From the sequence record OR352947.1: a stretch of 64,000 nucleotides of DNA; one strand, written 5' to 3'. The notes beneath the pieces were generated by a model. The model was not told the DNA's origin, made no database searches, and saw nothing but the letters and a program-made list of their open reading frames with translations. This DNA is from Escherichia phage AV117. The translations under genes were made by a program, and so were the position numbers. Below are positions 1-64,000 of the stretch, piece after piece; position 1 is the stretch's first letter; each line of letters opens with the position of its first letter.

Positions 1-531
1 AACCATACGATGAATCATTTTCTTCATCATCGAGATTTTATCTTCTTCGGTTGGACGTCCGAATTCGATAACTCGACAACGACTACGTAATGGTTCAATA
101 ATTCCATCGATGTTGTTAGCAGTAATAATAATAGAACAGTTACTAGAGAATTCTTCCATAAACGTACGAAGGTGTCGTTGTGATTCGGCGAGGCCACTAC
201 GGTCAAATTCATCAATAACAATAACTTTAGGCTTGCCTTCCATTGAGACTGAACGAGCGAATGCGGTTAACGGACCCCGCACAAAATCAATCTTACAATC
301 AGAACCGTTGACGAACATCATTTCGGCATTGATATCATTACATAATGCTTTTGCTACGGTTGTTTTACCTGTACCAGGAGAAGGAGAGTGCAAAATAATA
401 TGAGGAAGTTTTCCTTTAGATACTAAAGACTTGAATGTTTCATGGTCATACGCAGGCAGAATACATTCGTCAATGGAAGAAGGACGATATTTCTGTTCTA
501 GAATGTGTTCTTTGGAATTGATAGTAATCAT
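1..531 (-). CDS. 44: Clamp loader large subunit gp44 (N-terminal 177 codons; C-terminus lies beyond the window start)
   Basis: Translation from ATG at 531 reads MITINSKEHILEQKYRP... with Walker A SPSPGTGKTT and DEFD Walker B; sits downstream of gene 45 as in T4. Confidence 0.9.
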   Translation of the reverse strand, partial: MITINSKEHILEQKYRPSSIDECILPAYDHETFKSLVSKGKLPHIILHSPSPGTGKTTVAKALCNDINAEMMFVNGSDCKIDFVRGPLTAFARSVSMEGKPKVIVIDEFDRSGLAESQRHLRTFMEEFSSNCSIIITANNIDGIIEPLRSRCRVIEFGRPTEEDKISMMKKMIHRMV

Positions 532-606
532 GTAATTTTCCTCATTATCATTAAACTGGAGGATTTCTCCTCCATAATCGTATCACAATAAACGTAAAGC
601 TTTAAC

Positions 607-1293
607 TTAAAAGTCGTGAGTAGAATCGGCTTCCATCGCAATAACATAACTTACTTGAGAGCTTTCAAACTTGGCTGCAACTTTATCACCAGCTCCCCAC
701 AGCATTACTTTATAGTTACCTGGCTGGATTTTCATATTAGCCATATTGATTACGAAGTTAAAATTGTTAGAACCATCATAATCGGTAAGAGTCAAAGAAT
801 ACTTAGGACGGGTTAGTCCAGAATCTTCAACTTTATTATAGCCATTGATAACAATTTTACCATCTTTATTTGTAATAGCAATTGTATCAATCTGAAGACC
901 ACGTGAAACTCGAAGCAATTGTTGAAGGTCTTCAGCTTTAATTTCAGTAATCACAGAAGCCACTGGGAATTGAATTGGCTTATTAGGAAAAACAATGGTG
1001 CTCTTGTCAGCGGCAGGCCAATAAACCGTGGAACGTGTATCTGCAATTTTAATATTGCCATCGGTGTGCATTGAAATTTCAGCATCATCAGACACTAAAC
1101 TCAAAATGCTTAAGAAGCTATTCAAATCATAAAGTGCTACGTCAAAATCAATTTCATCAGAGATATTTGCTTCCGCATAAGTGGTGCCATTAACTGCACG
1201 AGTCATAATAAATTTACCTTGACTCAGCAGAATACCGGAGTTAATAGAGGCAAAGTTTTTCAGAATAGCGATAGTATCTTTAGACAGTTTCAT
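607..1293 (-). CDS. 45: Sliding clamp gp45
   Basis: 228 aa from second ATG (MKLSKDTIAILKNF...), preceded by SD AAGGAAAT; the longer ORF-track start is a TTG codon; length and sequence match T4 gp45. Confidence 0.9.
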   Translation of the reverse strand: MKLSKDTIAILKNFASINSGILLSQGKFIMTRAVNGTTYAEANISDEIDFDVALYDLNSFLSILSLVSDDAEISMHTDGNIKIADTRSTVYWPAADKSTIVFPNKPIQFPVASVITEIKAEDLQQLLRVSRGLQIDTIAITNKDGKIVINGYNKVEDSGLTRPKYSLTLTDYDGSNNFNFVINMANMKIQPGNYKVMLWGAGDKVAAKFESSQVSYVIAMEADSTHDF

Positions 1294-1335
1294 TTTATTT
1301 CCTTTCAAGACAATTCAAAGTTTATAACAAATTTA

Positions 1336-1752
1336 TTATGCAGCAACCATTTGCTTTTTAATAGCTTCAGGCAGTGATTCAATATATTCTGGAATTTTAG
1401 AAGCAACAATTTCGCCAGCTGCAATTAGTTGTTCGTCGGCATCAACACAGTAGAGATCTTCCAGACGCTCAGAACCATCTTTATCAAGAACGATTTTTCC
1501 GCCGGCTTCAATAGAATCTTTATAGTGCTTACGCATCAGATGAATCCACATATCAGATACATCGTTATCAATAAAACCATAAATCATAAAACGAGTTTCT
1601 TGTGGCAAAGATTGGAGTTTTTTAGCACTTGCGTCATCACAATGCAGGACCCATGCTTTACGAACACGATTATGGTTATGTGGGTTAGCGTCAGTACGGA
1701 TAGAAGTAACTTTCAGATCAGCAGCAGTGAAACCTTTAGCAGTAGTAAACAT
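1336..1752 (-). CDS. rpbA: RNA polymerase binding protein RpbA
   Basis: 138-aa ORF directly downstream of gene 45, the T4 rpbA position. Confidence 0.75.
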   Translation of the reverse strand: MFTTAKGFTAADLKVTSIRTDANPHNHNRVRKAWVLHCDDASAKKLQSLPQETRFMIYGFIDNDVSDMWIHLMRKHYKDSIEAGGKIVLDKDGSERLEDLYCVDADEQLIAAGEIVASKIPEYIESLPEAIKKQMVAA

Positions 1753-1764
1753 ATTATTTCTCTC

Positions 1765-1965
1765 TTATTCGTAGAAGTCGGTAACTGTCCATGCGGAATT
1801 GCGATTAGACATTATTTTATTATACTCATCTTTAAAAGCAGATTTGAGCATTTGTTCAGTAACAATATGTTCTTCGCCTGAAAACGTATTGGTCAAAACA
1901 TATTTTTTAATTTCAGGGACAACTAGAAGATGTTGTCCGGTTGAATACTCCATGTTGTTCTCCAT
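1765..1965 (-). CDS. Hypothetical small protein (T4 45.2 position)
   Basis: 66-aa ORF between rpbA and 46; start may be the internal ATG at 1953, which has a GGAG SD. Confidence 0.5.
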   Translation of the reverse strand: MENNMEYSTGQHLLVVPEIKKYVLTNTFSGEEHIVTEQMLKSAFKDEYNKIMSNRNSAWTVTDFYE

Positions 1966-2007
1966 TTAATTTGATGTGGTCATTATAACCACATCGTGTT
2001 AAAGCGT

Positions 2008-3696
2008 TTATGAAACAGTCATTACCGTAAATCGTCCAACTTTGCTCATCTGAAGATGTTGTCCGTACCGTTGAGGGTCATGGTCTCGATGGGAGATAAT
2101 GAACACATTAGTATTTTGTAAACTTCCAAGGATGGTATCTATAGCCTTAACAGCCTCAGAATCGACAGCACCATCAAAAACCTCATCAAGAATCAGAGTG
2201 TTGATTTTAACACCAGAGACCTTTTCAGCAATATCTCGCCATGTAAACAACAATGCGATATCGATACGTGCCTTTTCACCTTGACTAAATGAAGCATAAC
2301 TAAAATCTTCACGACCACGTGATTTTATAGATTCATTGAATTCTTCGTCAATAGAAAACACGTAATCAGCTTCCATGATTTTAAGATAATGGTTAATCTG
2401 CTTGTTGAACAGAGGCACATATTTTTTAATGATAGCACCTTTAATACCAGAATCTTTTAACATATCTGTGATAATACCACGATGGTATTTTTCAAGAACG
2501 ATATCTGATTTTGTTTTAATGATTTTATCAAGTTCTTTTTGAAGCAAAGCTATCTCATCGGCATGGTCGATAAATTCAGCTGAGGCTTGTTCTATTGCAG
2601 CTTTAACTTTCTTAGCTTTATCAATAGTGGCAATCATTGCTTGTTTCTTAGTACGAATATCAGATGCAAGGTCCTGTTTAGTCTTAACATTAGCTCTATA
2701 TTCGTCAACTAGGACACTCAGATTATCTCTGTGACATGTAAGTTGCTCGAATGAGTGATTACATTCGTGAAGCTTATCGGTAATCTTAGAGACAATAGGG
2801 TCACCCTGGTGCAACTGTGATGCGCAAGTAGGACATGTACCACCATCATGATACATCTTAATAACTTTATTATATGAGTCAATTTTAGATTTAATCAAGA
2901 ATGCTTCTTGTCCTATCTTGTTGAATGCCTCAGTAGGGTCTTCATCAAGAACGATATTAAGTAGTCGCTCATTAGCTTCTTCGATTTCTGCTTTTAATGA
3001 ACGAGCTTCTTTGGCTAGGTCGTCATACATATTCTGTAGACGCGCTACATTATCACCAGATAATTTCTTTTGACGTTCGATATTCTCGTTATAAATCTTA
3101 ATTTGTTGGATAATACCATCTTTCTTGGCATCGAGAACTTGTCCCTGGGAATTAAGTTCTCGAACTTGAGACTTATTGATTTTATCCATTTCAGCGAGTG
3201 TGCCGACTTCTAAAAGGTCTTCGACAAGTTTTCTGCGAGCAGGGGTGCTAAGAGCCATGAAAGGGGTATACCCTGCCGTCCCAAGCACAACGATTTGTTT
3301 AAAAGACGCGTATGACATTCCGATGCTACGTTCAAATTCTTCTTGGAAGTCACGACTGCTGGCAGATTCATCAAGACGAACACCGTCAACGGAGATTTCG
3401 AAAATATTGGGTTTTTGGCCACGTTTAATGAAGTATTTTTTACCATCGAATTCCATCCAAAGCTCAACTAAGAGCTCTTTCTTGTTCGTGCTATTAATGA
3501 TTTGCCCTTTCTTAACATCACGAAATGGTTTACCGAAAAGTCCGAAAGTAATGGCTTCTAACATCGTAGATTTACCACCACCATTTTTACCAGTGATTAA
3601 TGTCTTTTGGACTTTATCTAATTGGATGTCAATAGGATTCCCACCTACCGACATGATGTTTTGATAACGAACACGATTTAATTTAAATGATTTCAT
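2008..3696 (-). CDS. 46: Recombination endonuclease subunit gp46 (Rad50/SbcC-like ATPase)
   Basis: 562 aa; N-terminal Walker A GKNGGGKST, long coiled-coil middle, CxxC zinc hook (CPTC), C-terminal signature/Walker B LILDEVF. Confidence 0.9.
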   Translation of the reverse strand: MKSFKLNRVRYQNIMSVGGNPIDIQLDKVQKTLITGKNGGGKSTMLEAITFGLFGKPFRDVKKGQIINSTNKKELLVELWMEFDGKKYFIKRGQKPNIFEISVDGVRLDESASSRDFQEEFERSIGMSYASFKQIVVLGTAGYTPFMALSTPARRKLVEDLLEVGTLAEMDKINKSQVRELNSQGQVLDAKKDGIIQQIKIYNENIERQKKLSGDNVARLQNMYDDLAKEARSLKAEIEEANERLLNIVLDEDPTEAFNKIGQEAFLIKSKIDSYNKVIKMYHDGGTCPTCASQLHQGDPIVSKITDKLHECNHSFEQLTCHRDNLSVLVDEYRANVKTKQDLASDIRTKKQAMIATIDKAKKVKAAIEQASAEFIDHADEIALLQKELDKIIKTKSDIVLEKYHRGIITDMLKDSGIKGAIIKKYVPLFNKQINHYLKIMEADYVFSIDEEFNESIKSRGREDFSYASFSQGEKARIDIALLFTWRDIAEKVSGVKINTLILDEVFDGAVDSEAVKAIDTILGSLQNTNVFIISHRDHDPQRYGQHLQMSKVGRFTVMTVS

Positions 3697-3947
3697 ATGT
3701 ATTCTCTTCGAATGAAGTCCTCTACATATTTTAACATGTCATCTCTATCAGCAAAATATTCATCTAGTTCTGCATACATAACAACACCTGGTGCGTACTC
3801 ACAGGTAACGTACATTGTTCCAAAGAAACGAGGAGTTGATTCCTCGTAATTCTCAGTCCATTCAACGATACCAATATAACCATCACCAATACTAAACTCA
3901 TGACGATGGATTTCATAATCTGTCTTAGTCATTATATGCATCCTCAA
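3693..3947 (-). CDS. Hypothetical protein (46.1 position)
   Basis: 84-aa ORF translationally coupled to gp46. Confidence 0.5.
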   Translation of the reverse strand: MRMHIMTKTDYEIHRHEFSIGDGYIGIVEWTENYEESTPRFFGTMYVTCEYAPGVVMYAELDEYFADRDDMLKYVEDFIRREYI

Positions 3948-4176
3948 TACACGCTTCAGCCATTTTAAGAATAGAGCCAGGAGTATCGTTGTCCATTATA
4001 TTAAAGCTAAATTCAATAGCCCAGTCGGTGCAGACATGAACTGCTTTAACTTCATTGCCTTCAACGCGTAATGGCTCAATCCAATACTTGATAGTGTTCT
4101 CGAATCCATCGTCATCTTTAACGTCCATTTCAACTTCAAGGTTGAGTCCAGCATTGTTAAATTCATCTAAAGTCAT
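3925..4176 (-). CDS. Hypothetical protein (46.2 position)
   Basis: 83-aa acidic ORF overlapping gp47 stop. Confidence 0.5.
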   Translation of the reverse strand: MTLDEFNNAGLNLEVEMDVKDDDGFENTIKYWIEPLRVEGNEVKAVHVCTDWAIEFSFNIMDNDTPGSILKMAEACIEDAYND

Positions 4177-5192
4177 TGTGTTGCCTCAATATAAAGTTCG
4201 TTGGAATATTTGACCAGCGCTTCTCTGTCTTCGTCTGAGATATCTGGAATCGCGTCAATATATTCTTTAATGATATCTTGAAGTGATTTAATCTCGATTT
4301 CCTGGTCGTCATCAGATTCAACACTGTTATCAACTTTAGAAACCATACGAAGAGAGTGAACTACTTTTTCAAGTTCAGATTCAAACTTAGTCAACTCTGA
4401 ATCAATTTCTGATACTATAACACGTACGGCTAGATTAGTATAATCAGAATAATTGATTTTGCCTTTAAACGGATAAGTGATTCGTCGATGCCATGTTGTT
4501 TCATTAGGAATAAATTCCATACGTTCAACATCGGTGTCAAATACCCAGAATCCTCGAGGGTCGTTTTCATCACCTGCAGTAAGGGTCCATGGTGTCCCAA
4601 TATATTTGACGTTAGCAGCTTCAGAGATTGTGTGGAAGTGGCCGGACCAGACTTGTTTATAGGTCTTTAAGAAATCAGGTTCAAGCCCATGAGACTTCAT
4701 TCCTTTATAGAAATAAAAGCCATTCAGTTCCCAGTGCCCAACACAAAAAGAAGCAGATGAAGTTTTGATATGTTCAAGAATTTCACCAGTATTTTCTTCG
4801 CACATCCAAGGAATTAAATCAATCAAACATCCGTCAAAATCTACTGTAGTAGGCTTATCATATACTTTAACATTAGGATATTTAGCTAAAAGCTCAGTAG
4901 AAGCGTTTGGAGTTAAAGTATTTTTAAAGTGCATATCATGGTTTCCTACAACAGTATGTAGGGTAATACCAGCATCATCAAGCATTTGAACTATTTCACG
5001 TGCGAACTCCATAGTTTTATGCGTGATTGCTTTTCGCACATCAAAAATATCACCGTATTGAATCCATGTAGTAATTCCATTTTTCTTGGAATATTCTATC
5101 GCCTGCTTAATTCCATCCAACTGAATGGATTGAACCCACTCATCATCGGCTTTAACACCTAAATGCCAATCACCTAAATTTAAAATTTTCAT
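4173..5192 (-). CDS. 47: Recombination endonuclease subunit gp47 (Mre11/SbcD-like phosphoesterase)
   Basis: 339 aa; calcineurin-like motifs LGDWHLG, GDIFD, GNHD, GHWE/GHFH. Confidence 0.9.
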   Translation of the reverse strand: MKILNLGDWHLGVKADDEWVQSIQLDGIKQAIEYSKKNGITTWIQYGDIFDVRKAITHKTMEFAREIVQMLDDAGITLHTVVGNHDMHFKNTLTPNASTELLAKYPNVKVYDKPTTVDFDGCLIDLIPWMCEENTGEILEHIKTSSASFCVGHWELNGFYFYKGMKSHGLEPDFLKTYKQVWSGHFHTISEAANVKYIGTPWTLTAGDENDPRGFWVFDTDVERMEFIPNETTWHRRITYPFKGKINYSDYTNLAVRVIVSEIDSELTKFESELEKVVHSLRMVSKVDNSVESDDDQEIEIKSLQDIIKEYIDAIPDISDEDREALVKYSNELYIEATQ

Positions 5193-5235
5193 ATTATTTC
5201 CTCATTAGTTAATTCATTCTATCATCCGTTTATAA

Positions 5236-5264
5236 AGCAAAAAAAGGAACTCCGAAGAGTTCCT
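5236..5264 (-). terminator. Rho-independent terminator (hairpin AGGAACUC-UUCG-GAGUUCCU plus U7)
   Basis: Perfect 8-bp stem with UUCG loop at 5245-5264, followed on the minus strand by TTTTTTTGC. Confidence 0.6.
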
Positions 5265-5439
5265 ATCCACATAGTACACCGTACAGAGGCTCATTTGAAC
5301 TTTTAAATCGAATGGGCTTGTATGTAATAGTTCCTTCTGCTTTAGCTTTATCATGAGACTCTTTAAAACGTCTCATCATTTCTACTTTAGAGGAACGAAT
5401 TTTATTATAATCTATTTCAGAAGTCGGGATGTTCGTCAT
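5263..5439 (-). CDS. Hypothetical small protein (58 aa, below the ORF-track cutoff)
   Basis: Hand translation MTNIPTSEIDYNKIRSSKVEMMRRFKESHDKAKAEGTITYKPIRFKSSNEPLYGVLCG; stop abuts the terminator hairpin. Confidence 0.3.
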   Translation of the reverse strand: MTNIPTSEIDYNKIRSSKVEMMRRFKESHDKAKAEGTITYKPIRFKSSNEPLYGVLCG

Positions 5440-5478
5440 GCATAAGCACCTCTCAGAAAATGCCTAAATCAATTTCTC

Positions 5479-5700
5479 TCATCGTTTCCACCATTTCTTA
5501 ACTTGAAATGAATCAACCCACACGAGTTGTTTTGGGTCTGCCTTTACAATAGGCGGACAAATTTCTGTAATAGAACCGTCGTGATATTCCTTTTCAGAGA
5601 TTTTAACACAAAGAGGACCTCCCAATTTAAGGGTGAATCCTGCGTTCAGATTAAGACGTTTAAACTTTGTTTGAACTAGCGCCATTAATGATGTCCTCAA
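5479..5700 (-). CDS. Hypothetical protein
   Basis: 73-aa ORF; start ambiguous (M1 or M6), overlaps upstream ORF. Confidence 0.4.
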   Translation of the reverse strand: MRTSLMALVQTKFKRLNLNAGFTLKLGGPLCVKISEKEYHDGSITEICPPIVKADPKQLVWVDSFQVKKWWKR

Positions 5701-5983
5701 TAGCCTGACGAGTAGTAACCCACTGGATTTTAATTAACTTGTCATTATATGGTTGTCGTAGAATATCCCGAGATTTCTTAATAGCATATTCGTAAGCTTC
5801 GAAGTTGTTTTGAATTGCTGCTTCTTGAGCATGAGCATAAAGACGGTTTAGTTCAAAACGATTCTTTTTAAGAATCTTTTCGGATTTTTTACGTGCTTCA
5901 GCTTCATTTTTCTTTTGGATTTCTTGTAGCATTTTAGCTACTGCATCTTCTGCTTCTTTATTTTCAATAATCTCGGTAGTCAT
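5660..5983 (-). CDS. Hypothetical protein
   Basis: 107-aa charged, helical ORF. Confidence 0.5.
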   Translation of the reverse strand: MTTEIIENKEAEDAVAKMLQEIQKKNEAEARKKSEKILKKNRFELNRLYAHAQEAAIQNNFEAYEYAIKKSRDILRQPYNDKLIKIQWVTTRQAIEDIINGASSNKV

Positions 5984-5984
5984 A

Positions 5985-6200
5985 TTATCTCATTAAATTA
6001 AAATAAAAACGTCCATCCTCTTCAATACAGAACTCATACTCGACCGGAGTCCCATTTATCGAAAATGACACGTCATGTGGGTTCAAAGGGTCGATGTCAA
6101 AATTAATTTTAAATTCACGACCCAACAGTTTTATCAAATAAGGGATTGCTTCGTCAAAAGGTTCTTCTAAGTAGTTAGAGATGTCAATTGTCATCCTCAT
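5985..6200 (-). CDS. Hypothetical protein
   Basis: ORF-track start 6278 would overlap gp55 by 95 nt; internal ATG at 6200 preferred. Confidence 0.4.
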
Positions 6201-6741
6201 ATAAAAAATCCAAACTAGGCGAATCGCTAACAACTTCCTTCTTTTCAGCCCCAGGAGCTTTATAAGCGGATTCTTCATAATGCGTCATTTTATCGTAGAT
6301 GTCTTGAATAAACGTTTCATCTACCAACGCTACCATATCATCGTCATGACTGTCGTAGACGTTATGAACGAAGTAACTATATTTCTTTGCAACTTCCTTA
6401 CGTTCTTTTTTGATACGTTGGACAAAAGCATTAAAACAAGCTCGAGTTATGTATGCATGTGGGTTATTGTACTTAGTTTCGTCGAAATTATGAAGTCCCT
6501 TAATAGAGGCTTCAATCCCATCTGCAATCATCTCCTGCTTCCAAGACTGGGTATATCCTGAAAAGTTGAAACGTTTGGACAGGCCTTCGGCGATAAGCAT
6601 AATTGCTAAACCGATGGTATCATTCTGACGAATAATTTTGTTTGGGTCTTTATTATTTAAGAGCTCCTTTTTCCACTCGATTATAGCGGCGAGAAGCTCT
6701 TTATTATTCACATAGTTATTTTTAGGTTTTTGTTCAGTCAT
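6184..6741 (-). CDS. 55: Late-transcription sigma factor gp55
   Basis: 185 aa, [24 protein letters not shown]...; length and sequence match T4 gp55; no alpha-gt gene between 47 and 55. Confidence 0.9.
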
Positions 6742-6770
6742 AAGTACCTCTTAGCTCAATTCATAGGTCT

Positions 6771-6806
6771 ATTATATCATAATATTTAGAGACCTATCTT
6801 AAAGCA
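6771..6806 (-). promoter_or_regulatory. Putative middle-type promoter of gene 55 (MotA-box-like TGCTTTA, TATAAT, flanking 8-bp inverted repeat)
   Basis: Minus strand reads cgTGCTTTAagataggtctctaaatattatgaTATAAT; spacing is ambiguous. Confidence 0.35.
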
Positions 6807-6813
6807 CGAGATA

Positions 6814-7083
6814 CTATCGGAGCAAACAATAAGCCTGAAACACTTTTTCCATTAAACGTTTGAACTCATGGATATCGATATAAAGCTCAGTAAGACCGGC
6901 ATTATAAAGAAAATCTAAAAAGTTCTCATGTGTTTCGTTATAGTCGCCTTCGTTTAATTGAGATACATGAGTTTCCCAAAAACCAACACCTTTAACGAAT
7001 GGAAAATACGTGACTTTCATGTATTCGTCAACATAAAATTCGCCCAGCTTTTCTTCAGTTATACTGATTCGAGTTAATTTCAT
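6814..7083 (-). CDS. Hypothetical protein
   Basis: 89-aa ORF. Confidence 0.5.
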   Translation of the reverse strand: MKLTRISITEEKLGEFYVDEYMKVTYFPFVKGVGFWETHVSQLNEGDYNETHENFLDFLYNAGLTELYIDIHEFKRLMEKVFQAYCLLR

Positions 7084-7307
7084 TCTAGTTCCTTTGCTGC
7101 TTCAAGAGCATCATCCAACGAATCAAATTGGTCAACGAAATCGATATTCAACGCATCGTCAGCCGTAGCATATAGCCACCATTGTTTGAATTCATATTCT
7201 AGGATAAATCCAAGCCCTTCAATCTGAGAAAGACCTAGGCTATTTGTACCAACTTCGTAACCAGCTAGACGCAGGTCATTAATCAAAGATTCTGTTAATA
7301 CGCTCAT
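7080..7307 (-). CDS. Hypothetical acidic protein
   Basis: 75-aa ORF, coupled to neighbours. Confidence 0.5.
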   Translation of the reverse strand: MSVLTESLINDLRLAGYEVGTNSLGLSQIEGLGFILEYEFKQWWLYATADDALNIDFVDQFDSLDDALEAAKELE

Positions 7308-7636
7308 TTTACCGCCTTAACAATTTTCAGGTCAACGAATTTTTTCTTACGTTGATTTTTCATACGACGGATAGTCTTTTCAGAGATTTCATGTTTCTGA
7401 TAAGCTTTAGATTCAACACCAAATGCAGCAACGTCAAATTCAGAAAGAATATATTGTACTAGAATTTCACGAATAGAATTACGTCCAATTTTCTGGTCGT
7501 GTTTTTGCATGATTTCATAAAGACGGAATTCCCATGCGTCAAGGACTTGAGGAGTAACAATATTGCCGGATTCCAGAAGAGCAACAACTTTATCGAAAGC
7601 GAAAGAATTAACTACGTTTTTGATTTTAGTAGACAT
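7304..7636 (-). CDS. Hypothetical protein
   Basis: Start moved to ATG at 7636 (MSTKIKNVV...) with SD GAGGAAAAT; ORF-track start lies upstream. Confidence 0.5.
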   Translation of the reverse strand: MSTKIKNVVNSFAFDKVVALLESGNIVTPQVLDAWEFRLYEIMQKHDQKIGRNSIREILVQYILSEFDVAAFGVESKAYQKHEISEKTIRRMKNQRKKKFVDLKIVKAVK

Positions 7637-7673
7637 ATTATTTTCCTCGGTTATTTTATTATCCAATGAGAGC

Positions 7674-7702
7674 ATTATACTCTGCTCTCAAGAGTTTGTG
7701 CA
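7674..7702 (-). promoter_or_regulatory. Early-type promoter in a palindromic cassette (copy A; near-identical copy at 37939-37967)
   Basis: Minus strand has TATAAT inside inverted repeat GAGAGCA/TGCTCTC; the 42-bp block 7658-7699 matches 37923-37964 at 41/42 positions. Confidence 0.45.
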
Positions 7703-7942
7703 TTATTCCGTGATAAGATAATGTAAATAGTTTGCTTGACGAACACTGATATCAACACCCATATCAAAGATACCTTTATAGAACGGGTATTTGTTTTCAG
7801 TAGAATCTAGACTAAAAGCCTTTCCACCACAACTAACGGTAATAGCATCAGTTAAAGTGTCATATACAAACTTAATAGTTGAGCCATTCACTACGACTTC
7901 AAGACGTTTTTTCGATGTAATAACGTCTAATTCTTGTTCCAT
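7703..7942 (-). CDS. Hypothetical protein
   Basis: 79-aa ORF; a palindromic promoter-like element (GATAGGAAGA...TCTTCCTATC) lies upstream at 7950-7990. Confidence 0.5.
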   Translation of the reverse strand: MEQELDVITSKKRLEVVVNGSTIKFVYDTLTDAITVSCGGKAFSLDSTENKYPFYKGIFDMGVDISVRQANYLHYLITE

Positions 7943-8005
7943 GATATTTTCCTCATTTTAAGACGATAGGAAGATAATAACACGTCTTCCTATCGTTGTA
8001 CATTA

Positions 8006-8218
8006 TTAACCGAACTTTTTAGCGCCTTTCCAGCCTTCATACATAGCTGCACAAGTCAGTAGTACAGCGTGCTGGCATTCTTTGTATTTGTAAATCCAGA
8101 ACCAACGTAAAAAGTCTTCGTCCTCAACGCCGTTGAGTTTCATATTGGCAAAGAATTCGGCACGTTCTTCACGAAGTTGCCATGACACAATATTTTCAGG
8201 ATTCATTTTGTGTTCCAC
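8006..8218 (-). CDS. Hypothetical protein
   Basis: 70-aa ORF. Confidence 0.45.
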   Translation of the reverse strand: MEHKMNPENIVSWQLREERAEFFANMKLNGVEDEDFLRWFWIYKYKECQHAVLLTCAAMYEGWKGAKKFG

Positions 8219-8344
8219 GTCCCATTTTCATCGATGAACTTAATCCAGTCATTTACAGACCATTTAGTTGTATCACCCTTTGGATTAACATTTAAAGTAT
8301 ATAATCCCTGCTTAAAAAGCATTCGTTTGATATTCATAATTTCC

Positions 8345-8665
8345 TCAACTGTAACGATAACATTCATTAGCTTTACGTTTGGCTTCAGTATGAGAAGTAT
8401 TATAATCATAATCTTCTTTACTGTAAACATCTTTTTTCAACTTACGAACTTCTTTGCGGAGTTGTCGATTCATTTCGTTCTTGACTTCGGAATCAACGCC
8501 TTTCATACGTTTCCATTTATCTGAGCGGAAAATGTTTTCAACCATGTCTTTGTGGCTAACACCGTCAGGAGCTTTACGTTTACCAAAATAGTCGTAATCA
8601 CGAACTTTCAAATCTTTACGACGATACGTTTTACCCATAAGTACCTCAGAGGTTGATTGATACAA
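8345..8665 (-). CDS. Hypothetical basic protein
   Basis: 106-aa lysine/arginine-rich ORF. Confidence 0.45.
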   Translation of the reverse strand: MYQSTSEVLMGKTYRRKDLKVRDYDYFGKRKAPDGVSHKDMVENIFRSDKWKRMKGVDSEVKNEMNRQLRKEVRKLKKDVYSKEDYDYNTSHTEAKRKANECYRYS

Positions 8666-8894
8666 TGCGTTTGATAAAATTCATTTCACTTACTGAAAGG
8701 TCTTTAAGACCGATTGATTCTAAACGCTGAGTAAGCGTCAACATTGGGATATAGTCCCATTGTGTTTTAGACGTTTGATAAGTACGGACGCCATTAGCAA
8801 TTTCAACATGCAAATCGGAAATGGTAACGAATACTGGACGTTCGTTGTTTACATTAAGAGTTAGAACAACTTTCTTTGAATCTAAACTAATCAT
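8646..8894 (-). CDS. Hypothetical protein
   Basis: 82-aa ORF. Confidence 0.45.
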   Translation of the reverse strand: MISLDSKKVVLTLNVNNERPVFVTISDLHVEIANGVRTYQTSKTQWDYIPMLTLTQRLESIGLKDLSVSEMNFIKRIVSINL

Positions 8895-9073
8895 GGCTTA
8901 ATTTCCTTCGCAATTGAACAGAAGATACCACGGTCACAAAGCATTTCACCAATTTCTGGATATTTGATTGAACGGTACCAAACATCCAGGCTTGAAACTC
9001 TGGTTATCTGTATTGCATTACCATTGACAGAATAGTACTGGTCGACCTTAATTTCTTTATCTTCAATTGTCAT
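8891..9073 (-). CDS. Hypothetical small protein
   Basis: Start at ATG 9073 (MTIEDKEIK...) with SD GAGGAAAAT; early promoter (GTTTAC) just upstream near 9100-9131. Confidence 0.4.
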   Translation of the reverse strand: MTIEDKEIKVDQYYSVNGNAIQITRVSSLDVWYRSIKYPEIGEMLCDRGIFCSIAKEIKP

Positions 9074-9223
9074 TTTATTTTCCTCTATAGTAGATGGTTT
9101 AATCTTAACACATCTATTGAGGATGTAAACTGTTTTATGAAAATATTTTCGATTTGAGAGGGGCACAAGGAGATAGTGAAGTGAAGATTCCAATGGATTA
9201 TATTAGAAATGAGATAAAGAAGA

Positions 9224-9238
9224 CCAGGCGGCACCTGG
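9224..9238 (-). terminator. Hairpin CCAGG-CGGCA-CCTGG immediately after the nrdH stop
   Basis: 5-bp GC-rich stem next to the TGA at 9239-9241; weak U-tract. Confidence 0.35.
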
Positions 9239-9562
9239 TCAATCTTCTATGATATCAGAGTCATATCCTAATGAAATCAAGGACTTTTTAAACTCTGCAA
9301 TATTCTTTTGTTTCTTATCATTTAAAAATATGACAGGATAACGAATATTAAGTGAAGTGAATCCTGCACGTTTAGCAAGAGATACGATTAAAGGACGGTC
9401 ATATTCAATCTTACCATTATTAGTGAGGACTTTATAAAATGTATAAGGAGCATTGAGCTCCTTTAAAAGTTTTGTAACAGTATAACATCCCGGACAACGT
9501 CCTACTTCTTCAGGGATGCCATAAATTTCAATCTTGTTCTTTAAGTTCGAGTTTTGTTCCAC
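9239..9562 (-). CDS. nrdH: NrdH-like glutaredoxin
   Basis: CPGC redox motif in ...IEIYGIPEEVGRCPGCYTVTKLL...; directly downstream of nrdG as in T4; no in-frame ATG near the N-terminus, GTG at 9562 proposed. Confidence 0.6.
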   Translation of the reverse strand: MEQNSNLKNKIEIYGIPEEVGRCPGCYTVTKLLKELNAPYTFYKVLTNNGKIEYDRPLIVSLAKRAGFTSLNIRYPVIFLNDKKQKNIAEFKKSLISLGYDSDIIED

Positions 9563-9845
9563 GAGAAATAATTCCTTGGTAAGCCCAATAAGGAGGATTA
9601 ACAGAATCCTCGCCAGAGTTTTCTTCAGGAAAATAAACCTGGATAACAAATCCAGATGCATCAAAGGTAAAATAAACCGTAGGCAGTTCACCTAACAATT
9701 CGGCGCGAGCATTAATTTCTTCGAGATCTCGTTCACGTCCAGCCCAAAAACTAGGATTTAGACTACATTCATAGAAATAATAGTCATTACCGAACATATC
9801 AAAACCTTTCCAACTCTCTACCACATACTGCTCAAAACTAATCAT
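9528..9845 (-). CDS. Hypothetical acidic protein
   Basis: 105-aa ORF between nrdG and nrdH. Confidence 0.5.
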   Translation of the reverse strand: MISFEQYVVESWKGFDMFGNDYYFYECSLNPSFWAGRERDLEEINARAELLGELPTVYFTFDASGFVIQVYFPEENSGEDSVNPPYWAYQGIISRGTKLELKEQD

Positions 9846-9847
9846 AA

Positions 9848-10087
9848 TTAAGCCTTTTTATCAAGAACAGAATTCAGTTTATTAGTAATTTTGTCCAAAC
9901 GTTCATTGAATTCGCTGGAGGATAAACCCTTTTCCGGAGAAATTAAACTAATCACGAAAAATACACCAGTAAAAGGAATAAGAAAAATAGCTCCAACTGC
10001 CATAAACAAAAAGAACGTTACAGTTGTAAGAAAATCAGCTAAACCTTTACGAAATTTATACATATTTACCCTTAATTGATTAACCAA
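9848..10087 (-). CDS. Hypothetical membrane protein
   Basis: 79 aa with a hydrophobic segment FLFMAVGAIFLIPFTGVFFVISLI. Confidence 0.5.
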   Translation of the reverse strand: MVNQLRVNMYKFRKGLADFLTTVTFFLFMAVGAIFLIPFTGVFFVISLISPEKGLSSSEFNERLDKITNKLNSVLDKKA

Positions 10088-10177
10088 ACATTGATAAACA
10101 CTAAACTATATTGCGAATAAAATTCTGGACCAAAACGAAAAATCATATCATTTATAGTATCCATAGTGTAATTCAAT

Positions 10178-10648
10178 TTAATCATGTTTCCACACCCCAT
10201 CGGTATTTGACCAAAGTCGCTGATTATCTGATCCTCGCCACAGTTTTTTGGTCGGAAGATTTTTCTCATACTTCCCATCAATAATAACATCAACATATTT
10301 AAGCATTTCTAGTTGTTTAATATCTTCAAACTTGTACCCTGTCCACAACCAAATGCTTTTATTGGGATAAAGATTTTTTACTGTTTGAGCAATGCAATGA
10401 ACAACATCTCTGTTATCAGGATAAAGAGGGTCTCCTCCAGTTATAGTTAATCCTTCTATATAATCATTATTCAAACATTCAATTAATTGCTCTAGTGTTT
10501 CACCAGTGAATGGAATACCATTTCTAGCGTTCCATGTTGATTTATTATAACACCCTTCACATTTATGCAAACAACCTGTAACGAAAAGAACGACCCTGCA
10601 TCCAGGGCCATTCACAAAATCACAGGGATAAAATCTATCATAATTCAT
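10178..10648 (-). CDS. nrdG: Anaerobic ribonucleotide reductase activating protein NrdG (radical SAM)
   Basis: 156 aa with CLHKCEGC cluster motif; coupled to nrdD. Confidence 0.9.
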   Translation of the reverse strand: MNYDRFYPCDFVNGPGCRVVLFVTGCLHKCEGCYNKSTWNARNGIPFTGETLEQLIECLNNDYIEGLTITGGDPLYPDNRDVVHCIAQTVKNLYPNKSIWLWTGYKFEDIKQLEMLKYVDVIIDGKYEKNLPTKKLWRGSDNQRLWSNTDGVWKHD

Positions 10649-12462
10649 TGGTGTTTAACCCTATGCATGATTTCTTTATTTTTGCCGAGATTAAATCCAC
10701 GTTCATTCGGATTTCCAAGATAACCGCATGTTCTTCTTATTGTGTTCATCTTTTTAGGATCAGTTTCTCCACAAATAGAACAAACAAATCCGTTTTCGGT
10801 AGGAGTCATTTCATGGGTACTTCCACACGTAAAACATTTATCTACTGGCATATTAACACCAAAATAATCTAAATGTTGCGCAGCATAATCCCAGACAGCC
10901 TCAAGACCTTTTAGGTTATTTTTCATATCAGGAAGTTCAACATAAGAAATGTGTCCACCGGTCGCAATGAAATGATATGGGGCTTCGCGAGAAATCTTTT
11001 CAAACGGAGTAATATTTTCTTCTACTGAAACGTGGAAACTATTAGTGTACCAGCCTTTATCAGTAACATCTTTTACACTTCCATATTTTTCGATATCAAG
11101 TTTACAGAAGCGATAGCACAGGTTTTCAGCAGGTGTAGAATACAAGCTAAAAGCAAAACCGGTTCTTTCGGTCCACTGCTTAAGACGAGCATTCATTTTA
11201 GTTAAAATTTCCTTTCCAATATCACGACCGACAAGAATATTCAATTCGTGAATACCAATGTATCCTAAGGACACTGAACTTCTACCGTTTTTAAATAACT
11301 CAATTATATCGTCCTCAGGTTTAAGACGAACCCCGAATGCACCTTCTTGGTAAAGAATAGGAGCAACAGTAGCTTTAACTCCTTTTAAGGAACTAATTCT
11401 ACACATCAAAGCTTCAAAACACAGATCCATTCGTTCATTAAATAGCTCAACAAATTTCTGTTCATTGAATTGTGTTCCAATATAAGAATCTAACGCAATA
11501 CGAGGAAGATTCAGTGTTACAACACCAAGATTATTACGTCCATCAAGAATTTCATTACCGGTCGAATCTTTCCATACGCTCAAGAAACTACGGCAACCCA
11601 TTGGAGAAACAGGAACAGATGAACCGGTGATAGCTTTATTATTCTTAACTGAAATAATATCAGGATACATTCTTTTGCTTGCGCATTCTAAAGCAAGCTG
11701 CTTAATATCATAGTTCGGGTCGTCTTTATAAAGATTGACACCCTCTTCAACGAACATAACAAGTTTAGGGAAAATAGGAGTTATTCCATCACGACCAAGA
11801 CCTTTGATACGATTTTTCAGAATTGCTTTCTGAATCATTCGTTCAGTCCAGTCAGTTCCCGTGCCAAATGTAATTGTTACAAAAGGCGTTTGTCCGTTTG
11901 AACTAAAGAGAGTATTTACTTCGTATTCATACGCTTGGAATGCATCGTATACGTCTTTTTCTGTTTTAGATTGGGCATAATTCAACGCATCAGCGATTTG
12001 CCATTTTTCTGCATCCTCAATATGTTTTGCATAGGTGCGTTTAACATAAGGAGAAAGTACTTTATCTACATTAGCAAAAGTCGTTCCGCCGTACTGATGT
12101 GAAGCAACTTGTGCAGTAATTTGTGCCATAATTGCAGTAGCAACGCCGATTGATTTAGGAGTTTCAATTTGAGCATTGCCTAATTTAAATCCATTCTCAA
12201 GCATCCCCTTTAAATCGACTAAACAGCAATTAGTAAATGGAAGAGCAGGAGAATAATCAATATCATGGAAATGGATAATTCCGCTTTCATGTGCTTTCAT
12301 AATAAAAGACGGGACCATATTTTTGGCAATGTGCTTAGACACAATACCAGCCATAAGGTCCCGTTGAGTTGGAAAAACACGAGAATCTTTATTAGCATTC
12401 TCGTTCAAAAGATCTTTATTAGTTTTATGAATTAATCCTTCAATTTCTTTTTCAATTTTCAT
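10645..12462 (-). CDS. nrdD: Anaerobic ribonucleoside-triphosphate reductase NrdD (intronless)
   Basis: 605 aa; C-terminal glycyl-radical motif RRTCGYLG and C-x2-C...C-x2-C zinc ribbon; single uninterrupted ORF. Confidence 0.9.
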   Translation of the reverse strand: MKIEKEIEGLIHKTNKDLLNENANKDSRVFPTQRDLMAGIVSKHIAKNMVPSFIMKAHESGIIHFHDIDYSPALPFTNCCLVDLKGMLENGFKLGNAQIETPKSIGVATAIMAQITAQVASHQYGGTTFANVDKVLSPYVKRTYAKHIEDAEKWQIADALNYAQSKTEKDVYDAFQAYEYEVNTLFSSNGQTPFVTITFGTGTDWTERMIQKAILKNRIKGLGRDGITPIFPKLVMFVEEGVNLYKDDPNYDIKQLALECASKRMYPDIISVKNNKAITGSSVPVSPMGCRSFLSVWKDSTGNEILDGRNNLGVVTLNLPRIALDSYIGTQFNEQKFVELFNERMDLCFEALMCRISSLKGVKATVAPILYQEGAFGVRLKPEDDIIELFKNGRSSVSLGYIGIHELNILVGRDIGKEILTKMNARLKQWTERTGFAFSLYSTPAENLCYRFCKLDIEKYGSVKDVTDKGWYTNSFHVSVEENITPFEKISREAPYHFIATGGHISYVELPDMKNNLKGLEAVWDYAAQHLDYFGVNMPVDKCFTCGSTHEMTPTENGFVCSICGETDPKKMNTIRRTCGYLGNPNERGFNLGKNKEIMHRVKHQ

Positions 12463-12932
12463 TTTAAACTCTTTCTAAGCTGCTTTTTGAATGAAGCTAT
12501 TAATTGTGTTTTGGTATCAGATTCATTATATTCAAATCCTCTTTGAAGCATCTCAGCCATCATTTCCTCTTTACCTAGTCTTGAGAACTCTTTAGTTTTG
12601 TCTGGAACAAAATTAGGATGGATATTATTATCAGAATAATCTTGTTTCAAATAAGCAAGAAGAGCTTCAAGCCATTCGAGGTAGTCGACATCACGTCCTT
12701 TAAGACCGGAACGGTTGAACTTATGCTTCATTTGACCTTCTGCTGCGTTGCACAGATTACAGAGTAACCCACGAACTCTACCGGCTTGTGGCCCGTTTAA
12801 TTCGTGGTCGTGGTCAAGGTGGTTACCTTGAACATCAGGGTCTAATTCACGGTGGCAAATAGGACACTTACCGTTCTGTGCATCATAAAATTTTTGTTTT
12901 TCTTCTTTATATTTTGCGCCTGATAATAACAT
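12459..12932 (-). CDS. 49: Endonuclease VII (Holliday junction resolvase) gp49
   Basis: 157 aa, MLLSGAKYKEEKQKFYDAQNGKCPICHREL...HLDHDHELNG...; sequence matches T4 gp49. Confidence 0.85.
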   Translation of the reverse strand: MLLSGAKYKEEKQKFYDAQNGKCPICHRELDPDVQGNHLDHDHELNGPQAGRVRGLLCNLCNAAEGQMKHKFNRSGLKGRDVDYLEWLEALLAYLKQDYSDNNIHPNFVPDKTKEFSRLGKEEMMAEMLQRGFEYNESDTKTQLIASFKKQLRKSLK

Positions 12933-12961
12933 GATAAACCCTTACCTTAAATAGATAAGGG

Positions 12962-12969
12962 TATTTATA
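12962..12969 (-). promoter_or_regulatory. Late promoter TATAAATA upstream of gene 49
   Basis: Exact TATAAATA on the minus strand about 30 nt upstream of the gp49 ATG. Confidence 0.5.
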
Positions 12970-12971
12970 AT

Positions 12972-13151
12972 TTAGTAAACGTTATAAAAGTCTCGATGAA
13001 AACGTTTATATTGGCGAATCATTCTTTTAGTAGGACGTGTTACCGAAATGATTGAAGTCCTCATGTTCGGATTGTTTGGAGCACCAATTATAACAAATTT
13101 CCAAGATTTTTGACCGTTTGTTCTTTCGCCAAAAAATAATGCAGTTTTCAT
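12972..13151 (-). CDS. Small basic protein (59 aa), paralogue of 13576-13746
   Basis: Hand translation MKTALFFGERTNGQKSWKFVIIGAPNNPNMRTSIISVTRPTKRMIRQYKRFHRDFYNVY; shares the VTRPTKR...HR.FY motif with the second copy. Confidence 0.35.
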   Translation of the reverse strand: MKTALFFGERTNGQKSWKFVIIGAPNNPNMRTSIISVTRPTKRMIRQYKRFHRDFYNVY

Positions 13152-13160
13152 AATAAGCCC

Positions 13161-13574
13161 TTAACTTAAACGTCTTTCTAAATATTCAATGTATTCCGCT
13201 GCGGCTTGCATCAGATTACCTTCATAACCGTCATTATTTTCTTGGGCGGCTAATTTAGCTAAAGCATAAGAAATACGTTCACCTTCGAATTCGCCAAGTC
13301 CACCATCACAAACTACTTGGTCAATTTCTTCGAGTTCATCTATTGAATGGGATTCCCAGAAGCACCAAAGAGAAGTATCACGGTCATAGATGCAAAGTTT
13401 CTCACCTGTGTTCAACATCACTTCGATAATGCCATGGTCGCCATAACCATCTTCGGCAGTAGTACCAATTACCTTGATGATCGTATCTTTCTTTAATTCG
13501 GGAAACTTATCTTGGAGTTCTTCGTCTTCTTTAACAATCTTGAACCATTTACCGCGAGTTTCAGAAATATTCAT
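13161..13574 (-). CDS. Hypothetical acidic protein
   Basis: 137-aa ORF flanked on both sides by the paralogous small basic ORFs. Confidence 0.5.
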   Translation of the reverse strand: MNISETRGKWFKIVKEDEELQDKFPELKKDTIIKVIGTTAEDGYGDHGIIEVMLNTGEKLCIYDRDTSLWCFWESHSIDELEEIDQVVCDGGLGEFEGERISYALAKLAAQENNDGYEGNLMQAAAEYIEYLERRLS

Positions 13575-13575
13575 A

Positions 13576-13746
13576 TCAATATTCTCTATAAAAGTTACGA
13601 TGAGAACGTTTAGCTTTGCGAAGCTGACGTTTAGTAGGACGAACTGTAAATGGTTGTCCAGAGAAAAAATTTGGTTCAGTTTTAATCAACACATACCAAT
13701 CGTGTTCGCCGCTTTTTAATAAACGATATAACAATTTAACTTGCAT
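13576..13746 (-). CDS. Small basic protein (56 aa), paralogue of 12972-13151
   Basis: MQVKLLYRLLKSGEHDWYVLIKTEPNFFSGQPFTVRPTKRQLRKAKRSHRNFYREY; DNA-level similarity too (shared tttagtaggacg block). Confidence 0.35.
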   Translation of the reverse strand: MQVKLLYRLLKSGEHDWYVLIKTEPNFFSGQPFTVRPTKRQLRKAKRSHRNFYREY

Positions 13747-13874
13747 AATAATCTCTTCCAATTTCCAAATCAATCATATCGTTTACTGTAGGTTCATCAT
13801 AACACGTTTCTTCGTCGTTGTAAACTGTTTCGACGTCTGGCTCGACAGTTTCCCATCGAGCCGAATACCATGGT

Positions 13875-14231
13875 TTAACCCCGGAGTTTATTGAGCTCTT
13901 CATAATCAATCCAGGATTCTAGCCCTGACGGCAGGTCACATTCAATGTTCCACAGAAGCTCTTCAACGGCTTGCAGGCGATTATATTCTTCAACGGTAAT
14001 GGTAACCATTGGTGCAACCGGTTCCGCCTTTTTAACCATCATATCGTTCATCAGGACGTAAAGGTCATCACGAACGACGGTGTCGTTCCAACCCCATGAT
14101 TTGGCTTCGTAAGCTAATGATGAAGGGAGCACATTTAAAACTTCAATAATAGTTGGAGCATCAGGACCAAGTTCATTGGCACAAACTTCGTATACATCTT
14201 GGAAATCTTTAAGATTTAATGAATATGTCAT
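13875..14231 (-). CDS. Hypothetical protein
   Basis: 118-aa ORF coupled to nrdC. Confidence 0.5.
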   Translation of the reverse strand: MTYSLNLKDFQDVYEVCANELGPDAPTIIEVLNVLPSSLAYEAKSWGWNDTVVRDDLYVLMNDMMVKKAEPVAPMVTITVEEYNRLQAVEELLWNIECDLPSGLESWIDYEELNKLRG

Positions 14232-14491
14232 TTAAAATATTCTCGCAGTTGGTCAAATCCACCAATATGACTTCCATCAGGAGCAAACACTTGAGGCATA
14301 GTCAATCCGACTTGTGATTCACGTCCAAGCTTAACCAGAAGCTCAGCAATTTTCTCATCATCAAAAACACCTTTTTCTGGCATAACATTAATGAATTCGA
14401 ATGGCTGTTTCTTAACAGTCAGCAATCGTTTCGCATTATCACAATAAATGCATTTATGAATAGTAGAGTCATACCCGTACACTTTAAACAT
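14228..14491 (-). CDS. nrdC: Thioredoxin/glutaredoxin NrdC
   Basis: 87 aa from ATG 14491 (MFKVYGYDSTIHKCIYCDNAKRLL...), SD AAAGGA; CxxC motif; sequence matches T4 NrdC. Confidence 0.8.
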   Translation of the reverse strand: MFKVYGYDSTIHKCIYCDNAKRLLTVKKQPFEFINVMPEKGVFDDEKIAELLVKLGRESQVGLTMPQVFAPDGSHIGGFDQLREYFK

Positions 14492-14897
14492 TATTTTTCC
14501 TTTCATCGATTAAATATGTAATGCCAAATACAATACATGTAATAAAACCTGTGATACAGATAGAAACCAACAACACTGTACCAAAGAACCAAATCAAGTT
14601 ATCTTTAGTAGTTTGTTTGATATCCATCTCACGAATTTCTATAGCTATCGTATCACCTTTATTCAGAAGCGTATAAAACGACGGTGATACATGCCTGTCA
14701 AAAACACGGCCTTGTTCATCTTTATAAACTGCAATAAATTCCAATTTAGAATATTTTCCTGTAGATTGGCCTGAGATTAATTCCACTACCTCCACAGGAA
14801 TTACTTTAGTTTCCATGTAAGTATTCTGGCTGTTCCAAATGAATGGAATAATAGCAAAAACTAAAGCTGCGATAAAACAACGAAGGCTATATCTCAT
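14484..14897 (-). CDS. Hypothetical membrane protein
   Basis: 137 aa with N- and C-terminal hydrophobic segments. Confidence 0.5.
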   Translation of the reverse strand: MRYSLRCFIAALVFAIIPFIWNSQNTYMETKVIPVEVVELISGQSTGKYSKLEFIAVYKDEQGRVFDRHVSPSFYTLLNKGDTIAIEIREMDIKQTTKDNLIWFFGTVLLVSICITGFITCIVFGITYLIDERKNNV

Positions 14898-15202
14898 TAT
14901 AATGTTCTCTCAAATTTGTGGAAGCATTTACGGCATTTCAATTTCAAGTTATCAGTGGTCCAGTTAACCAGTTGGACTTGGATAGTTCCACATTCCGGGC
15001 ACGGATGTTTTGCTGCCGTTTTGGCAGCATTTTCACGTCGTTCAACCATTTTCATTATTTCGTTCCATGCCGGAGGAACGAACTCTCCTTCACCGTGGAT
15101 TTTATCTCGCTGAACAAATTCAATCTTTGAACTATCGTCAATAAACTTAACCAAGCCGTGATTAGTGCTCATATCAATATCCTCTAAAAGACGTAGTTTC
15201 AT
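14897..15202 (-). CDS. Hypothetical zinc-ribbon protein
   Basis: 101 aa with CPECG...CRKC. Confidence 0.5.
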   Translation of the reverse strand: MKLRLLEDIDMSTNHGLVKFIDDSSKIEFVQRDKIHGEGEFVPPAWNEIMKMVERRENAAKTAAKHPCPECGTIQVQLVNWTTDNLKLKCRKCFHKFERTL

Positions 15203-16146
15203 TATAAAACCTCAATGGCATTTCGTAAACCATCAGCTTTTGCATTCAGAGCTTTTAATGATTTAGTTTGTTCTGCAATCTGGGCTTCGACTTCTTTCAG
15301 GCGAGATTTGAGATATTCGCGTTCTTCTCTTAAGTTATCAACTTTTTCTGCTTTAGGCTCTTTAATAGGCTTATACTCGTTAGGGTTCTTCAACTTAATT
15401 TGAATGCGAGAACTGTATAACATTGAACCATTATCTTCGGTTTCATCATACATTTCTACCACGTCCATGATTCTTAACATCATGCGAAGTTTATAAGACA
15501 GCGAACGAATGGTTTTGTTGTGCTTATTAATTTCTTCGGCTTTCATGGTACCGAGATTACGTGAGTAGTAATAAGGAACCTGGATATCAATTGATAATGA
15601 TGCGGTACCATTACCTGTTGGTTTGAACACTGCAGTAACCCAATCTTTAGCATGAACTGTATTTGTACGATCATCGCCACCTGTGAATAATTTACGTGAA
15701 TGTTTAAAAAGCATATTCACTTGGTTATTGAATTCACAAGCAAATTTATCAGCAAATTTAGTTTCAGGAATGGTAGTTAACCAATCAGCCAAATGAGTCT
15801 TTTTAACATCATTAACAATAGTGAATTCAACCAAATCGGTTTTAGATGTCACAGATTTAATAAAGCTCGGCTTCATAAAGTTTTTAATGTTATCGCGAGC
15901 TACAGTAGAAGATAATAAACGAGAACGTTTGAACCATTGAAGCAGTGTCCCTAATGAATGAGAATACGCATTCTGAGTATCTTTACAGATATGATTTTCT
16001 TGGCCTGTGTATGTACCAAAATCGCGAAGAATACCACTTACTACATCTCGGTGTGGAACATCAAATCCTAGTGCACCAGTAGCGCGCTGAGCATGAACGT
16101 TAGCGATAAGACCTGCAAAATAATCAATGTAATGTGAACGTGTCAT
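15202..16146 (-). CDS. Hypothetical protein with C-terminal coiled coil
   Basis: 314 aa; own early promoter; C-terminal heptad-rich region (LREEREYLKSRLKEVEAQIAEQTKSLKAL). Confidence 0.55.
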   Translation of the reverse strand: MTRSHYIDYFAGLIANVHAQRATGALGFDVPHRDVVSGILRDFGTYTGQENHICKDTQNAYSHSLGTLLQWFKRSRLLSSTVARDNIKNFMKPSFIKSVTSKTDLVEFTIVNDVKKTHLADWLTTIPETKFADKFACEFNNQVNMLFKHSRKLFTGGDDRTNTVHAKDWVTAVFKPTGNGTASLSIDIQVPYYYSRNLGTMKAEEINKHNKTIRSLSYKLRMMLRIMDVVEMYDETEDNGSMLYSSRIQIKLKNPNEYKPIKEPKAEKVDNLREEREYLKSRLKEVEAQIAEQTKSLKALNAKADGLRNAIEVL

Positions 16147-16174
16147 AATATTTTCCTCTCGTTAAGATAGAAAG

Positions 16175-16204
16175 ATTATACTCCAACCATCCTTGGTTGT
16201 AAAC
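16175..16204 (-). promoter_or_regulatory. Early promoter (GTTTAC-N18-TATAAT)
   Basis: Minus strand GTTTACaaccaaggatggttggagTATAAT, about 30 nt upstream of ATG 16146. Confidence 0.5.
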
Positions 16205-16208
16205 TGAT

Positions 16209-17141
16209 TTATGATTTTAATGCATTCATTGCGTTAAAAAGTTTAGAGTACTGCAACTGGAGCTTGGTAACTACTTGTTGAGCATCACGAAGCTTAGCTT
16301 GTGCTTTGTCAAGTTCAACAGACAGTTGGTCCGCAGTGGCTTTGATTTGATTATAATAGTAATCTTCGGCAGGAAGAAGACCGTTAGAGATTTCCAGTTT
16401 AGTCGACGGTGTGCCATTAAACATAACAGGTTGTGCTGAAGCCGCATTAATCTTACCGATAGTCGGGGCGACAATAATTGACGCTTCGAACGTTGCATTT
16501 TCCTTTTTAAGATTTTTATAATATTCAGAGTCTTTGTGCCACCATGGCGCAGGAACCTTTTTACCAATAGATACACGAGCCTGGATAGCGATATGGCCCT
16601 TATTCTTGATAACGTCGATAATATTAAGCTCACGAGAATAAATTGCTTTAATCTGGTAAATATTATCACCTAACACTTCCAACGCTTGGTGGAATACACG
16701 AGCAACGTTATCATTCTTAGGTTTATACGTAAGAGTGAACTCGTTCTCACTGATAACCATGATTTCTAACTTATCGTAAGTATATTTCAAATGTTTCATG
16801 TTAATTGCTTGAGGACGAATACGAGAAGCAATGGCCATCAGATTGTTAAGGTTATTTCTGAACTGTTTAGCAAAATATTGTCCTTCACCGCCAATACAAA
16901 AATTACGAAGTTTCTGTTTGGCTAATAAACGACTGAACTCGCCATTTTTAATGAACTCTTTAACTGGTGTGTTAGTAACGCATTCAAATTGAGTAAACTT
17001 ACGAGAAGTAATCCCATAATATGAACAGATTTCCTCAATCTCTTCAGGAGTCTTTACAGGCATACGGATAGGATTAGGTCCTGGGGTATATGCGTTCGAG
17101 GTAAATTCTTTGATAAGTTCTCTACGTGTAATAAAAGCCAT
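16209..17141 (-). CDS. Hypothetical protein with C-terminal coiled coil
   Basis: 310 aa; SD GAGGAATAT; C-terminal LSVELDKAQAKLRDAQQVVTKLQLQY. Confidence 0.55.
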   Translation of the reverse strand: MAFITRRELIKEFTSNAYTPGPNPIRMPVKTPEEIEEICSYYGITSRKFTQFECVTNTPVKEFIKNGEFSRLLAKQKLRNFCIGGEGQYFAKQFRNNLNNLMAIASRIRPQAINMKHLKYTYDKLEIMVISENEFTLTYKPKNDNVARVFHQALEVLGDNIYQIKAIYSRELNIIDVIKNKGHIAIQARVSIGKKVPAPWWHKDSEYYKNLKKENATFEASIIVAPTIGKINAASAQPVMFNGTPSTKLEISNGLLPAEDYYYNQIKATADQLSVELDKAQAKLRDAQQVVTKLQLQYSKLFNAMNALKS

Positions 17142-17167
17142 TTTATATTCCTCATGTTGAAAAATTT

Positions 17168-17197
17168 ATTATACTCCAACCATCCCTGGTTGTACAT
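17168..17197 (-). promoter_or_regulatory. Early promoter (TGTACA-N18-TATAAT)
   Basis: TATAAT with upstream TGTACA; shares the ccaaccatcc..tggttgta core with the promoter at 16175. Confidence 0.45.
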
Positions 17198-18192
17198 CAT
17201 TCCTTAAGAAGTTTTACTACTTGAATAAGATTAGCTCGTTCCGTTTTATTTTTACCATTTAAGCCTGCTAATCGTGAGATTTCATCATCAGTCTGTTGAA
17301 TAGTTACATTAAGTTCGTTAATCAAAGCTTCAAAGTATTTGATTTGCTCAGCATGTTTTGATTCAAATTTCTGAACCGGAATAACGTCTTGGTTCAGTTC
17401 ATCAATAAGGTCTTTAAGAGCATCTTCTTGGTTGATATCATATTCAACTTCTTTTATTTCTTCAACGAGCTCGTCTTTATATCTAACGTCTTTTAGTCCT
17501 GGTGCTGGTCCTGAAATCTCTTCTTTAAGAGTACAAACATATCCAATACGGTATCCAATGCCGTCTCGCTTGATATCAACTTCGTCAATAAATCCACAAT
17601 GTTTAAGACCAGAGCCGATTAGGTCAAAATATCCTTGACGTCGTCCTTCAAACGTTACACGAACTACTAAGACAGTTTTACCTGCAACCTTTTGAAGCTC
17701 ACATTTATAAAAGTTTGTTGAACCTGAATACCGTGGATGAGTTTTAAAGTTCATCTGACGATCTAGGCCCATTTGTAAGCGTGCTGATACGGCCATAAAA
17801 CGTGTTTGGTTCTCGTTAAGATGAGCAACAATCCATTTCAAAGGCATTTTACACTGTTCACGACCGAACAAATCAGTACGTCCTAGATTACGCAGAATGT
17901 TGTTAGAGTTAATCATCGACAGAACGTTAAGTTTATTCAGCGCGCTGAAGATTCCATCAGCCATTGATTTTCCGTAACCTTTACACGCTTTAATAAGCGC
18001 TCGCGGTAGATTAGTATAAATTTCAGACGGCATATGAAAATCAAATTTACTAGTCAGTAATTGATGAACTTGGATAGCAATTTGCTCATAATTAAGTGCT
18101 CTGCGATCATTATGGTCTTTAAACCACACTTTAATCTGTGAAGCACATAAACCGTTAATTTCATGTTTTACCGCATCAGATGTAATGCTCAT
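17197..18192 (-). CDS. Hypothetical protein with C-terminal coiled coil
   Basis: 331 aa; SD GAGGAAATAG; C-terminal heptad region; upstream TATAAT with a MotA-box-like CGCTTTA. Confidence 0.55.
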   Translation of the reverse strand: MSITSDAVKHEINGLCASQIKVWFKDHNDRRALNYEQIAIQVHQLLTSKFDFHMPSEIYTNLPRALIKACKGYGKSMADGIFSALNKLNVLSMINSNNILRNLGRTDLFGREQCKMPLKWIVAHLNENQTRFMAVSARLQMGLDRQMNFKTHPRYSGSTNFYKCELQKVAGKTVLVVRVTFEGRRQGYFDLIGSGLKHCGFIDEVDIKRDGIGYRIGYVCTLKEEISGPAPGLKDVRYKDELVEEIKEVEYDINQEDALKDLIDELNQDVIPVQKFESKHAEQIKYFEALINELNVTIQQTDDEISRLAGLNGKNKTERANLIQVVKLLKE

Positions 18193-18254
18193 AACTATTT
18201 CCTCAGATTGAATTGGAACTCAAAACCATTATAACCCGTCCTTGGGTAAAGCGT

Positions 18255-18782
18255 TTATGCGTGAACCGTCTTTAAACGTTCTTCAAATTTCCGAAGAGTA
18301 CTAATACGTTCTGCTTTCTGTTTTGTATAGTTTGCAATACGTTCTGAAGTGAGAGCGTATCGTTCATTTACTGTTTCTTTCATGAAGTCAGGGATTTCAC
18401 GAGAAGCTTTAATTTCATCAAACTTATCGAGTACTGCCTGGTCTTCAGCGATTAAATTTTCGTACATCTCGATATCTTTCTTGATAAACTCGATATCTTC
18501 CTGGGTTACTTTGGATAAACGAGATGCTTTATCCTTTTTGTACTGCTCGTTAGTTTCACGAGACCAGAATAATGTACGTTTTTTGTTAGTGTTTTTGTAG
18601 ACTTCCACAATTCCAACTGAATCGATGATAGCAATCCAATTCCAGCGAGATTTGAAAATCTGACCTCCGTCTACGGTAATCTCGTTACCATAAGCAACGT
18701 CATTAAAGAACTTGCTTTGTGCTTCAGATTTAAATTTACCGTCGTTATAATTTACCAGGTTGAAAATATCTTTAGCGTTCAT
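18255..18782 (-). CDS. Hypothetical protein
   Basis: 175 aa; SD GGAGGTAAAAC; early promoter at 18810-18838. Confidence 0.5.
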   Translation of the reverse strand: MNAKDIFNLVNYNDGKFKSEAQSKFFNDVAYGNEITVDGGQIFKSRWNWIAIIDSVGIVEVYKNTNKKRTLFWSRETNEQYKKDKASRLSKVTQEDIEFIKKDIEMYENLIAEDQAVLDKFDEIKASREIPDFMKETVNERYALTSERIANYTKQKAERISTLRKFEERLKTVHA

Positions 18783-18809
18783 GTTTTACCTCCAGTAGTT
18801 GATAGGTCT

Positions 18810-18838
18810 ATAATAACATAACCATAGACCTTGTAAAC
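18810..18838 (-). promoter_or_regulatory. Early promoter (GTTTAC-N17-TATTAT) with inverted repeat AGGTCTAT/ATAGACCT
   Basis: Minus strand GTTTACaaggtctatggttatgtTATTATagacctatc. Confidence 0.5.
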
Positions 18839-18840
18839 AA

Positions 18841-19128
18841 CTAAAAGAAACTTTTTTCGGTATTTTTTCCACTGAACCAAACCGATTTCGGAATTTTCTG
18901 TAATTTTTCAGATTTAAGTTTCTCTTCCTGTTCTTTCTTATATGCATCCTTGTCGTACTGGAACAACTCTAGGGCATTCTTTTGCAAACGATCTAAGGTA
19001 ATTAAGGCTTTAGTTTTTCCTTTCAAGGAAGAGTCCTGGCGAACCTCCTCGCTGTATTGCATCGTAGAACTAACCATACGATGAGCATACAGTTCGACTG
19101 CGGCTTTAATTTTTTGCATAAAATCCAT
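18841..19128 (-). CDS. Hypothetical protein
   Basis: 95-aa lysine-rich ORF. Confidence 0.45.
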   Translation of the reverse strand: MDFMQKIKAAVELYAHRMVSSTMQYSEEVRQDSSLKGKTKALITLDRLQKNALELFQYDKDAYKKEQEEKLKSEKLQKIPKSVWFSGKNTEKSFF

Positions 19129-19266
19129 AACATATCCTCTTTGATTTGTATACCATTATTTTTAAATATTTCTATGCCCTCAGTAGGTTCCTGGTGTCCT
19201 TCTTTGAGGTAAGCCATATGATTATTCATCTTTATGGCTTTTGTTACCTCAGAACTTCCTATAAGC

Positions 19267-20247
19267 TTATTTCAGTAAAGTTACTTCAGAGATTTCCTCC
19301 CAACCATCTTTATCAGTTGAAATAAAATCTGCTACATAAAGAGCCGTACGTAATGATACATTGCGAAGACGAGATACGTTGGCCTTCATCCAGGACAATG
19401 CTTTATACGTTTCTGCATCTGTCAGACCACGTTTCTGCATCATGTCAGTAGATAATATTACATCTTCAACTCGAACCATAATCTCTTCATTAGAGTGTAC
19501 TCCGAGGTCGAGATACACTGAACGAGATACTAAAGCTTGAAGGTGTGGGGCAAGTTTCGAACCGCGTTCTAACTCTTTATCGATATCAACGTTTGTAATG
19601 AAAACGATAGTACCTTCAAACTCAAATTCTTTATCAATACCCTTATCATCGAGATAAGATGACGCAGTGCTCCAGCAAACTTTGCGTTTATCTCCAGTAT
19701 CTAATGCTGCTTTAAGAAGGTTCAAGATGTCCATATCCGAGAATACGTCAACGTCGTCGATTAAGAGAACGCTGTCTGCATCACGGTTGAGCCAAAGTTG
19801 TTCGTAAAGGCCAATACCAGAGATTTTACCATTAATGCTTTTGTATTTGATGAAACCATTATCATTAGCATTATTAAGTGCTTTATCCAGAGAATACGTC
19901 TTACCAATACCAGCTGCACCTGAAATAATGAGTGAACGAATTTTGCCATCGATAATGCCATTCGTCATCATGTTCATTACTTTAAAGCGTTTGTTGATAC
20001 GAGTTTTCATATCTTCAGTGCTTTCAACAACTGCAACTGGTGATGTCTCAACTCCTTCCATTACGATGTCTGATTTGAAGACCCATACTCCACGTTCAGA
20101 ACCATCAATCATAACGAAAATTTTACCATCACCTAAGTGGGAACATTCAGGATTAAGCTTTGCCGGGAACCATGTCTTTGTGGCAACATAAGAACCAGAG
20201 ATTTCGTTATTACGATAGATACCTTTTTTGATTTGAACGTTGAACAT
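19267..20247 (-). CDS. P-loop NTPase (AAA-like) with N-terminal domain
   Basis: Walker A GAAGIGKT, Walker B LLIDDVD, possible sensor-1 FITN; start moved to ATG 20247 with SD GGAGAATAAA. Confidence 0.55.
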   Translation of the reverse strand: MFNVQIKKGIYRNNEISGSYVATKTWFPAKLNPECSHLGDGKIFVMIDGSERGVWVFKSDIVMEGVETSPVAVVESTEDMKTRINKRFKVMNMMTNGIIDGKIRSLIISGAAGIGKTYSLDKALNNANDNGFIKYKSINGKISGIGLYEQLWLNRDADSVLLIDDVDVFSDMDILNLLKAALDTGDKRKVCWSTASSYLDDKGIDKEFEFEGTIVFITNVDIDKELERGSKLAPHLQALVSRSVYLDLGVHSNEEIMVRVEDVILSTDMMQKRGLTDAETYKALSWMKANVSRLRNVSLRTALYVADFISTDKDGWEEISEVTLLK

Positions 20248-20285
20248 TTTATTCTCCAATTTACTCATTTCGTTTCGATAGGTCT

Positions 20286-20314
20286 ATAATAACATATCCT
20301 AAAAGCATGTACAC
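20286..20314 (-). promoter_or_regulatory. Early-type promoter (GTGTAC-N17-TATTAT)
   Basis: Conserved gataggtctataataaca box shared with the 18810 promoter. Confidence 0.4.
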
Positions 20315-20345
20315 TACTTTTTTAAAAATATTTTAACCCCCTAAA

Positions 20346-20361
20346 GGGACCCGAAGGTCCC
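20346..20361 (-). terminator. RNA hairpin GGGACC-UUCG-GGUCCC (terminator or stability element); part of a 28-bp exact repeat
   Basis: 20336-20363 is identical to 38836-38863; sits just 3' of the stop of 20367-20630. Confidence 0.45.
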
Positions 20362-20366
20362 CACAT

Positions 20367-20630
20367 TTACTTATCGCACTTAGCAACATAATTAGGCATA
20401 TCACAGAATACGGAGCGAGTAACTACTCGGCCCTTTGACCATGCTTCAGTTGCTTGTCCGGCTGTGCTATTAATATAGCTTGATCTAATGTTCTCAATAC
20501 CCTGAGAATGTGATGCATTTACAGAACCATTAGAAGTCCCAGAAGACTGGTTACTACCAGCTGCACCCGTGGTAGCACCAACAGAGAATGCCATCATTAC
20601 TGCGAATAAACCAATTACTAATTTTTTCAT
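20367..20630 (-). CDS. Small secreted protein (signal peptide)
   Basis: 87 aa; N-terminal MKKLVIGLFAVMMAFSVGA, then Ser/Gly/Asn-rich region and C-terminal cysteine pair. Confidence 0.5.
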   Translation of the reverse strand: MKKLVIGLFAVMMAFSVGATTGAAGSNQSSGTSNGSVNASHSQGIENIRSSYINSTAGQATEAWSKGRVVTRSVFCDMPNYVAKCDK

Positions 20631-20661
20631 ATTTACCTCAAGTTAATGGTTATTTATCTAC

Positions 20662-21651
20662 TTATTTATAGTAAGAATTATGATTTTCGAGATAGACTTG
20701 TTCAAGGAAGTCATCCCAGAAACTCATATCTACTTTTTGTTGCATACCGTTCTTGGCAGCTTGTTCTGACGCATGTTCAACTTGGTCAACGATATCTTCT
20801 AGGAATTCTTGAACAGTTTTAAACGTATGTTTACCAAGCTTAACATCGAGAATAAATGGAGCATCCTGAAGTGGGTAAACCAGGTCGCCTGTTTTGTAAA
20901 TTTCCAATAATTGAAGTCCACCACGACATGCATGACTCAATGCTTTCCAGTCAATACCTTCGTTAGCTTCTGCCTTACGAGCACGTTCACCATAGTTCTC
21001 TTCCAGTTTAACCAGGATGGCATTGAACTCTTTATTGGTTAACGTGTCTTGGAATTTACGGTCTAACAGATTATAGAATGTTTGCTTACCTGTTTTCTCG
21101 TTTTCAGTTTCAACCCACGAAGCAAATTCACCTACAGGCAGAACATTCTTCATATGTGATAAACGAATTACCGCACCATTATCAAAGTATTGTCCCCATT
21201 CATTAGAACGTTTAAGGGCTTGACGAAGAACAGCCAGTCGAGAACCCTTGACACCGTATTTAGAAGCTTGCTTACGGACATACCCTAAATAAGATTTCAT
21301 GTTAGTGGTATAGAAACGAGACCTGTTATCTTGAATATACTTCCATACATCAGGCAAATCAGATTTAACTACTAAACTTGGTGGAGTGTGAAGCATATCT
21401 AATGCGACGGTTTCACCATCCGCCGCTAATTTAAAGAAATATTTGAGACTATACAACTCATGGTCTACGTCGTCTTTTGTGTTCTTAGAAGATGTGTTAT
21501 TCGTGTTCTTGCTCATGTGTTCTTTAACGTTACCGGTCAAGATATCACGAGCGTGAGGGACATAAATTTCTTTAAAATCGACGTCAGATTCAGGAGTAGA
21601 CGTTCCGTAAAGGTGGCTACCAAAGTAGCCTTTCATAATTGTTTTCATCAT
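20662..21651 (-). CDS. Pol-beta-superfamily nucleotidyltransferase-fold protein
   Basis: N-terminal GS-x9-13-DxD signature (YFGSHLYGTSTPESDVDF) plus downstream acidic strand TVALDMLH; 329 aa with helical C-terminal half; ATG overlaps the upstream stop (ATGATGA). Confidence 0.6.
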   Translation of the reverse strand: MMKTIMKGYFGSHLYGTSTPESDVDFKEIYVPHARDILTGNVKEHMSKNTNNTSSKNTKDDVDHELYSLKYFFKLAADGETVALDMLHTPPSLVVKSDLPDVWKYIQDNRSRFYTTNMKSYLGYVRKQASKYGVKGSRLAVLRQALKRSNEWGQYFDNGAVIRLSHMKNVLPVGEFASWVETENEKTGKQTFYNLLDRKFQDTLTNKEFNAILVKLEENYGERARKAEANEGIDWKALSHACRGGLQLLEIYKTGDLVYPLQDAPFILDVKLGKHTFKTVQEFLEDIVDQVEHASEQAAKNGMQQKVDMSFWDDFLEQVYLENHNSYYK

Positions 21652-22121
21652 TTAGCCTTATATTCAAGAGTAGGACAGATTTTTTCTTTACGAGCTTTAA
21701 GGTATTCACCTATTAATGATTTCTTACGTTCAATAGGTTCAAGTCCGTTTTTAATTCGTTCTTGGTTTTGCGCAATGAGCTCAATTTCTTTATAATATTT
21801 TCTGTCGTTATATTTGTCTAACAACCAAGACGGACCAATTACCAACCCGGCAGAAATAAAAGCCATGACTGCTACCATTAAAATGCCTACACCAATTGAG
21901 GCCGGAACTAATGTCCATAGACTGCTAAAAACAAAGAATCTAGTTAAAATTTCTTGGCCAATGATTGTTACTGCTGCTAAAATCGCAAATCCAATAATTG
22001 AAACAGCCAATACCGGGATTAACGTTTTCCAAAAATAAGCACACAACGTTTTCGGACGATTCCATGTACTATTGAACGCGGCATAAATTTTAAAGTGCCA
22101 AGAGTTTTCATTGATAATCAT
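21648..22121 (-). CDS. Hypothetical membrane protein
   Basis: 157 aa with three or four hydrophobic helices; SD AAGGAATT; coupled to the NTase gene. Confidence 0.5.
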   Translation of the reverse strand: MIINENSWHFKIYAAFNSTWNRPKTLCAYFWKTLIPVLAVSIIGFAILAAVTIIGQEILTRFFVFSSLWTLVPASIGVGILMVAVMAFISAGLVIGPSWLLDKYNDRKYYKEIELIAQNQERIKNGLEPIERKKSLIGEYLKARKEKICPTLEYKAK

Positions 22122-22130
22122 AATAATTCC

Positions 22131-22661
22131 TTATTTCAAAGTCGGGATAATAGAATCAAGATAAGCTTTAAGAGCAACTGCTTCATCTTTGTCTAATGTA
22201 ACGATATGTTGACGAAGGTCATCAATTTGACGAATAACTACGACATCACCATCTTCATAAGAAGGATTAACGCCTAGGACTGTTGTATAGTCAGGGCGGT
22301 CCTGATTTGTAATAAAAGCATTACGGCATTTAGCCCATTGAAGTTTGGCCTTTTTGGCTGTTTCAGATTCCATGAATTCTTTCACTTTAGCGACGAATGT
22401 TTTCCAATTATTAATAGAAAAACATTCGTCTTCAGTTTCGATATTAACCCCACTATAAAGTCCATGATAAAAACGAACTTGAAGGTCTTCGTTAATGTTA
22501 ATTACAGATGCATGACCCGGTGGATTGAGTTTCAAAATCTTGTCTAGTTCCATAGGAAGAATAGTAGCAGCATCATCTTCTTGTGTCAGAACATACACAT
22601 AACCACGTTTTTCGATACATAAATCACCAAACAACTCGGTTGTTTCAATTACAGTTTTCAT
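22131..22661 (-). CDS. Hypothetical protein (first large gene of the NTase cassette)
   Basis: Start at ATG 22661 (MKTVIETTELF...); ORF-track start is TTG; coupled to the upstream small ORF (TAATATG). Confidence 0.5.
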   Translation of the reverse strand: MKTVIETTELFGDLCIEKRGYVYVLTQEDDAATILPMELDKILKLNPPGHASVININEDLQVRFYHGLYSGVNIETEDECFSINNWKTFVAKVKEFMESETAKKAKLQWAKCRNAFITNQDRPDYTTVLGVNPSYEDGDVVVIRQIDDLRQHIVTLDKDEAVALKAYLDSIIPTLK

Positions 22662-22662
22662 A

Positions 22663-22842
22663 TTATTCACCAATTAAAGTTTCAACAAAATTCACCAAAG
22701 CATTCTGACAAGCATCAACCTGATTTTCATAAAAGTCTACATTATCATTTACCGCATGATAAGCTACATCATTCAAATCTGAATCGGCTTCACGTAAGTC
22801 ACGGATAAGGTCCATCAATTTATTAGCTTGTTCACGGGTCAT
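22663..22842 (-). CDS. Hypothetical small acidic protein (59 aa)
   Basis: Hand translation MTREQANKLMDLIRDLREADSDLNDVAYHAVNDNVDFYENQVDACQNALVNFVETLIGE; a possible 36-aa hydrophobic peptide ORF lies upstream (about 22838-22948). Confidence 0.3.
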   Translation of the reverse strand: MTREQANKLMDLIRDLREADSDLNDVAYHAVNDNVDFYENQVDACQNALVNFVETLIGE

Positions 22843-22977
22843 TTTACCATACTCGTTTCAATAAGATTCACTATGCCGTTTACCATGTTATAAGTAAACA
22901 TCGGATAATTGTATTGTACTACAACATAAGCGATAAGCAAAAGTTTCATTTTGTTCTCCATTTGTTTTGGTAGGACT

Positions 22978-23008
22978 ACTATAACATAGTCCTACCAAGA
23001 CGTAAACT
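22978..23008 (-). promoter_or_regulatory. Early promoter (GTTTAC ... TATAGT) inside palindrome TAGGACT/AGTCCTA
   Basis: Minus strand GTTTACgtcttggtaggactatgtTATAGTagtcctacc. Confidence 0.45.
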
Positions 23009-23216
23009 ACCGATTGTGTTTTAAATGTTGATAAAGCTCTTCAACTTGTTTGGGGTCCAAAACAATTAAGTCATTTTCTTGGCGAAGATAAATCCATCCC
23101 TTATCCCCAGGGCCATTTTTACAAAACATCACCACCACCATATCATCATCTTCAGCGCTTTCAGGTAAAAGTTCAAGTACACCGTCTTCAGATTTTCCAG
23201 TATAATCGTAAAGCAT
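23007..23216 (-). CDS. Hypothetical small protein
   Basis: Start at ATG 23216 (MLYDYTGKSEDG...) with SD GAGGATATT. Confidence 0.4.
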   Translation of the reverse strand: MLYDYTGKSEDGVLELLPESAEDDDMVVVMFCKNGPGDKGWIYLRQENDLIVLDPKQVEELYQHLKHNR

Positions 23217-23223
23217 AATATCC

Positions 23224-23403
23224 TCACATAATCTCGTTAACATACATTTGCAATTCGGTGTGGGCATCGGCCATCTTTTTCATAGCTCTGTTAATGTCGA
23301 TGTCTCCATCTTCGCAACCATGAGCATTTTCCCAATCAGATACCGCATTAGCGTACTCTTCAATCAAAAACATTAACTTAGAAATTTTTTCTTTACGTGA
23401 CAT
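23224..23403 (-). CDS. Hypothetical small protein
   Basis: Start at ATG 23403 (MSRKEKISK...) with SD GAGGAGAACG. Confidence 0.4.
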   Translation of the reverse strand: MSRKEKISKLMFLIEEYANAVSDWENAHGCEDGDIDINRAMKKMADAHTELQMYVNEIM

Positions 23404-23465
23404 AACGTTCTCCTCTAGTAAGTAAAGACTACTATAACACAACCTGAGGAGAAGTAAACTGCTAA

Positions 23466-23498
23466 ATGCAAAAAAGCCCCAACCGTAAGGAAGGGGCT
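23466..23498 (-). terminator. Rho-independent terminator after rI
   Basis: Hairpin AGCCCC...GGGGCU followed by UUUUUGC on the minus strand; near-identical to the terminator at 39535-39567. Confidence 0.55.
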
Positions 23499-23504
23499 AG
23501 TAAA

Positions 23505-23807
23505 TTAGATAGATGTAGGCTCTAATTTTATTTTCATGAACTCGGCAAATTGTCTGGCAGTTTTTATGCCTTGTTCATGACATTCAAATGCATCATCACA
23601 GGGGCTATTTTTGTAATGCTTTGCCATATACTTATAGAATTTTTCAGAATTCTCGACATTTTGAATTTCAAACAAAGTATATACGTTTTTAATCCCTGAT
23701 TCCATAAAGTTGTCAAAATATGGGTCAGTATACGCAGTACCAACGATAGGAGTTGTTGCTGCAAAAAACCCCAGCATCGCCATGACAGCTATCGCTCTTA
23801 AGGCCAT
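23505..23807 (-). CDS. rI: Lysis inhibition regulator rI (periplasmic, signal-anchored)
   Basis: 100 aa, MALRAIAVMAMLGFF...DPYFDNFMESGIKNVYTLFE...; immediately downstream of tk as in T4. Confidence 0.7.
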   Translation of the reverse strand: MALRAIAVMAMLGFFAATTPIVGTAYTDPYFDNFMESGIKNVYTLFEIQNVENSEKFYKYMAKHYKNSPCDDAFECHEQGIKTARQFAEFMKIKLEPTSI

Positions 23808-23819
23808 ATAGGCCTCCTG

Positions 23820-24032
23820 TTAATTTTGGCCAGTATTTATTTTTCGCCTTTGGACGGCCTTAACATCTGTGAGGTATTTTTCCAGCTTGCGCTTGCGTGT
23901 ATAATCAGCTTTAGAACCAGTTTGACGGATATCCTCGTTTAAATGAGAAATAGAATGTCCTAATTCTCTTCGGATTTCATCCAATTGGGTTACAGTAAGA
24001 TTACGAAGTTGTCTTTCGTTTAATTGCTGCAT
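23820..24032 (-). CDS. Hypothetical protein (rI.1 position)
   Basis: 70-aa basic ORF between tk and rI. Confidence 0.5.
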
Positions 24033-24059
24033 ATATACCTCTTGGTTAGATATTAGTAT

Positions 24060-24641
24060 TTATAACAACCCTGTCAAATCATTCCAATGCTTCCGGCATA
24101 ATGACACATATCTATCGGTATCACCAATTTCAATTTGACTGCCATCCGTAATTGGAAGTCCGTCTTCCGTGACTCTAGCTACCATTGTGGCCTTTTTACC
24201 ACAATGACAGACACCTTTAAGTTCAACAAGCTTATCGGCAATAGCCATTAATGCTTGAGAACCTTCAAATAGATTACCTTTAAAATCTGTTCGTAGTCCA
24301 TATGCCATTACTGGCACATTGTATACGTCAACAATACGACTAAGTTGATACACCTTTTCAGTAGTTAAGAACTGAGCTTCGTCAACAAATACACAATGAA
24401 TATCCTTTTGTGCTGCAGCCCATTTATAGAATTCAAAGATATCCATGTCTTTTGTAATTATATTGGCGTCCTGACGAATACCAATACGGGAGACTATTTC
24501 ACCTTTTGAATCGCGAGTATCAATAGCCGGTTTAAGAACTAATACACCCATGCCACGTTCTTTATAGTTATGTGCGGCAGTAAGTAATGAAGCAGACTTA
24601 CCAGCGTTCATAGCGGCATATGTAAAAATTAAACTAGCCAT
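24060..24641 (-). CDS. tk: Thymidine kinase
   Basis: 193 aa; P-loop MNAGKS; C-terminal zinc ribbon CHCGKKAT...CRKHW. Confidence 0.9.
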   Translation of the reverse strand: MASLIFTYAAMNAGKSASLLTAAHNYKERGMGVLVLKPAIDTRDSKGEIVSRIGIRQDANIITKDMDIFEFYKWAAAQKDIHCVFVDEAQFLTTEKVYQLSRIVDVYNVPVMAYGLRTDFKGNLFEGSQALMAIADKLVELKGVCHCGKKATMVARVTEDGLPITDGSQIEIGDTDRYVSLCRKHWNDLTGLL

Positions 24642-24650
24642 AAGAGTCCC

Positions 24651-24833
24651 TTATAGTGAATTCACGTAGTCAATGAGTTCTTGTTCTTTCCTGTCAAATG
24701 ATTCCAACAATGCTTGATATTCTTCATCTGTTAAAGGAGCATATTCATCGTACGCATTGGTGGCTGCTTGCTCATCCAATAGGTCATGGATAAGTTCGAA
24801 CAGTTTAGCTTTCTCTTCTTTAGTTAATTTCAT
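24651..24833 (-). CDS. Hypothetical acidic protein (tk.1 position)
   Basis: 60-aa ORF. Confidence 0.5.
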   Translation of the reverse strand: MKLTKEEKAKLFELIHDLLDEQAATNAYDEYAPLTDEEYQALLESFDRKEQELIDYVNSL

Positions 24834-25057
24834 TTAGGTTCACCTTCTTTAACGAAATCCGGGTAAGGGTAAAATCCTGAGTAAAACCCTTCACCTTTAT
24901 GATTGCTACAACCTTTGTTCGAACAGTAACACCAATAATCAAAATCACAAGCCATTTCGTCATTGCATAAAGCAAAAACTACAGGCCATTCGCATTTTTC
25001 GCATTTAGCACCTGTAAGAATTTTTGTTTGACTCATAGCCATGTCACCTTTAAGCAA
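24830..25057 (-). CDS. Hypothetical cysteine-rich protein
   Basis: 75 aa with 10 Cys (CEKCEW...CNDEMACDFDYWCYCSNKGC). Confidence 0.5.
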   Translation of the reverse strand: MLKGDMAMSQTKILTGAKCEKCEWPVVFALCNDEMACDFDYWCYCSNKGCSNHKGEGFYSGFYPYPDFVKEGEPK

Positions 25058-25260
25058 TATTCTTCTATATGTTGTTTACGGCCTTTCTTATCAATAAAGG
25101 TATATTCAACGAATGTTCCGATGTAGTCTTTATCTACATCATGTGGACTATTAATTGGACATTTGGTACGACAAATGCGTTCCCATTGACGAATAATTAC
25201 TGCCTTATTCTTTGGGTCATATGGATGTGGATAATGTATATTCATAATAATGGTTCCCAA
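25033..25260 (-). CDS. Hypothetical protein
   Basis: 75-aa ORF; start may be the internal MNIHYPHPYDP. Confidence 0.45.
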   Translation of the reverse strand: MGTIIMNIHYPHPYDPKNKAVIIRQWERICRTKCPINSPHDVDKDYIGTFVEYTFIDKKGRKQHIEEYCLKVTWL

Positions 25261-25709
25261 TCAACAATCACAATTTCTAGTTTAGTGGAATACGTATCTA
25301 AAATCTCTTCGATGACATCCCAGTTTCCACCACCAATACCTGCACCAATTCTTGGCATATAAATTACAGGCTTTGTTATCTTATTCTTTCCGAATTCATT
25401 TAATTCTATTATACAATTCATTAAAGCAGAGTACTCAAAATTAGGTCCCGGCTCAAACTGTGTATAAAGATTAAAGCAATAAGCTTTATGGGTCTTAAAA
25501 TATTTTTCATAAACCGAATAAGTCCCGAGTTTAGACTCGTCTCCAAATTCGGTTTGAAGTTTATCGGCTTCCAGAATTTTTGGATAAGCCTTTGCTAATT
25601 GTCCTGCCACGCCAGCGCCCATTGTATGAAAACAATTACACCCATGAGCGATATTATTACCTTTAGAAAACAGGGCGACAATATCGCCCTTGATATAGTT
25701 TTTAATCAC
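25242..25709 (-). CDS. Macrodomain protein, TARG1/OARD1-like (putative ADP-ribose hydrolase)
   Basis: Motifs KGDIVALF...AHGCNCFHTMGAGVAG and VIYMPRIGAGIGGGNWDVIEEIL parallel the TARG1 signature; no ATG at the N-terminus, GTG at 25709 with SD AGAGGA proposed. Confidence 0.6.
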   Translation of the reverse strand: MIKNYIKGDIVALFSKGNNIAHGCNCFHTMGAGVAGQLAKAYPKILEADKLQTEFGDESKLGTYSVYEKYFKTHKAYCFNLYTQFEPGPNFEYSALMNCIIELNEFGKNKITKPVIYMPRIGAGIGGGNWDVIEEILDTYSTKLEIVIVDWEPLL

Positions 25710-26049
25710 TTGCTGCAAGTCCTCTATTATAAGAGTCAACTAGACGGTCCACCATAGAATTGCATGCTGCCTTATCTTTAGGTTCCGCCACCGAGCATTC
25801 TAATATTTGCCATTTTTTATAGTATCTTTTAATTAAGGTAGACGCCTTGAACCTACTAGACGCCCCATCTTTTTCTCCGTCTTTATACGCATATAACAAT
25901 TTTTGTGAAAAATCTACTTTACACTCTTGACTTTTACCACAATAATCAGACGCTGTTCTGTTTGTATACTCCGTTACATCAGTATATGTAGTATTAGCAA
26001 GAGCGTTAAATGAAACCAAGCCAACTATTAAAGCCAACATTTTGGTCAT
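25702..26049 (-). CDS. Secreted or periplasmic protein (T4 vs position)
   Basis: 115 aa; signal peptide MTKMLALIVGLVSFNALA; four Cys. Confidence 0.5.
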   Translation of the reverse strand: MTKMLALIVGLVSFNALANTTYTDVTEYTNRTASDYCGKSQECKVDFSQKLLYAYKDGEKDGASSRFKASTLIKRYYKKWQILECSVAEPKDKAACNSMVDRLVDSYNRGLAASD

Positions 26050-26588
26050 TCTTTTATTTCCAGTAGTTTGTTTGATTTAAGGTAATTAGCCTTTTCTAGG
26101 ACTTCAGAAGCATATTTACTTCCAGCACTTGTCTTCCATCCCGCATTATATGAGGATATAGCTTTTCTTATATCCCCGTTATGTATATTTAACCAATAAG
26201 AAAATTCGATATAAGCCCATCTGGCTGAATTAGACCGCTTAGATAGCATTTTCTTAATTTGGGCATCAGACATATTATAACCAAGCTGGTTAATTCTTGC
26301 CCTCATTGTTGGTAGATAATTTTGGAACATTCCATACGCATGGTGACCTTTCTTATCTTTAAGATTAATACCGGCAGATGATTCCTGCCATAGTATTGCG
26401 GCCATTATGTATCCAAGTCCTTTCTTATGCATATTTTCATGCGTTTTAAATTTTCCGTCCTTAGAAAACTGTTCCCCAAACTGATAAGCATAATTCAAGT
26501 TATCGAGTTGGACATTACTAAAAGTATGCTCGGAGCTATGTGCTGATAATGAAAGAGCAAATAGACCAGCGAGTAGTGCTTTTCTCAT
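26046..26588 (-). CDS. Periplasmic soluble lytic transglycosylase-like protein (vs.1 position)
   Basis: Signal peptide MRKALLAGLFALSLSAHS; SLT family-1 motifs AILWQESS, GMFQ, SYNAGW. Confidence 0.6.
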   Translation of the reverse strand: MRKALLAGLFALSLSAHSSEHTFSNVQLDNLNYAYQFGEQFSKDGKFKTHENMHKKGLGYIMAAILWQESSAGINLKDKKGHHAYGMFQNYLPTMRARINQLGYNMSDAQIKKMLSKRSNSARWAYIEFSYWLNIHNGDIRKAISSYNAGWKTSAGSKYASEVLEKANYLKSNKLLEIKE

Positions 26589-26596
26589 GTTTACCT

Positions 26597-27055
26597 CTAG
26601 ATTTTAATCACTGCTTTAGAAGCTTTTCCTGGTAGTCGTTTACTGTTAATAATAGCCATTCTGCATTGAAGAGTCTTCATTTTGAATGCTGGATTTTCGC
26701 GACAAACTGTAAGTCCTAACCAAAGATTTCCGTCAGTTATTTCTAAACGGCCTGGGCGATATTCGACACCTTCGACAAAATCTTCATCAACATCTGGACG
26801 TGCCGGCATTGATAAAAATTCTGCAACTTCTTTAACATGATTTTTTACTTTACGAAATAATTCAAAAACGTAGTTCTCATCTATTTCTCTCTGGATGGCA
26901 CGATCTAAGAGATGTTGAGAATACTTGATATGAAAGCCTGGTAATCCAAGAGACTTTGCAGCATCTTTTATACTGGCATTTATTTTGCGGAACTCCGTTT
27001 CAAAGATTCGACGGAGTTTATTACGGCGGATAAAAACGTCTGAATTGATAGTCAT
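26597..27055 (-). CDS. regB: Endoribonuclease RegB
   Basis: 152 aa, MTINSDVFIRRNKLRR...HLLDRAIQREIDENYVFELF...RLPGKASKAVIKI; SD GGAGA. Confidence 0.85.
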   Translation of the reverse strand: MTINSDVFIRRNKLRRIFETEFRKINASIKDAAKSLGLPGFHIKYSQHLLDRAIQREIDENYVFELFRKVKNHVKEVAEFLSMPARPDVDEDFVEGVEYRPGRLEITDGNLWLGLTVCRENPAFKMKTLQCRMAIINSKRLPGKASKAVIKI

Positions 27056-27083
27056 TTTGATTTCTCCTCTAGTTGACAGGTCT

Positions 27084-27112
27084 ATAGTAACACATCTAGA
27101 GGAGAAGTAAAC
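27084..27112 (-). promoter_or_regulatory. Early promoter of regB (GTTTAC-N17-TACTAT)
   Basis: Minus strand GTTTACttctcctctagatgtgtTACTATagacctgtcaac; near-identical cassette at 38786-38814. Confidence 0.55.
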
Positions 27113-27411
27113 TACTCTTTGAAAGGAATTAACTTTTTAACTGCTTTAGATACTTCGTCACGAACCTGGTGGAAGTTCTTGAGCTGTTCAAGGCGTTGTT
27201 CGTAATACGCAATCTCATCTTCTTCAAGACAATCGTCAGCGTCTTCTTTCAGATATGCCTTGTACTCATTAAAGAGGGCCCATAGGCGATTCTCAAAGTC
27301 ATCAAGGCTTTGAATTTTCTTGTGCTTCGGAACAAGGCCAAAAGGATTGCTTTCAGTTATGCGTCGAGATGCTTCATAATGAGTTCCAAAGCCTGATAGG
27401 ATTTGAGCCAT
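27112..27411 (-). CDS. Hypothetical protein (vs.3 position)
   Basis: Start at ATG 27411 (MAQILSGFG...), overlapping the upstream stop (TAATG). Confidence 0.5.
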
Positions 27412-27656
27412 TAGTATTTTTCCTCTGGTTGAAATACCGCACGACAAGCCCACATACTAGCTTCCTTTAGGCGTTCTTTAGCACAGTTCAATTGGGACAA
27501 AGCAGTCAGAGCTTCAGGAGTATTTGCTGATAATGCTTCTTCTGCCAGGGCGTCTAGAATAAGTCCTAAACGAACTTCGGCATCTTTAATAGCGTTCACT
27601 TTACCGATTTTATCATCGGTATGCGGTTTGTAGCCTTTGATGTCTTCAATCGACAT
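27411..27656 (-). CDS. Hypothetical protein
   Basis: Start at internal ATG 27656 ([12 protein letters not shown]...). Confidence 0.45.
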
Positions 27657-27870
27657 AAGGAATTTCCTCATCTGTGGCAAGGTCATATTCGACCAATTGG
27701 ATAGGCTCATTAATACCATATCCGCGTACAGTGATATCAGTTGTCGGATAGTTTCCAGTAATATCACCCGTTCTAAATGCTTCAATGAATGATTGCTCGC
27801 CTGAGCAACTAAACCAGGCGGCAAAACATTTTAAAACATCTTCAGACCCTTCTATAATCAATTTAGCCAT
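27646..27870 (-). CDS. Hypothetical acidic protein
   Basis: 74-aa ORF coupled to the GrcA-like gene. Confidence 0.45.
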   Translation of the reverse strand: MAKLIIEGSEDVLKCFAAWFSCSGEQSFIEAFRTGDITGNYPTTDITVRGYGINEPIQLVEYDLATDEEIPYVD

Positions 27871-28232
27871 TATAGACTCTCAGTAAAGGTACGAGCGATA
27901 ACATCGCGCTGCTGTTCCGGAGTCAGAGAGTTAAAGCGAACTGCATAACCTGATACACGGATGGTCAGCTGCGGATATTTTTCCGGATGCTTAACTGCAT
28001 CTTCCAGAGTTTCACGACGCAGAACGTTAACGTTCAGGTGTTGACCACCTTCAATTTTAACTTTAGGTTGATGTTCAATTTCAATTTCACGAGCATTCAA
28101 ACCGTAGAAAATTTCTGGGTCTACAATAGCGTCTTCTTTAAAAGTCTTAGAGACAATAATCCGGGCTTGAGTACCGTCTTCAAAATAAATAGTGCCTTTA
28201 TGTTCACCTTCAAGAATTTGATATGCTTTCAT
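27870..28232 (-). CDS. grcA: Autonomous glycyl radical cofactor (GrcA/YfiD-like; T4 Y06I-type)
   Basis: 120 aa; C-terminal ~60 residues ...[59 protein letters not shown] carry the glycyl-radical motif RVSGY; SD GAGGT. Confidence 0.8.
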
Positions 28233-28238
28233 ATAACC

Positions 28239-28547
28239 TCAATTAGAAAATAAATTTATCCAAGATTTTTCTTTAATCAAAAATGGGTCGGAATTAAACG
28301 CCATTAAACTTTGAGTGATTAATCCCTTAAATGGCCCATCAATAAATTCCATTTTGAAATGCGGAATACTAGTCATCAACCGTGCATTAGGAGCAGTACA
28401 AAGAACCTGCTGCCCTGCGAACGGACCTTTAGTCAAACGATATCGTTTAGGTTTAAAATGGTAAATCTCGTAATTTTCTACAAGAGCCCTTTTATTGCAT
28501 ACTTGGCTGTTATAACAATACTCAAAAACTTCAATAGTGGTCATCAT
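28239..28547 (-). CDS. Hypothetical protein
   Basis: Start at ATG 28547 (MMTTIEVFEYCY...), ATGA overlap with the upstream stop. Confidence 0.45.
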   Translation of the reverse strand: MMTTIEVFEYCYNSQVCNKRALVENYEIYHFKPKRYRLTKGPFAGQQVLCTAPNARLMTSIPHFKMEFIDGPFKGLITQSLMAFNSDPFLIKEKSWINLFSN

Positions 28548-29083
28548 TGCATTCCAATCACAAAAAATTGAGGACGAGCAATACCGCCGATGCAATATTT
28601 ACTTTTGCAGCAGTGCTGTACTGTTTTAATATGGACATTGTAAATCTTATCCATATCAGGAGCTTTAATAGGCTCATCAATTATATACAGAATACGAGAA
28701 AGCGTTAATCCACGGAATTTAGAACCTTCATTGCCAATAAAACTACGGACAGAATCAGTAAATAAACGGAATCGAATATCGTCGCTAGAATAACGTGAAA
28801 ATTCTTTTTCAATGTTGCCAGCAGAAATTTTAGCATAAGCTGAAGTATTAGAAAGAACAATAACTGTTCCACCGTCATACAGCCAATTAGCAGCAAAGTT
28901 AGTCACAGCAATTGATTTACCTGATTGTCTGCCACCGTCTAAACGAAGTGTACAGTACTGCTTGAGTACGTCTTCAAATGGTGGGACATAACCGTTCTTA
29001 CAAATTTCTTCTACTCTAGCATCAGAATGGTGTGTAAAAGCATTCATCAGGGATAGATAAGGTCCAGTTAAAAATGTTCTCAT
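28544..29083 (-). CDS. Hypothetical P-loop protein
   Basis: Start at ATG 29083 (MRTFLTGPYL...); Walker A-like GGRQSGKS and hhhhDE (YIIDEP). Confidence 0.5.
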   Translation of the reverse strand: MRTFLTGPYLSLMNAFTHHSDARVEEICKNGYVPPFEDVLKQYCTLRLDGGRQSGKSIAVTNFAANWLYDGGTVIVLSNTSAYAKISAGNIEKEFSRYSSDDIRFRLFTDSVRSFIGNEGSKFRGLTLSRILYIIDEPIKAPDMDKIYNVHIKTVQHCCKSKYCIGGIARPQFFVIGMQ

Positions 29084-29356
29084 ATTATTTCTCTTAAGGT
29101 TTGGGCCATTCCGTGGCACATGAATTGTCCATTTCTGTATTTACCCATTACCGCACTTGGGCTCGACCTTATTACAGGTTGGCGGGAATCCCTCATAGAA
29201 TCATGAGGTCCAGGTTGTTCCCATGTTATTTGAATGTAAATATTTTTGCCGTAATACTTATACTAGTGTGGCTTCATTAAAATTTTTTCATCGAGTCATT
29301 TCACCTCTCCAAGTAATTATGAATATACTATCACAATTTTAGGAGAAAGTAAACTG

Positions 29357-29659
29357 TTATTTACCTTTAATTACTTTAGCTGCTTCGATAGCCGCTTGCT
29401 GAAGGTCATCCATAGACATACCGAATTTAGAAGCAAAGTTATCAATTTTCCTTTCGACAGCATTCAAAGGCTTGGCCTGTTTACCTTCATTAGCGCCAGG
29501 AAGAGCGAGAATACGCTCTTTGTCAATATAAAGGCTTACAAGTTTCTTACGGTCTTTATCGGACAAATCATGAAATGAATGGGCCTTTTTATTTATAGCG
29601 GCTTCTAATTTACCTGCACTCACTCGCGCTTCAGTAATAAATTCTTGATATGTTTTCAT
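29357..29659 (-). CDS. Internal protein (IPIII-like) with capsid targeting sequence
   Basis: N-terminus MKTYQEFITE matches the T4 internal-protein CTS consensus MKTYQEFIAE. Confidence 0.65.
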   Translation of the reverse strand: MKTYQEFITEARVSAGKLEAAINKKAHSFHDLSDKDRKKLVSLYIDKERILALPGANEGKQAKPLNAVERKIDNFASKFGMSMDDLQQAAIEAAKVIKGK

Positions 29660-29685
29660 TTTTGTTCCTATTGGTTTAATTTATG

Positions 29686-30000
29686 TTATTCTTTAGGGAA
29701 GTTTTTAGAGTATGCATCATAAAGTTTATTACCGATGCGACGGAAGACTTTAGCTGCAAAACGGTTTTCAGGGTTTTTAATCATGATTTGCATCATGTAA
29801 GTTCCTGCATCCGAAAGAGCTTCTTCATAGTACCCATTAATTTCTTTAAGGGTTCTACGTTTACCACCAGGTCCATCAACAGTAATTTTCCATTTACCTG
29901 TAGAAGTGCGGCTCGGTGGTTCAACTTGTTCAATCCAAATATAACCGCCTTCAACGCGTTGGTTGGCGGATTCTGCAATAAATTCTTTATACGTTTTCAT
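29686..30000 (-). CDS. Internal protein (IPII-like) with capsid targeting sequence
   Basis: N-terminus MKTYKEFIAE; own early promoter at 30031-30060. Confidence 0.65.
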   Translation of the reverse strand: MKTYKEFIAESANQRVEGGYIWIEQVEPPSRTSTGKWKITVDGPGGKRRTLKEINGYYEEALSDAGTYMMQIMIKNPENRFAAKVFRRIGNKLYDAYSKNFPKE

Positions 30001-30030
30001 TTTTGTTTCCTTGTTTGTTTTGATAGAGTA

Positions 30031-30060
30031 ATTATACCATATTAATACTTAAGCGTAAAC
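30031..30060 (-). promoter_or_regulatory. Early promoter (GTTTAC-N18-TATAAT)
   Basis: Minus strand GTTTACgcttaagtattaatatggTATAAT, followed by SD AGGAA and ATG 30000. Confidence 0.5.
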
Positions 30061-30063
30061 AAT

Positions 30064-30324
30064 TTAAGCTTTACCGCCAGAAATAATTCCGAAGTTGTTA
30101 AAATCGTATCCAATATCGTCAACATCTACTTTAGGGCTTGCTACAACATAAGCAATTTCACTACGTTTTGCATAGGTGTTGATTTCTTTACCATCGTCAC
30201 CTAAGAAAGAATACCCATTACGTTTTAATGAGCCAAAGTCTTCCGCATCACCAATGAAAGCTTTAACTTTAAATTTAGGACCTTTGGCATCTGCGTCAAT
30301 GATAAATTCTTGATACATTTTCAT
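30064..30324 (-). CDS. Internal protein-like (CTS variant MKMYQEFIID)
   Basis: 86 aa with CTS-like N-terminus; SD AAGGA. Confidence 0.6.
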   Translation of the reverse strand: MKMYQEFIIDADAKGPKFKVKAFIGDAEDFGSLKRNGYSFLGDDGKEINTYAKRSEIAYVVASPKVDVDDIGYDFNNFGIISGGKA

Positions 30325-30330
30325 TTTTCC

Positions 30331-30744
30331 TTAGTAAATTGATTTACCATAGTATTTGTACCAAGTCGGACGTTGAGCAATTTTTTCATCTAAGCGTGCT
30401 TGACTTATCGCAATGGACGCTTCGGACGGGACATAATTATTACGAAATTCGGCAGGGATGTCGGAAATATCCTGGACTGTCGTGTCCTTGATTTTGAAAC
30501 CACGTTTCAAACATTCAGCGATTAGCTCGATTTGTCGTAAACGTAAAAATTCGAGTTTGTCGTAAAAGAATGTTACGTGACCTGTGCCTAAGATAAATGT
30601 TGGAGAGATTTTAAAATCCTTTACACGTTTACCGTTTTGAACATGTTTACGGACTGCACCAAATACGCGTGGTAATTCACGATACTCAGCCATAAGATGT
30701 TGGTCGGTCAGTTCAGAAACAAGTGTTAAATTGATACGAGTCAT
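30331..30744 (-). CDS. denV: Endonuclease V (pyrimidine dimer DNA glycosylase) DenV
   Basis: 138 aa from ATG 30744, [33 protein letters not shown]...; matches T4 DenV. Confidence 0.85.
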
Positions 30745-30802
30745 AATTTCCTCCAAGTAGTTGATGAATGTATAGTATCAAAACCCTTGGAGGAAGTAAA
30801 CA

Positions 30803-31084
30803 CTATTTTTCTGAAGCGCCCGAAATATATTTTTCAAGACGTTGTTTCATCAGCGAGCCGTTCTTAGCGATTTCTTCCGGTTTATCGCACATGCGCAACA
30901 AGGCTTCAAGCTTAACGATATCACTGGTACGTTCAAATTTGCGAGTATCTATCTTACTAGCAAGTTCAGAAATACGTGCTAATAGACTTTCAGCTTCAAC
31001 CAAAGCTGCACCTAGCTTAGTCGCAAATGTGTCAGTAGCTTCGTTAAGAATAGATTCTGATAAAAATTCACTATATGTTTTCAT
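30803..31084 (-). CDS. Internal protein-like (CTS variant [10 protein letters not shown])
   Basis: Start at ATG 31084, overlapping the gene e stop (ATGA); CTS-like N-terminus. Confidence 0.55.
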
Positions 31085-31569
31085 ATATACGCTTTCCAAG
31101 TTCCTGTTTTAAATGTTGAGATTACGCGTTTCGCTCGATTAGGTGTCTGACGATACCATTTAGATTGGGCTAGATTTACTGCCGCTTCATCCCAACGTTT
31201 CTGTTGAAGCATACGAAGAGAATTAGTAAAACCAGCGACGCCTGCTACACCCATTTGGAAGACCATATTGACCAATGCACATCGACGAACTGCATCTAAA
31301 GAATCATATACCGGTTTAAGTTTAGCATTACCCAAGATTCCGCGAACAGCTTTATCAACGTCTTCATTAAATAACTTTTCAGCCTCATCAAGGGTAATTG
31401 TACCGTTGCATTTACGTCCGATCATTCTGTCAAGTTCAGCTTTAGCTACGGTTAAAGACGGGTTCTTTGTTACTAAATGACCTATGCCAATCGTCCAAAA
31501 GCCTTCAGTGTCTTTGTATAAAGACAGTCTAAGACCTTCGTCATTACGAAGCATTTCAAATATATTCAT
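31081..31569 (-). CDS. e: Endolysin (T4 lysozyme)
   Basis: 162 aa from ATG 31569, [32 protein letters not shown]... with catalytic E11/D20; SD GGAGGTATT. Confidence 0.9.
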
Positions 31570-31571
31570 AA

Positions 31572-31595
31572 TACCTCCCACGTTTATAGGAGGTA
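31572..31595 (-). promoter_or_regulatory. Hairpin sequestering the gene e Shine-Dalgarno (translational control)
   Basis: Minus strand UACCUCC-uauaaacgug-GGAGGUA-uu-AUG; the 7-bp stem pairs the SD; an AT-rich AATAAATA box sits just upstream. Confidence 0.5.
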
Positions 31596-31603
31596 TTTAT
31601 TAC

Positions 31604-32062
31604 TTATAGGATGGTAGTGAGCACCTTATATAATGATTTGCCCATTACATATTCCCATTGAGAAGGTTTAATTAAAGCGAATGCATCAAATTCAGGAATC
31701 TGTCGTCCGTCTTGGAACGTATGATAGGAATTACAAACACTGTTTCTGAATTGCTCGTGCTCTACAGGGATGGTATATAGGAACAGATGAATATTCTTAT
31801 TGTCTGAGTAACGATGTTCACCTAGGTCTTTCAGGAAGGCAGGGTCATATTGTGTAAACCCAGTTTCTTCTTCGCATTCACGAATAGCGGCTTCGATAGG
31901 AGATTCACCTGGCTCGACACGGCCTTTAGGAATATCCCACCGATGAGCTAAAGAACCTTTAGGACGAGAACCAGTTACACGCCCCATGAATAATTCTTTA
32001 TCTTCGGTAAGGAAAATAATACCGGCTGATAGTTCTTTCACTTTATTTTTCTTACTCATCAT
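31604..32062 (-). CDS. nudE: Nudix hydrolase NudE
   Basis: Nudix box GRVEPGESPIEAAIRECEEETG; start at ATG 32062 with SD AGGAATTTGAG. Confidence 0.75.
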   Translation of the reverse strand: MMSKKNKVKELSAGIIFLTEDKELFMGRVTGSRPKGSLAHRWDIPKGRVEPGESPIEAAIRECEEETGFTQYDPAFLKDLGEHRYSDNKNIHLFLYTIPVEHEQFRNSVCNSYHTFQDGRQIPEFDAFALIKPSQWEYVMGKSLYKVLTTIL

Positions 32063-32550
32063 CTCAAATTCCTGCATTCGGTAATAAAACGTTCAACTTC
32101 ATTATTCTTGGCCTTTATCTTGTCTTTACGTTCCTGTAAACTACTTTTAACAAGATTAATAATGATGGCGGCGGTACCGCCGCCAATGATGCCACCAACA
32201 ACACTTATGATACTAGATGCTAATAAGATAGCAATAATATCAACAAAACCGAAAGAACTCACCTTAGTACTGAAAAACCATATAGATGGTACAAATATAA
32301 TCCATCCTGTTATCCATTGGCACTTATTGAAAAACCTTTCAAGCTCAGCTTGAGTTGTTCGTATTACTTCATCGATAGGTTGATATCCATTAATGTATCT
32401 GTTCACGATAATACCTGCTGGCTGGTCGATTTTAAATTCTTGGCAAATATGTTTCACTAAGTAGGATGGACAGGATGTCCAATCTACTGAATAGTATGAA
32501 ATACCTTCATTGCCATCGTCTATATTAGACCAATATGTTTTGTTAATCAT
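32059..32550 (-). CDS. Hypothetical membrane protein with C-terminal FITECR motif
   Basis: 163 aa; two TM helices; C-terminus ...EVERFITECRNLR. Confidence 0.5.
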   Translation of the reverse strand: MINKTYWSNIDDGNEGISYYSVDWTSCPSYLVKHICQEFKIDQPAGIIVNRYINGYQPIDEVIRTTQAELERFFNKCQWITGWIIFVPSIWFFSTKVSSFGFVDIIAILLASSIISVVGGIIGGGTAAIIINLVKSSLQERKDKIKAKNNEVERFITECRNLR

Positions 32551-33236
32551 TACCAGCCTTCCATAGGGAATTCCAGATAAACTTGAGCATTGACACGAAT
32601 TTCATTGGTAATCTTTTTAACTCGGTCTGTATTACGAGATACACGTCCGAACCAACGCCATCCATTACTAATTGCACGAGAACCAGTGTGCCATGTTTGC
32701 CAATCAAACTGAAGAAGAGTACGATCTGGAGCTTCCCATTTCTCTAGTTCACCTTTTTCGATTTTTTCGAGGACTTCTTTGTGCCACTGGCGATAGATAA
32801 GTTCGCCATCAGGAATCTGACTGAACTCTGCAGTTCCTGTTGCAAAATGAGTAGGACACACATCAGCGTTAACAAGACCAAGAATATGTTCAGAATGGTA
32901 ACGAGGGTTGTCATAGTCAGGTTGTCCTGCAGTAATAAAGTGTTGACCAACTGGAATATCAGGGCGTGGTACGTCATCATGGTGATAGCCTGGGATTGCA
33001 GGATACCAACCAGGCATCAGCATGTGGACTCGTGAATCAAATACAACCTGGTCGGTGTTCCAATCATCCGGCAAGTTCATAATGAAAGAGCGAGTAATAG
33101 GACCGCCATTATTATAAGCAAATTCTAAACTACAGTTGAAGAACATAGGCTCGTTCTTGATTTTATCATTAGAAATACCGCCAGCAAAACCACCTACTGC
33201 ACGAGCTTGACTATTAAACACTTTAGAACTATTCAT
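32550..33236 (-). CDS. Hypothetical protein
   Basis: 228-aa ORF rich in His/Asp/Trp (HHDD, HFATG); no confident family assignment. Confidence 0.5.
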   Translation of the reverse strand: MNSSKVFNSQARAVGGFAGGISNDKIKNEPMFFNCSLEFAYNNGGPITRSFIMNLPDDWNTDQVVFDSRVHMLMPGWYPAIPGYHHDDVPRPDIPVGQHFITAGQPDYDNPRYHSEHILGLVNADVCPTHFATGTAEFSQIPDGELIYRQWHKEVLEKIEKGELEKWEAPDRTLLQFDWQTWHTGSRAISNGWRWFGRVSRNTDRVKKITNEIRVNAQVYLEFPMEGW

Positions 33237-33237
33237 A

Positions 33238-33543
33238 TTATTTTCCTCGACATTCTTTAATGAAATTTTCTAGATTGGTAGATTCAATAGCTTTTTTACG
33301 AGCTTCTGCGTGTTCTTCTTCGGACAATTTACGTTTATAATTGACCCAGACATTATGGTCGAAACCAGTCGTGGCATATAATAACAATGCTCCAACGAAT
33401 AGCAAAAACGGCGATAAGAATACAAAACCAGGAACACCATCCATATCGTAAGCCTTTTGTAATACTGCAACAGAAAGAGCTACGTAAAAAGGTGATGCAA
33501 GTATTGTTAAAAGACCAATTCGGTTGGTTTCTGTTAATTTCAT
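33238..33543 (-). CDS. Hypothetical membrane protein with C-terminal FIKECR motif
   Basis: 101 aa; two TM helices; ...NLENFIKECRGK; SD GAGGAGAATATT. Confidence 0.5.
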   Translation of the reverse strand: MKLTETNRIGLLTILASPFYVALSVAVLQKAYDMDGVPGFVFLSPFLLFVGALLLYATTGFDHNVWVNYKRKLSEEEHAEARKKAIESTNLENFIKECRGK

Positions 33544-33569
33544 AATATTCTCCTCAAGTTGATAGGACT

Positions 33570-33599
33570 ACTATAACATAGCCCTATCAGTTTGTACAC
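33570..33599 (-). promoter_or_regulatory. Early promoter in palindrome GATAGGACT/AGCCCTATC
   Basis: TATAGT -10 inside the inverted repeat; -35-like GTGTAC. Confidence 0.45.
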
Positions 33600-33800
33600 T
33601 TATTTTGACATTTCTTCGATGTCACGACGATACCCATCACGAACTTCACGAAGAGCTTCAAGGCCACACATAGGCTCGATACCAGTAATGTGAACTTGAT
33701 TAATCTGATACTCTACATCTTCTAACTGAGCGAAAACATAACGACGTTCTGCTGCACAACCAGGTTTAGCTTTACCGAAACGTTTATTCAAAGTAGTCAT
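33600..33800 (-). CDS. Hypothetical protein
   Basis: Start at ATG 33800 (MTTLNKRFGK...) with SD GGAGATATAAAA; ORF-track start is GTG. Confidence 0.45.
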   Translation of the reverse strand: MTTLNKRFGKAKPGCAAERRYVFAQLEDVEYQINQVHITGIEPMCGLEALREVRDGYRRDIEEMSK

Positions 33801-33838
33801 TTTTATATCTCCATTCACTCATTTGTTTTGATAGGTCT

Positions 33839-33868
33839 ATAGTATCAACAACTACAGACCTTGTAAAC
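33839..33868 (-). promoter_or_regulatory. Early promoter (GTTTAC-N18-TACTAT) with inverted repeat AGGTCT/AGACCT
   Basis: Minus strand GTTTACaaggtctgtagttgttgaTACTATagacctatc. Confidence 0.5.
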
Positions 33869-33881
33869 AGTTTTTGCGAAA

Positions 33882-34838
33882 TTATTTGAAAGGTTTTACC
33901 ATATGAAAGTTTTGTTTGAAACGCTTGACGTAATCGTCATGTCCTAAGCTTTGGTACATACTTACTACTTTGCTATAATTTTCCCAAGCGAACTCACGGA
34001 ACCAACCGGAGGTGATGCTTGTGCAGACTTTTTCTAATGCCATCATGAAACTGGCTTCAGGGTTAATTTCAAAGTTATTAGGAATCTGAGAACGTTCTAA
34101 CGCTAGTACACATGATTCTTCGTATACACCGGCCAATTTGACCATTTCTGGTAACGATTCGAACTTCTCGCGTGAGGTCATGACTTCAGAACCGTCTTTC
34201 ATGTAAAACGTATATGCTGGACGGTCTGTTAGTGCAATGGCTTCATGAATAGTATCATGGTCATATGTATAGATATCATCTTTAAAGAACGCACTTTTAG
34301 AAGTGTCAAGAACTGGGTGAGCATAGTTCAAGGTTTCTTTCTGGCGTTTCAGCATAATTTCAGTAAGTTCATCGTTCAGTATAACACCTTTACCACGAAG
34401 ATACTGAATATGGTTCATAGTCTTTAAAAAGAATGGATTATTTTTCTTGAAACGATGAGACATCTTAATTGCAAGGCACATCTCAGGAGTTGCCCAGTAA
34501 AACCCGTTCAAACGGTCTTTAGTCAAATTTTTCTTGGCGTATTTTAAAAGGTCATAAGAAGACGTGAAATCTTCAGGAGTGAGTTCACCGACCAATTCAC
34601 GGACATTAGTGATTGCCGGAACAATATATGCTTCAAAATGAGTTTCGCGTCCATTATGGAAGCATTTGAAAACTTGGACATCAGGGTTATCTTGATGAAC
34701 ATATACACCCATCATTTGATTTTTAAATGCATTCCAAGAACTTTGGTCTGCAATAAAGTCCCAATCACTATTTTTGATAGCGTTAGAATCAATAAGACCG
34801 TGATAGTGAAGTGCACGAGAACCAATAACTAACATCAT
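33882..34838 (-). CDS. Hypothetical protein, possible nucleotidyltransferase fold
   Basis: 318 aa; N-terminal VIGSRALHYHG...SDWDFIA resembles the hG[GS]...[DE]h[DE]h signature; weak evidence. Confidence 0.5.
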   Translation of the reverse strand: MMLVIGSRALHYHGLIDSNAIKNSDWDFIADQSSWNAFKNQMMGVYVHQDNPDVQVFKCFHNGRETHFEAYIVPAITNVRELVGELTPEDFTSSYDLLKYAKKNLTKDRLNGFYWATPEMCLAIKMSHRFKKNNPFFLKTMNHIQYLRGKGVILNDELTEIMLKRQKETLNYAHPVLDTSKSAFFKDDIYTYDHDTIHEAIALTDRPAYTFYMKDGSEVMTSREKFESLPEMVKLAGVYEESCVLALERSQIPNNFEINPEASFMMALEKVCTSITSGWFREFAWENYSKVVSMYQSLGHDDYVKRFKQNFHMVKPFK

Positions 34839-34862
34839 AATATTTTCCTCGGATTAATTAAC

Positions 34863-35102
34863 TTAAATTTCACGACATGCGATATTATATTCATCCCAGA
34901 GGTCATCGTGTGAAGCCTCTACCAATGGAACGATTGTACCATTTATATCTTCATTATAAGGGCAAATTGTACAATGTGCATCTTCGAATCGGATGCCTTT
35001 GTGTTCAGATTTTTTATAACGCATATCGAATATCTTTGCAAACTTTTCACGAGTAATGGTTTTAGCAACCACTTCGGTTCCAACACTTTCATAATAAATC
35101 AT
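34863..35102 (-). CDS. Hypothetical protein
   Basis: Start at ATG 35102 (MIYYESVG...) with SD GGAG. Confidence 0.45.
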   Translation of the reverse strand: MIYYESVGTEVVAKTITREKFAKIFDMRYKKSEHKGIRFEDAHCTICPYNEDINGTIVPLVEASHDDLWDEYNIACREI

Positions 35103-35130
35103 TGTGGACTCCATTTAATTTGATAGGACT

Positions 35131-35160
35131 ACTATAACATAGTCCTATCTTGTTGTAAAC
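35131..35160 (-). promoter_or_regulatory. Early promoter (GTTTAC-N18-TATAGT) in palindrome GATAGGACT/AGTCCTATC (near-identical copy at 41861-41890)
   Basis: Minus strand GTTTACaacaagataggactatgtTATAGTagtcctatc. Confidence 0.5.
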
Positions 35161-35164
35161 TGTT

Positions 35165-35362
35165 TTAGCAAGAATAACTAGATGATACCCAGCCTTGAAC
35201 AGTGATACTATTGTGGGATAATGAGATCGCGTCCTGGAGATTCAGACCTGCGTTATCTTCAATCCATAACGTAACTTCTTCGCGTTCTTCTGTTGCAATT
35301 TGGAACAGGTTTTCCAGAGCAGCTACTGCCGTACGTACAGCACAATCTAATTCACGAGACAT
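35165..35362 (-). CDS. Small protein, C-terminal GWVSSSYSC (paralogue family of three)
   Basis: 65 aa; shares the terminal W-[VI]-[SA]-S-S-x-x-C motif with 35372-35644 and 35654-35959. Confidence 0.5.
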   Translation of the reverse strand: MSRELDCAVRTAVAALENLFQIATEEREEVTLWIEDNAGLNLQDAISLSHNSITVQGWVSSSYSC

Positions 35363-35371
35363 ATGGTTTCC

Positions 35372-35644
35372 TTAACAAGTGTGAGAAGATGCGATCCAAC
35401 CACCAGTTTCGAGGCTCAGGTTGTAGTCGTATTGGTAAACGTCGGCCCATTCAGCATAGCCATTTTTTGTACAACGTTCAAGATCGGCTTTAAGTTGTCC
35501 GGGTGAATGATAGGTTCCACCCATACCATAAGCTGGACACAAGTCGAATGATGTGTTTTGTTTATCAGCAATTTCTTTGGCAGCCTCAATAGCTGCATAG
35601 ATTTTTGCTACAGCTTCAGCCAGTTCGGTTTGTTCTTTAGACAT
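35372..35644 (-). CDS. Small protein, C-terminal GWIASSHTC (paralogue family)
   Basis: 90 aa; internal similarity to the next paralogue (KIADQ / G.GGTY). Confidence 0.5.
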   Translation of the reverse strand: MSKEQTELAEAVAKIYAAIEAAKEIADKQNTSFDLCPAYGMGGTYHSPGQLKADLERCTKNGYAEWADVYQYDYNLSLETGGWIASSHTC

Positions 35645-35653
35645 AGTGATTCC

Positions 35654-35959
35654 TTAGCACAACGCAGAAGACGAAACCCAAGCACCTTCAGTAATAATGT
35701 AACCATTACCTTCACGCTTAACATCGCCACCATTATTTTCAATTTCATCTTTCATCCACTGGGATACGATTTCACCCTTAGGATAATAAGTACGACCACT
35801 ACCATAATCACCTACAGAAAATGATACGGCATATTGGTCTGCGATCTTTGTTGCTTCTTCTTCGATACGTTCAGCTTGATTCAGAAGTTTATAAATTGCA
35901 TCTGAAGCGGATTTGGCATCATTAAACTCTGGTACTTTAATTTCAATAATCTTACTCAT
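35654..35959 (-). CDS. Small protein, C-terminal AWVSSSALC (paralogue family)
   Basis: 101-aa ORF. Confidence 0.5.
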   Translation of the reverse strand: MSKIIEIKVPEFNDAKSASDAIYKLLNQAERIEEEATKIADQYAVSFSVGDYGSGRTYYPKGEIVSQWMKDEIENNGGDVKREGNGYIITEGAWVSSSALC

Positions 35960-36315
35960 TTTCTACATTCCTTAATAAAGTTTTCGATTGTTTCATTTTC
36001 ACGTCTAGCTAGGAGTTCATTATAACTAATCATTTGAGAAGCGTAAACCTTTTTATTTTTCTTGTTATGGTTTATAAAATCGTAGTAAAAATAGACTACA
36101 GTACAAAATGATGCGATGGATGCAAAGGCTTGTGTATACCGTAAGTCCTGCCATTGGTCTGTGAATCCGCCAGTGTTCCCTATAAATCCTAACACAACGC
36201 CGTCAATAAGAAATCCAACTAATCCAAAGGCAAATCCCATGCCAATACTCATAATAAAAATTAGAATGTTCTCACCAAGAGAAGGCCATACGGTTAAGAG
36301 TTGAGGCTTTTGCAT
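35956..36315 (-). CDS. Hypothetical membrane protein with C-terminal FIKECR motif
   Basis: 119 aa; TM helices; ...IENFIKECRK. Confidence 0.5.
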   Translation of the reverse strand: MQKPQLLTVWPSLGENILIFIMSIGMGFAFGLVGFLIDGVVLGFIGNTGGFTDQWQDLRYTQAFASIASFCTVVYFYYDFINHNKKNKKVYASQMISYNELLARRENETIENFIKECRK

Positions 36316-36689
36316 CTTATTTCCTTAACGAATTCCATAGCTTCTTCATATTCATACTTTTTAACAGCTTCATCATACTGAGCTTGGGCTTTTGCGCACT
36401 GAACTTTCCACTCACGAACTCGAGCTCTGTGATGACGGCCTTGGTGCCAATATCCTGCCCAATTAATAGGCATTAATAAAAACGGTACAATAAGTGGTGC
36501 GACGAACATTAATGAAAACGCTGCATCAGACGATATAACTTTATTGGAATCTAAAACAGCTCCTATAATCATAAAGATTAAAAACGCTAAAGCTAAAATA
36601 GGGCCAAATAGTACTTCATTTGGGATTAATTTACGTTTGTATTCGTATGCCCAGGGCTTAATTGGCATGTACAGGGTTGGCTTTGACAT
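36294..36689 (-). CDS. Hypothetical membrane protein with C-terminal FVKEIRC motif
   Basis: TM helices; ...AMEFVKEIRCKSLNS; start ambiguous (36689 or 36668). Confidence 0.45.
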   Translation of the reverse strand: MSKPTLYMPIKPWAYEYKRKLIPNEVLFGPILALAFLIFMIIGAVLDSNKVISSDAAFSLMFVAPLIVPFLLMPINWAGYWHQGRHHRARVREWKVQCAKAQAQYDEAVKKYEYEEAMEFVKEIRCKSLNS

Positions 36690-37254
36690 ATTCTCTACAT
36701 TCCATAATAAATTGCTCAAGGATTAAATTGTTAGTGAAATTAGGACTAACAACCATGGTTTCATAAAGCGCATCAATAGCACTTAAAGCATCAACTCTTT
36801 TAAGCAAAGGCTTGCCTTCATACATAGTTTCAGAATCGACGATTAACGTAAAGTAATATTTTTTATTATCGACTAGAACTTCAGTATCGATATAAAACAT
36901 GTTAGACCTTAAAAGCTTGTCTCTAAAGCCTAAGTAATCATCTGAACGTTCACTGATATAGTCCCATTCAGTGTTTAAACAACAAACAGACCACGTAGGA
37001 GCAACGAAATCAGTGAATCTAATATCATGGTCTGCAACTAGTTTAGCAATAGCTCCGATATCATGAATCATAATACCTGGGGCTAATAAAGATTTTCGGT
37101 TATTTGCATATTCAGTTGTCTCATAAGAAGACGACCAGTACCATTTACGTCCAGTTGCAACATATCGTAATGAATCAACTAAAGACGTAGGTGGATTTAC
37201 CTTATTTCGGAACTCTTCGAACATTGAGTCAATATCATTATTTTGGTTTCGCAT
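36658..37254 (-). CDS. Hypothetical protein with C-terminal FIMECR motif
   Basis: Start at ATG 37254 (MRNQNNDIDSMFEEF...) with SD AAAGGAG; ORF-track start is TTG. Confidence 0.5.
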   Translation of the reverse strand: MRNQNNDIDSMFEEFRNKVNPPTSLVDSLRYVATGRKWYWSSSYETTEYANNRKSLLAPGIMIHDIGAIAKLVADHDIRFTDFVAPTWSVCCLNTEWDYISERSDDYLGFRDKLLRSNMFYIDTEVLVDNKKYYFTLIVDSETMYEGKPLLKRVDALSAIDALYETMVVSPNFTNNLILEQFIMECREYVKANPVHAN

Positions 37255-37272
37255 GTTAACTCCTTTATTATC

Positions 37273-37295
37273 CAAAAGGAGGACCGGAGTCCTCC
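37273..37295 (-). terminator. Hairpin GGAGGAC-UCCG-GUCCUCC with a short U-tract
   Basis: 7-bp perfect stem right after the stop of 37304-37897 and before the SD of the next gene. Confidence 0.5.
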
Positions 37296-37303
37296 GTATT
37301 ATT

Positions 37304-37897
37304 TTATTTCAAAGAGTTAATATATTCTTGTACATCGGCAGAAGTGGTTTCGACACCGGTTGGAGTGCCATTGAACGTTTCAACACGAGTCAGAGTGTCT
37401 TCGATATCAACCTTAGTTAGTGCAGCGATTTCAATTACATCATCGGCCGTAGAGATACCAAGGGCATTGGCTGCTCGAGTTTCACGAATGTATTCGAGTT
37501 TGATTGCCAGATTCTGACGAGCATCATCAAGTTCAACCACCTTACGAGCAATTTCAATTCGCATAGCGGCATACCCGTCAGCTTTTGTATTAAGTTGTTC
37601 GGCAGTTCGACGATACAGAAGACCAAGCTTAGCATGCATGGTAACATCTTGTCCTTCAGCCAGGAGCTTACGAATTTCACGTTCCTTAGAAGCTGCTTGC
37701 TTGTTCTTTTCATTAACAAGTTCGCGAATACGTTTTTCTTCATTAATAGATTTAACAGAAGCCGTTTTTAGTTCTTTGATTTGGGTAATCAACTTATCTG
37801 CAGCTGCGTTATACTGTTCTTCGACAGTCAGATTTTTAGCCATAGCAGTACCCAGTTTAGTGCGGATGAATTCAACAAGTTTCTTCAGTGTGTTCAT
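37304..37897 (-). CDS. Coiled-coil protein (a PspA/IM30-like helical architecture is possible but unproven)
   Basis: 197 aa from ATG 37897 ([10 protein letters not shown]...) with SD AAGGTAATAAT; heptad-rich. Confidence 0.5.
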
Positions 37898-37938
37898 ATT
37901 ATTACCTTTCAATTGGTGGTTTATTATCCAACGAGAGC

Positions 37939-37967
37939 ATTATACTCTGCTCTCAAGAGTTTGTAAA
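37939..37967 (-). promoter_or_regulatory. Early promoter (TTTACA-N17-TATAAT) in a palindromic cassette (copy B of the 7674-7702 element)
   Basis: Minus strand TTTACAaactcttgagagcagagTATAATgctctc. Confidence 0.5.
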
Positions 37968-38195
37968 TTATTTTTTAATCAAATTGACATAAAACTCGGC
38001 GTCTTCTGGGTGCATGCCTTCGCAGTATTCTTCAACCATGAACTTCTTAACAGCTTCATAAGGACCGCTCAGATTAAGCTCAGTTGTCCAGAATTTGGAA
38101 TCTTGGACTGAATCGATACGAACTTCAGGGTGACGGTTGCGAATAACTTCTTCGGTGTATTCATAATCAACGACATCAATACTAACTGTAGCCAT
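37968..38195 (-). CDS. Hypothetical acidic protein
   Basis: 75 aa; SD AGGAGAAACAAA. Confidence 0.5.
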   Translation of the reverse strand: MATVSIDVVDYEYTEEVIRNRHPEVRIDSVQDSKFWTTELNLSGPYEAVKKFMVEEYCEGMHPEDAEFYVNLIKK

Positions 38196-38224
38196 TTTGT
38201 TTCTCCTCTGTAGTTGATAAGTCT

Positions 38225-38254
38225 ATAGTATCACCATCCTTGGTGTTTGTACAT
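38225..38254 (-). promoter_or_regulatory. Early promoter (TGTACA ... TACTAT)
   Basis: Conserved gataagtctatagta box with inverted repeat CACCAAGGATGG/CCATCCTTGGTG. Confidence 0.45.
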
Positions 38255-38757
38255 CATTTATTTTTAATTTTGCAAATTTTTTCTGCTTCAACAATTGCAG
38301 CGTCAATGATGCTTTGTGCAATTTTATTACTAGTTGACCTGGCAATCACACTAAGAACAATTTCTTTTTCTTCACCACCCCAACCCCAAGTCCTTTGTTC
38401 GTGGGTACCTTTAACTACAGCTGAAACTTCAACAGAACGTCCACCATCAGAAGTTTTAACATCTACAACCCAATCACCATCTTTCTCTTCTACCCTTGAT
38501 TTATCCCAAGAAATACTAATATATGATTCGCTATCAATAGAAGTCGCCGGGTTTTTCTCTACCGTAAGACCTTCACTTTCCAGCCATTCAATAGTATTTG
38601 CGCATAAATCTGAAGAACACCTAATCGGAAACCGGCAAGATTTTTCACCTTTAGCTGCAGCGTTATACATCTTTTCTAAAATACGCTTTTGCACGTTTTT
38701 AAAAATAGTTTCAGCAGATTCTTCAGATTTTTTATTCAGTTCAGTGTAAAGACTCAT
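38254..38757 (-). CDS. Hypothetical protein
   Basis: 167 aa; SD GGGGAGAATATT. Confidence 0.5.
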   Translation of the reverse strand: MSLYTELNKKSEESAETIFKNVQKRILEKMYNAAAKGEKSCRFPIRCSSDLCANTIEWLESEGLTVEKNPATSIDSESYISISWDKSRVEEKDGDWVVDVKTSDGGRSVEVSAVVKGTHEQRTWGWGGEEKEIVLSVIARSTSNKIAQSIIDAAIVEAEKICKIKNK

Positions 38758-38785
38758 AATATTCTCCCCATGTTTTGATAGGTCT

Positions 38786-38814
38786 ATAGTAACACATCTA
38801 GGGAAGAAGTAAAC
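38786..38814 (-). promoter_or_regulatory. Early promoter (GTTTAC-N17-TACTAT), near-identical to the regB promoter cassette
   Basis: About 92% identical over 40 bp to 27072-27112. Confidence 0.5.
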
Positions 38815-38845
38815 AACTTTTTCAGTAAGTTATAGACCCCCTAAA

Positions 38846-38861
38846 GGGACCCGAAGGTCCC
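38846..38861 (-). terminator. RNA hairpin GGGACC-UUCG-GGUCCC (second copy of the 28-bp repeat)
   Basis: 38836-38863 is identical to 20336-20363; sits 3' of the stop of 38868-39494. Confidence 0.45.
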
Positions 38862-38867
38862 CATTCT

Positions 38868-39494
38868 TTACTTACGAGTTTTTGCATACTGAGCAGCGTC
38901 AGCAGCCAAACGACCTGCCTGACGAAGTTTTTCTTTAATCGCATCGTGAAGTGGTTGAGTATACTTCAAACCTTCGATAGTCAAATAAAGACGATAAAGG
39001 TCTGGGGTATCAAGGTTGTTGATATGTTGGCCATTGCGAAGAATATTGAATTCACGAACGAGTGAAGATGTATCGGATTCAATATCGCGAACAAGCGAAG
39101 ATAGTTGTTTATATTTTTTTTCCAGGCTAGAAGTATCAAACTTAAGAGCAGGAGCTTTAGGAGTTGCTTTTACTTCCGGCTTAGGCTCAGGTTTTGCTAT
39201 TGCTTTAGGGGTCGCAGGTTTAGGAATGGTAGGAGCAGGTTTTACTTTAGGCGAACCCGATTTAGCAGAAACACCACCACTAACAATATCTTTGAATGCT
39301 TTAGAAGCTCTGTAATATTCTTTTTGGCTGGAAGTGTCGATACCGTACATGGCTTGAACGTTTTTGAAAAACTCTGTACTAGTTTTTGTACCAGAAATAG
39401 CATCGTAAGCAGCTTGCCATTTCTCTTTTGTCATACGTATACCGGCTTCGGTGATTACTTCCGTTTCGGCTAAAAATTCATTAAAAGTATACAT
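38868..39494 (-). CDS. Putative packaged internal protein (CTS-like N-terminus, Pro/Lys-rich linker)
   Basis: N-terminus MYTFNEFLAE resembles the CTS MKTYQEFIAE; late promoter TATAAATA and SD AAGGA upstream; PKPATPKAIAKPEPKPEVKATPKAP linker. Confidence 0.55.
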   Translation of the reverse strand: MYTFNEFLAETEVITEAGIRMTKEKWQAAYDAISGTKTSTEFFKNVQAMYGIDTSSQKEYYRASKAFKDIVSGGVSAKSGSPKVKPAPTIPKPATPKAIAKPEPKPEVKATPKAPALKFDTSSLEKKYKQLSSLVRDIESDTSSLVREFNILRNGQHINNLDTPDLYRLYLTIEGLKYTQPLHDAIKEKLRQAGRLAADAAQYAKTRK

Positions 39495-39529
39495 TGATGG
39501 TCCTTAGAAAGTAGGTTTATTGTTTACTA

Positions 39530-39537
39530 TATTTATA
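39530..39537 (-). promoter_or_regulatory. Late promoter TATAAATA
   Basis: Exact minus-strand TATAAATA 36 nt upstream of ATG 39494. Confidence 0.45.
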
Positions 39538-39567
39538 CAAAAAAGCCCCAACCTTTCGGAAGGGGCT
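39535..39567 (-). terminator. Rho-independent terminator closing the tRNA/small-RNA transcription unit
   Basis: Hairpin AGCCCC-uuccGAAAgguu-GGGGCU followed by UUUUUUG; sister of the terminator at 23466-23498. Confidence 0.55.
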
Positions 39568-39599
39568 ATATACCTTGTCGGGGTTTCCACCTACTAGGT

Positions 39600-39780
39600 A
39601 AGTGTTTTTACGAAACGCCGGGATTCGAACCCGGTTATTAAGCAGTTGACGCTACTCAATATTTTTAAAAGGCCATATCTCGACCATATCCGAACGTTCC
39701 GTCAAAAACGCTACTCGGCTTACGGCAAAGATATTTCCTCGAATCGATAATTCTGTGCGCCGTTTCTGCTGTGATGTAAG
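39600..39780 (-). ncRNA. Putative stable small RNA region (tRNA-like T-arm; possibly a T4 rnaC/rnaD-like species or a tRNA remnant)
   Basis: ORF-free; canonical T-arm CCGGG-UUCGAAU-CCCGG at 39618-39634 on the minus strand but no pairing acceptor stem; position matches the T4 stable RNAs downstream of tRNA-Arg. Confidence 0.2.
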
Positions 39781-39869
39781 GGGGTATTAACAAATCGTAA
39801 AGATTTATTAAGACCAGTCCTTACTCAGGGAACATCAGTCCGACGTCTTGCCGGTAGCGACCCGGCTTC

Positions 39870-40214
39870 TTATTTTGGCATATCATCAATTTGCTCTCGA
39901 CGCCGACGCCATAGATTAATCGCTTCATAAACACATTCAGCATTTGGTATATGGCGACAATAGTATAGTGATTCGCGTTTCTGGAACCGATGTTGTAATG
40001 GAATTTCGTTTAAAAGGTCTTTACGGTCAAAGTATTCAAAACTAGTTAACCCGGAACGGTTTTTAAGAAACTTCCAATGTCCGAATTCATTTTGAAAATA
40101 AACGTAATCAGCGTGTTGATATAACGAATTAATCAACCGGTCGGAAATAACTGTATCCTGTTCGTTAAAATAAAACGTTAAATCATGAACTACCAAATAA
40201 ATATTGCCTTTCAT
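39870..40214 (-). CDS. Hypothetical protein embedded in the tRNA locus
   Basis: 114 aa from ATG 40214 (MKGNIYLVVHDLTFYF...) with SD GAGGAAAAT; the ORF-track start would overlap tRNA-Arg. Confidence 0.5.
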   Translation of the reverse strand: MKGNIYLVVHDLTFYFNEQDTVISDRLINSLYQHADYVYFQNEFGHWKFLKNRSGLTSFEYFDRKDLLNEIPLQHRFQKRESLYYCRHIPNAECVYEAINLWRRRREQIDDMPK

Positions 40215-40232
40215 ATTTTCCTCACTTGAAGT

Positions 40233-40309
<77 letters not shown>

Positions 40310-40312
40310 GAT

Positions 40313-40387
40313 TGGTGACCCTGGCTGGTTTCGATCCAGCTACCTATCAGTTATGAGCTGACAGCTCTCCCATTGAGCTACAGGGCC
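40313..40387 (-). tRNA. tRNA with anticodon CAU (Ile, lysidine-type, or Met), CCA encoded
   Basis: Hand-folded: acceptor GGCCCUG/CAGGGUC, D-arm GCUC/GAGC, anticodon arm GUCAG-CUCAUAA-CUGAU, T-arm GCUGG-AUCGAAA-CCAGC; 3 nt from tRNA-Arg. Confidence 0.7.
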
Positions 40388-40466
40388 TTAATAACTTTCT
40401 ATTATGAAAGGCACTTTAGAGCACCTTTGGTAATAGAGGGTATGAATTAATAATAACACATAATTC

Positions 40467-40982
40467 TTAAAGCAAATCAACCATTTTAACGGTTGGCAAA
40501 ACAATTTCTTTTTCAATATAAGCAAATTCGACACGTTCAACTACACGCAAGAAATCGTAATCATAGTATTCAGAAGCATAACCAAGAATATCAATAAGAC
40601 CTTGAGATATCTCATCGCCTTTCACAAAGAACAGGTCGAATACACGTGATTCATCTTCTTCAGATTTATTACCGAGGTCGACTTCAATATCAAAGACCTT
40701 TTTAATAAATTCCGGATAAAGCTGGTCTGAGAACAGCCCTTCAACCAAGTATTCATAGATTAAAAGCGAGCAATCACTGAATGGTGTATTACCACAATAA
40801 CGTTCGGCTTTGGTGCTAGAATGACGGCTCTTAAATTTCTTCAAGAGATATTTAAACTGTTGGAGCTCATGCTCTTCCACTTCAAACAATGTTTTGGTTT
40901 TATAGTTGTCACCATCATTTTCATAGGTAGTGACATCAATTACGTAACCCTTAGGAATTGTACTGCCTAAACAAATATTCAT
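40467..40982 (-). CDS. Hypothetical acidic protein
   Basis: 171-aa ORF. Confidence 0.5.
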   Translation of the reverse strand: MNICLGSTIPKGYVIDVTTYENDGDNYKTKTLFEVEEHELQQFKYLLKKFKSRHSSTKAERYCGNTPFSDCSLLIYEYLVEGLFSDQLYPEFIKKVFDIEVDLGNKSEEDESRVFDLFFVKGDEISQGLIDILGYASEYYDYDFLRVVERVEFAYIEKEIVLPTVKMVDLL

Positions 40983-40986
40983 TTAC

Positions 40987-41277
40987 TCACCGTACCATAT
41001 TAATGTAATTATATTCAATGCAACGTAATTTCAAAGGATTCTTGAAAATATCATATTCAAGAGGACCTTTTTCTGTTTCAATAAAGAAATCAAAGTTCAC
41101 ACTATTAAATTTGCGGTCTTCCCAAAGTAATTTAACCTGTGAAGATGAACGGTCGACGTAAACCTTTTCAACTTCAAAGTGGGTCAAAATACCATAGTAA
41201 TCGACTAGTGCTTTAGCTGCAGCTCGGTCGCTTTCATATCCATTCTCAACGGATTTTACCTTAGCATAAAGAATCAT
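40987..41277 (-). CDS. Hypothetical protein
   Basis: 96-aa ORF. Confidence 0.5.
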   Translation of the reverse strand: MILYAKVKSVENGYESDRAAAKALVDYYGILTHFEVEKVYVDRSSSQVKLLWEDRKFNSVNFDFFIETEKGPLEYDIFKNPLKLRCIEYNYINMVR

Positions 41278-41636
41278 GAATGTTCCACCATTTCAAAGGT
41301 ATGAGCATCAACAATATGATACCAGTCAAAATTTTCTTCTGCGTTTTTATAAATTTCGCGAAGAGCCTCAACAGTTTTTCCTGTAGCAACAAGGTCGTCA
41401 ATACCACCAAGAGGATAACAGTCATAACCAGCAAACAGAAGGAAATTAATAGTTTCTGTAGGTTCTGGATGCAGAACTCCGTTATCGTCTACCACTTCAA
41501 AGAAAGTGTAAGAAGGAGTACAAGTTTTAATCCAGGCCCATGCTTGAGCTGCTGAATCAAACGGATTACGGAATAAACGACAATCAGGGTCTTTAGAAGG
41601 ATTTGCTTCAAAATCAGCATATACATGATATTTCAT
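41274..41636 (-). CDS. Hypothetical protein
   Basis: Start at ATG 41636 (MKYHVYADF...) with SD AAGGTGAGTAAA; ORF-track start is TTG. Confidence 0.5.
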   Translation of the reverse strand: MKYHVYADFEANPSKDPDCRLFRNPFDSAAQAWAWIKTCTPSYTFFEVVDDNGVLHPEPTETINFLLFAGYDCYPLGGIDDLVATGKTVEALREIYKNAEENFDWYHIVDAHTFEMVEHS

Positions 41637-41637
41637 T

Positions 41638-41823
41638 TTACTCACCTTTTGCAATTTTATCCATAACGATAGCGATTAAGCCGATTAGAAATGCTACTAC
41701 CAATGAGATAGAGTTTTCAGTTGTTGTCAGTAGTCCACAAATGAATCCTACAAACATCGAAAAACTAAAAGCCATTGAAGCAATTACTACAGCAACATTA
41801 CGAATCAGTTCAGCGCGTTTCAT
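41638..41823 (-). CDS. Small membrane protein
   Basis: Start at ATG 41823 (MKRAELIRNVAVVIASMAF...) with SD GGAGAAATAAA; two hydrophobic helices. Confidence 0.45.
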   Translation of the reverse strand: MKRAELIRNVAVVIASMAFSFSMFVGFICGLLTTTENSISLVVAFLIGLIAIVMDKIAKGE

Positions 41824-41860
41824 TTTATTTCTCCATTTACTCATTTGATTTGATAGGACT

Positions 41861-41890
41861 ACTATAACATAGTCCTATCGTGTTGTAAAC
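41861..41890 (-). promoter_or_regulatory. Early promoter (GTTTAC-N18-TATAGT) in palindrome GATAGGACT/AGTCCTATC
   Basis: One mismatch from the cassette at 35118-35160. Confidence 0.5.
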
Positions 41891-41893
41891 TAC

Positions 41894-42181
41894 TTACAGA
41901 AGAGTTTTTGCAATAATTTTAAGCTGAGCTACAGAAATATGCTTAGCTTTAAACAGTGCAGTCTCTTCAGCCGGAGAGATAACAATAGTAGCGCCATCTT
42001 TCTTAGCAGACCATCCATCCCCTAAGTAAACAGTACCTTTTACTTCTTCGCCGTCAACCAGACTAATCATTGGTTTACCCTCACGTCCTTTATTTGCTTT
42101 AATAACTTCGGAAGTAAGGGTTGCTTCAGTCAGAGTAGAAACGTTAGCAACAGGTGATATAAATTCTTTATAGGTTTTCAT
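41894..42181 (-). CDS. Internal protein (IPI position) with capsid targeting sequence
   Basis: N-terminus MKTYKEFISP; sits next to 57B as ipI does in T4; mature region not recognisably T4 IPI. Confidence 0.6.
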   Translation of the reverse strand: MKTYKEFISPVANVSTLTEATLTSEVIKANKGREGKPMISLVDGEEVKGTVYLGDGWSAKKDGATIVISPAEETALFKAKHISVAQLKIIAKTLL

Positions 42182-42215
42182 TTTATTTCCTTGAGGTCGT
42201 TTATTTGATAGGATG

Positions 42216-42245
42216 ATAGTATCACGCCATCATCCTTATGTAAAC
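42216..42245 (-). promoter_or_regulatory. Early promoter (GTTTAC-N18-TACTAT) with inverted repeat AGGATGAT/ATCATCCT
   Basis: Minus strand GTTTACataaggatgatggcgtgaTACTATcatcctatc; SD AAGGAAATAAA precedes ATG 42181. Confidence 0.5.
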
Positions 42246-42257
42246 TGTTTTGTGAAA

Positions 42258-42943
<686 letters not shown>

Positions 42944-42947
42944 TTTA

Positions 42948-43682
42948 TTACCTTAAGATTGTTTCAATTTTAGAATAAAGCTCTTCTAAAGAGCCGTCGT
43001 TTGTAATAACTAAATCGCCTTCTTCAATAGGCAATCCAGCTTCTGTAATATGTTTATCGGTGGATTCCGTACCAGAGCGAACCACATGAATAACTGTAGC
43101 ACCCATCGCTCTAGCGGTTTCCATTTCATGGACTTGGCGTGTATCGGTTACAACATAGTAATCGAAATCACTTCCAATATAATCCATATAGTTTAATGCA
43201 AAAAGTTTAACCCAATACATACGGTCAAATAAATTAACGACAACATCCGTACCGAGGGCTTGCATAAGACGGCGGATTGACCATGTGTCGTTGATATTAT
43301 TTATAGCTTCACGCAGGGCTTCATATGGTTTAATATCTAGATATGAATACCCACCTTCTAATGATGATAATACTTTAACATTATTAATTGGTAAATATTG
43401 GCTTTGTAAATAAATTAGCGTTTCTTCCATTAATTCAATAACATCCAACTTATTGATATTTAATGGTGTTTCACGGTCGTATCCAACACCTTCAAAGTAT
43501 TCATATTTCAACTCGGTGAATACATCAGGGTTTTCGGCGTGTTTACGCTCCCAAGCTATTGCTAGAGCGTCTTTAATCGGATATGCCAATTGGTATTTTA
43601 CGGATTTAAAGTTTGAATTGATGTAATCAGCAGTAGTGTCTTTACCACTACGTTTGATGCCGCTTAAAAAGATTAGCTCCAT
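42948..43682 (-). CDS. 1: dNMP kinase gp1
   Basis: 244 aa, MELIFLSGIKRSGKDTTADYI... (P-loop), ...RRLMQALGTD..DRMYWVKLFAL... Confidence 0.85.
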   Translation of the reverse strand: MELIFLSGIKRSGKDTTADYINSNFKSVKYQLAYPIKDALAIAWERKHAENPDVFTELKYEYFEGVGYDRETPLNINKLDVIELMEETLIYLQSQYLPINNVKVLSSLEGGYSYLDIKPYEALREAINNINDTWSIRRLMQALGTDVVVNLFDRMYWVKLFALNYMDYIGSDFDYYVVTDTRQVHEMETARAMGATVIHVVRSGTESTDKHITEAGLPIEEGDLVITNDGSLEELYSKIETILR

Positions 43683-43735
43683 AGGTTTTCCTCATATAAT
43701 TTATGAGTGATTATAACATACGGAGCTAGAAGCGA

Positions 43736-44320
43736 TTATCGCAAGGAAGGGTGTCTAGAAATGGATTTAGATTCGACTGCTTGACGTGGTTGTTGAGATA
43801 CAATGACTTCGCCATCCTTTTCTATTGTCATATACGCGTAGTGAATAGTTGCTACGCACGTAACGGCAGGGTCAGAGTCTTCAGTGTAACTAAATTCAAT
43901 TTCACTCAAATCAGAAATCCATGGTTTATAGAAATTTGCCGTCAAAACTACTTCGGTCTTATTGTTGTTTAAAATGTGCAAAGTCACAAACTCAGGACCA
44001 TCTGAGTGGGCCGTATTATGTCCGGTTATATAGTTATTAGTGCTGAGCATCCATTTATACATGTTCATCCAGGACGTCATGTCTTCATCAACTATAAATC
44101 GTACAATAAAAGGGTCATATTCAAATGTGGTGCCTGCGCGCATTGCACGTCCTAACCCCATTGTGCCTGTCACAGTTTCAACAACAGGAATTCTCACACC
44201 TGGCAATGGTGCCGTTTGGGCATTGAGCACAAAACCTGAAGTTCGTGTACTATCTGGGATATCCACAACAAAGTTTGTTATATTTGTTTGGTTAAAAATC
44301 TGTCTCGCTGGACGAGTCAT
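43736..44320 (-). CDS. 3: Tail completion / sheath stabiliser gp3 (call by synteny)
   Basis: Start at ATG 44320 with SD GAGGTG; position between 1 and 2 as in T4. Confidence 0.55.
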   Translation of the reverse strand: MTRPARQIFNQTNITNFVVDIPDSTRTSGFVLNAQTAPLPGVRIPVVETVTGTMGLGRAMRAGTTFEYDPFIVRFIVDEDMTSWMNMYKWMLSTNNYITGHNTAHSDGPEFVTLHILNNNKTEVVLTANFYKPWISDLSEIEFSYTEDSDPAVTCVATIHYAYMTIEKDGEVIVSQQPRQAVESKSISRHPSLR

Positions 44321-44422
44321 AAGCACCTCAAAAACGCTTTAATAAAAATGCAGTATAATGGTTTTAGGTCTCTTCCATTAATCCGGTTCAACAGAATATC
44401 AGAAGAACGGAAGAGAATAGAA

Positions 44423-45244
44423 TTAAGATTTCCAAACAGTATTCGCAGAGAAACGTTTTCCTTTTGACATAAACTGTTGAGTAGGTAACATGATTATGTT
44501 AGCCCAGTCTTTAGGAGCTATTTCTGTTATTGTTCCTCTAATGTGGCCTGGCAGGTATGCTTTAATCATTTTGTCAGCACCTTGAAATCCTTTCACCTTG
44601 CTCCAGTCTATCTTCAACTTTGTGTTATTAGTAATAGTAGTTGTGCTAGCATATTGCTTCAGCAATTCTTCAAGAAACTGTTGTCGTGCTTTAGGCGGGA
44701 TATAGTGCAAGTTTAACCCATACATCAAATTATGTTTACCTAATCCTAAATAAATAATCAAAGGATATCGGTCCCAATACGGCAGAGTATCTTTATGTTT
44801 AGCATCATACACGTAAGTATAAATTTTGCCTGGCGTAGGCTTGACTACTTTATGACCTTTTACACTTTTCTTAATTGTTTCAACAAACCATTTAGATGAT
44901 TTGTTGTTTACTGCTGCGCCTTCATTTCTAATCTTTTCTCGTATTGAACTGCGAAACGAGTTTATCATCAGAAGTTGACGTTCTTGCTTATTGAGTTTAT
45001 TTTTAGGTTTAGATTCAAGCGTTTCAATTTTCTGTGCAGTCTTAATAGATGATGCATATCTAGACATTGCAGATGTAAACGACGAGTATTTTATTCCTTT
45101 TGATTCTGCAAATGCTTTTGCCGTGATTCCTTTCTCTTTAGCTTTCTTGTATTCTAATCCTATCTCAATCCATTTTCTTTCATTCATAGACTGAGCAATC
45201 TTAGGGGCTTGTACGCCTTCAGATATAATTTGGAATATGCTCAT
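44423..45244 (-). CDS. 2: DNA end protector protein gp2
   Basis: 273-aa basic protein at the T4 gene 2 position. Confidence 0.7.
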
Positions 45245-45246
45245 AA

Positions 45247-45696
45247 TTACCCCTTGTATCCGAGTTTTCTAAGACCATCTTCGGTTAGAACTCGGAATTT
45301 TATATTTCTCTTTTCAGCAACAGCTGAGGCAGCTTTCCATTTGTCACAGTTCACAGACCAGGTATATATTTCATTCATATAACGTTTCTTTGCTGCAGTC
45401 GTAAGATTTGCAGGCTTAATAGGTGGTTGAGTTTCTTTCTTTGGTTTTATTTCTACAAAGAACTCTTGACCTGATGCATCTTTCATCCATATGTCCATAT
45501 AGTATCGACGTTTCTTACCTTCAGCATTACAAAAATATGGAATTACTGCTGTTTCACTACCCCATGCAATAATTTCTGGATTTTTATCCAACCATTCGAA
45601 AAAGAATTTTTCCCAGTTTGAACGATACGTTATTTTGGTATGGTCTCCACGGTATTTTTTTAAATTTTTTGGGACCCATTTACCAGAGTAGGCCAT
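45247..45696 (-). CDS. 4: Head completion protein gp4
   Basis: 150 aa from ATG 45696 ([19 protein letters not shown]...) with SD AAGGAGGACAAC; late promoter TATAAATA at 45723-45730. Confidence 0.75.
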
Positions 45697-45707
45697 GTTG
45701 TCCTCCT

Positions 45708-45715
45708 TATAAATA
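45708..45715 (+). promoter_or_regulatory. Late promoter TATAAATA for gene 53 (a divergent minus-strand TATAAATA for gene 4 sits at 45723-45730)
   Basis: Exact plus-strand TATAAATA 43 nt upstream of the gp53 start; a second exact copy on the opposite strand. Confidence 0.55.
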
Positions 45716-45757
45716 GTATTATTATTTATACCAATTTCATATTGGAAGGAGACTATC

Positions 45758-46333
45758 TTGTTATTTACATTCTTCGACCCAATAGGATATAGTGCTAAAA
45801 CAGTTGATAAGAATGCACCTACTATTCCTATGACAGACATATTTCGTAACTATAAAGAGTACTTTAAGCGTGTTGCTGCCAATTATAGATTACGTTCTTA
45901 TTATATTAAAGGCTCTCCGCGTCCTGAAGAACTAGCAAACATAATTTATGGCAACCCTCAATTATACTGGGTCCTTTTGATGTGTAATGATAACTACGAT
46001 CCGTATTATGGTTGGATTACATCTCAGGAAGCAGCGTATCAAGCTTCTATTCAGAAATATGCTAATGCTGGTGGCGACCAAGTTCTTTATCATATTAATG
46101 AAAATCGTGAGAAATTTTACAATTTGGTTTCATATCCGGACGAGCCTTTAGTGTGGTACGATAAAGGTGATGAAGCTCGTAAGTATCCGCAATATAAAGG
46201 ACCTTTAGCTGCAGTGGATACTTATGAAGCGGCAGTATTAGATAATGAAAAACTTCGTAAAATAAAAATTGTTGCAAAAGAAGATATAAACTCGTTTATC
46301 ACAGATTTGATTCGTGAGATGGAGATTGCATAA
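45758..46333 (+). CDS. 53: Baseplate wedge protein gp53
   Basis: 191 aa; TTG start preceded by SD GGAAGGAG; first of the late baseplate cluster. Confidence 0.8.
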   Translation: MLFTFFDPIGYSAKTVDKNAPTIPMTDIFRNYKEYFKRVAANYRLRSYYIKGSPRPEELANIIYGNPQLYWVLLMCNDNYDPYYGWITSQEAAYQASIQKYANAGGDQVLYHINENREKFYNLVSYPDEPLVWYDKGDEARKYPQYKGPLAAVDTYEAAVLDNEKLRKIKIVAKEDINSFITDLIREMEIA

Positions 46334-48066
46334 TGGAAATGATTAGCAGTAGCCTTAATTGGTTCGTGGGTGTTGTCGAGGACAGAATGGACCCATTAAA
46401 ACAAGGGCGAGTTCGAGTTCGAGTCGTTGGTCTTCATCCGGCACAGAGAGCACAAGGTGATGTACAAGGTATTCCTACAGAAAAACTTCCATGGATGACT
46501 GTTATTCAACCTATTACGTCTGCATCAATGTCAGGTATTGGCGGTTCTGTTACAGGTCCTGTTGAAGGAACTCGAGTATATGGTCATTTCTTAGACAAAT
46601 GGAAAACAAACGGGATTGTACTTGGTACATACGGCGGAATAGTACGTGAAAAGCCTAATAGACTTGAAGGTTTTTCAGACCCGACAGGCCAGTATCCGCG
46701 ACGTTTAGGTAGTGATACTAACGTATTAAACCAAGGTGGTGAAGCTGGTTATTATTCAAACTCTAACGTAATTCAAGATAACAACTTGGATTATGGTATA
46801 AACCCAGACGACACAGATTTAGCAAATATTCCAGAAGATGATGACCCTAATTTTACAATAACGGAAATGTTACGTCGTGACGAAGGTCTTCGTGATAAAG
46901 TGTATTGGGACCATCTCGGATATCCTACAGTAGGTATTGGACACCTTATCGTAATGGAAAAGACCCGAGATATGTCTCGAATTAATAAATTGTTATCTGA
47001 TCAAGTAGGGCGTGAAGTAACAGGAAATCCGGGAACTATTACATTAGAAGAAGCAACAGCGTTATTTGAGAAGGACCTTGCTAAGATGCAGAAAGACATT
47101 CGTTCTAATTCTAAAGTAGGTCCTGTTTATGCTAAAATGAACAGATCTCGCCAAATGGCATTAGAAAACATGTGCTTCCAGATGGGCGTCGGCGGTGTAG
47201 CAAAATTCAATACTATGCTTAAAGCAATGGCCACAGGCGATTGGAAAACCGCATACAAATCTGGGCGTGATTCGTTATGGTTCCAACAGACTAAAGGGCG
47301 TGCTTCACGTGTAACAACAATTATTTTAACTGGTAACATGGAATCATATGGCGTTCCTGTTAAAACACCACCTTCACCAGGAGTTGGTGCCGATTTAGTT
47401 ACTAGAAATACTGATCCAGAAGACCCAGCTGGTCCTCCTGTTCCGTTAGATTCACGTATCCTTTTTAAAGAACCTGAATCAAGTTATCGTGGTGAGTATC
47501 CATACGTTCATGCTATGGAAACAGAAAGTGGTCATATCCAAGAATTTGACGATACTCCAGGTAATGAACGTTATCGCTTAGTTCATCCAACAGGGTCATA
47601 TGAGGAAGTTTCTCCGTCTGGGCGTCGTACTCGTAAAACTGTAGAAGACCTTTTTGACATCACTAATGGCGACGGGAACTTCTTGATTTCTGGCGATAAG
47701 CTTGTTAACGTTGGTGCTAATGAAATATATTATAACATGGCAGACCGCCTCCATCAAATAGACGGCAATGATACAATCTTTATTCGTGGTAACCAATCTA
47801 AAACTGTTGAAGGCGATGGAACTCTTTACGTTAAGGGCAATATCAAAATAGTCGTTGACGGAAATGCAGATATTCTTGTTAAAGGCGATGCTAAAACTCA
47901 GGTCGAAGGGAATCATGATTACACCGTAAACGGAAACGTTAAATGGACTGTTAATGGTAATGTTGATATGACTGTTGCTGGGGATTGGGCAGAAACAATG
48001 TCTACAATGAGCTCAGTAGCTTCAGGACAATACACTGTTGACGGATCTCGTATTGATATTGGGTAA
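46333..48066 (+). CDS. 5: Baseplate hub / tail-associated lysozyme gp5
   Basis: 577 aa; N-terminal OB domain, central lysozyme domain (GLRDKVYWDHLGYPTVGIGHL), C-terminal VxGxxxxx beta-helix repeats. Confidence 0.9.
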   Translation: MEMISSSLNWFVGVVEDRMDPLKQGRVRVRVVGLHPAQRAQGDVQGIPTEKLPWMTVIQPITSASMSGIGGSVTGPVEGTRVYGHFLDKWKTNGIVLGTYGGIVREKPNRLEGFSDPTGQYPRRLGSDTNVLNQGGEAGYYSNSNVIQDNNLDYGINPDDTDLANIPEDDDPNFTITEMLRRDEGLRDKVYWDHLGYPTVGIGHLIVMEKTRDMSRINKLLSDQVGREVTGNPGTITLEEATALFEKDLAKMQKDIRSNSKVGPVYAKMNRSRQMALENMCFQMGVGGVAKFNTMLKAMATGDWKTAYKSGRDSLWFQQTKGRASRVTTIILTGNMESYGVPVKTPPSPGVGADLVTRNTDPEDPAGPPVPLDSRILFKEPESSYRGEYPYVHAMETESGHIQEFDDTPGNERYRLVHPTGSYEEVSPSGRRTRKTVEDLFDITNGDGNFLISGDKLVNVGANEIYYNMADRLHQIDGNDTIFIRGNQSKTVEGDGTLYVKGNIKIVVDGNADILVKGDAKTQVEGNHDYTVNGNVKWTVNGNVDMTVAGDWAETMSTMSSVASGQYTVDGSRIDIG

Positions 48067-48069
48067 TAT

Positions 48070-48585
48070 ATGGCACAAATACTTCCTTTAAATACCGACT
48101 TAGGAGAAGACATGGAAGGGGCGTCTATTGACGTCCTTTTTACTCCACAGTTAGAACCAACCGAAACTTTAGTGTCAATAAATATAACAGATTATGAACC
48201 GACACAAGGCATTACGGTAGATGGTAATCGTTTATATGGAACATATGAAAGCGTGTTTAGCTTTTCTTCGGATGCATTGAAATACCGATTAAATGATGAT
48301 TTTGAAACCGCATCTTCATGGGATGATTTACCAAAAGATGAATCCACACAGTTATATTTGTGGAGAGCTCCTCAGAATCTTCGTAAAGTGTTTAGTTATA
48401 CGGTTGAAATGATTTATAACTACCAAGAAGAAAGTTCATCAGGCGGTTCTAGAAGTGACTCTGGTACAGAACCTCCACCGGCTCCAGTACAAAAAACTCT
48501 TACTAAGGTTTATACAAAAACTATAGTAGGAAATTGGAGCAAATGGGCTCAACAATTACGAAACTATGTTTATGTGAGGCCGTGA
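48070..48585 (+). CDS. 5.1: gp5.1-like protein
   Basis: 171-aa ORF directly after gene 5. Confidence 0.55.
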
Positions 48586-48587
48586 AA

Positions 48588-48881
48588 ATGTCTGGCTTAA
48601 GTTACGACAAGTGCGTTACAACAGGTCATGAAGCATGGCCTCCTACTGTAATAAATGCTTCCCAATCTAAAGTGTTCACCGGTGGTATTCCTGTTCTTGT
48701 GGCAGGAGACCAAATAACACCTCATACAGAAATTAAAAAACCATACGAGACTCATGGAGGTGTTACTGAACCTCGTACATCCAAAGTATACGTCACCGGT
48801 AAAAAGGCCGTTCAAATGGCCGACCCAATTTCATGCGGGGATACTGTTTCTCAGGCCTCGTCAAAAGTCTTTATAAAATAG
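48588..48881 (+). CDS. 5.4: PAAR-repeat tail spike tip protein gp5.4
   Basis: 97 aa from ATG 48588 ([10 protein letters not shown]...) with SD GAGG; PAAR-like, small Cys/His-containing. Confidence 0.6.
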
Positions 48882-48889
48882 GAATTAAA

Positions 48890-50863
48890 ATGGCAAACAC
48901 TCCTGTAAATTATCAATTAACACGAACAGCGAATGCTATTCCCGAGATTTTTATCGGGGGCACATTTGCCGAAATCAAACAGAACATTATCGAATGGCTC
49001 AATGGACAGAATGAATTTCTTGATTATGATTTTGAAGGTTCGCGTTTAAACGTATTATGTGACCTTTTAGCATATAACACTCTTTACATCCAACAGTTTA
49101 GTAATAGTGCAGTGTATGAAAGTTTTATGCGTACTGCAAACTTGCGTAGTTCTGTTGTACAAGCGGCTCAAGATAACGGATATCTGCCTTCATCTAAATC
49201 AGCAGCACAAACAGAAATTATGCTCACATGTACGGATGCATTAAATAGAAACTATATCACCATTCCACGTGGCACTCGTTTCTTAGCATACGCTAAAGAT
49301 ACTTCTGTTAACCCGTATAACTTTGTTTCTACTGAAGATGTCATTGTAGTTAAAGACAAAAATAACCAATATTTTCCACGTCTTCGATTAGCTCAAGGAC
49401 GTATTGTTCGCACTGAATTAACATTTGATAGATTAAAACCTATCATTATTCGTGATAAGAATATTGACCGTAATTTGGTTAAGTTGTATGTTGACGGAGC
49501 AGAATGGATTAACTGGACTCGTAAGTCGATGGTTCACGCTGGTTCTACGTCAACAATCTATTATATGCGTGAAACAGTTGATGGGAACACCGAATTTTAT
49601 TTTGGTGAAGGCGAAATCTCTATTAACACATCAGAAGGTGCGTTAACATCTAACTATATTGGTGGCCTTAAACCTGTTCAGGGTTCTAAAATCGTAATTG
49701 AGTATATTTCTACTAACGGCGCAGATGCTAACGGTGCTGTAGGATTTTCTTATGCCGATACATTAGCTAATATCACGGTAATCGGTATTAACGAGAACCC
49801 TAGCAATAACCCAGACTTTGTTGGGGCTGATGGTGGTGGCGACCCTGAAGATATTGAACGTATCCGCGAATTAGGCACAATTAAACGCGAAACTCAACAA
49901 CGTTGTGTAACAGCTTCCGACTATGACACATTCGTCTCTGAGCGGTTTGGCTCTATTATTCAAGCGGTTCAAACATTCACAGATTCATCTAAACCAGGGT
50001 ACGCATTTATTGCTGCTAAACCTAAGTCTGGGTTGTATTTGACTTCTGTTCAACGTGATGATATCAAAAACTATTTAAATGATTATAACTTAGGGACTAT
50101 TACACCTGTTGTTATTTCACCTGATTATTTGTTTATCAAAATGAATATCAAAGTCACATACGCGTTGAATAAACTCCAAGAATCAGAACAATATCTTGAA
50201 GGGCAGATTATTAATAAAATAGACCGTTATTATATTGAAGATGTAGAAATTTTTAACTCATCGTTTGCAAAATCTAAAATGCTAACTTATGTCGATGATG
50301 CAGATATTTCTATTATTGGTTCTTCAGCTACTATTCAAATGGTTCGCGAAGTACAAAACTTCTATAAAACGCCTGAGGCCGGTATTAAATACAATAATCA
50401 GATTAAAGATAGATCGATGGAATCTAATATATTCTCGTTTGATTCGCACAGACCTAATCCAGAAAATGCAAACGAAACTATTAAATATGGTGTTCGCATA
50501 GTATCTTCTGACCGTAATGACCGTGGCATAGGTCAAGTTATTATTGGTCCATTTGCAGACGGTGATGTTGTTGAAAACGAAAATATACAACCTTATACAG
50601 GTAATGATTTTAATAAACTTACTGTTACTGACGGACGAAACAAATACTATTCAATTGGTGAAGTGAATTATCCTGCCGATTCGATTTATTGGAACATTGC
50701 TAAAATTGACCTCACTTCAGACCGTTTTGAAGTTCAAACAATTGAACTTTATTCCGACCCTGCAGATGATATTATTTTTACAAAGGATGGTTCTTTAATC
50801 GTATTCGAAAATGACTTACGCCCTCAGTACTTAACTATAGATTTGGAGCCTATTTCACAATGA
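48890..50863 (+). CDS. 6: Baseplate wedge protein gp6
   Basis: 657 aa from ATG 48890 (MANTPVNYQL...). Confidence 0.85.
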   Translation: MANTPVNYQLTRTANAIPEIFIGGTFAEIKQNIIEWLNGQNEFLDYDFEGSRLNVLCDLLAYNTLYIQQFSNSAVYESFMRTANLRSSVVQAAQDNGYLPSSKSAAQTEIMLTCTDALNRNYITIPRGTRFLAYAKDTSVNPYNFVSTEDVIVVKDKNNQYFPRLRLAQGRIVRTELTFDRLKPIIIRDKNIDRNLVKLYVDGAEWINWTRKSMVHAGSTSTIYYMRETVDGNTEFYFGEGEISINTSEGALTSNYIGGLKPVQGSKIVIEYISTNGADANGAVGFSYADTLANITVIGINENPSNNPDFVGADGGGDPEDIERIRELGTIKRETQQRCVTASDYDTFVSERFGSIIQAVQTFTDSSKPGYAFIAAKPKSGLYLTSVQRDDIKNYLNDYNLGTITPVVISPDYLFIKMNIKVTYALNKLQESEQYLEGQIINKIDRYYIEDVEIFNSSFAKSKMLTYVDDADISIIGSSATIQMVREVQNFYKTPEAGIKYNNQIKDRSMESNIFSFDSHRPNPENANETIKYGVRIVSSDRNDRGIGQVIIGPFADGDVVENENIQPYTGNDFNKLTVTDGRNKYYSIGEVNYPADSIYWNIAKIDLTSDRFEVQTIELYSDPADDIIFTKDGSLIVFENDLRPQYLTIDLEPISQ

Positions 50864-53800
50864 CAGTAAAAGCGCCAGCAGTCACAAGTCTCAGAATATC
50901 CAAGTTGTCCGCTAACCAAGTTCAAATACGCTGGGATGACGTTGGTGCTAATTTCTACTATTTCGTAGAAATCGCTGAGACTAAAACGGCAGACGGGGAA
51001 ATAATTCCCCCTGCCAGCTACAGATGGACAAATTTAGGATATACTCCTAATAGCGACTGGTTCGAAAGTAGCTTAGACCCATTAACTTCTTATATTATTC
51101 GTGTATCAACTGCCGCCGAAGGCTTCGAGAGATCTGATTGGGTATATACCGAAATATTTGAATCATTTCAGACCAACGCGTATACATTTCAACATATGAT
51201 TGAAATGCAATTGGCTAACACTTTTATTAGAGAAAAATTTACAAATAACAACATGGCTTATGTCGATTTTAATAACGACACTATAATGGCAGCTCTAATG
51301 AATGAATCGTTCCAATTTAGCCCTGCTTATGCTGATATTTCATCTATTAAAAATTTCATTATTGGCGAAAATGAGTATCATGAAATTCAAGGTTCGATTC
51401 AACAGGTGTGTCATGATATAAACCGTGTTTATTTGATGGAATCTGAAGGAATTCTTTATTTGTTTGAACGGTATCAGCCTGTGGTTAAAGTCTCTAATGA
51501 TAAGGGACAAACCTGGAAATCGGTTAAATTGTTTAATGACCGTGTAGGGTACCCTGTATCAAGAACAGTGTATTACCAGACAGATCACACCACATATGTT
51601 CTTGGGTATGATAAATTATTTTACGGCCGTAAATCAACAGACGTTCGTTGGTCTGCTGATGATGTGAGATTTAGTTCTCAAGATATAACATTTGCTAAAA
51701 TTGGCGACCAATTAAATTTAGGATTTGATGTAGAAATATTTGGTAACTACGCATCATTACCTGCTAACGTATCGCGTATTGCAGAAGCTATCGTTTGCAA
51801 TGACGATTATGTATACGTTGCTGCTCGAGATAAAGTTCGTTTTATTAAAACTAGTAATGCCCCTATTGATTCGGACCCATTATCTCCGACATATTCCGAA
51901 CGTTTGTTTGAACAAGAAACATTTAACATCACAGGTAACCCTAAGGCAGTTTGCTATAAAATGGATTCTGTCGGTGGTAAAATATTTGCACTGATTATCG
52001 GTGAAGTTGTTAATCTTAATGACGACCCGAGGACCACTCCTATTGTTGATTCTGTTGATAAGGGTGTTTACGTTCTAGACCATGATGCTGGCACATTTAA
52101 ACGTGTGTTTGGTAATACTGAAGAAGAACGCCGTCGTATTGAACCTGGGTACACCAGTATGTCTACTGATGGTGTTGAGTTATCTATTTCATCTAGTAAT
52201 TTTAAATTTTTAGAATCAGATATTGTTGATGACCCAAAAACACAAGCCAAGTACGGTTTAATCGGTGCTGTTAAATACGAGTATCCTCGAGAATGGTTGG
52301 CTGATAAACATTATCATATGATGTCATTTATTTCAACCGAAGACTCTCAATGGGAATCGTTCACTCCCCAACCGATGGAATACTATGCTGAGCCATTCTT
52401 TAGTTATTCTAGAAAGTCTGGTACTCGTTGTTGGATTAATAACTCAGACAAGGTCGTTGTAATTTATTCTGATTTACTTTACACTAAGGTTATTGAGAGT
52501 CATCCACTTAGTTCTCCAGACCGTGAAGTTCATGAATATTGGAAGGACGGTGACTGTACAATAGTGATGCCTAACGTAGATTTCACCGGATTTAAAAAAT
52601 ATGCATCCGGCATGATTTTCTATAAAGCATCAGGTGAGATTATTTCTTATTATGATTTTAGTTACCGTGTTAGAGATAATGTTTCTATAATTTGGAAGCC
52701 TACTAATGTATTCTTAACAGCATCGTTACAAAACCAAGAAAAAGATACCACATGGTCTCCTGTGGAAGAGAACGGTATTGCGGACCCAGATTTACGACCA
52801 TTGCTCACTACAATGATGCCGGAGTCTTATCTTTTAGATAATACAAACTTCGAAGCATTCTGCGAGGCCTATATTCAGTATCTTTCTGACGGTTATGGGA
52901 CCCATTATAACAACCTTTTAAATCTTATTAAAAATCAATATCCGCGAGAAGAACATGCGTGGGAATATTTATGGTCTGAGATTTATAAACGAAACATTTA
53001 CTTAAACGCCGAAAAACGCGATTTAGTGTCTCGTTTCTTTGAATCAAGAAGTTATGACTTCTATTCAACTAAAGGAACTGAAGCATCATATAAATTCTTG
53101 TTTAAAGTGCTTTATAATGAAGATGTTGAAATTGAAATTGAATCTAGTTCCGGGACCGAATATGATATCATCATTGAATCTGATTCGTTGACAGAAGATT
53201 TGGTCGGACAAACTATATACACCGCGACAGGACGTTGTAATGTGACGTATATCGAGAGAAGTTACTCTAAAGGTAAATTACAATGGGCTGTAACAATTCA
53301 CAACCTCTTAGGTCGTTTAATCCAAGGACAGGAAGTTAAAGCTGAAAGACTCCCTGGTTTTGAAGGTGAAATTGTTCGTGGTATTAAAGGTAAAGAGCTT
53401 TCTCAGAACAACATCGATTACATAAATCGTGGTAGAGCATACTACGTAATGAAGATTAAATCTAAACTTCCATCATCTCGTTGGAAATCAGACGTATTAC
53501 GTTTTGTTCATCCGGTTGGATTTGGATTTATCGCAATTACCCTTCTCACAATGTTTATTAACACCGGATTAACACTTAAACATGTTGAAACCATTATTAA
53601 TAAATACAAAAACTATAAGTGGGATTCTGGATTACCAACTAAATATGCAGACCGAGTGGCTAAATTAGACCCACAAGGAAATGTTGAGTTTGACCCTATT
53701 ACAGGTGAAGCGATATATGAAATAGGCCCTATGGCTGGTCAAGATTATCCATTGCCTGAAGATTATAACGCTGAAAACAATAACTCCATATTTCAAGGTC

Positions 53801-53958
53801 AACTTCCATCGGAACGACGTAAACTGATGAGCCCATTATTTGATGCGTCCGGAACAACATTCTCTAGATTTAGAGATTTGGTTGAACAGCGGTTAATCGA
53901 TAATGTAGGAAATCCAAGAGACCCCGTGAATCCACCACAGGTTAAATTAGATGAATGA
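50860..53958 (+). CDS. 7: Baseplate wedge initiator gp7
   Basis: 1032 aa, same length as T4 gp7; between 6 and 8. Confidence 0.9.
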   Translation: MTVKAPAVTSLRISKLSANQVQIRWDDVGANFYYFVEIAETKTADGEIIPPASYRWTNLGYTPNSDWFESSLDPLTSYIIRVSTAAEGFERSDWVYTEIFESFQTNAYTFQHMIEMQLANTFIREKFTNNNMAYVDFNNDTIMAALMNESFQFSPAYADISSIKNFIIGENEYHEIQGSIQQVCHDINRVYLMESEGILYLFERYQPVVKVSNDKGQTWKSVKLFNDRVGYPVSRTVYYQTDHTTYVLGYDKLFYGRKSTDVRWSADDVRFSSQDITFAKIGDQLNLGFDVEIFGNYASLPANVSRIAEAIVCNDDYVYVAARDKVRFIKTSNAPIDSDPLSPTYSERLFEQETFNITGNPKAVCYKMDSVGGKIFALIIGEVVNLNDDPRTTPIVDSVDKGVYVLDHDAGTFKRVFGNTEEERRRIEPGYTSMSTDGVELSISSSNFKFLESDIVDDPKTQAKYGLIGAVKYEYPREWLADKHYHMMSFISTEDSQWESFTPQPMEYYAEPFFSYSRKSGTRCWINNSDKVVVIYSDLLYTKVIESHPLSSPDREVHEYWKDGDCTIVMPNVDFTGFKKYASGMIFYKASGEIISYYDFSYRVRDNVSIIWKPTNVFLTASLQNQEKDTTWSPVEENGIADPDLRPLLTTMMPESYLLDNTNFEAFCEAYIQYLSDGYGTHYNNLLNLIKNQYPREEHAWEYLWSEIYKRNIYLNAEKRDLVSRFFESRSYDFYSTKGTEASYKFLFKVLYNEDVEIEIESSSGTEYDIIIESDSLTEDLVGQTIYTATGRCNVTYIERSYSKGKLQWAVTIHNLLGRLIQGQEVKAERLPGFEGEIVRGIKGKELSQNNIDYINRGRAYYVMKIKSKLPSSRWKSDVLRFVHPVGFGFIAITLLTMFINTGLTLKHVETIINKYKNYKWDSGLPTKYADRVAKLDPQGNVEFDPITGEAIYEIGPMAGQDYPLPEDYNAENNNSIFQGQLPSERRKLMSPLFDASGTTFSRFRDLVEQRLIDNVGNPRDPVNPPQVKLDE

Positions 53959-54955
53959 TTCAAGTGTTATCTATCGTGCAATAGTTACATCAAAATTTAG
54001 AACAGAGAAAATGCTGAATTTTTATAATTCAGTTGGGGATGGAGATGATAAGAACTCCATTTATATTACGTTTGGACGTTCAGAGCCTTGGGCGTCAAAT
54101 GAAAATGAGGTGGGCTTCGCCCCACCTTATCCTACAGATTCTGTTCTTGGTGTTACTGATATGTGGACCCATATGATGGGTATCGTTAAAGTTTTACCTT
54201 CAATGTTAGATTCTGTTATTCCTAGACGTGATTGGGGAGATGTGCGATATCCAGACCCTTACACGTTTAGAATTAACGATATAGTCGCATGTAATACTGC
54301 TCCGTACAACGCGACAGAAGTTGGAGCTGGTTGGTTAATTTACCGTTGTTTAGATGTCCCTGACGTAGGGCTCTGTTCAATAGAATCTTTAGATAATAAA
54401 GATGAATGTCTTAAATTAGGTGGTAAATGGACTCCGTCTGTTCGTTCTATGTCTCCTCCTGAAGGCAGAGGCGATGCTAATGGGGTTATCGAAACCGGTG
54501 ATGGGTATATTTGGGAATACCTTTATGAGATTCCTGCCGATGTGTCAATTAACCGTTGCACTAATGAATATCTTGTAGTTCCATGGCCGGAAGAAATTAA
54601 AGAAGACCCCACCCGTTGGGGATATGAAAATAACTTAACTTGGCAACAAGATGACTACGGCTTGATTTACCGTGTTAAAGCTAATACGATGCGGTTTAAA
54701 GCATATTTTGATTCTGTTTATTTCCCTGAGGCAGCTTTGCCTGGTAACAAGGGTTTTAGACAGATATCAATTATCGCAAACCCGTTAGAAGCTAAGAAAA
54801 ATCCAAATGACCCTAATGTTAAAGCAGAAAAGGATTATTATGACCCTAGAGACCTGCAGCGTCATTCCGGTGAAATGATTTATATGGAAAACCGACCACC
54901 TGTTATTATGGCAATGGACCAAACAGAAGAAATTAACATTTTGTTTATGTTTTAA
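53951..54955 (+). CDS. 8: Baseplate wedge protein gp8
   Basis: 334 aa, same length as T4 gp8. Confidence 0.9.
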   Translation: MNDSSVIYRAIVTSKFRTEKMLNFYNSVGDGDDKNSIYITFGRSEPWASNENEVGFAPPYPTDSVLGVTDMWTHMMGIVKVLPSMLDSVIPRRDWGDVRYPDPYTFRINDIVACNTAPYNATEVGAGWLIYRCLDVPDVGLCSIESLDNKDECLKLGGKWTPSVRSMSPPEGRGDANGVIETGDGYIWEYLYEIPADVSINRCTNEYLVVPWPEEIKEDPTRWGYENNLTWQQDDYGLIYRVKANTMRFKAYFDSVYFPEAALPGNKGFRQISIIANPLEAKKNPNDPNVKAEKDYYDPRDLQRHSGEMIYMENRPPVIMAMDQTEEINILFMF

Positions 54956-54958
54956 TTA

Positions 54959-54982
54959 GGGAGCCTTCGGGCTCCCATTTTT
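54959..54982 (+). terminator. Rho-independent terminator after gene 8
   Basis: GGGAGCC-UUCG-GGCUCCC followed by AUUUUU. Confidence 0.6.
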
Positions 54983-54987
54983 GTATC

Positions 54988-54995
54988 TATAAATA
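54988..54995 (+). promoter_or_regulatory. Late promoter TATAAATA for gene 9
   Basis: Exact TATAAATA 33 nt upstream of the gp9 ATG. Confidence 0.55.
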
Positions 54996-55027
54996 GAATA
55001 TAATATAGGACAACAAAAGGCAGAATT

Positions 55028-55900
55028 ATGGCATTTTTTAAGCAAACTCCTAAACAATTAATCGATACCGGCGAAATCGGTAATGCCTCAACAGGTGATA
55101 TCTTATTCGACGGTGGTAATAAAATAAATGACGATATCAACGCTATTTACAATGCATTTGGCGATCAACGTAAAATGGCTGTAGCAGATGGAACCGGACC
55201 TACAGGTCAAACTATTCATGCCACAGGTTATTATCAAAAAGGAAAGGCTGTCGATTATCAAACTCCTATTAAACCGGGCACCATGCATGATATTGATGCT
55301 TCTGATGGCGGTGTGATTGTTATTATTGACCGTCCTGAATTAGGTGACTCTGTAGAATTCATAAACTCTAATGGGTCTATTTCTGTTAACAATCCTTTAA
55401 GTATCCAAGTAACCGATGGTTCAATTAAAGGCGTTCTTAATAATCTTGTTATTTCCACCCCTTATACCCATGTTGTTCTTCGTTGTATTGAACTTAATGG
55501 GCCAACTTCAGTATGGAATTATTCTACTGATAGCATGTTTGGGCAGAAAGAATCTCCTGTAGATGGGACTTGGAGTCTTACAGGAAACACAGTTTCTATT
55601 CCTCTGTTTTATCGCACAGATTATAACATGGCTAAATTGCTTGTTACATGCCAATCCGCTGACGGTAGAAAAATAAAAACATGCGAAATAAATATTCTAA
55701 TAGATACAATTAACTCAGAAGTTCTTTCTACCGAATTTGCAGTAATGCGAGTTGGTAATGTAGATGAAACCGACGAGATTGCTAATATTAGCTTTAGTAT
55801 TATTAACAACTTTGTTACTATGACGATTACATCTGATATTATTGGATTACGTTCAGCAGTTAAAATTATCTCAACTCAGAAAATTGGGGTCGCTCAATAA
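55028..55900 (+). CDS. 9: Baseplate wedge / long tail fiber socket gp9
   Basis: 290 aa, MAFFKQTPKQLIDTGEIGNASTGDILFDGGNKINDD... Confidence 0.9.
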   Translation: MAFFKQTPKQLIDTGEIGNASTGDILFDGGNKINDDINAIYNAFGDQRKMAVADGTGPTGQTIHATGYYQKGKAVDYQTPIKPGTMHDIDASDGGVIVIIDRPELGDSVEFINSNGSISVNNPLSIQVTDGSIKGVLNNLVISTPYTHVVLRCIELNGPTSVWNYSTDSMFGQKESPVDGTWSLTGNTVSIPLFYRTDYNMAKLLVTCQSADGRKIKTCEINILIDTINSEVLSTEFAVMRVGNVDETDEIANISFSIINNFVTMTITSDIIGLRSAVKIISTQKIGVAQ

Positions 55901-57705
55901 TGAAACAAAATATTAAAATCGGTAACGTCGTTGATGACGGACAAGGCGATTACCTTCGTCGAGGTGGTGAAAAAATAAATGAGAACTTTGACGAAATCTA
56001 TTATGAATTAGGTGATGGTGAAGTTCCTTATGCCGCTGGTGCATGGAAGACTTATGATGCGGCTGATGGTCTTAATCTTAATGCCGCTTGGGGTAAATCT
56101 TATGCAATTAATACTACTTCTGGGCGAGTTTCGGTAAATCTTCCTAAAGGGACAATTGCAGACTATAATAAAGTTATTCGTGCTCGTGACGTATTTGCAA
56201 CTTGGAACATTAACCCTGTTACTTTAATTCCGGCAAACGGAGACACGATTAAAGGTTCTTCATCTCCGGTAGAAATTAACGTTCAGTTCTCTGATTTAGA
56301 ATTAGTTTATTGTGCTCCTGGACGTTGGGAATACATCAAGAACAAACAAATTGATAAAATAGTTAGCTCTGACATTAGTAATGTTGCTCGTAGAGAATAT
56401 CTGGTTGAAACCCAAGGTCAGACCGATTTCATGGATGTTTTTAACGGGACCTCTTATAACGTTAATAACATTCGCGTAAAACATCGTGGCAACGAATTGT
56501 ATTATGGTGATGTATTCAGTGATAATAGTGATTTTGGTTCTCCAGGCGCTAATCCTGGTGAACTGGTTGCACTTGATGGATTTAATATTAGATTACGTCA
56601 ACCATGTAATGTTGGCGACACTGTACAAATTGAGACATTCTTAGATGGTGTTTCTCAGTGGCGTAGTTCATATACTCGTCGCCAAGTTCGCATTTTAGAC
56701 AGTAAATTGACCGCTAAAAAGTCTATTGATGGAAGTATTTACGTCACCGATTTGAGTACGTTCCGGTCTATTCCATTTACAGCATTTGGTATTAATCCTA
56801 CAGAACCACCTAACCCGAATTCGTTAGAAGTTCGCTTCAATGGTATTCTCCAAGAATTAGCTGGTACTGTTGGAACTCCTATTTTCCGTTGTGAAGGTGT
56901 GGATGCTGATTCTGAAGAGTCATGCGCTAATCTCGGCGGGACATGGACTCAATCGTATACAGATTATGCGATTGAATACACTGATAATATCCCTAGCGCA
57001 ATTCTGTTTGACCGTCAATTTGAAGACCAAGACATTATTACCATCACATGGTTTAATAACGATTTAGGAACTCTTCTTGAAATGGAAGAAATCCTTGATG
57101 TCGCTGATGAGAAATATGTTTCTCAAGGGTCTAACATTGAAATTACTGGTGACGTTGCATTAACCGATTTCGATAAAATTGGATGGCCTAATGTAGAACC
57201 TGTTCCTAAGTATGAACGTGAATTCTCGACTATCTCAGCAATATTTGATACAATTTATCCTGTCGGGACTATTTACGAAAATGCGGTTAACCCTAATAAT
57301 CCGGCAACTTATTTAGGTTTTGGTTCGTGGAAAATTTGGGGACAAGGCAAAGTATTAGCAGGTTGGAATGATGACGCGTCGGATCCTAATTTTGCATTAA
57401 ATAATAATGACCTTGACGTCAATGGTAACCCTACTCATACCGCAGGTGGGACCGTCGGTGTAACAACCATCACATTAGAAAATGCTGATTTACCAGCTAC
57501 ACAAACCGATGAAAAGGTTCTTATTTCTGATGATAATGGTACAGTAATTATAGGCGGTTGCCAATATGACCCAGATGAAGAAGGTCCTATTTACACTAAA
57601 TATCGTGAAGACCGTGCAAAGACTAATGGATCTCATGTTCCAGCGCGTTCTATAACTAATATTCAGCCATCTATAACTGTATACCGTTGGGTAAGGATTG
57701 CATAA
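55900..57705 (+). CDS. 10: Baseplate wedge and tail pin gp10
   Basis: 601 aa; shares the N-terminal motif with gp9 ([28 protein letters not shown]). Confidence 0.9.
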
Positions 57706-58364
57706 TGACTGTACTTAATACAAAGGCGGGAGTTATTTCCCGTCATGCTGATTTTTTGAATTACAGAAAAAATCCAGCTCAAATCGATGTTTTAAACAAC
57801 CAAGCTGTAGGTTCCGTGACTATTTCTCAGTTAGCTCGCGGTTTTTATGATGCTAACGTAGAATCTGCAATAAATGATGTCCATAATATGGCACGAGCTG
57901 ATATTGGTACTGTTGTCACAAACACTTCAGGCGTATCGCCTGAAGGTGTAGCACAAGTTGATTATTGGACTTTTTCCGGTGATGTTCTCGACGATACTTT
58001 GGACACTGGAACGCCAGTCGTTATTAACGTATTTGGACTTGCCGTTAAAGCAACAATCGGTATGACTGATAACGAATTAACGGCACAAGTTCGTATAGCT
58101 TTACAAGAGGCCATTGCTAATCAAATCGCTATTTCTTCTTATAAAGACCATCCAACTGAAGGTAATAAACTTCAGGTGACATATTTAGATAACCAACGTC
58201 ATGTGTTGCCAACATATGCTTCGTTTGGTGTAACAATTTCGCAAGAAATTTTGTCTGAAGCAAAATCCGGATACGGAACATGGAATTTATTGGGTGCCCA
58301 AACGGTTACTCTTGATAACCATGATACTCCTACCGTTTTCTACCACTTTGTGAGAGCCTCATGA
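57705..58364 (+). CDS. 11: Baseplate wedge and tail pin gp11
   Basis: 219 aa from ATG 57705 (TAATG overlap with the gp10 stop). Confidence 0.85.
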
Positions 58365-59944
58365 GTAATAACAATACATACCAACACGTTTCAAACGAAT
58401 CCATTTACGTTGAATTCGACCCTACGGGGACGAATTTTCCAGATACAGTCACTAATGTCCAAGCCGCATTAGCTGCTATTTCTCCTTCAGGTGTTAATGG
58501 TGTACCGGAAGCAACAACTACTACACCAGGAATTATTCAAATAGCTACTCCACAAGAAGTTATTGATGGATTAGATAATAATAAAGCTGTTACTCCGGCA
58601 TCACTGAATGCTCGTCTACAATATCCTAATGCAACCGAAACTCAATATGGCTTAACTCGTTATGCTACTGAAGATGAAGCAGTAACCGGAACTATTGACG
58701 ATGCATCAATTACTCCGCTTAAATTGAATCAAAAAATAGACAATGTATTTCAGACAAAAGTGTCAACAGAAGCAACAAATGGTGTAATTAAAATTTCAAC
58801 TTCTGCTGCGGCATTAGCTGGTTCTGACGATACAACAGCAATGACTCCGTTAAAAACGCAACAATTAGCAATTAAACTTATTTCACAAATTGCTCCAAAT
58901 AATAGCGACGCCACCGAATCTATTACCGGTGTTGTTCGTTTGGCTACAGTTGCTCAAGCACAACAAGGCACCCTGCGTGAAGGCTATGCAATTTCGCCTT
59001 ATACCTTTATGAATTCAGTAGCATCAGAAACTAATAAAGGCGTTGTTAAACTAGGGACACAGACTGAAGTAAATAGTAACAACTCTTCAGTTGTAGTGAC
59101 CGGCGCAACATTAAACGGGCGTGGGGCTACAACTTCTTTACGTGGAGTTGTTCGTTTAACTACACAAGCGGGTAACCAATCAGGTGGTGATGGTTCTTCT
59201 GCTCTTGCTTGGAATGCTGATGTTATCCACCAACGAGGCGGACAAACTATTAATGGCACACTTCGCATTAATAATACGTTGACGGTTGGTTCTGGCGGCG
59301 CTAATATAACGGGCAATGTCAATATGTCCGGTGGTTATATTCAAGGCAATCGTATTGTGACTCAAAATGAATTAGACCGAATTCTTCCAGTTGGCGCTAT
59401 TACAATGTGGGCTGCAGATAGTTTACCGAGTTCTGACTGGCGCTTCTGTCATGGTGGGACCGTTTCTGCTTCAGAATGTCCGGTATATGCTTCCAGAATT
59501 GGGACACGATATGGTGGTAGTTCTTCTAACCCAGGCTTGCCTGATATGCGTGGATTATTTGTTCGTGGCTCAGGTCGTGGCTCTCACTTAACAAATCCAA
59601 ATGTTAATGGTAATGACCAGTTTGGTAAGCCTAGATTAGGTGTAGGTTGTACTGGTGGATATGTTGGTGAAGTACAGAAACAACAGATGTCTTATCATAA
59701 ACACGCTGGCGGATTTGGTGAGCATGATGATTCTGGAGCATTCGGTAATACCCGTAGATCAAATTTTGTTGGTACACGTAAAGGACTTGACTGGGATAAC
59801 CGTTCATACTTCACCAATGACGGATATGAAATTGACCCGGCATCACAACGAAATTCCAAATATACATTAAATCGTCCTGAATTAATTGGAAATGAAACAC
59901 GTCCATGGAACATTTCTTTAAACTATATCATTAAGGTAAAATAA
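58361..59944 (+). CDS. 12: Short tail fiber gp12
   Basis: 527 aa, same length as T4 gp12; [14 protein letters not shown]...; C-terminal receptor-binding region ...[18 protein letters not shown]. Confidence 0.9.
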
Positions 59945-61392
59945 TGGCTGATATAACTCTGGTAGATTTACCATATGTTGACGGCCCGCCAGACGCGGGT
60001 CAGAGTCGTATTGAATGGATTAAAAACGATGAAGAAATAACAGGTGCTGACACAAAATACGGTTCTGAAGGTGTAATGAACCGTCCTATTGTTGAAGTTC
60101 AACGTAACGTAGAAGCGTTAGATGTTAATATTAAAACTATAGCATCTTCTCTGAATACGGCCAATGAAGATATAAAAGCTATTCAAGGTATTTTAAATGT
60201 TTCTGGGGATGTTGATGCTCTTGCACAGATAGGCCAGAACACTCAAGATATTGATGTCATTAAAGTCACAGTTCAAACCCATGCTAGTGAATTGACTGAT
60301 TTGAATAAACATATTGATGCGAATACTGATGATATTGGTGTTTATAATCAGGAAACAGATTCAGTTTATAGAACTGTTCGTAACGACCTGCTTTGGATTA
60401 AAAATGAATTAGGACAATATACCGGTCAAGATATTAATGGGGTTCCTACTCCAGGAAATGATAGCACCGGTATGAAACGCCGTATTATGACTAATAGCTC
60501 CGTAATTGTTGACCACGGTGTTCGATTAACTGATTTAGAAACTAAATTTGCTGATTCTGACGTCGGCTCTTTAACTAATGAAGTCGAACACTTGCGCGAA
60601 GAAATGGGACCTCGCACTTCTTTCACTACTCCAGTATTTAGTCGTCTTTCCGGTATTGATTTAACTTTGTCGCGTCAAAATGCTGACTTGGATGGCATTA
60701 AACAGTCTATTGGGTATCCTAATACGACTTCTATTATCACTACCACTAATGCAAATAGTTCAGCAATAAACGACATTAATCTTGAGCTCAATCAATCAGG
60801 TGGTATTAAACCTCGTTTGACTACAGTAGAAACTGCCATTGGCGCTGATGATTTGCCTACTACAATCCAAGGACGTATTAAACTCAATACTGATGCTATC
60901 GGAGCATTGAACACTGTTGTCGGCTCTGATTCTTCGTCAGGACTGCGTTTTAATGTGTCATGGTTAAATAACGTAGTTGGTGTTGACGCTTCAGGTGGGA
61001 AACCGGAACCAGACGGCTCTTTGCTTTATCGTACTCGAGCGCTTGAAGGATCTATCGGTGAGATGAGTAATGACATTCAGAACATTCAAACTGATGTTGG
61101 GACTAATGCCACAGGGATTAAGGGTTCTGTAAACACATTAAATACTCTTATAAATGGCACCAACCCAAATGGTTCGACTGTTGAAGAACGTGGTATATTG
61201 CCTACAGTTAAAAGTCATGATACGACAATTAATGGTTTAACTTCTAGAATTGCTACTCTTGAAACTGATTTGGCCGCTGCAGAAGCCGAAATCCAAACTC
61301 TTAAGGACGCTGGATATATTGAAGATGCTCCTTCAGACGGTAAATTCTATGTTCGCAAAGACGGTGCATGGGTTGAACTTCCTACAGCTTAA
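59944..61392 (+). CDS. wac: Fibritin (whisker antigen control)
   Basis: 482 aa; long coiled-coil segments; C-terminal foldon GYIEDAPSDGKFYVRKDGAWVELPTA. Confidence 0.9.
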   Translation: MADITLVDLPYVDGPPDAGQSRIEWIKNDEEITGADTKYGSEGVMNRPIVEVQRNVEALDVNIKTIASSLNTANEDIKAIQGILNVSGDVDALAQIGQNTQDIDVIKVTVQTHASELTDLNKHIDANTDDIGVYNQETDSVYRTVRNDLLWIKNELGQYTGQDINGVPTPGNDSTGMKRRIMTNSSVIVDHGVRLTDLETKFADSDVGSLTNEVEHLREEMGPRTSFTTPVFSRLSGIDLTLSRQNADLDGIKQSIGYPNTTSIITTTNANSSAINDINLELNQSGGIKPRLTTVETAIGADDLPTTIQGRIKLNTDAIGALNTVVGSDSSSGLRFNVSWLNNVVGVDASGGKPEPDGSLLYRTRALEGSIGEMSNDIQNIQTDVGTNATGIKGSVNTLNTLINGTNPNGSTVEERGILPTVKSHDTTINGLTSRIATLETDLAAAEAEIQTLKDAGYIEDAPSDGKFYVRKDGAWVELPTA

Positions 61393-61398
61393 TGAAAA

Positions 61399-61412
61399 GG
61401 GCCTTCGGGCCC
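61399..61412 (+). other. RNA hairpin GGGCC-UUCG-GGCCC between wac and gene 13 (no U-tract)
   Basis: GC stem with UUCG tetraloop; shares the ccTAAAGG flank with the minus-strand UUCG hairpins. Confidence 0.4.
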
Positions 61413-61424
61413 TAAAGGATTTAT

Positions 61425-62351
61425 ATGTCAGGTTATAATGCACAAAACCCTAAAGAATTAAAGGACGTAATATTACGTCGTTTAGGCGCTCCTATTGTAA
61501 ATGTTGAATTAACTACAGATCAAATTTATGATTGTATTTCACGAGCGTTAGAACTTTATGGTGAATACCATTTTGACGGGTTGAATAAAGGTTTCCATGT
61601 ATTTTTTGTTGATGATGAAGAAAAATACCGTCACGGCGTATTTGATATGCGTGGTTCTAACGTATTTGCTGTAACAAGAATTATAAGAACAAACGTTGGC
61701 TCTATTACTTCAATGGACGGTAATGCAACTTATCCATGGTTCACTGATTTTCTTTTAGGAATGGCCGGTGTTTCAGGTGGTATGGGTAGTAATTGCGGTA
61801 AATTCTACGGCCCGAACGCTTTTGGCGCTGATCTCGGGTATTATTCTCAATTAGTATCTTATATGGGTATGCTTCAAGATATGATTGCTCCTCTTCCAGA
61901 TTTTTGGTTTAACTCTGCAAACGAGCAATTAAAAGTAATGGGTAACTTTAGACAGAAAGATGTCATTATCGTTGAATCATATGTTCGCTCTTATATCGAG
62001 ACCAATAAGATGGTAGGAAATACAGTAGGGTACGGTCAAGTAGGTCCTCGTGATTCATGGTCTATTTCTGAACGTTATGATAATCCAGACCATAATTTGG
62101 TCGGACGTCGAGTTGGTGAAGATCCTGCAACTAAACAAGGCGCATATAACAACCGCTGGGTTAAAGATTATGCAACTGCATTAGCTAAAGAGCTTAATGG
62201 ACAAATTCTTGCTAAACATCAAGGTATGATGTTACCGGGTGGCGTCACTGTTGACGGTGTTCGATTAATTGAAGAAGCTCGTTTAGAGAAAGAAGCTTTA
62301 CGAGAAGAGTTATATTTACTGGACCCTCCTGCAGGTATTTTGGTAGGTTAA
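61425..62351 (+). CDS. 13: Neck protein gp13
   Basis: 308-aa ORF following wac. Confidence 0.85.
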
Positions 62352-62352
62352 T

Positions 62353-63117
62353 ATGGCAACTTATGATAAAAATCTTTTCGCCAAACTAGAAAATAGTGGT
62401 GGGTATTCTCAGACAAATGAGACTGAAATTCTCAATCCATTTGTCAATTTTAATAACTATGAGAATAGTCAGACATTAGCCGATGTTCTAGTGGCAGAAA
62501 GCATACAGATGCGCGGTATTGAATGTTTTTATGTTCCACGTGAATATGTTGCCGTGGACCTTATCTTTGGTGAGGACCTTAAAAATAAATTTACTAAAGC
62601 ATGGAAATTTGCTGCATATCTGAACTCTTTTGAAGGTTATGAAGGAGCGAAATCGTTCTTCAGCAACTTCGGAATGCAAGTTCAAGACGAAGTTACATTA
62701 TCTATTAACCCAGGTCTTTTCAAACACCAGGTCAACAATCAGGAGCCCAAGGAAGGTGATTTAATATACTTCCCAATGGATAACAGTTTGTTTGAGATTA
62801 ACTGGGTTGAACCATATGACCCATTCTATCAAGTAGGTAAAAATGCGATTCGTAAAATTACTGCAGGCAAGTTTATTTACTCTGGCGAAGAAATCAATCC
62901 GGTGCTTCAGAAAAATGAAGGTATCAATATACCTGAATTTAGTGACTTGGAACTTAACCCTGTTAGAAATCTTGACGGTATCCATGACATTAATATCGAT
63001 GAATATTCTGAAGTTGAGCAAATCAATTCAGAGGCAAGTGAATACGTTGAGCCGTATGTAGTAGTTAACAACCGTGGTAGACAAAATTCACCATTTGACG
63101 ATGGGTTTATGAATTAA
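62353..63117 (+). CDS. 14: Neck protein gp14
   Basis: 254-aa ORF. Confidence 0.85.
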
Positions 63118-63140
63118 TAAATAGATAAGATAAAGCAAAC

Positions 63141-63158
63141 ACCGGTCGAAAGGCCGGT
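63141..63158 (+). other. RNA hairpin ACCGGUC-GAAA-GGCCGGU (GNRA tetraloop) in the 14-15 intergenic region
   Basis: 7-bp stem (one G-U pair) just upstream of SD AGGAGAA. Confidence 0.4.
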
Positions 63159-63169
63159 TAGGAGAAATG

Positions 63170-63991
63170 ATGTTTGGTTATTTTTACAACTCGTCGTTCA
63201 GGCGATATATCACAATGATGGGCGATTTGTTTTCAAATATCCAAGTTAACCGTCAATTGTCTACAGGCAATAAATTAATTAGAGTTCCTATTACGTACGC
63301 ATCTAAAGAGCACTTTATGATGAAACTTAATAAATGGACCTCTATAAACTCACAAGAAGATGTGGCTAAAGTCGAAACTATTCTACCACGTATAAATCTC
63401 CAAATGGTAGATTTCGTTTATAACCCAACGTTTAAAACGAATATATTGAATAACTCTCTTTTGAGTAAATCGACTAAGGATATTGTAGACCAATACAACC
63501 CATCACCAATTAAAATGATTTTTGAACTGAGCATCTTTACTCGTTATGAAGATGATATGTTCCAAATCGTTGAGCAAATTATTCCATATTTTCAGCCGCA
63601 TTTTAATACGACTATGATTGAGCAATATGGGCAGGATATTCCATTTGAAAGGGATATTAAAGTCGTATGGATGGCAGCAGCAATGGATGAACAAATAGAC
63701 GGTGATAATTTATCCCGTCGACGTTTAGAGTGGTCATTAACATTTGAAGTAAATGGATGGATGTATCCTCCGGTAGGCGCAGCAGAAGGCCTTATTAAAA
63801 CGACTTATCTTGATTTTCATGCTAATGAACGAGACCTTCAAACGGCCGCCAGTGTTTTTGAATCAGTTGATACAGAAATTAAACCGAGAGACGTTGAAGC
63901 ACAAGATTGGAATGGTGAAGTTGAACAAACTTATACTCATGATATTCCAATCCCGACTCCACCAACCCCTCCTGGTCCTAGAAAACAATAA
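63170..63991 (+). CDS. 15: Tail sheath stabiliser / tail completion protein gp15
   Basis: 273 aa from the second ATG (MFGYFYNSSFRRY...), which has better SD spacing. Confidence 0.85.
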   Translation: MFGYFYNSSFRRYITMMGDLFSNIQVNRQLSTGNKLIRVPITYASKEHFMMKLNKWTSINSQEDVAKVETILPRINLQMVDFVYNPTFKTNILNNSLLSKSTKDIVDQYNPSPIKMIFELSIFTRYEDDMFQIVEQIIPYFQPHFNTTMIEQYGQDIPFERDIKVVWMAAAMDEQIDGDNLSRRRLEWSLTFEVNGWMYPPVGAAEGLIKTTYLDFHANERDLQTAASVFESVDTEIKPRDVEAQDWNGEVEQTYTHDIPIPTPPTPPGPRKQ

Positions 63992-64000
63992 GAGGTAAAT

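What the first reader, a model, noticed from the sequence alone, without database searches (positions are those of the whole stretch)
25242..25709. Phage-encoded TARG1/OARD1-like macrodomain, a candidate ADP-ribose eraser
The ORF carries the paired motifs KGDIVALF-x8-AHGCNCFHTMGAGVAG and VIYMPRIGAGIGGGNWDVIEEIL, which parallel the TARG1 signature (KGDLFACP...AHCIS.DCRMGAGIA and MPRIGCGLDRLQWENV..IEE). TARG1 and DarG-type macrodomains remove ADP-ribose from proteins and from thymidine-ADP-ribosylated DNA. In a phage this could reverse DarT-type DNA ADP-ribosylation defence, or tune the phage's own ADP-ribosyltransferases. The gene has no ATG start; a GTG with a good SD is proposed.
Basis: partly seen in the sequence, partly recalled or inferred. 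Interest (0 to 1): 0.7.

Follow-up and report, generated by a model that had tools for sequence, protein, structure and literature searches.

The report
Known phage anti-DarT macrodomain gene (tk.4)

Summary

The window is a Mosigvirus-like T-even phage. The gene is the syntenic orthologue (84% aa identity) of T4 tk.4. A November 2025 preprint renamed tk.4 adfM because its deletion sensitises T4 to DarTG2.

One correction. The protein is TARG1-like in fold and ADP-ribose-binding loops only. TARG1's catalytic Lys84 and Asp125, and DarG's Lys80, are replaced by an invariant Gln84 and by Gly126. Gln at this position is the SCO6735 solution, and SCO6735 cleaves thymidine-linked ADP-ribose and dies with Q85A. 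The phage ADPR-1''-phosphate phosphatase Adpp (38% identical) has the same signature. This phage has no NARP1 genes, so a published Adpp-type role does not apply.

The most likely function is removal of DarT2's ADP-ribose from thymidine in phage ssDNA. This is inferred: no Tk.4-type protein has been assayed. Novelty: already known.

The parts
25242..25709 (-). Macrodomain gene, orthologue of T4 tk.4 (adfM). 155 codons plus TGA, GTG start.
   Evidence: ORF list and sequence. Pfam Macro 28.3 bits. 83.9% aa identity to T4 Tk.4 over the full length. Same position between vs and tk.3 as in T4. AF2 pLDDT 95.4.
25707..25709 (-). GTG start codon
   Evidence: Aligns base for base with T4's annotated ATG, which is preceded by an in-frame TAG. 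Conserved in at least 118 records.
25720..25725 (-). Shine-Dalgarno-like AGAGGA, with 11 nt between GAGG and the GTG
   Evidence: Sequence. T4 has GAGGA at the same distance. Function as a ribosome-binding site is inferred.
25683..25688 (-). Gly8-Asp9 of the KGD motif. By analogy with TARG1 KGD, this is the adenine-contacting end of strand beta-1.
   Evidence: G8 is nearly invariant in alignment A1 and aligned to TARG1 KGDL. The adenine contact is inferred from general knowledge of macrodomains.
25611..25646 (-). His22-x-x-Asn25-Cys26 ... Met30-Gly31-Ala32-Gly33: active-site His/Asn and the first phosphate-binding GxG loop
   Evidence: H22, C26 and G33 are invariant and N25, M30 and G31 are at least 90% conserved in 59 homologues. 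N25 aligns with the DarG/PhiKZ Asn, whose mutation lowers PhiKZ AdfM activity. H22 matches Poa1p H23 and SCO6735 H24 by position; this equivalence is inferred.
25458..25472 (-). Asn80-Leu-Tyr82-Thr83-Gln84 motif. Gln84 occupies the position of the catalytic Lys of TARG1 (K84) and DarG (K80).
   Evidence: N80, Y82 and Q84 are invariant. hhalign to TARG1 and Mtb DarG. MAFFT column is Q in Tk.4/Adpp and K in TARG1/DarG/PhiKZ gp104. SCO6735 Gln85 is stated to be equivalent to those lysines and is essential (PMC9411070).
25320..25355 (-). Pro119-x-Ile121-Gly122-x-Gly124-x-Gly126-x-Gly128-x-Trp130: second phosphate-binding loop. Gly126 sits where TARG1 has catalytic Asp125.
   Evidence: P119, I121, G122 and G124 are invariant; G128 and W130 are at least 90% conserved. 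Alignment to TARG1 MPRIGCGLDRLQW.
25702..26049 (-). Upstream gene vs (valyl-tRNA synthetase modifier). Its TAA overlaps the macro gene by 8 nt.
   Evidence: Annotation of near-identical and T4 records; coordinates. No Pfam hit. This is context only, not part of the mechanism.
25033..25245 (-). Downstream gene tk.3 (DUF7202). Its ATG overlaps the macro gene's TGA (ATGA).
   Evidence: The overlaps at both ends suggest co-transcription and translational coupling; this is inferred.
25672..25690 (-). 8-bp GC-rich hairpin (AGGGCGAT-ATT-GTCGCCCT) followed by GTTTTCT, within codons 7-13 of the gene
   Evidence: Terminator-like hit. Identical in T4, Sf24 and IME281. A different-sequence hairpin with a paired change sits at the same place in Vequintavirus FFH2. 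z-scores are only -1.1 to -2.1. Significance unresolved.

Best explanation
The gene is the Mosigvirus orthologue of T4 tk.4 (adfM). It encodes a stand-alone 17-kDa macrodomain ADP-ribosyl hydrolase that the phage makes to neutralise the host DarTG2 toxin-antitoxin defence.

DarT2 attaches ADP-ribose to thymidine in single-stranded phage DNA and blocks replication. This enzyme most likely binds the ADP-ribose through its two glycine-rich loops and the KGD end, then hydrolyses the ribose-C1''-thymine bond, releasing ADP-ribose and intact DNA.

The chemistry is probably not the lysine mechanism of TARG1 and DarG. It is more likely the lysine-independent, Gln-positioned, water-mediated mechanism proposed for SCO6735, because the catalytic position holds an invariant Gln84.

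Shown here: the ORF and its start, the macrodomain fold and class, orthology and synteny with T4 tk.4, Gln84 and Gly126 at the TARG1 dyad positions, and the absence of NARP1. Shown by others for the T4 orthologue: it is needed for DarTG2 resistance (genetics only). Inferred: that this copy does the same, and that it acts by enzymatic removal of thymidine-linked ADP-ribose.
For: Identity and orthology:
- Pfam Macro is above its cut-off.
- The AF2 model has pLDDT 95.4, with TARG1, Poa1p, BT1257 and DarG as best structural matches.
- The protein is 83.9% identical to T4 Tk.4 over 155 aa, with the same neighbours vs and tk.3.
- Window versus T4 shows 48 synonymous against 26 nonsynonymous codon differences, indicating purifying selection.

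Function of the T4 orthologue:
- T4 tk.4 was the only significant hit of a transposon screen on DarTG2, and a clean knock-out sensitised T4 (10.1101/2025.11.20.689424).
- T4 lacking adfA and adfN stays DarTG2-resistant, which predicted a further factor (PMC11825919).
- T5, which is DarTG2-sensitive, has no homologue: best E = 0.11 against 5.7e-67 for the window gene.

Feasibility of the chemistry:
- Gln84 is invariant in 59 homologues and aligns to TARG1 K84 and DarG K80.
- SCO6735 has Gln85 at that position, cleaves thymidine-linked ADP-ribose on DNA at least as well as DarG and TARG1, rescues cells from DarT, and is dead as Q85A or Q85E (PMC9411070).
- The family profile hits SCO6735 (5e3b) at E = 2.5e-15 and aligns BT1257 as N-x-x-x-Q.
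- A different phage macrodomain, PhiKZ gp104, removes DarT2's ADP-ribose from an oligonucleotide in vitro, showing that this counter-defence strategy exists (PMC13309987).
Against: - No Tk.4-type protein has been assayed on ADP-ribosylated DNA. The T4 evidence is a non-peer-reviewed preprint with genetics and a structural superposition only.
- The closest biochemically characterised relative is not a DNA enzyme. It is Adpp, an ADPR-1''-phosphate phosphatase. An Adpp orthologue in Vibrio phage Athena is 38% identical and keeps every invariant residue.
- Tk.4 scores no better against the curated DarG model (31.9 bits) than Adpp does (33.9). Both are far below PhiKZ gp104 (137.8) and TARG1 (56.9).
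- By spacing from the His, the SCO6735 lysine that positions DNA (K34) would correspond to Ala32 here. An explicit alignment to SCO6735 could not be obtained.
- This phage's copy is 16% diverged from T4's and has not been tested.
Confidence: 0.7

Rival explanations
1. Its main activity is that of an ADPR-1''-phosphate phosphatase (Adpp/Poa1p-like). It would convert ADPR-1''-P, produced by RES-domain NADases such as the aRES defence, into ADP-ribose. The DarTG2 phenotype would then be secondary or due to promiscuity.
Against: The published benefit of Adpp depends on NARP1 using the ADP-ribose it produces. This phage has no Adps or Namat: tblastn of both against the window and the whole 99%-identical genome gives only E of 0.2 or higher. 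The family occurs in about 2,800 phage records, whereas the preprint found the macro protein in only 15% of its 859 NARP1 pathways. Most members therefore act outside NARP1. The only phenotype reported for the T4 orthologue is on DarTG2. The two activities are not mutually exclusive.
Confidence: 0.15
2. It protects mainly without catalysis, either by binding and inhibiting DarT2 or by shielding ADP-ribosylated sites, as catalytically dead SCO6735, DarG and TARG1 can inhibit DarT in vitro.
For: SCO6735 Q85A, DarG K80A and TARG1 K84A all reduce DarT activity in vitro, with SCO6735 the strongest (PMC9411070). No catalytic mutant of T4 Tk.4 has been reported.
Against: The active-site residues (H22, N25, D49, N80, Y82, Q84 and both Gly loops) are invariant or nearly so across phages of many hosts. 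That pattern fits an enzyme better than a binder of one toxin. The protein lacks the C-terminal DarT-binding domain of DarG: it is 155 aa and matches only positions 4-146 of the 338-position DarG model.
Confidence: 0.07
3. It reverses or tunes ADP-ribosylation written by the phage's own transferases (Alt, ModA/ModB), or acts on O-acetyl-ADP-ribose, as some database labels suggest ('O-acetyl-ADP-ribose deacetylase, regulator of RNase III').
For: The near-identical genome encodes alt, modB and a ModB-like gene. JGI labels several homologues as OAADPr deacetylase. TARG1-class enzymes are known to deacylate OAADPr (review PMC8120803).
Confidence: 0.05

Closest known systems
T4 Tk.4 = AdfM (anti-DarT factor Macrodomain; bioRxiv 10.1101/2025.11.20.689424)
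   Same: Orthologue. 83.9% aa identity over all 155 residues, the same position between vs and tk.3, the same overlap with neighbours, and the same 5' hairpin.
   Different: GTG instead of ATG start. 16% sequence divergence. A different genus (Mosigvirus rather than Tequatrovirus). This copy has not been tested.
SCO6735 of Streptomyces coelicolor (PDB 5e3b), the Gln-type ALC1-like macrodomain
   Same: Same structural class. Gln at the catalytic-Lys position, no Asp125 equivalent, and a His near the active site. SCO6735 cleaves thymidine-linked ADP-ribose and rescues cells from DarT.
   Different: Distant in sequence (phmmer E = 7e-5). It is bacterial and DNA-damage-inducible, with a longer mobile loop and DNA-positioning lysines that appear not to be conserved here. 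The residue-level alignment could not be printed.
Adpp, the NARP1-associated ADPR-1''-P phosphatase of Vibrio phage Gary and relatives (bioRxiv 10.64898/2026.01.28.702374)
   Same: Same phage macro family (PHROG 335). 38% identity to the Athena orthologue, with an identical set of invariant residues including N-x-Y-x-Q.
   Different: Adpp sits inside an Adps-macro-Namat operon and acts on a small molecule. This gene sits between vs and tk.3 in a phage with no NARP1. Adpp has a 5-8 residue insertion after the Gln.
Human TARG1/OARD1
   Different: Catalytic Lys84 is replaced by Gln84 and Asp125 by Gly126. Only 23-25% identity.
DarG antitoxin (Mtb 5m3i, T. aquaticus 5m31)
   Different: Catalytic Lys80 is replaced by Gln. 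31.9 bits against an equivalog cut-off of 250. No C-terminal DarT-binding domain and no adjacent darT.
PhiKZ gp104, also named AdfM (Cell Rep 2026, PMC13309987)
   Same: Same proposed job: a phage macrodomain that undoes DarT2. For gp104 this is shown in vitro.
   Different: A different macro lineage. gp104 keeps the DarG-type FPTK lysine and scores 137.8 bits on the DarG model, against 31.9 here. It is 19% identical. The shared name hides two independent recruitments.
Yeast Poa1p and Bacteroides BT1257
   Different: Poa1p has Ser rather than Gln at or next to that position, in the pairwise alignment only, and works in tRNA-splicing by-product clearance. BT1257 has no known function.

Membership tests
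Macro domain (Pfam PF01661) | Profile score above Pfam's gathering threshold | tested here: met
   28.3 bits against a cut-off of 22, E = 1.9e-6, covering profile positions 2-117 of 118.
Macro domain (Pfam PF01661) | Three-layer alpha/beta/alpha macro fold with two Gly-rich phosphate-binding loops | tested here: met
ALC1-like / TARG1-like macrodomain class (TARG1, DarG, SCO6735, Poa1p, BT1257) | Closest structural and profile neighbours are members of this class rather than MacroD, PARG or viral Mac1 types | tested here: met
TARG1/OARD1 proper | Catalytic Lys84 | tested here: not met
   Gln84 is aligned to K84 by hhalign and MAFFT, and Gln is invariant in 59 homologues.
TARG1/OARD1 proper | Catalytic Asp125 in the second loop (GCGLD) | tested here: not met
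   Gly126 is aligned to D125 (GAGIG against GCGLD).
DarG antitoxin (NCBIfam NF048014 equivalog) | Score above the curated equivalog cut-off | tested here: not met
   31.9 bits against a cut-off of 250.
DarG antitoxin | Catalytic Lys80 (FPTK motif) | tested here: not met
   NLYTQ is aligned to FPTK.
DarG antitoxin | C-terminal DarT-binding domain and an adjacent darT gene | tested here: not met
   The protein is 155 aa and matches only positions 4-146 of the 338-position model. Its neighbours are vs and tk.3.
T4 Tk.4/AdfM orthologous group | High full-length identity and conserved synteny (vs - tk.4 - tk.3 - ... - tk) | tested here: met
   83.9% identity over residues 1-155. Same gene order and overlaps.
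T4 Tk.4/AdfM orthologous group | Required for plating on DarTG2-expressing hosts | not testable with these tools
   Reported for T4 only. Needs a deletion in this phage.
Gln-type ALC1-like hydrolases (SCO6735 type) | Gln at the position of the TARG1/DarG catalytic Lys | tested here: met
   Q84 is equivalent to K84/K80. The SCO6735 paper states Gln85 is equivalent to K84/K80. The equivalence to SCO6735 is by transitivity; profile hit to 5e3b at E = 2.5e-15.
Gln-type ALC1-like hydrolases (SCO6735 type) | Hydrolysis of thymidine-linked ADP-ribose on ssDNA | not testable with these tools
   Needs an in vitro assay on a DarT2-modified oligonucleotide.
Adpp (NARP1-AP ADPR-1''-P phosphatase) | Homology and shared active-site signature | tested here: met
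   38% identity, E = 1e-24, to the Athena operon protein. All invariants are shared.
Adpp (NARP1-AP ADPR-1''-P phosphatase) | Encoded within or next to a NARP1 operon (Adps + Namat) | tested here: not met
   No Adps or Namat homologue in the window or in the complete 99%-identical genome (E of 0.2 or higher).

The most novel reading that the evidence does not exclude
The Tk.4/AdfM proteins of T-even phages and the Adpp phosphatases of NARP1 operons are one enzyme family with one Gln-type active site. That site cleaves whatever is attached to C1'' of ADP-ribose, whether thymine in DNA or phosphate. If so, a single 17-kDa phage protein could blunt two unrelated ADP-ribose/NAD-based defences, DarTG2 and RES-type NADases. 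T4-type and PhiKZ-type 'AdfM' would then be two independent recruitments of different macrodomain lineages (Gln-type and Lys-type) to the same counter-defence.
Probability: 0.3. Interest if true: 0.55.

Novelty: already known. Interest (0 to 1): 0.3.

Why it matters
DNA ADP-ribosylation by DarT is a recently recognised antiviral mechanism, and phage erasers show how it is evaded. For this gene the central point is already published for T4 (tk.4 is needed against DarTG2), so the window adds only another orthologue.

Three smaller points may be useful.

1. Many GenBank records truncate or omit this gene because of its GTG start. Surveys of phage counter-defence genes will therefore under-count it.
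2. The T-even enzyme lacks the lysine that defines TARG1 and DarG catalysis. It shares its active site with SCO6735 and with the phage ADPR-1''-P phosphatase Adpp. That gives a concrete, cheap experiment on mechanism and substrate range.
3. The name AdfM is now attached to two non-orthologous macrodomains, which will cause confusion in annotation.

Tried and rejected
- I tried twice to obtain a printed residue-level alignment to SCO6735 (PDB 5e3b), with the family profile and through a DarG query. It never ranked in the five alignments shown. The Gln84-Gln85 equivalence therefore rests on transitivity through TARG1 and DarG.
- Net charge and pI as a proxy for DNA binding were uninformative. 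The proven DNA enzyme PhiKZ gp104 is as acidic (pI 5.05) as Tk.4 (pI 5.6).
- The genomic context of two distant homologues (P0112, P0118) showed phage-like neighbourhoods with no DarT, Adps or Namat.
- The CmdTAC paper mentions macrodomains only in its references.
- The original DarTG defence paper was not in the searchable library. The DarTG2 host-range statements are taken from PMC11825919 and the HIDEN-SEQ preprint.
- The longer TTG-initiated ORF (25739, 165 aa) was rejected. T4 has an in-frame stop directly before its ATG at the homologous position, and the extra codons lie inside vs.
- The shorter ATG-initiated CDS annotated in OR062945.1 (126 aa) was rejected. It would remove strands beta-1 and beta-2 and the invariant H22, N25 and C26.
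- A second macro-like gene next door was rejected. Vs.1 is labelled 'leucine aminopeptidase, subunit E, domain 1' in OR062945.1, but it gives only a weak SLT hit and no macro signal.
- The 5' hairpin as a significant RNA element was not established (z -1.1 to -2.1).

Full report
**Observation**

The ORF is real, but it lies on the minus strand: 25709 (GTG) down to 25242 (TGA), 155 codons. The only slip is the spacer between KGDIVALF and AHGCNC, which is 6 residues (SKGNNI), not 8.

The reading frame opens after a TAG at 25742-25740. It contains a TTG (25739), the GTG (25709) and, as its first ATG, codon 30. The GTG is the right start for four reasons:
- In T4 the annotated tk.4 ATG sits at exactly the homologous base and is immediately preceded by an in-frame TAG.
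- A GAGG-type Shine-Dalgarno lies 11 nt upstream in both phages.
- The junction is 99-100% identical in at least 118 phage records.
- Gene callers give 155-aa products for the closest database clusters.

The closest complete genome (OR062945.1, 99.2% identical) annotates only a 126-aa product from the internal ATG. Some other records show no CDS over the gene's 5' end. That truncation would delete two beta-strands and three invariant residues, so it is an annotation artefact caused by the GTG.

**What it is**

The protein passes Pfam's Macro threshold (28.3 bits against 22) and matches PHROG 335, labelled 'phosphatase', at E = 4.7e-67. An AlphaFold2 model built on 59 homologues is very confident (pLDDT 95.4, pTM 0.91).
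- Foldseek ranks TARG1 first (E = 3.5e-10) and gives Poa1p the best TM-score (0.80).

**Whose gene it is**

The window is a Mosigvirus-like T-even phage. It corresponds to about 46-111 kb of Escherichia phage 308Ecol101PP, in reverse orientation. The gene lies between vs and tk.3, overlapping both (8 nt with vs, ATGA with tk.3). That is exactly where T4 has tk.4. The protein is 83.9% identical to T4 Tk.4 over its whole length. Codon differences from T4 are 48 synonymous against 26 nonsynonymous, which indicates purifying selection. Homologues occur in about 2,800 phage records across many genera.

**What is already known**

- A November 2025 preprint (HIDEN-SEQ, 10.1101/2025.11.20.689424) screened a T4 transposon library on a DarTG2 host. 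tk.4 was the single significant hit, and a clean deletion sensitised T4. The authors renamed the gene adfM. They only infer that it removes ADP-ribose from DNA, from its structural similarity to DarG.
- This fits the earlier observation that T4 lacking adfA and adfN is still DarTG2-resistant (PMC11825919).
- As a small consistency check, T5 is used as the DarTG2-sensitive control in both papers. It has no homologue detectable with the family profile (best E = 0.11, against 5.7e-67 for the window gene).

**Where the TARG1 analogy fails**

I verified my TARG1 and M. tuberculosis DarG sequences as identical to PDB entries 2lgr and 5m3i. I then aligned the 59-member family profile to each (hhalign probabilities 98.3% and 98.2%).
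- The catalytic Lys of TARG1 (K84) and DarG (K80) aligns with Gln84 of this protein.
- TARG1's Asp125 aligns with Gly126.
- Gln84 is invariant in all 59 homologues, within an N80-x-Y82-T83-Q84 motif.
- An independent MAFFT alignment gives the same column. It holds Q in the window protein, T4 Tk.4 and four NARP1-linked phage macros. It holds K in TARG1, both DarGs and PhiKZ gp104.

The review PMC8120803 confirms K84/D125 and K80 as the accepted catalytic residues.

**A precedent for the Gln version**

SCO6735 of Streptomyces coelicolor belongs to the same class and lacks the TARG1 dyad. Its Gln85 is stated, from a structure-based alignment that also includes BT1257, to be equivalent to K84/K80. 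SCO6735 cleaves thymidine-linked ADP-ribose from DNA more efficiently than DarG or TARG1 and rescues E. coli and S. coelicolor from DarT. It is inactive as Q85A or Q85E. The authors propose a water-mediated mechanism in which Gln positions the distal ribose (PMC9411070).

The Tk.4 family profile hits SCO6735 at E = 2.5e-15 and aligns BT1257 as N-M-I-G-Q. Lack of the lysine is therefore no obstacle to anti-DarT2 chemistry. The best mechanistic model for Tk.4 is SCO6735, not TARG1 or DarG. I could not get the SCO6735 alignment printed, so the residue equivalence is by transitivity.

**A rival from the same family**

A January 2026 preprint (10.64898/2026.01.28.702374) shows that a Poa1p-like phage macro protein, Adpp of Vibrio phage Gary, dephosphorylates ADPR-1''-phosphate. 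Adpp is encoded between Adps and Namat. Its activity lets the NARP1 pathway rebuild NAD+ after attack by the aRES defence.
- Vibrio phage Athena has the same three-gene arrangement. Its macro protein is 38% identical to the window protein (E = 1e-24) and keeps every invariant residue.
- The NARP1-linked macros listed in that paper's Table S1 all carry N-x-[YH]-x-Q.
- Reciprocal tblastn from either protein recovers nearly the same set of phage records (2,799 against 2,708).
- Against NCBI's curated DarG model, Tk.4 (31.9 and 30.8 bits) and Adpp (33.9) are equally distant. TARG1 scores 56.9 and PhiKZ gp104 scores 137.8.

Tk.4 and Adpp are thus one family with two reported activities. The published benefit of Adpp needs NARP1, and this phage has none. 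Adps and Namat find nothing (E of 0.2 or higher) in the window or in the complete near-identical genome. The immediate neighbours carry no ADP-ribose-related domains. I therefore keep DNA de-ADP-ribosylation as the main reading and phosphatase activity as a possible second activity.

**Two different 'AdfM' proteins**

PhiKZ gp104 was independently named AdfM and was shown in vitro to remove DarT2's ADP-ribose from an oligonucleotide (PMC13309987). Translating the published construct shows that it keeps the DarG-type FPTK lysine. It is 19% identical to the window protein, and hhalign aligns it only partially, from residue 23 (95.9%). The two AdfMs are different macrodomain lineages doing, or presumed to do, the same job.

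**Verdict**

The gene is the known T4 tk.4/adfM orthologue, so novelty is 'already known' and interest is low to moderate.

What remains open is biochemical: whether the Gln-type site cleaves thymidine-ADP-ribose, ADPR-1''-phosphate, or both. My confidence is:
- about 0.99 that this is the Tk.4 orthologue and a macrodomain;
- about 0.8 that it confers DarTG2 resistance;
- about 0.65-0.7 that it does so by enzymatic removal of thymidine-linked ADP-ribose.

**Side observations**

- An 8-bp GC-rich hairpin lies in codons 7-13 and is followed by a T-rich tract. It is nucleotide-identical in Mosigvirus, T4, Sf24 and a Dhakavirus. It uses GC-ending codons in AT-rich genomes. In a Vequintavirus orthologue it is replaced by a different hairpin with a paired change (GGC to GGA matched by GCC to TCC). 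It is absent in three other T-even genera, and its z-scores are only -1.1 to -2.1. It remains unexplained.
- Two small genes at 29357-30000 begin MKTYQEFI/MKTYKEFI and fall in a segment that does not align to the closest genome. From general knowledge this N-terminus resembles the capsid-targeting sequence of T4 internal proteins. I did not follow this up.

Noticed in passing
window 25672-25690 (minus strand), inside the macro gene; also L002 ~1519-1537, L008, L009, L013: An 8-bp GC-rich hairpin (AGGGCGAT-ATT-GTCGCCCT) plus a T-rich tail lies 19 nt after the start codon. It is identical in T4, Sf24 and Dhakavirus IME281 even though those proteins are 57-84% identical. In Vequintavirus FFH2 (also a GTG start) a different hairpin sits at the same spot with a compensatory pair (GGC to GGA with GCC to TCC). 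It is lost in Karam-, Jiaoda- and Roskildevirus. In the window's predicted fold the flanks also pair the AGAGGAC Shine-Dalgarno region with GUUUUCU. z-scores are modest (-1.1 to -2.1). It could be an attenuator, a translation-control element, or a by-product of coding G-D-I-V-A-L.
   Followed up: partly
window 25242-25709; OR062945.1 85217-85597 (L001 3243-3623): Because of the GTG start, the closest GenBank genome annotates a truncated 126-aa macro protein from the internal ATG. Several related records show no CDS over the 5' end of the gene (e.g. KT184309.1, PP434429.1, MK047717.1). RefSeq-style records call the full 155 aa as 'phosphatase'.
   Followed up: yes
literature: T4 Tk.4 vs PhiKZ gp104: The name AdfM was given independently to two non-orthologous macrodomains. 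T4 Tk.4 is Gln-type (31 bits on the DarG model). PhiKZ gp104 is Lys-type and DarG-like (138 bits). PHROG 335 lumps both together with the Adpp phosphatases.
   Followed up: yes
window 26046-26588 (minus), Vs.1: This gene is labelled 'leucine aminopeptidase, subunit E, domain 1' in OR062945.1, which is the CATH name of the macro-like fold. The protein has what looks by eye like an N-terminal signal peptide (not tested) and only a sub-threshold SLT (lytic transglycosylase) hit (18.3 bits against 21.3), with no macro signal. The label looks misplaced by one gene.
   Followed up: partly
window 29357-29659 and 29686-30000 (minus); window 29183-29977 does not align to OR062945.1: Two small ORFs start MKTYQEFITEA / MKTYKEFIAES. 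From general knowledge this resembles the capsid-targeting sequence of T4 internal proteins. They lie in a segment that differs from the closest genome, i.e. a polymorphic internal-protein locus. A further non-matching segment at 27123-27528 holds a 113-aa ORF with no Pfam hit.
   Followed up: no
L018-L020 (metagenome contigs carrying homologue P0118), ~5001-7623: A 246-aa homologue of the macro protein lies two genes upstream of a cREC_REC-domain protein (PF20274). The Aravind-group survey (PMC9503650) predicts that domain to process ADP-ribose derivatives.
   Followed up: no
window ~42.3 kb and ~31.8 kb (by correspondence with OR062945.1 68047-68502 and 79252-79707): The window also carries the cyclic phosphodiesterase gene (the 57B/Acb1-type anti-CBASS gene in T4) and a NUDIX hydrolase gene. 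alt, the modB-type genes and the 30.3/adfN region lie outside the window.
   Followed up: no

Follow-up and report, generated by a model that had tools for sequence, protein, structure and literature searches.

The ORF at 27870..28232 on the reverse strand of the window (the whole 64,000-nt stretch of Escherichia phage AV117 analyzed here) encodes a protein of 120 amino acids that matches Pfam Gly_radical (PF01228, E 2e-18, residues 59-101) and contains the glycine of the RVSGYAV motif, in agreement with the initial annotation, which had described it as a GrcA-like glycyl-radical protein. A match to phrog_1209, the orthologous group of T4 vs.6, spans the full product (E 5.9e-63), and phmmer aligns residues 21-120 with PDB 6OWR, the NMR structure of E. 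coli YfiD/GrcA (2e-42). Similarity to PflB is limited to the last ~65 residues (PflB residues 696-759); the product is a small free-standing protein (about 14 kDa in the family) that lacks the catalytic barrel of the glycyl-radical enzymes. It scores 159.1 bits against the NCBIfam equivalog TIGR04365 (E. coli GrcA, 234), below the cut-off of 170 because its N-terminal half has diverged; the cut-off is an annotation threshold and says nothing on function. The RVSGYAV motif, with its glycyl-radical glycine, is present in every other copy examined, phage and host, and we take Gly95 of the window protein to be equivalent to G102 of E. coli GrcA and G734 of PflB; what this glycine does is well established for glycyl-radical enzymes (PMC8683613). 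The features of the locus, together with the two anaerobic ribonucleotide reductase genes elsewhere in the window, are as follows.

27870..28232 (-), vs.6 (T4 Y06I ortholog), ATG...TAA, 120 aa (ORF listing, Pfam, phrog)
28053..28232 (-), N-terminal half of vs.6, codons 1-60, GC 33%, GC3 0.20 (hhalign to host GrcA)
27882..28052 (-), tract of probable host origin, codons 61-117, the structured glycyl-radical domain (codon-by-codon comparison with E. coli grcA)
27906..28054 (-), longest exact match to E. coli grcA, 149 nt (2 nt before codon 61, then codons 61-109)
27948..27950 (-), codon 95 (GGT), the RVSGYAV glycine and predicted glycyl-radical site (direct sequence reading)
27870..27881 (-), phage-type 3' end, GAG AGT CTA TAA, differing from E. 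coli GAA AGC CTG
28237..28240 (-), Shine-Dalgarno-like GAGG, 4 nt upstream of the vs.6 ATG (direct sequence reading)
27646..27870, vs.5 (ORF listing)
10178..10648 (-), nrdG, anaerobic ribonucleotide reductase activase (Fer4_12 6e-48 and Radical_SAM)
10645..12462 (-), nrdD, glycyl-radical ribonucleotide reductase (Pfam NRDD 3e-171 and Gly_radical; RRTCGYLG motif)

The closest match of the region is Shigella phage SSE1 (Mosigvirus, JS09 species; 98.9% nucleotide identity), with T4 at 93.1%, and the gene order vs.7-vs.6-vs.5-vs.4-regB is common to the window, SSE1 and T4. Judged by this T4-like gene order and by sequence similarity, the window gene is the Mosigvirus ortholog of T4 vs.6 (product UniProt Y06I) and encodes a GrcA-like autonomous glycyl-radical ‘spare part’ protein; the correspondence to Y06I that the initial annotation had drawn is thus sound (93% nucleotide identity, same neighbourhood). 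The vs.6 stop codon overlaps the vs.5 ATG (TAATG), and the Shine-Dalgarno-like GAGG overlaps the stop codon of the vs.7-like ORF upstream. A promoter/terminator scan around vs.6 returned no more sites than were found in shuffled sequence.

The two orthologs share their length (120 aa), their position between vs.7 and vs.5, and 113/120 residues; the seven amino-acid changes all lie in the N-terminal half. T4 vs.6 is already named ‘autonomous glycyl radical cofactor GrcA’ in RefSeq. T4 Y06I is reported to accept its glycyl radical from the PFL-activating enzyme and to bring oxygen-cleaved PflB back to activity (Wagner et al. 2001, as cited in PMC8683613), and is one of two biochemically validated spare-part proteins (PMC8683613). 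Since the window gene is the ortholog of this biochemically characterized protein, the object and its function were already known from T4, and the gene represents no new kind of system.

Nucleotide identity of the C-terminal half to E. coli grcA

Residues 61-120 (EGGQHLNV...TFTESL) are identical at 60/60 positions to residues 68-127 of E. coli GrcA (reference gene from RefSeq genome L001, WP_000627807.1), as the initial annotation had stated for the C-terminal ~60 residues. Taken as protein, this identity is weak evidence, because many Enterobacterales (Citrobacter, Yersinia, Serratia, Pectobacterium, Edwardsiella) and even Pasteurellaceae share these residues completely or with one to three exceptions; it is the DNA comparison that carries the argument. 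The annotation had proposed an alignment with host grcA at synonymous sites, and in that alignment the identity extends to all 147/147 nucleotides of codons 61-109. Over vs.6 codons 61-117 (E. coli grcA codons 68-124) 170/171 nucleotides match, the sole mismatch being a private GAC>GAT at codon 110, and over codons 61-121 the count is 179/183, with a longest exact run of 149 nt. The last three vs.6 codons differ silently from E. coli grcA. At the other end, similarity breaks at codon 60/61, within three nucleotides, and most codons upstream differ. Composition changes between the halves of the gene as well, GC rising from 33% to 47.5% and GC3 from 0.20 to 0.38 (GC3 of E. coli grcA in the same stretch, 0.42; GC of the whole window, 37.5%).

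All 5426 complete E. coli genomes have a grcA that is 97.3-98.4% identical to the phage tract. Among other bacteria, grcA matches that of E. coli at 181/183 nucleotides in Escherichia sp., 170/183 in Citrobacter amalonaticus (despite the same 60 residues), 164/183 in Cronobacter, about 160/183 in Klebsiella and 154/183 in Salmonella (with two residue changes), while Yersinia and Serratia genes encoding the same 60 residues differ at more than 20/183 nucleotides. Over codons 61-114 the phage tract itself matches E. coli grcA at 161/162 nucleotides and that of K. pneumoniae at 140/162. The identity of the C-terminal half is far above chance and higher than protein constraint would produce. Because the silent-site match is far above that of other genera, the tract derives from E. 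coli or a very close Escherichia, and the silent-site identity, together with the GC3 step, bears out the suggestion in the initial annotation that this is recent host-derived sequence.

An ancient, diverged N-terminal half

The N-terminal 60 amino acids had been regarded as unrelated to GrcA, and this does not hold. When a profile of nine phage N-halves is aligned with one of twelve host GrcA N-terminal regions (residues 1-67), hhalign returns an end-to-end match (probability 91.8%, E 7e-7, 27% identity, 59 columns), and the phmmer alignment to 6OWR already begins at residue 21. IMG/VR phages about 152 kb in size have N-terminal sequences of an intermediate type. Given the profile match, we reject the reading in which a host domain was joined to some unrelated phage sequence. 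Since the N-half is homologous to that of GrcA, the gene is best read as an old full-length phage homolog of grcA in which the C-half has been overwritten.

In YfiD, residues 1-60 are disordered and aid in the binding and activation of cleaved PFL, and residues 61-127 form a PFL-like radical domain (PMC8683613). The mosaic junction (E. coli codon 68) coincides with the start of this structured domain. The phage protein and E. coli GrcA accordingly share their layout, a variable N-half followed by a PFL-like radical domain in the last 60 residues with the RVSGYAV glycine, and their expected partners, PflA and PflB. They differ in that the phage N-half is only about 27% identical and 7 residues shorter, and in that vs.6 belongs to a lytic phage and is presumably expressed under the phage programme rather than under host grcA regulation.

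Distribution of host-type tracts among phages

The base-by-base comparison covered 23 phage genes of the E. coli type and 5 of the Klebsiella type; larger counts given below are taken from BLAST summaries. E. coli grcA as a query finds 632 phage records at 95-99% identity, with alignments that all start at grcA nt 199-205. These records are of Tequatrovirus and Mosigvirus, isolated on Escherichia, Shigella, Yersinia, Salmonella or Citrobacter; the Tequatrovirus isolates from the last three hosts retain the E. coli-type tract. A Salmonella-type tract is absent from the 50,697 phage records searched with Salmonella grcA, the best match (83.8%) being to E. coli-type T-even phages. The same mosaic is present in T4, in which the C-half is identical to E. 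coli grcA at 180/183 nucleotides; of the two E. coli alleles at codon 94, the window copy has TCA and T4 has TCC. Contigs of 130-170 kb from metagenomes and IMG/VR have the tract as well. A scan of metagenomes with the junction sequence gave five contigs, too few for population analysis.

A second type of tract is found in Jiaodavirus. Its vs.6-type copies encode L77 and E81, as in Klebsiella, with a GC3 of 0.55-0.60, and were therefore compared with grcA of the K. pneumoniae complex. Nucleotide matches over codons 61-114 are as follows.

15882-5 (Jiaodavirus), K. pneumoniae 159-160/162, E. coli about 141/162, perfect run of 131 nt
L116 (Jiaodavirus), K. pneumoniae 160/162, E. coli about 141/162
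Nispero (Jiaodavirus), K. pneumoniae 158/162, E. coli about 141/162

K. pneumoniae grcA as a query finds 106 phage records at 95-99% identity from nt 202, and for Jiaodavirus phage ATCCa the best match is grcA of Raoultella. The 5' junction lies at the same codon in E. coli-type and Klebsiella-type phages, with phage-type sequence directly upstream in both. At the 3' end, GAG118, CTA120 and TAA are common to Mosigvirus and Jiaodavirus, where both hosts have GAA at codon 118 and CTG at codon 120; GAG118 and AGT119, neither of them the host codon, occur in both Tequatrovirus and Mosigvirus.

In a wider comparison, 80 IMG/VR loci and several isolates were set against at least 81 host grcA genes (one genome per species). 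Within this set, host-identical tracts occur only in the T-even group and, as found later, in Jiaodavirus. The GrcA-like proteins of Karamvirus, Pseudotevenvirus, Krischvirus RB49, T5-like phages (Tequintavirus/Epseptimavirus) and RaK2-like jumbo phages belong to the same family and have a similar gene size, with N-termini of the MKAYQ or MTIKAIQ type, but carry no host-identical tract against the host panel. Their C-halves are 65-85% identical in nucleotide sequence to any host grcA in the panel (some have a GC3 of 0.12-0.28), and thus they show no recent overwrite. The same applies to Cronobacter phage JC03, which matches Cronobacter sakazakii grcA at 147/183 nucleotides. Two sets of candidates were discarded: contig L118 matches Yersinia at 167/183 nucleotides but, with an N-terminus that is host-type throughout, is probably a piece of bacterial DNA, and loci L159-L168, taken up as GrcA candidates, are pflB.

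History of the tract relative to the phage backbone

The two halves of vs.6 record different histories when Tequatrovirus (n=16) and Mosigvirus (n=7) are compared. The N-half has a between-genus dS of 0.35-0.53 and the C-half one of 0.02-0.17, while within each genus the halves are equally polymorphic. Fixed differences between the genera number 11 in codons 1-60 and 0 in codons 61-119 (Fisher p = 0.0008; third positions alone, p = 0.013). Along vs.7-vs.6-vs.5, divergence between the genera in a sliding window drops from 10-43% in the flanks to 1.2-2.3% at vs.6 nt 200-350, a level equal to within-genus diversity; there is a further local low (3-6%) at the vs.6 start region. Fixed differences at codons 57 and 120 mark the two ends of the valley over the tract, each at most 4 codons from where host homology stops. 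Codon 101 of grcA, commonly either TCA or TCC in E. coli, is also variable in both Tequatrovirus and Mosigvirus; because the site is fourfold degenerate, this is no more than suggestive.

Jiaodavirus has the reversed pattern, with N-halves that are 98-99% alike and C-halves that are 92-96% alike (p = 0.003-0.03 in several pairs). On the host side, E. coli grcA diverges evenly from its relatives over its whole length, with no discontinuity at codon 68, and the gene sits at the ung-grcA-eamB locus in each of the 5426 E. coli genomes, none of which has a copy of the phage N-half.

Probable origin of the mosaic by gene conversion from the host

The reciprocal identity of the tracts to E. coli and to K. 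pneumoniae, with a shared junction, indicates at least two independent replacements from host to phage, with two host genera as donors. Within both the E. coli-type and the Klebsiella-type groups there have probably been further events. Transfer appears to have run from host to phage, because the composition of the tract is host-like and the divergence of host grcA is even along its length. We consider it highly probable that vs.6 encodes a spare-part protein that combines an old phage N-half with a C-half of E. coli grcA acquired by gene conversion with the host gene, with at least two donors across the phages studied. The broader proposition, that Tevenvirinae vs.6 evolves in concert with host grcA, with its ~170-nt radical segment repeatedly overwritten while the rest diverges, is one we favor with less assurance.

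During infection, host DNA would most likely overwrite part of the phage gene by non-reciprocal homologous recombination (gene conversion). Exchange would be confined to the one stretch in which protein constraint preserves about 80-85% similarity, enough for pairing. As a first event leaves a near-identical segment, later conversions should be easier. The frequency of conversion may nevertheless be very low, because T-even phages degrade host DNA; the retention of the E. coli tract on other hosts, the absence of a Salmonella-type tract and the 2-10 silent sites at which phages differ from E. coli mean that conversion is not a frequent event on short, laboratory time scales.

T-even phages recombine freely in mixed infection, and a single E. 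coli replacement in one T-even lineage, followed by phage-to-phage spread and with a separate Klebsiella event, could also explain the tract shared by Tequatrovirus and Mosigvirus. Such spread would account for the 5' junction, GAG118 and AGT119 that the two genera have in common, and for the E. coli tract of Tequatroviruses on other hosts. It does not predict, however, that the valley should end at codons 57 and 120, since the phage flanks, about 85-90% similar, permit longer exchange; ends that fall at the limits of host homology fit separate E. coli conversions better than a swap between phages, although this argument is an indirect one. Moreover, the consensus of the phage tracts is the E. 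coli sequence itself rather than a phage-specific derivative, and in Jiaodavirus the combination of near-identical N-halves with C-halves up to 8% apart requires several events in any case. We therefore regard a single event with subsequent spread as improbable, though it is the most credible of the alternatives to repeated conversion from the host.

Far less plausible is a single ancient capture of grcA after which selection on silent sites, through codon usage or mRNA structure, froze the C-half. The gene is highly expressed in the host with biased codon usage, and the C-half protein is under extreme constraint, being identical across many genera. Yet the hosts diverge freely over these same silent sites (dS 0.36 for Citrobacter and about 1.0 for Salmonella), the C-half is as polymorphic as the N-half within each phage genus, and Klebsiella phages have Klebsiella-specific silent codons at the same positions; the N-half, moreover, is saturated, and yet the break falls within three nucleotides.

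We give almost no weight to the reverse transfer, in which E. coli and Klebsiella would have received the C-half of grcA from phages: two-way exchange between host and phage has been proposed for psbA (PMC1484495), but the tract has a GC3 of 0.38-0.60, against 0.20 in phage N-halves and 0.42 (E. coli) and 0.67 (Klebsiella) in the hosts, and neither the even divergence of host grcA across codon 68 nor the fixed ung-grcA-eamB locus fits such an origin. An artefact, from host reads in phage assemblies or from conversion during propagation on E. coli K-12 or B, is just as hard to credit even though most isolates were grown on laboratory E. coli, since 632 independent phage records, among them T4 from the Sanger era, have the tract in frame inside a phage ORF with the junction at one fixed place, the metagenome and IMG/VR contigs have it too, and it differs from E. 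coli at 2-10 silent sites, which would not result from a fresh laboratory event.

Comparison with cyanophage psbA and psbD

The nearest parallel to the conversion of vs.6 by host grcA is in the cyanophage genes psbA and psbD, which have patchy G+C and exchange segments with host copies (Zeidner et al. 2005; Sullivan et al. 2006, PMC1484495). The kind of process is the same, a host metabolic gene carried by a phage and subject to intragenic recombination between host and phage. Both signatures used for psbA are found in vs.6: similarity changes abruptly within the ORF with a matching step in composition, and the exchanged segment groups with the infected host species, independent of the phage backbone. 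In contrast to psbA, exchange in vs.6 is confined to one half of a very short gene with a fixed junction, and over 130-150 nt the tract is as much as 99-100% identical to a named host species. The vs.6 case also differs in that it occurs in hmC-containing T-even coliphages that destroy host DNA, and in that the reciprocal specificity for E. coli and Klebsiella hosts is directly visible.

New here are the Klebsiella-type tract in Jiaodavirus and the low divergence of the Tequatrovirus/Mosigvirus tract amid diverged flanks. We found no description of the nucleotide-level vs.6/grcA mosaic in the literature, although an earlier mention in Wagner et al. 2001 is possible. In the intensively studied T-even phages, a 150-nt stretch is thus identical to E. 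coli DNA, and in the corresponding position the related Klebsiella phages have the sequence of Klebsiella. If confirmed on all genomes, this would be a clean and tractable case of gene conversion from host to phage in virulent phages that degrade host DNA, and a phage metabolic gene would be kept matched to host PflA and PflB by copying and not just by selection. The tract could then serve as a short marker of the recent host species of T4-like phages and metagenomic contigs; under concerted evolution it would amount to a built-in record of the recent host species of a phage lineage. Host-identical segments of this kind can also mislead phylogenies and contamination filters.

Proposed role in anaerobic infection

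Given its 113/120 identity to Y06I and its identical radical domain, the window protein is expected to be activatable and to restore cleaved PflB as Y06I does. The host PFL-activating enzyme would install the radical on Gly95 of the vs.6 product, which would then dock onto PflB cleaved by oxygen at Gly734 and restore the production of acetyl-CoA and formate. Fermentative energy metabolism could thereby be sustained during infection at low or fluctuating oxygen. The initial annotation had also placed nrdD and nrdG in the window, where they lie at 10645..12462 and 10178..10648, respectively; together with the GrcA-like gene, they can reasonably be taken to reflect an investment in anaerobic infection metabolism.

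Tract identity and a possible further donor

Among the Jiaodavirus tracts, scored over codons 61-114 of vs.6 (162 nt), likeness to K. pneumoniae grcA is highest in a 167-kb contig (L116, IMG/VR UViG_2974754850), at 160 of 162 positions. The vs.6 region of this contig (1501-1859) has a frameshifted N-half and retains an open reading frame of only 80 codons; the gene is either no longer functional (a pseudogene) or was misread in sequencing. In Klebsiella phage ATCCa (L198, PV239574.1; vs.6 at 221-583), the N-half is 98% identical to those of other Jiaodavirus phages, while the C-half is closest to a Raoultella grcA (153/162, vs. 148/162 for K. pneumoniae) and encodes Met77, a residue also found in Enterobacter GrcA. 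Together, these features hint at a third donor, one absent from the host panel.

GrcA-like genes in other phages

GrcA-like genes of their own are also carried by RaK2-like jumbo phages (L114, L115 and L117; 345-357 kb) and T5-like phages (L132-L158; 104-122 kb) in IMG/VR. The N-termini of the encoded proteins are related to the T4 type (MTIKAIQIL..., MKAYQNL...), and the radical domains are AT-rich and lack host identity. The gene family is therefore widespread in enterobacterial phages, whereas the overwrite by host sequence is not.

Host-side matches and unusual grcA records

Within the E. coli genome collection, DNA matching the radical domain mostly occurs at 2-3 places per genome (grcA, pflB and paralogs), with some genomes reaching 21-22 places.

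A few host-side records are unusual. P0006, an ENA protein from a 589-nt contig, is a Klebsiella-type GrcA in which the final ~20 residues are PflB-type (...SLTKEQQQDVITRTFTQTM), and represents either an assembly chimera or grcA/pflB conversion inside a host; if it is real, paralogs inside bacteria would also recombine across the radical-domain segment. In a further pair from the genome contigs (L026/L034), one grcA is on a 275-kb record of Klebsiella sp. WOUb02 that is labelled a plasmid, and the other is an enterobacterial grcA (91% identity) on a contig labelled Vagococcus sp. WN89Y. Vagococcus is a Gram-positive genus, and contamination or mislabelling probably accounts for the latter record.

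Genes near nrdD and vs.6

Two further genes of the window were considered:

12459..12932, minus strand, endonuclease VII (gene 49) homolog, 157 aa (Pfam PF02945 and PF09124)
27411..27824, minus strand, ORF at the vs.4 position matching the Acb2/Tad1 hairpin domain (Pfam PF24729, E 1.8e-17)

The endonuclease VII homolog directly adjoins nrdD on its upstream side, has the same two Pfam matches as in T4, and is ordinary genomic context. The ORF at the vs.4 position is the second gene 3' of vs.6; its Pfam family is that of the phage ‘sponge’ proteins, which bind cyclic-nucleotide immune signals. As listed, this ORF begins at a TTG far upstream, but translation probably initiates at an ATG close to position 27656.

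Follow-up and report, generated by a model that had tools for sequence, protein, structure and literature searches.

A stretch of 64,000 nucleotides from Escherichia phage AV117 (sequence record OR352947.1; hereafter the window) carries, around the endonuclease V gene denV, several small genes whose products begin with variants of the capsid-targeting sequence (CTS) of the T4 internal proteins (IPs). The question raised by this locus is whether these genes encode a set of packaged and injected proteins directed against host defences, or whether their common N-terminus has a different meaning.

Layout of the locus and its leader peptides

Between positions 29357 and 31084, where A ends with its stop and D has its start codon, respectively, the minus strand contains four ORFs with MK[T/M]YxEF leaders, designated A, B, C and D (Table 1). 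The preliminary description of four CTS-bearing genes around denV was thus accurate, while its placement of three of them upstream of denV holds in plus-strand coordinates and not by the direction of transcription, which runs in the order e, D, denV, C, B, A, with C, B and A downstream of denV. The window is about 98% identical in DNA to ST0 (NC_041990), AV110 and AlbertHofmann and shares their gene order, which identifies it as belonging to the RB69/JS09 group of Mosigvirus. By synteny with T4, RB69, ST0 and SP18, genes A–D are encoded in the hypervariable IP locus of the e/denV region.

In common with the T4 internal proteins are the MKTYxEF(I/L)xE leader, including Tyr4 and Phe7, as well as the neighbouring genes e, denV and vs.8, and the window likewise carries an IPI ortholog at the second locus. 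The claim that T4 has ipII and ipIII here, in a different number and order, was also confirmed: the order in T4 is e-ipIII-ipII-denV versus e-D-denV-C-B-A in the window, where ipIII is absent and four cassettes are found instead of two. Both T4 cassettes are located between e and denV, whereas those of the window lie on both sides of denV, with ipII on the vs.8 side. A further difference from T4 is the Asp of C at the cleavage residue.

Table 1. Positions of cassettes, flanking genes and putative regulatory or junction elements in the window.
Feature	Position	Strand	Characteristics
Orphan IP-type element, right after ipII stop	29305..29356	-	GTTTAC early-type promoter with overlapping inverted repeat
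ORF A, ipII ortholog, 100 aa	29357..29659	-	leader MKTYQEFITE; 92% identical to T4 IpII; phrog_7857 'internal virion protein', 1.5e-54
Leader DNA of A and ribosome-binding region, recombination junction	29629..29669	-	comparisons with RB69 and phi25-307
ORF B, Ip10, 104 aa	29686..30000	-	leader MKTYKEFIAE; 95% identical to phage Pol Ip10 (CAA84455); phrog_3966, 4.5e-34
T4 early-type promoter before B	30031..30059	-	GTTTAC, 17 nt, TG-TATAAT; aligns with T4 elements upstream of ipII and ipIII
ORF C, RB69 ORF125-type internal head protein, 86 aa	30064..30324	-	leader MKMYQEFIID; phrog_2667 'internal head protein', 6.8e-20
denV (endonuclease V)	30331..30744	-	Pfam Pyr_excise, 3.3e-14; phrog_1183, 1.5e-62; conserved gene among cassettes
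ORF D, Ip5-like internal head protein, 93 aa	30803..31084	-	phrog_3499 'internal head protein', 1.2e-46; 48% identical to T6 Ip5, E = 1e-24
e (lysozyme)	31081..31569	-	Pfam Phage_lysozyme, 8.9e-14; conserved upstream flank of the locus
Fifth CTS gene, ipI ortholog, beside 57B (second IP locus)	41894..42181	-	PDB 2JUB (IPI*), 5.6e-42
IP-type early promoter with overlapping hairpin upstream of ipI	42205..42252	-	GTTTAC, then 10-bp stem

The leaders are far more frequent than expected by chance, since the six-frame translation of the whole window contains five copies of the motif MK.Y.[ED]F, compared to a mean of 0.015 and a maximum of 1 in 200 shuffles. Residues M1, K2, Y4, E6 and F7 are present in A, B, C and D and in the fifth ORF (41894-42181), and codons 1, 2, 4, 6 and 7 are the same in all five leaders.

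Gene families of the cassettes

Each of the four ORFs is homologous to an IP family that has been named or annotated (IpII, Ip10, phrog_2667 and Ip5/phrog_3499), and for three of them (A, C and D) the matching PHROG family bears an internal head or virion protein annotation. An (L/I)xE site is present at the leader end of A (ITE10), B (IAE10) and D (LSE10, followed by LNE15), and is lacking in C. The predicted gp21 cut after Glu10 would leave a mature A of 90 aa with a pI of 9.7; the mature part of B comprises 94 aa with a pI of 9.6. The exact A protein is present in public collections, and the ipII cassette shares 93% identity with that of T4, versus 78–88% for the flanking denV, e and vs.8. 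Judging by homology, A should, like T4 Ip2, block a type IV restriction enzyme of the GmrSD/BrxU type.

B is 72% identical to SP18 Ip10; phage Pol Ip10 was named in 1994. Mature B was detected by tblastn in 189 phage records, and an exhaustive HMMER search of 1.84 billion representatives revealed one true relative, a CTS-bearing protein of 97 aa (P0021). Six long repeat proteins were also returned in the searches for mature B, five of which were rejected as noise summed over repeats. Pfam, applied to the five other than P0023, assigned FG-GAP, CBM6, Calx-beta/CBM60, SdrD-B and filamin domains, which are unrelated families, and we make no claim of beta-sandwich homology for B.

C starts 6 nt past the denV stop codon and is 94% identical to RB69 ORF125 and 93–94% identical to its relatives overall, the ORF being otherwise intact. 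Unlike the classical basic IPs, the part of C after residue 10 is acidic (pI 5.2). Its leader ends with IID10, so that the cleavage residue, encoded at 30295-30297, is Asp, and the protein has no [LIV]xE site elsewhere. Relatives of C have Glu10, and the E10D substitution was absent from all 156 related records and a collection of 15 billion proteins, the window alone having Asp10 among the sequences examined. Many frameshifted fragments of the C family are present in public data. In T4 IPIII, Asp10 allows packaging and blocks processing (PMC9026906); C is therefore probably carried with the leader attached, that is, packaged without processing in this genome. The expected cleavage after an LxE or IxE site probably fails for C, which has I-I-D instead of I-x-E.

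In D, the LNE15 site (residues 13–15) is conserved: among its relatives N14, E15 and A16 are invariant and residue 10 varies. As judged from the sequences, the bond between Glu15 and Ala16 is more likely to be the processing site than that after Glu10. The pI of D is near neutral, and the ATG with which the gene starts shares nucleotides with the e stop codon (ATGA). In Mosigvirus, D is near-invariant and translationally coupled to e.

Once the leaders were removed, no significant mutual similarity was found between the cargo of different families (best E = 0.14), and the cargo of B, C and D showed no sequence similarity to that of Ip1, Ip2 and Ip3 (best E = 0.14). The mature parts had been described as divergent, which applies between families and not to A, whose mature part is 92% identical to T4 IpII. 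Word-index homolog searches revealed only 3, 12 and 5 clusters for the B, C and D families, and these families thus look confined to T4-like phages of enterobacteria; homologs were also seen in Karamvirus and Gelderlandvirus. A PDB sequence search with B, C and D, each query lacking Met1 with no effect on the outcome, gave nothing below E = 0.1; for the cassettes, Pfam yielded sub-threshold noise only (DUF7412, CsgH) and NCBIfam nothing. AlphaFold2 models had a mean pLDDT of 46.8 for B (3-sequence alignment) and 41.8 for C (6-sequence alignment), too poor to be used for fold search, so that none of the mechanisms has support from a fold. A literature search for virion proteomics or N-terminal sequences of the B, C and D families found none.

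Cassette exchange and promoter elements

The number of cassettes at the locus varies from two in T4 to three in Shf125875 and SP18, four in the window and RB69, five in W143 and six in phi25-307. The relatives differ by whole cassettes, with the junctions of gains, losses and swaps located in the leader-coding DNA. At gene A, homology to RB69 starts at 29629, and window positions 29637-29669 match the ipII and ipIII leaders of phi25-307. RB69 and phi25-307 have an ORF123c-type cassette at the position between ipII and vs.8, where it is missing in the window. In RB69 (NC_004928), an ORF123c-type cassette replaces ipII, Ip10 is truncated and the leader of D is frameshifted. Degraded copies, such as RB69 ORF127 with its frameshifted leader and RB69 ORF124c with its changed C-terminus, indicate that some cassettes can decay.

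T4-type IP genes are typically flanked by an element of about 70 bp in which an inverted repeat overlaps a T4 early promoter. In the window, such promoter/inverted-repeat combinations, homologous to those of T4, follow A and precede ipI, while B is preceded by a promoter without a hairpin. The B promoter is the best sigma-70 match in the region (10/12, with an extended -10), and no hairpin was predicted at this site (30031..30059). The orphan element after ipII can be aligned with the one that precedes ipIII in T4; its hairpin of -5 kcal/mol was equalled in 13 of 200 shuffles. The hairpin of the ipI element is more stable (-6.3 kcal/mol, z = -2.8). No IP-type promoter/hairpin element was found before C or D, genes that directly adjoin denV and e, and no exact T4 late promoter TATAAATA occurs upstream of the cassettes, as opposed to two upstream of e in T4. 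The ipI ortholog has a predicted cut after LTE19, and by homology should block a GmrSD of the CT596 type.

A polymorphic locus with promoter/hairpin elements was reportedly described by Repoila, Tetart, Bouet and Krisch (EMBO J 1994). Over 30 variants of IPs are on record, together with promoter-based elements for their shuffling (PMC2839356), and both polymorphic IP loci are attributed to Repoila et al. (1994) as cited in PMC2839356 and PMC3012670. Compared with the loci of Ip4 to Ip13, as reported by Repoila et al. (1994) and Comeau et al. (2007), the window contains nothing different in kind: a conserved leader with unrelated cargo, early-promoter/inverted-repeat elements, and shuffling within and between two loci are shared. 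The difference is that Ip10 and the Ip5 relative occupy the denV/e locus in the window versus the ipI locus in that system; in Tequatrovirus, Ip5 is found at the other IP locus.

Packaging, injection and anti-defence function

Bair and Black (2007) and Srikant et al. (2022) are said to have characterised IPs as subtype-specific GmrSD inhibitors. T4 Ip1, Ip2 and Ip3 act as inhibitors, each of them against a different GmrSD type IV enzyme (Silas et al. 2025, PMC12373910), and IPs have been viewed as diverse defence proteins having the CTS alone in common (PMC3012670). IPIII is required on ECOR17 and acts in the cytoplasm, and leaderless IPIII works when expressed by the host (PMC9391042). Taking these data into account, we consider it likely that the window contains an ipII/ipIII-type polymorphic IP locus of an RB69/JS09-like Mosigvirus, in which four cassettes are interleaved with e and denV and encode products that are packaged, injected and active against host defences. 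By analogy with T4, the leader of about 10 residues would bind the prohead scaffolding core, and the gp21 prohead protease would cut after (L/I)xE; this site ends at Glu10 in A and B, whereas Glu15 is the probable one in D. After maturation, the proteins would enter the host with the DNA, where each cargo may neutralise one fast-acting host defence. For B, C and D, the packaging, injection and anti-defence activity are inferred. The proposal that a conserved leader precedes a diversifying set of injected anti-defence proteins is supported by the unrelated cargo (E values of at least 0.14) and by cassette swaps at the leader DNA, and the published view agrees. The variable locus, the gene families and the anti-defence idea are, however, already known, so the finding is correct and ordinary.

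The common N-terminus could alternatively be a translation-initiation or recombination sequence only, the proteins remaining cytoplasmic and unpackaged. The leader DNA does serve as a recombination junction, and the upstream AGGAAAnAAA ATG is similar among the genes. However, three codons each are used at Thr3 (ACA, ACG and ACC) and Ile8 (ATT, ATC and ATA) in the five leaders, and this synonymous variation, along with the invariant Tyr4, Glu6 and Phe7, points to constraint on the leader peptide itself, and a purely nucleotide-level likeness was rejected on this evidence. The preliminary description had named an effect of translation initiation as what would overturn it, and the codon test came out against such an effect. 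Moreover, both A and the IPI ortholog have orthologs among the proteins purified from T4 heads, and the ten residues of the T4 CTS, with Tyr4 and Phe7 critical, suffice to send foreign proteins into heads (PMC9026906). This origin of the common N-terminus appears highly improbable.

If the proteins are packaged, they could still be mainly structural, neutralising the charge of DNA or assisting the assembly of the core and scaffold rather than inhibiting defences. Mature A and B are small and basic, the Black review reports aberrant head assembly in IPIII-minus and triple-IP mutants, an interaction of basic IPs with DNA is an older idea (PMC9026906), and internal-protein lysines contact DNA phosphates (PMC3012670). 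Nevertheless, the acidic C and the near-neutral D do not conform to such a role, unrelated cargo that is swapped, gained and lost among near-identical phages fits a generic function poorly, all three T4 IPs have specific GmrSD targets, and IPIII is active in the host without its leader; we therefore regard a mainly structural function as unlikely. It is quite doubtful, too, that one or more of the cassettes are decaying passengers, a fate to be considered mainly for C, impaired by E10D. The absence of E10D from relatives, the block of T4 IPIII processing by Asp10, the degraded leaders and C-termini in RB69 and the frameshifted fragments of the C family favour decay, while the intact remainder of the C ORF and its similarity to relatives speak against it; a packaged unprocessed protein may still be injected and active, and E10D could be a sequencing error.

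Within the preferred reading of an injected anti-defence set, the mature parts had been put forward as candidates for uncharacterised inhibitors. This does not apply to A, which is IpII and belongs to a characterised family, and B is Ip10, one of the ip4-10 genes screened with no reproducible match. In these assays, performed with T-even phages, ip4-10, including Ip10, gave no reproducible inhibition of the tested GmrSD variants (PMC12373910 supplement). Both A and the IPI ortholog are closely homologous to proven inhibitors. The cytosine of the window's phage is arabinosylated rather than glucosylated, and the relevant nucleases may therefore differ. Mosigvirus DNA is arabinosylated, and BrxU of the GmrSD family cuts such DNA (PMC13390438). 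B, C and D would most likely block other modification-dependent nucleases acting against arabinosylated cytosine DNA, or other early defences. Only tentatively, and with more doubt than confidence, can we propose that one or more of the proteins B, C and D inhibit, specifically and upon injection, a defence that has so far had no connection with IPs. Separately, E10D would make C a natural IP that is packaged but unprocessed. A candidate target of such an inhibitor would be a type IV or END-type nuclease recognising the arabinosyl-hydroxycytosine DNA of Mosigvirus; specificity for arabinosyl DNA would explain the negative ip4-10 screens with glucosyl-hmC T-even phages. D is the best candidate for such an inhibitor.

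Arriving with the DNA before phage gene expression, IPs provide counter-defence in the first minute, and for a phage used in therapy or as a model, the cassette content is of help in predicting the type IV restriction variants that can be overcome. The locus adds no new principle, and its value lies in annotation: A is IpII, B is Ip10, D is Ip5-like and ORF 41894-42181 is IpI. For sequenced Mosigvirus, the RefSeq annotation of A, C and D is already that of internal virion or head proteins, while B is still a 'hypothetical protein' in RefSeq ST0.

Organisation of the locus and its leader sequences

All four genes of the preliminary description (ORFs A to D), which carry variants of the capsid-targeting sequence (CTS; an N-terminal leader of about 10 residues), exist with exactly the limits assigned there, and all are on the minus strand. 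As transcribed, the gene order is e, D, denV, C, B, A, vs.8; the placement of three genes upstream of denV holds only in plus-strand coordinates, since C, B and A are transcribed after it. Only 6 nt separate the end of denV from the start codon of C, while e and D overlap, the ATG of D sharing nucleotides with the e stop codon. As previously described, gene number and order differ from those of T4 (e-ipIII-ipII-denV).

Features of the internal-protein (IP) loci in the window
Feature	Coordinates	Strand	Remarks
ORF A	29357-29659	minus	100 aa, leader MKTYQEFITE
ORF B	29686-30000	minus	104 aa, leader MKTYKEFIAE
ORF C	30064-30324	minus	86 aa, leader MKMYQEFIID
denV	30331-30744		Pfam and PHROGs
ORF D	30803-31084	minus	93 aa
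e (lysozyme gene)	31081-31569		Pfam and PHROGs
ipI ortholog	41894-42181	minus	fifth CTS gene; adjoins 57B, second IP locus, outside the locus described here
IP-type element directly downstream of A	29305-29356		overlapping inverted repeat; homologous to the T4 pre-ipIII element
IP-type element upstream of B	30031-30059		10/12 matches, extended -10, no hairpin
IP-type element upstream of ipI	42205-42252	minus	overlapping hairpin, 10-bp stem, z = -2.8

Six-frame translation of the window gives five copies of the leader motif MK.Y.[ED]F, whereas 200 shuffled versions average 0.015; the fifth copy belongs to the ortholog of T4 IPI, which matches the solved IPI* structure (PDB 2JUB) at 5.6e-42. Codons 1, 2, 4, 6 and 7 are the same in all five leader genes, while Thr3 and Ile8 are each encoded by three different codons; this synonymous variation shows that the likeness of the leaders is constrained at the peptide level. 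Residues 1-10 of IPIII suffice for targeting proteins into the prohead core, a function in which residues 4 and 7 are important, while cleavage by the prohead protease gp21 involves residues 8 and 10 (PMC9026906). By analogy with T4, the leaders of A-D would direct their proteins to the prohead core.

Protein families and processing sites

On the basis of similarity, A is identified as IpII (92% identity to T4 IpII across all 100 residues; phrog_7857 at 1.5e-54) and B as Ip10: the phage Pol Ip10 (CAA84455) falls in the same 90% cluster as B and has 95% identity to it, and the protein annotated as Ip10 in Shigella phage SP18 has 72%. D has 48% identity (E = 1e-24) to Ip5 of T6, a protein encoded in Tequatrovirus phages (e.g., KarlGJung) at the other IP locus, adjoining 57B. 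C falls into the family of RB69 ORF125, phrog_2667 ("internal head protein"). The 90%-identity cluster containing RB69 ORF125 and C-family proteins also holds many 137-aa denV proteins, probably a clustering artefact of ORF calls fused across the 6-nt denV/C gap.

The picture of a conserved leader followed by divergent cargo was borne out: in an all-against-all comparison, the leaderless parts of different families had no significant mutual similarity (best E = 0.14). The mature parts of B, C and D were found by tblastn in 189, 217 and 496 phage records, respectively, nearly all of these records being T4-like phages that infect enterobacteria, and the exact A, B and D proteins are present in public collections on 4, 218 and 541 contigs. 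For B, C and D, nothing came from searches of PDB, Pfam and NCBIfam. When mature B was used in an exhaustive HMMER search, one genuine relative emerged, also CTS-bearing; the remaining matches were six long repeat proteins, of which the five scanned belong to unrelated repeat families, and were rejected as noise. The AlphaFold2 models of B (pLDDT 47) and C (pLDDT 42) were too poor to permit fold comparison.

A and B have canonical I-x-E10 sites, and gp21 would cut both after Glu10; the IPI ortholog retains an LTE19|A site. In the D family, residue 10 varies (the leader reads FLTV there in P0019, a protein of this family, and is scrambled in RB69) while L13-N14-E15-A16, aligned with ITE15 of Ip5, is conserved, so that mature D probably starts at Ala16. 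In ORF127, the RB69 ortholog of D (L004, RB69 NC_004928, 5145-5215), two frameshifts separated by 21 nt, one a -1 deletion and the other a +1 insertion, change the leader to MKTYMNFYQN; either the CTS has decayed or the old sequence is in error.

In C, codon 10 (30295-30297), corresponding to the gp21 cleavage residue, is GAC (Asp) in place of GAA (Glu), and the protein has no other [LIV]xE site. Since Asp10 in T4 IPIII blocks processing while still allowing packaging (PMC9026906), the prediction is that C keeps its leader in the head, or else the base call is an error. The 74 nt around this codon had no exact match in 156 related GenBank records, all five relatives inspected have Glu and a different base, and the exact C protein was not found in a 15-billion-sequence collection.

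Cassette variation and flanking elements

The Mosigvirus phages ST0 (NC_041990), AV110, AlbertHofmann and SA79RD match the region at about 98% identity over 2.4 kb. All four genes recur in ST0 in unchanged order; RefSeq labels three of them as internal virion or internal head proteins and the B ortholog as hypothetical. The locus is a cassette array in which cassette number and identity vary between close relatives: two in T4; three in SP18, and three, without Ip10, in Shf125875 and the LF82 phages; four in the window, ST0 and AV110; four also in RB69, where an ORF123c-type cassette replaces ipII; five in W143 (additional ipIII); and six in phi25-307 (additional ipIII and ORF123c-type). RB69 ORF124c (L004, 3848-4120) is an Ip10 with an altered, shorter C-terminus (90 versus 104 aa) and looks like a frameshifted copy.

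Cassette junctions are located in leader DNA. The window and RB69 become homologous at 29629, at about codon 10 of A, and therefore one end of the ipII/ORF123c replacement lies inside the leader; in phi25-307, ipIII is flanked by two copies of a 33-nt stretch (29637-29669 in the window) that matches both ipII and ipIII leaders. The ipII cassette (29324-29669) shares 93% identity with T4, more than denV, e and vs.8 around it (78-88%), which points to a recent lateral transfer of the cassette between Tequatrovirus and Mosigvirus.

Each of the three IP-type elements in the window is a GTTTAC early-type promoter; C and D each lack their own promoter. The element past A looks like an empty slot. 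The ipII-vs.8 gap (29084-29356) comprises 273 nt of non-coding DNA with an orphan IP-type promoter/hairpin, and a short upstream ORF (MDNSCATEWPKP) precedes vs.8 within it. The segment 29074-29145 has 83% identity to the region preceding the extra ORF123c-type cassette of phi25-307. Loss of a cassette in the gap, or failure ever to gain one, is suggested. No exact T4 late promoter was found upstream of the cassettes; the sole exact motif near the locus (TATAAATA) is inside the A coding sequence (29590-29597, minus strand). Upstream of e (31570-31603), where T4 has two exact copies, only near-matches such as AATAAATA are present.

Published background and candidate targets

According to passages in PMC2839356, PMC3012670 and PMC12373910, the two hypervariable IP loci, the conserved leader, the flanks that combine a promoter with an inverted repeat, and the hypothesis of shuffling go back to Repoila et al. 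1994; PMC2839356 cites Comeau et al. 2007 for a catalogue of over 30 IP variants. The anti-defence interpretation is explicit in Rao and Black 2010 (PMC3012670), and this role has been demonstrated for Ip1, Ip2 and Ip3 (PMC9391042, PMC12373910). All essentials (locus, leader, shuffling and anti-defence reading) are thus published, and the exact four-gene arrangement is present in several deposited genomes.

Each injected cargo would be expected to neutralise one early-acting defence; IPIII lacking its leader is still active in the cytoplasm of the host (PMC9391042). Homology suggests an Ip2-like action for A and an Ip1-like one for the IPI ortholog. A literature search found no virion proteomics for the B, C and D families, and ip4-10, Ip10 among them, gave no reproducible inhibition in a screen against GmrSD variants (PMC12373910). 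Because BrxU, a GmrSD-family enzyme, cuts Mosigvirus DNA, which contains arabinosylated hydroxycytosine (PMC13390438), nucleases dependent on this modification are obvious candidate targets of B, C and D.
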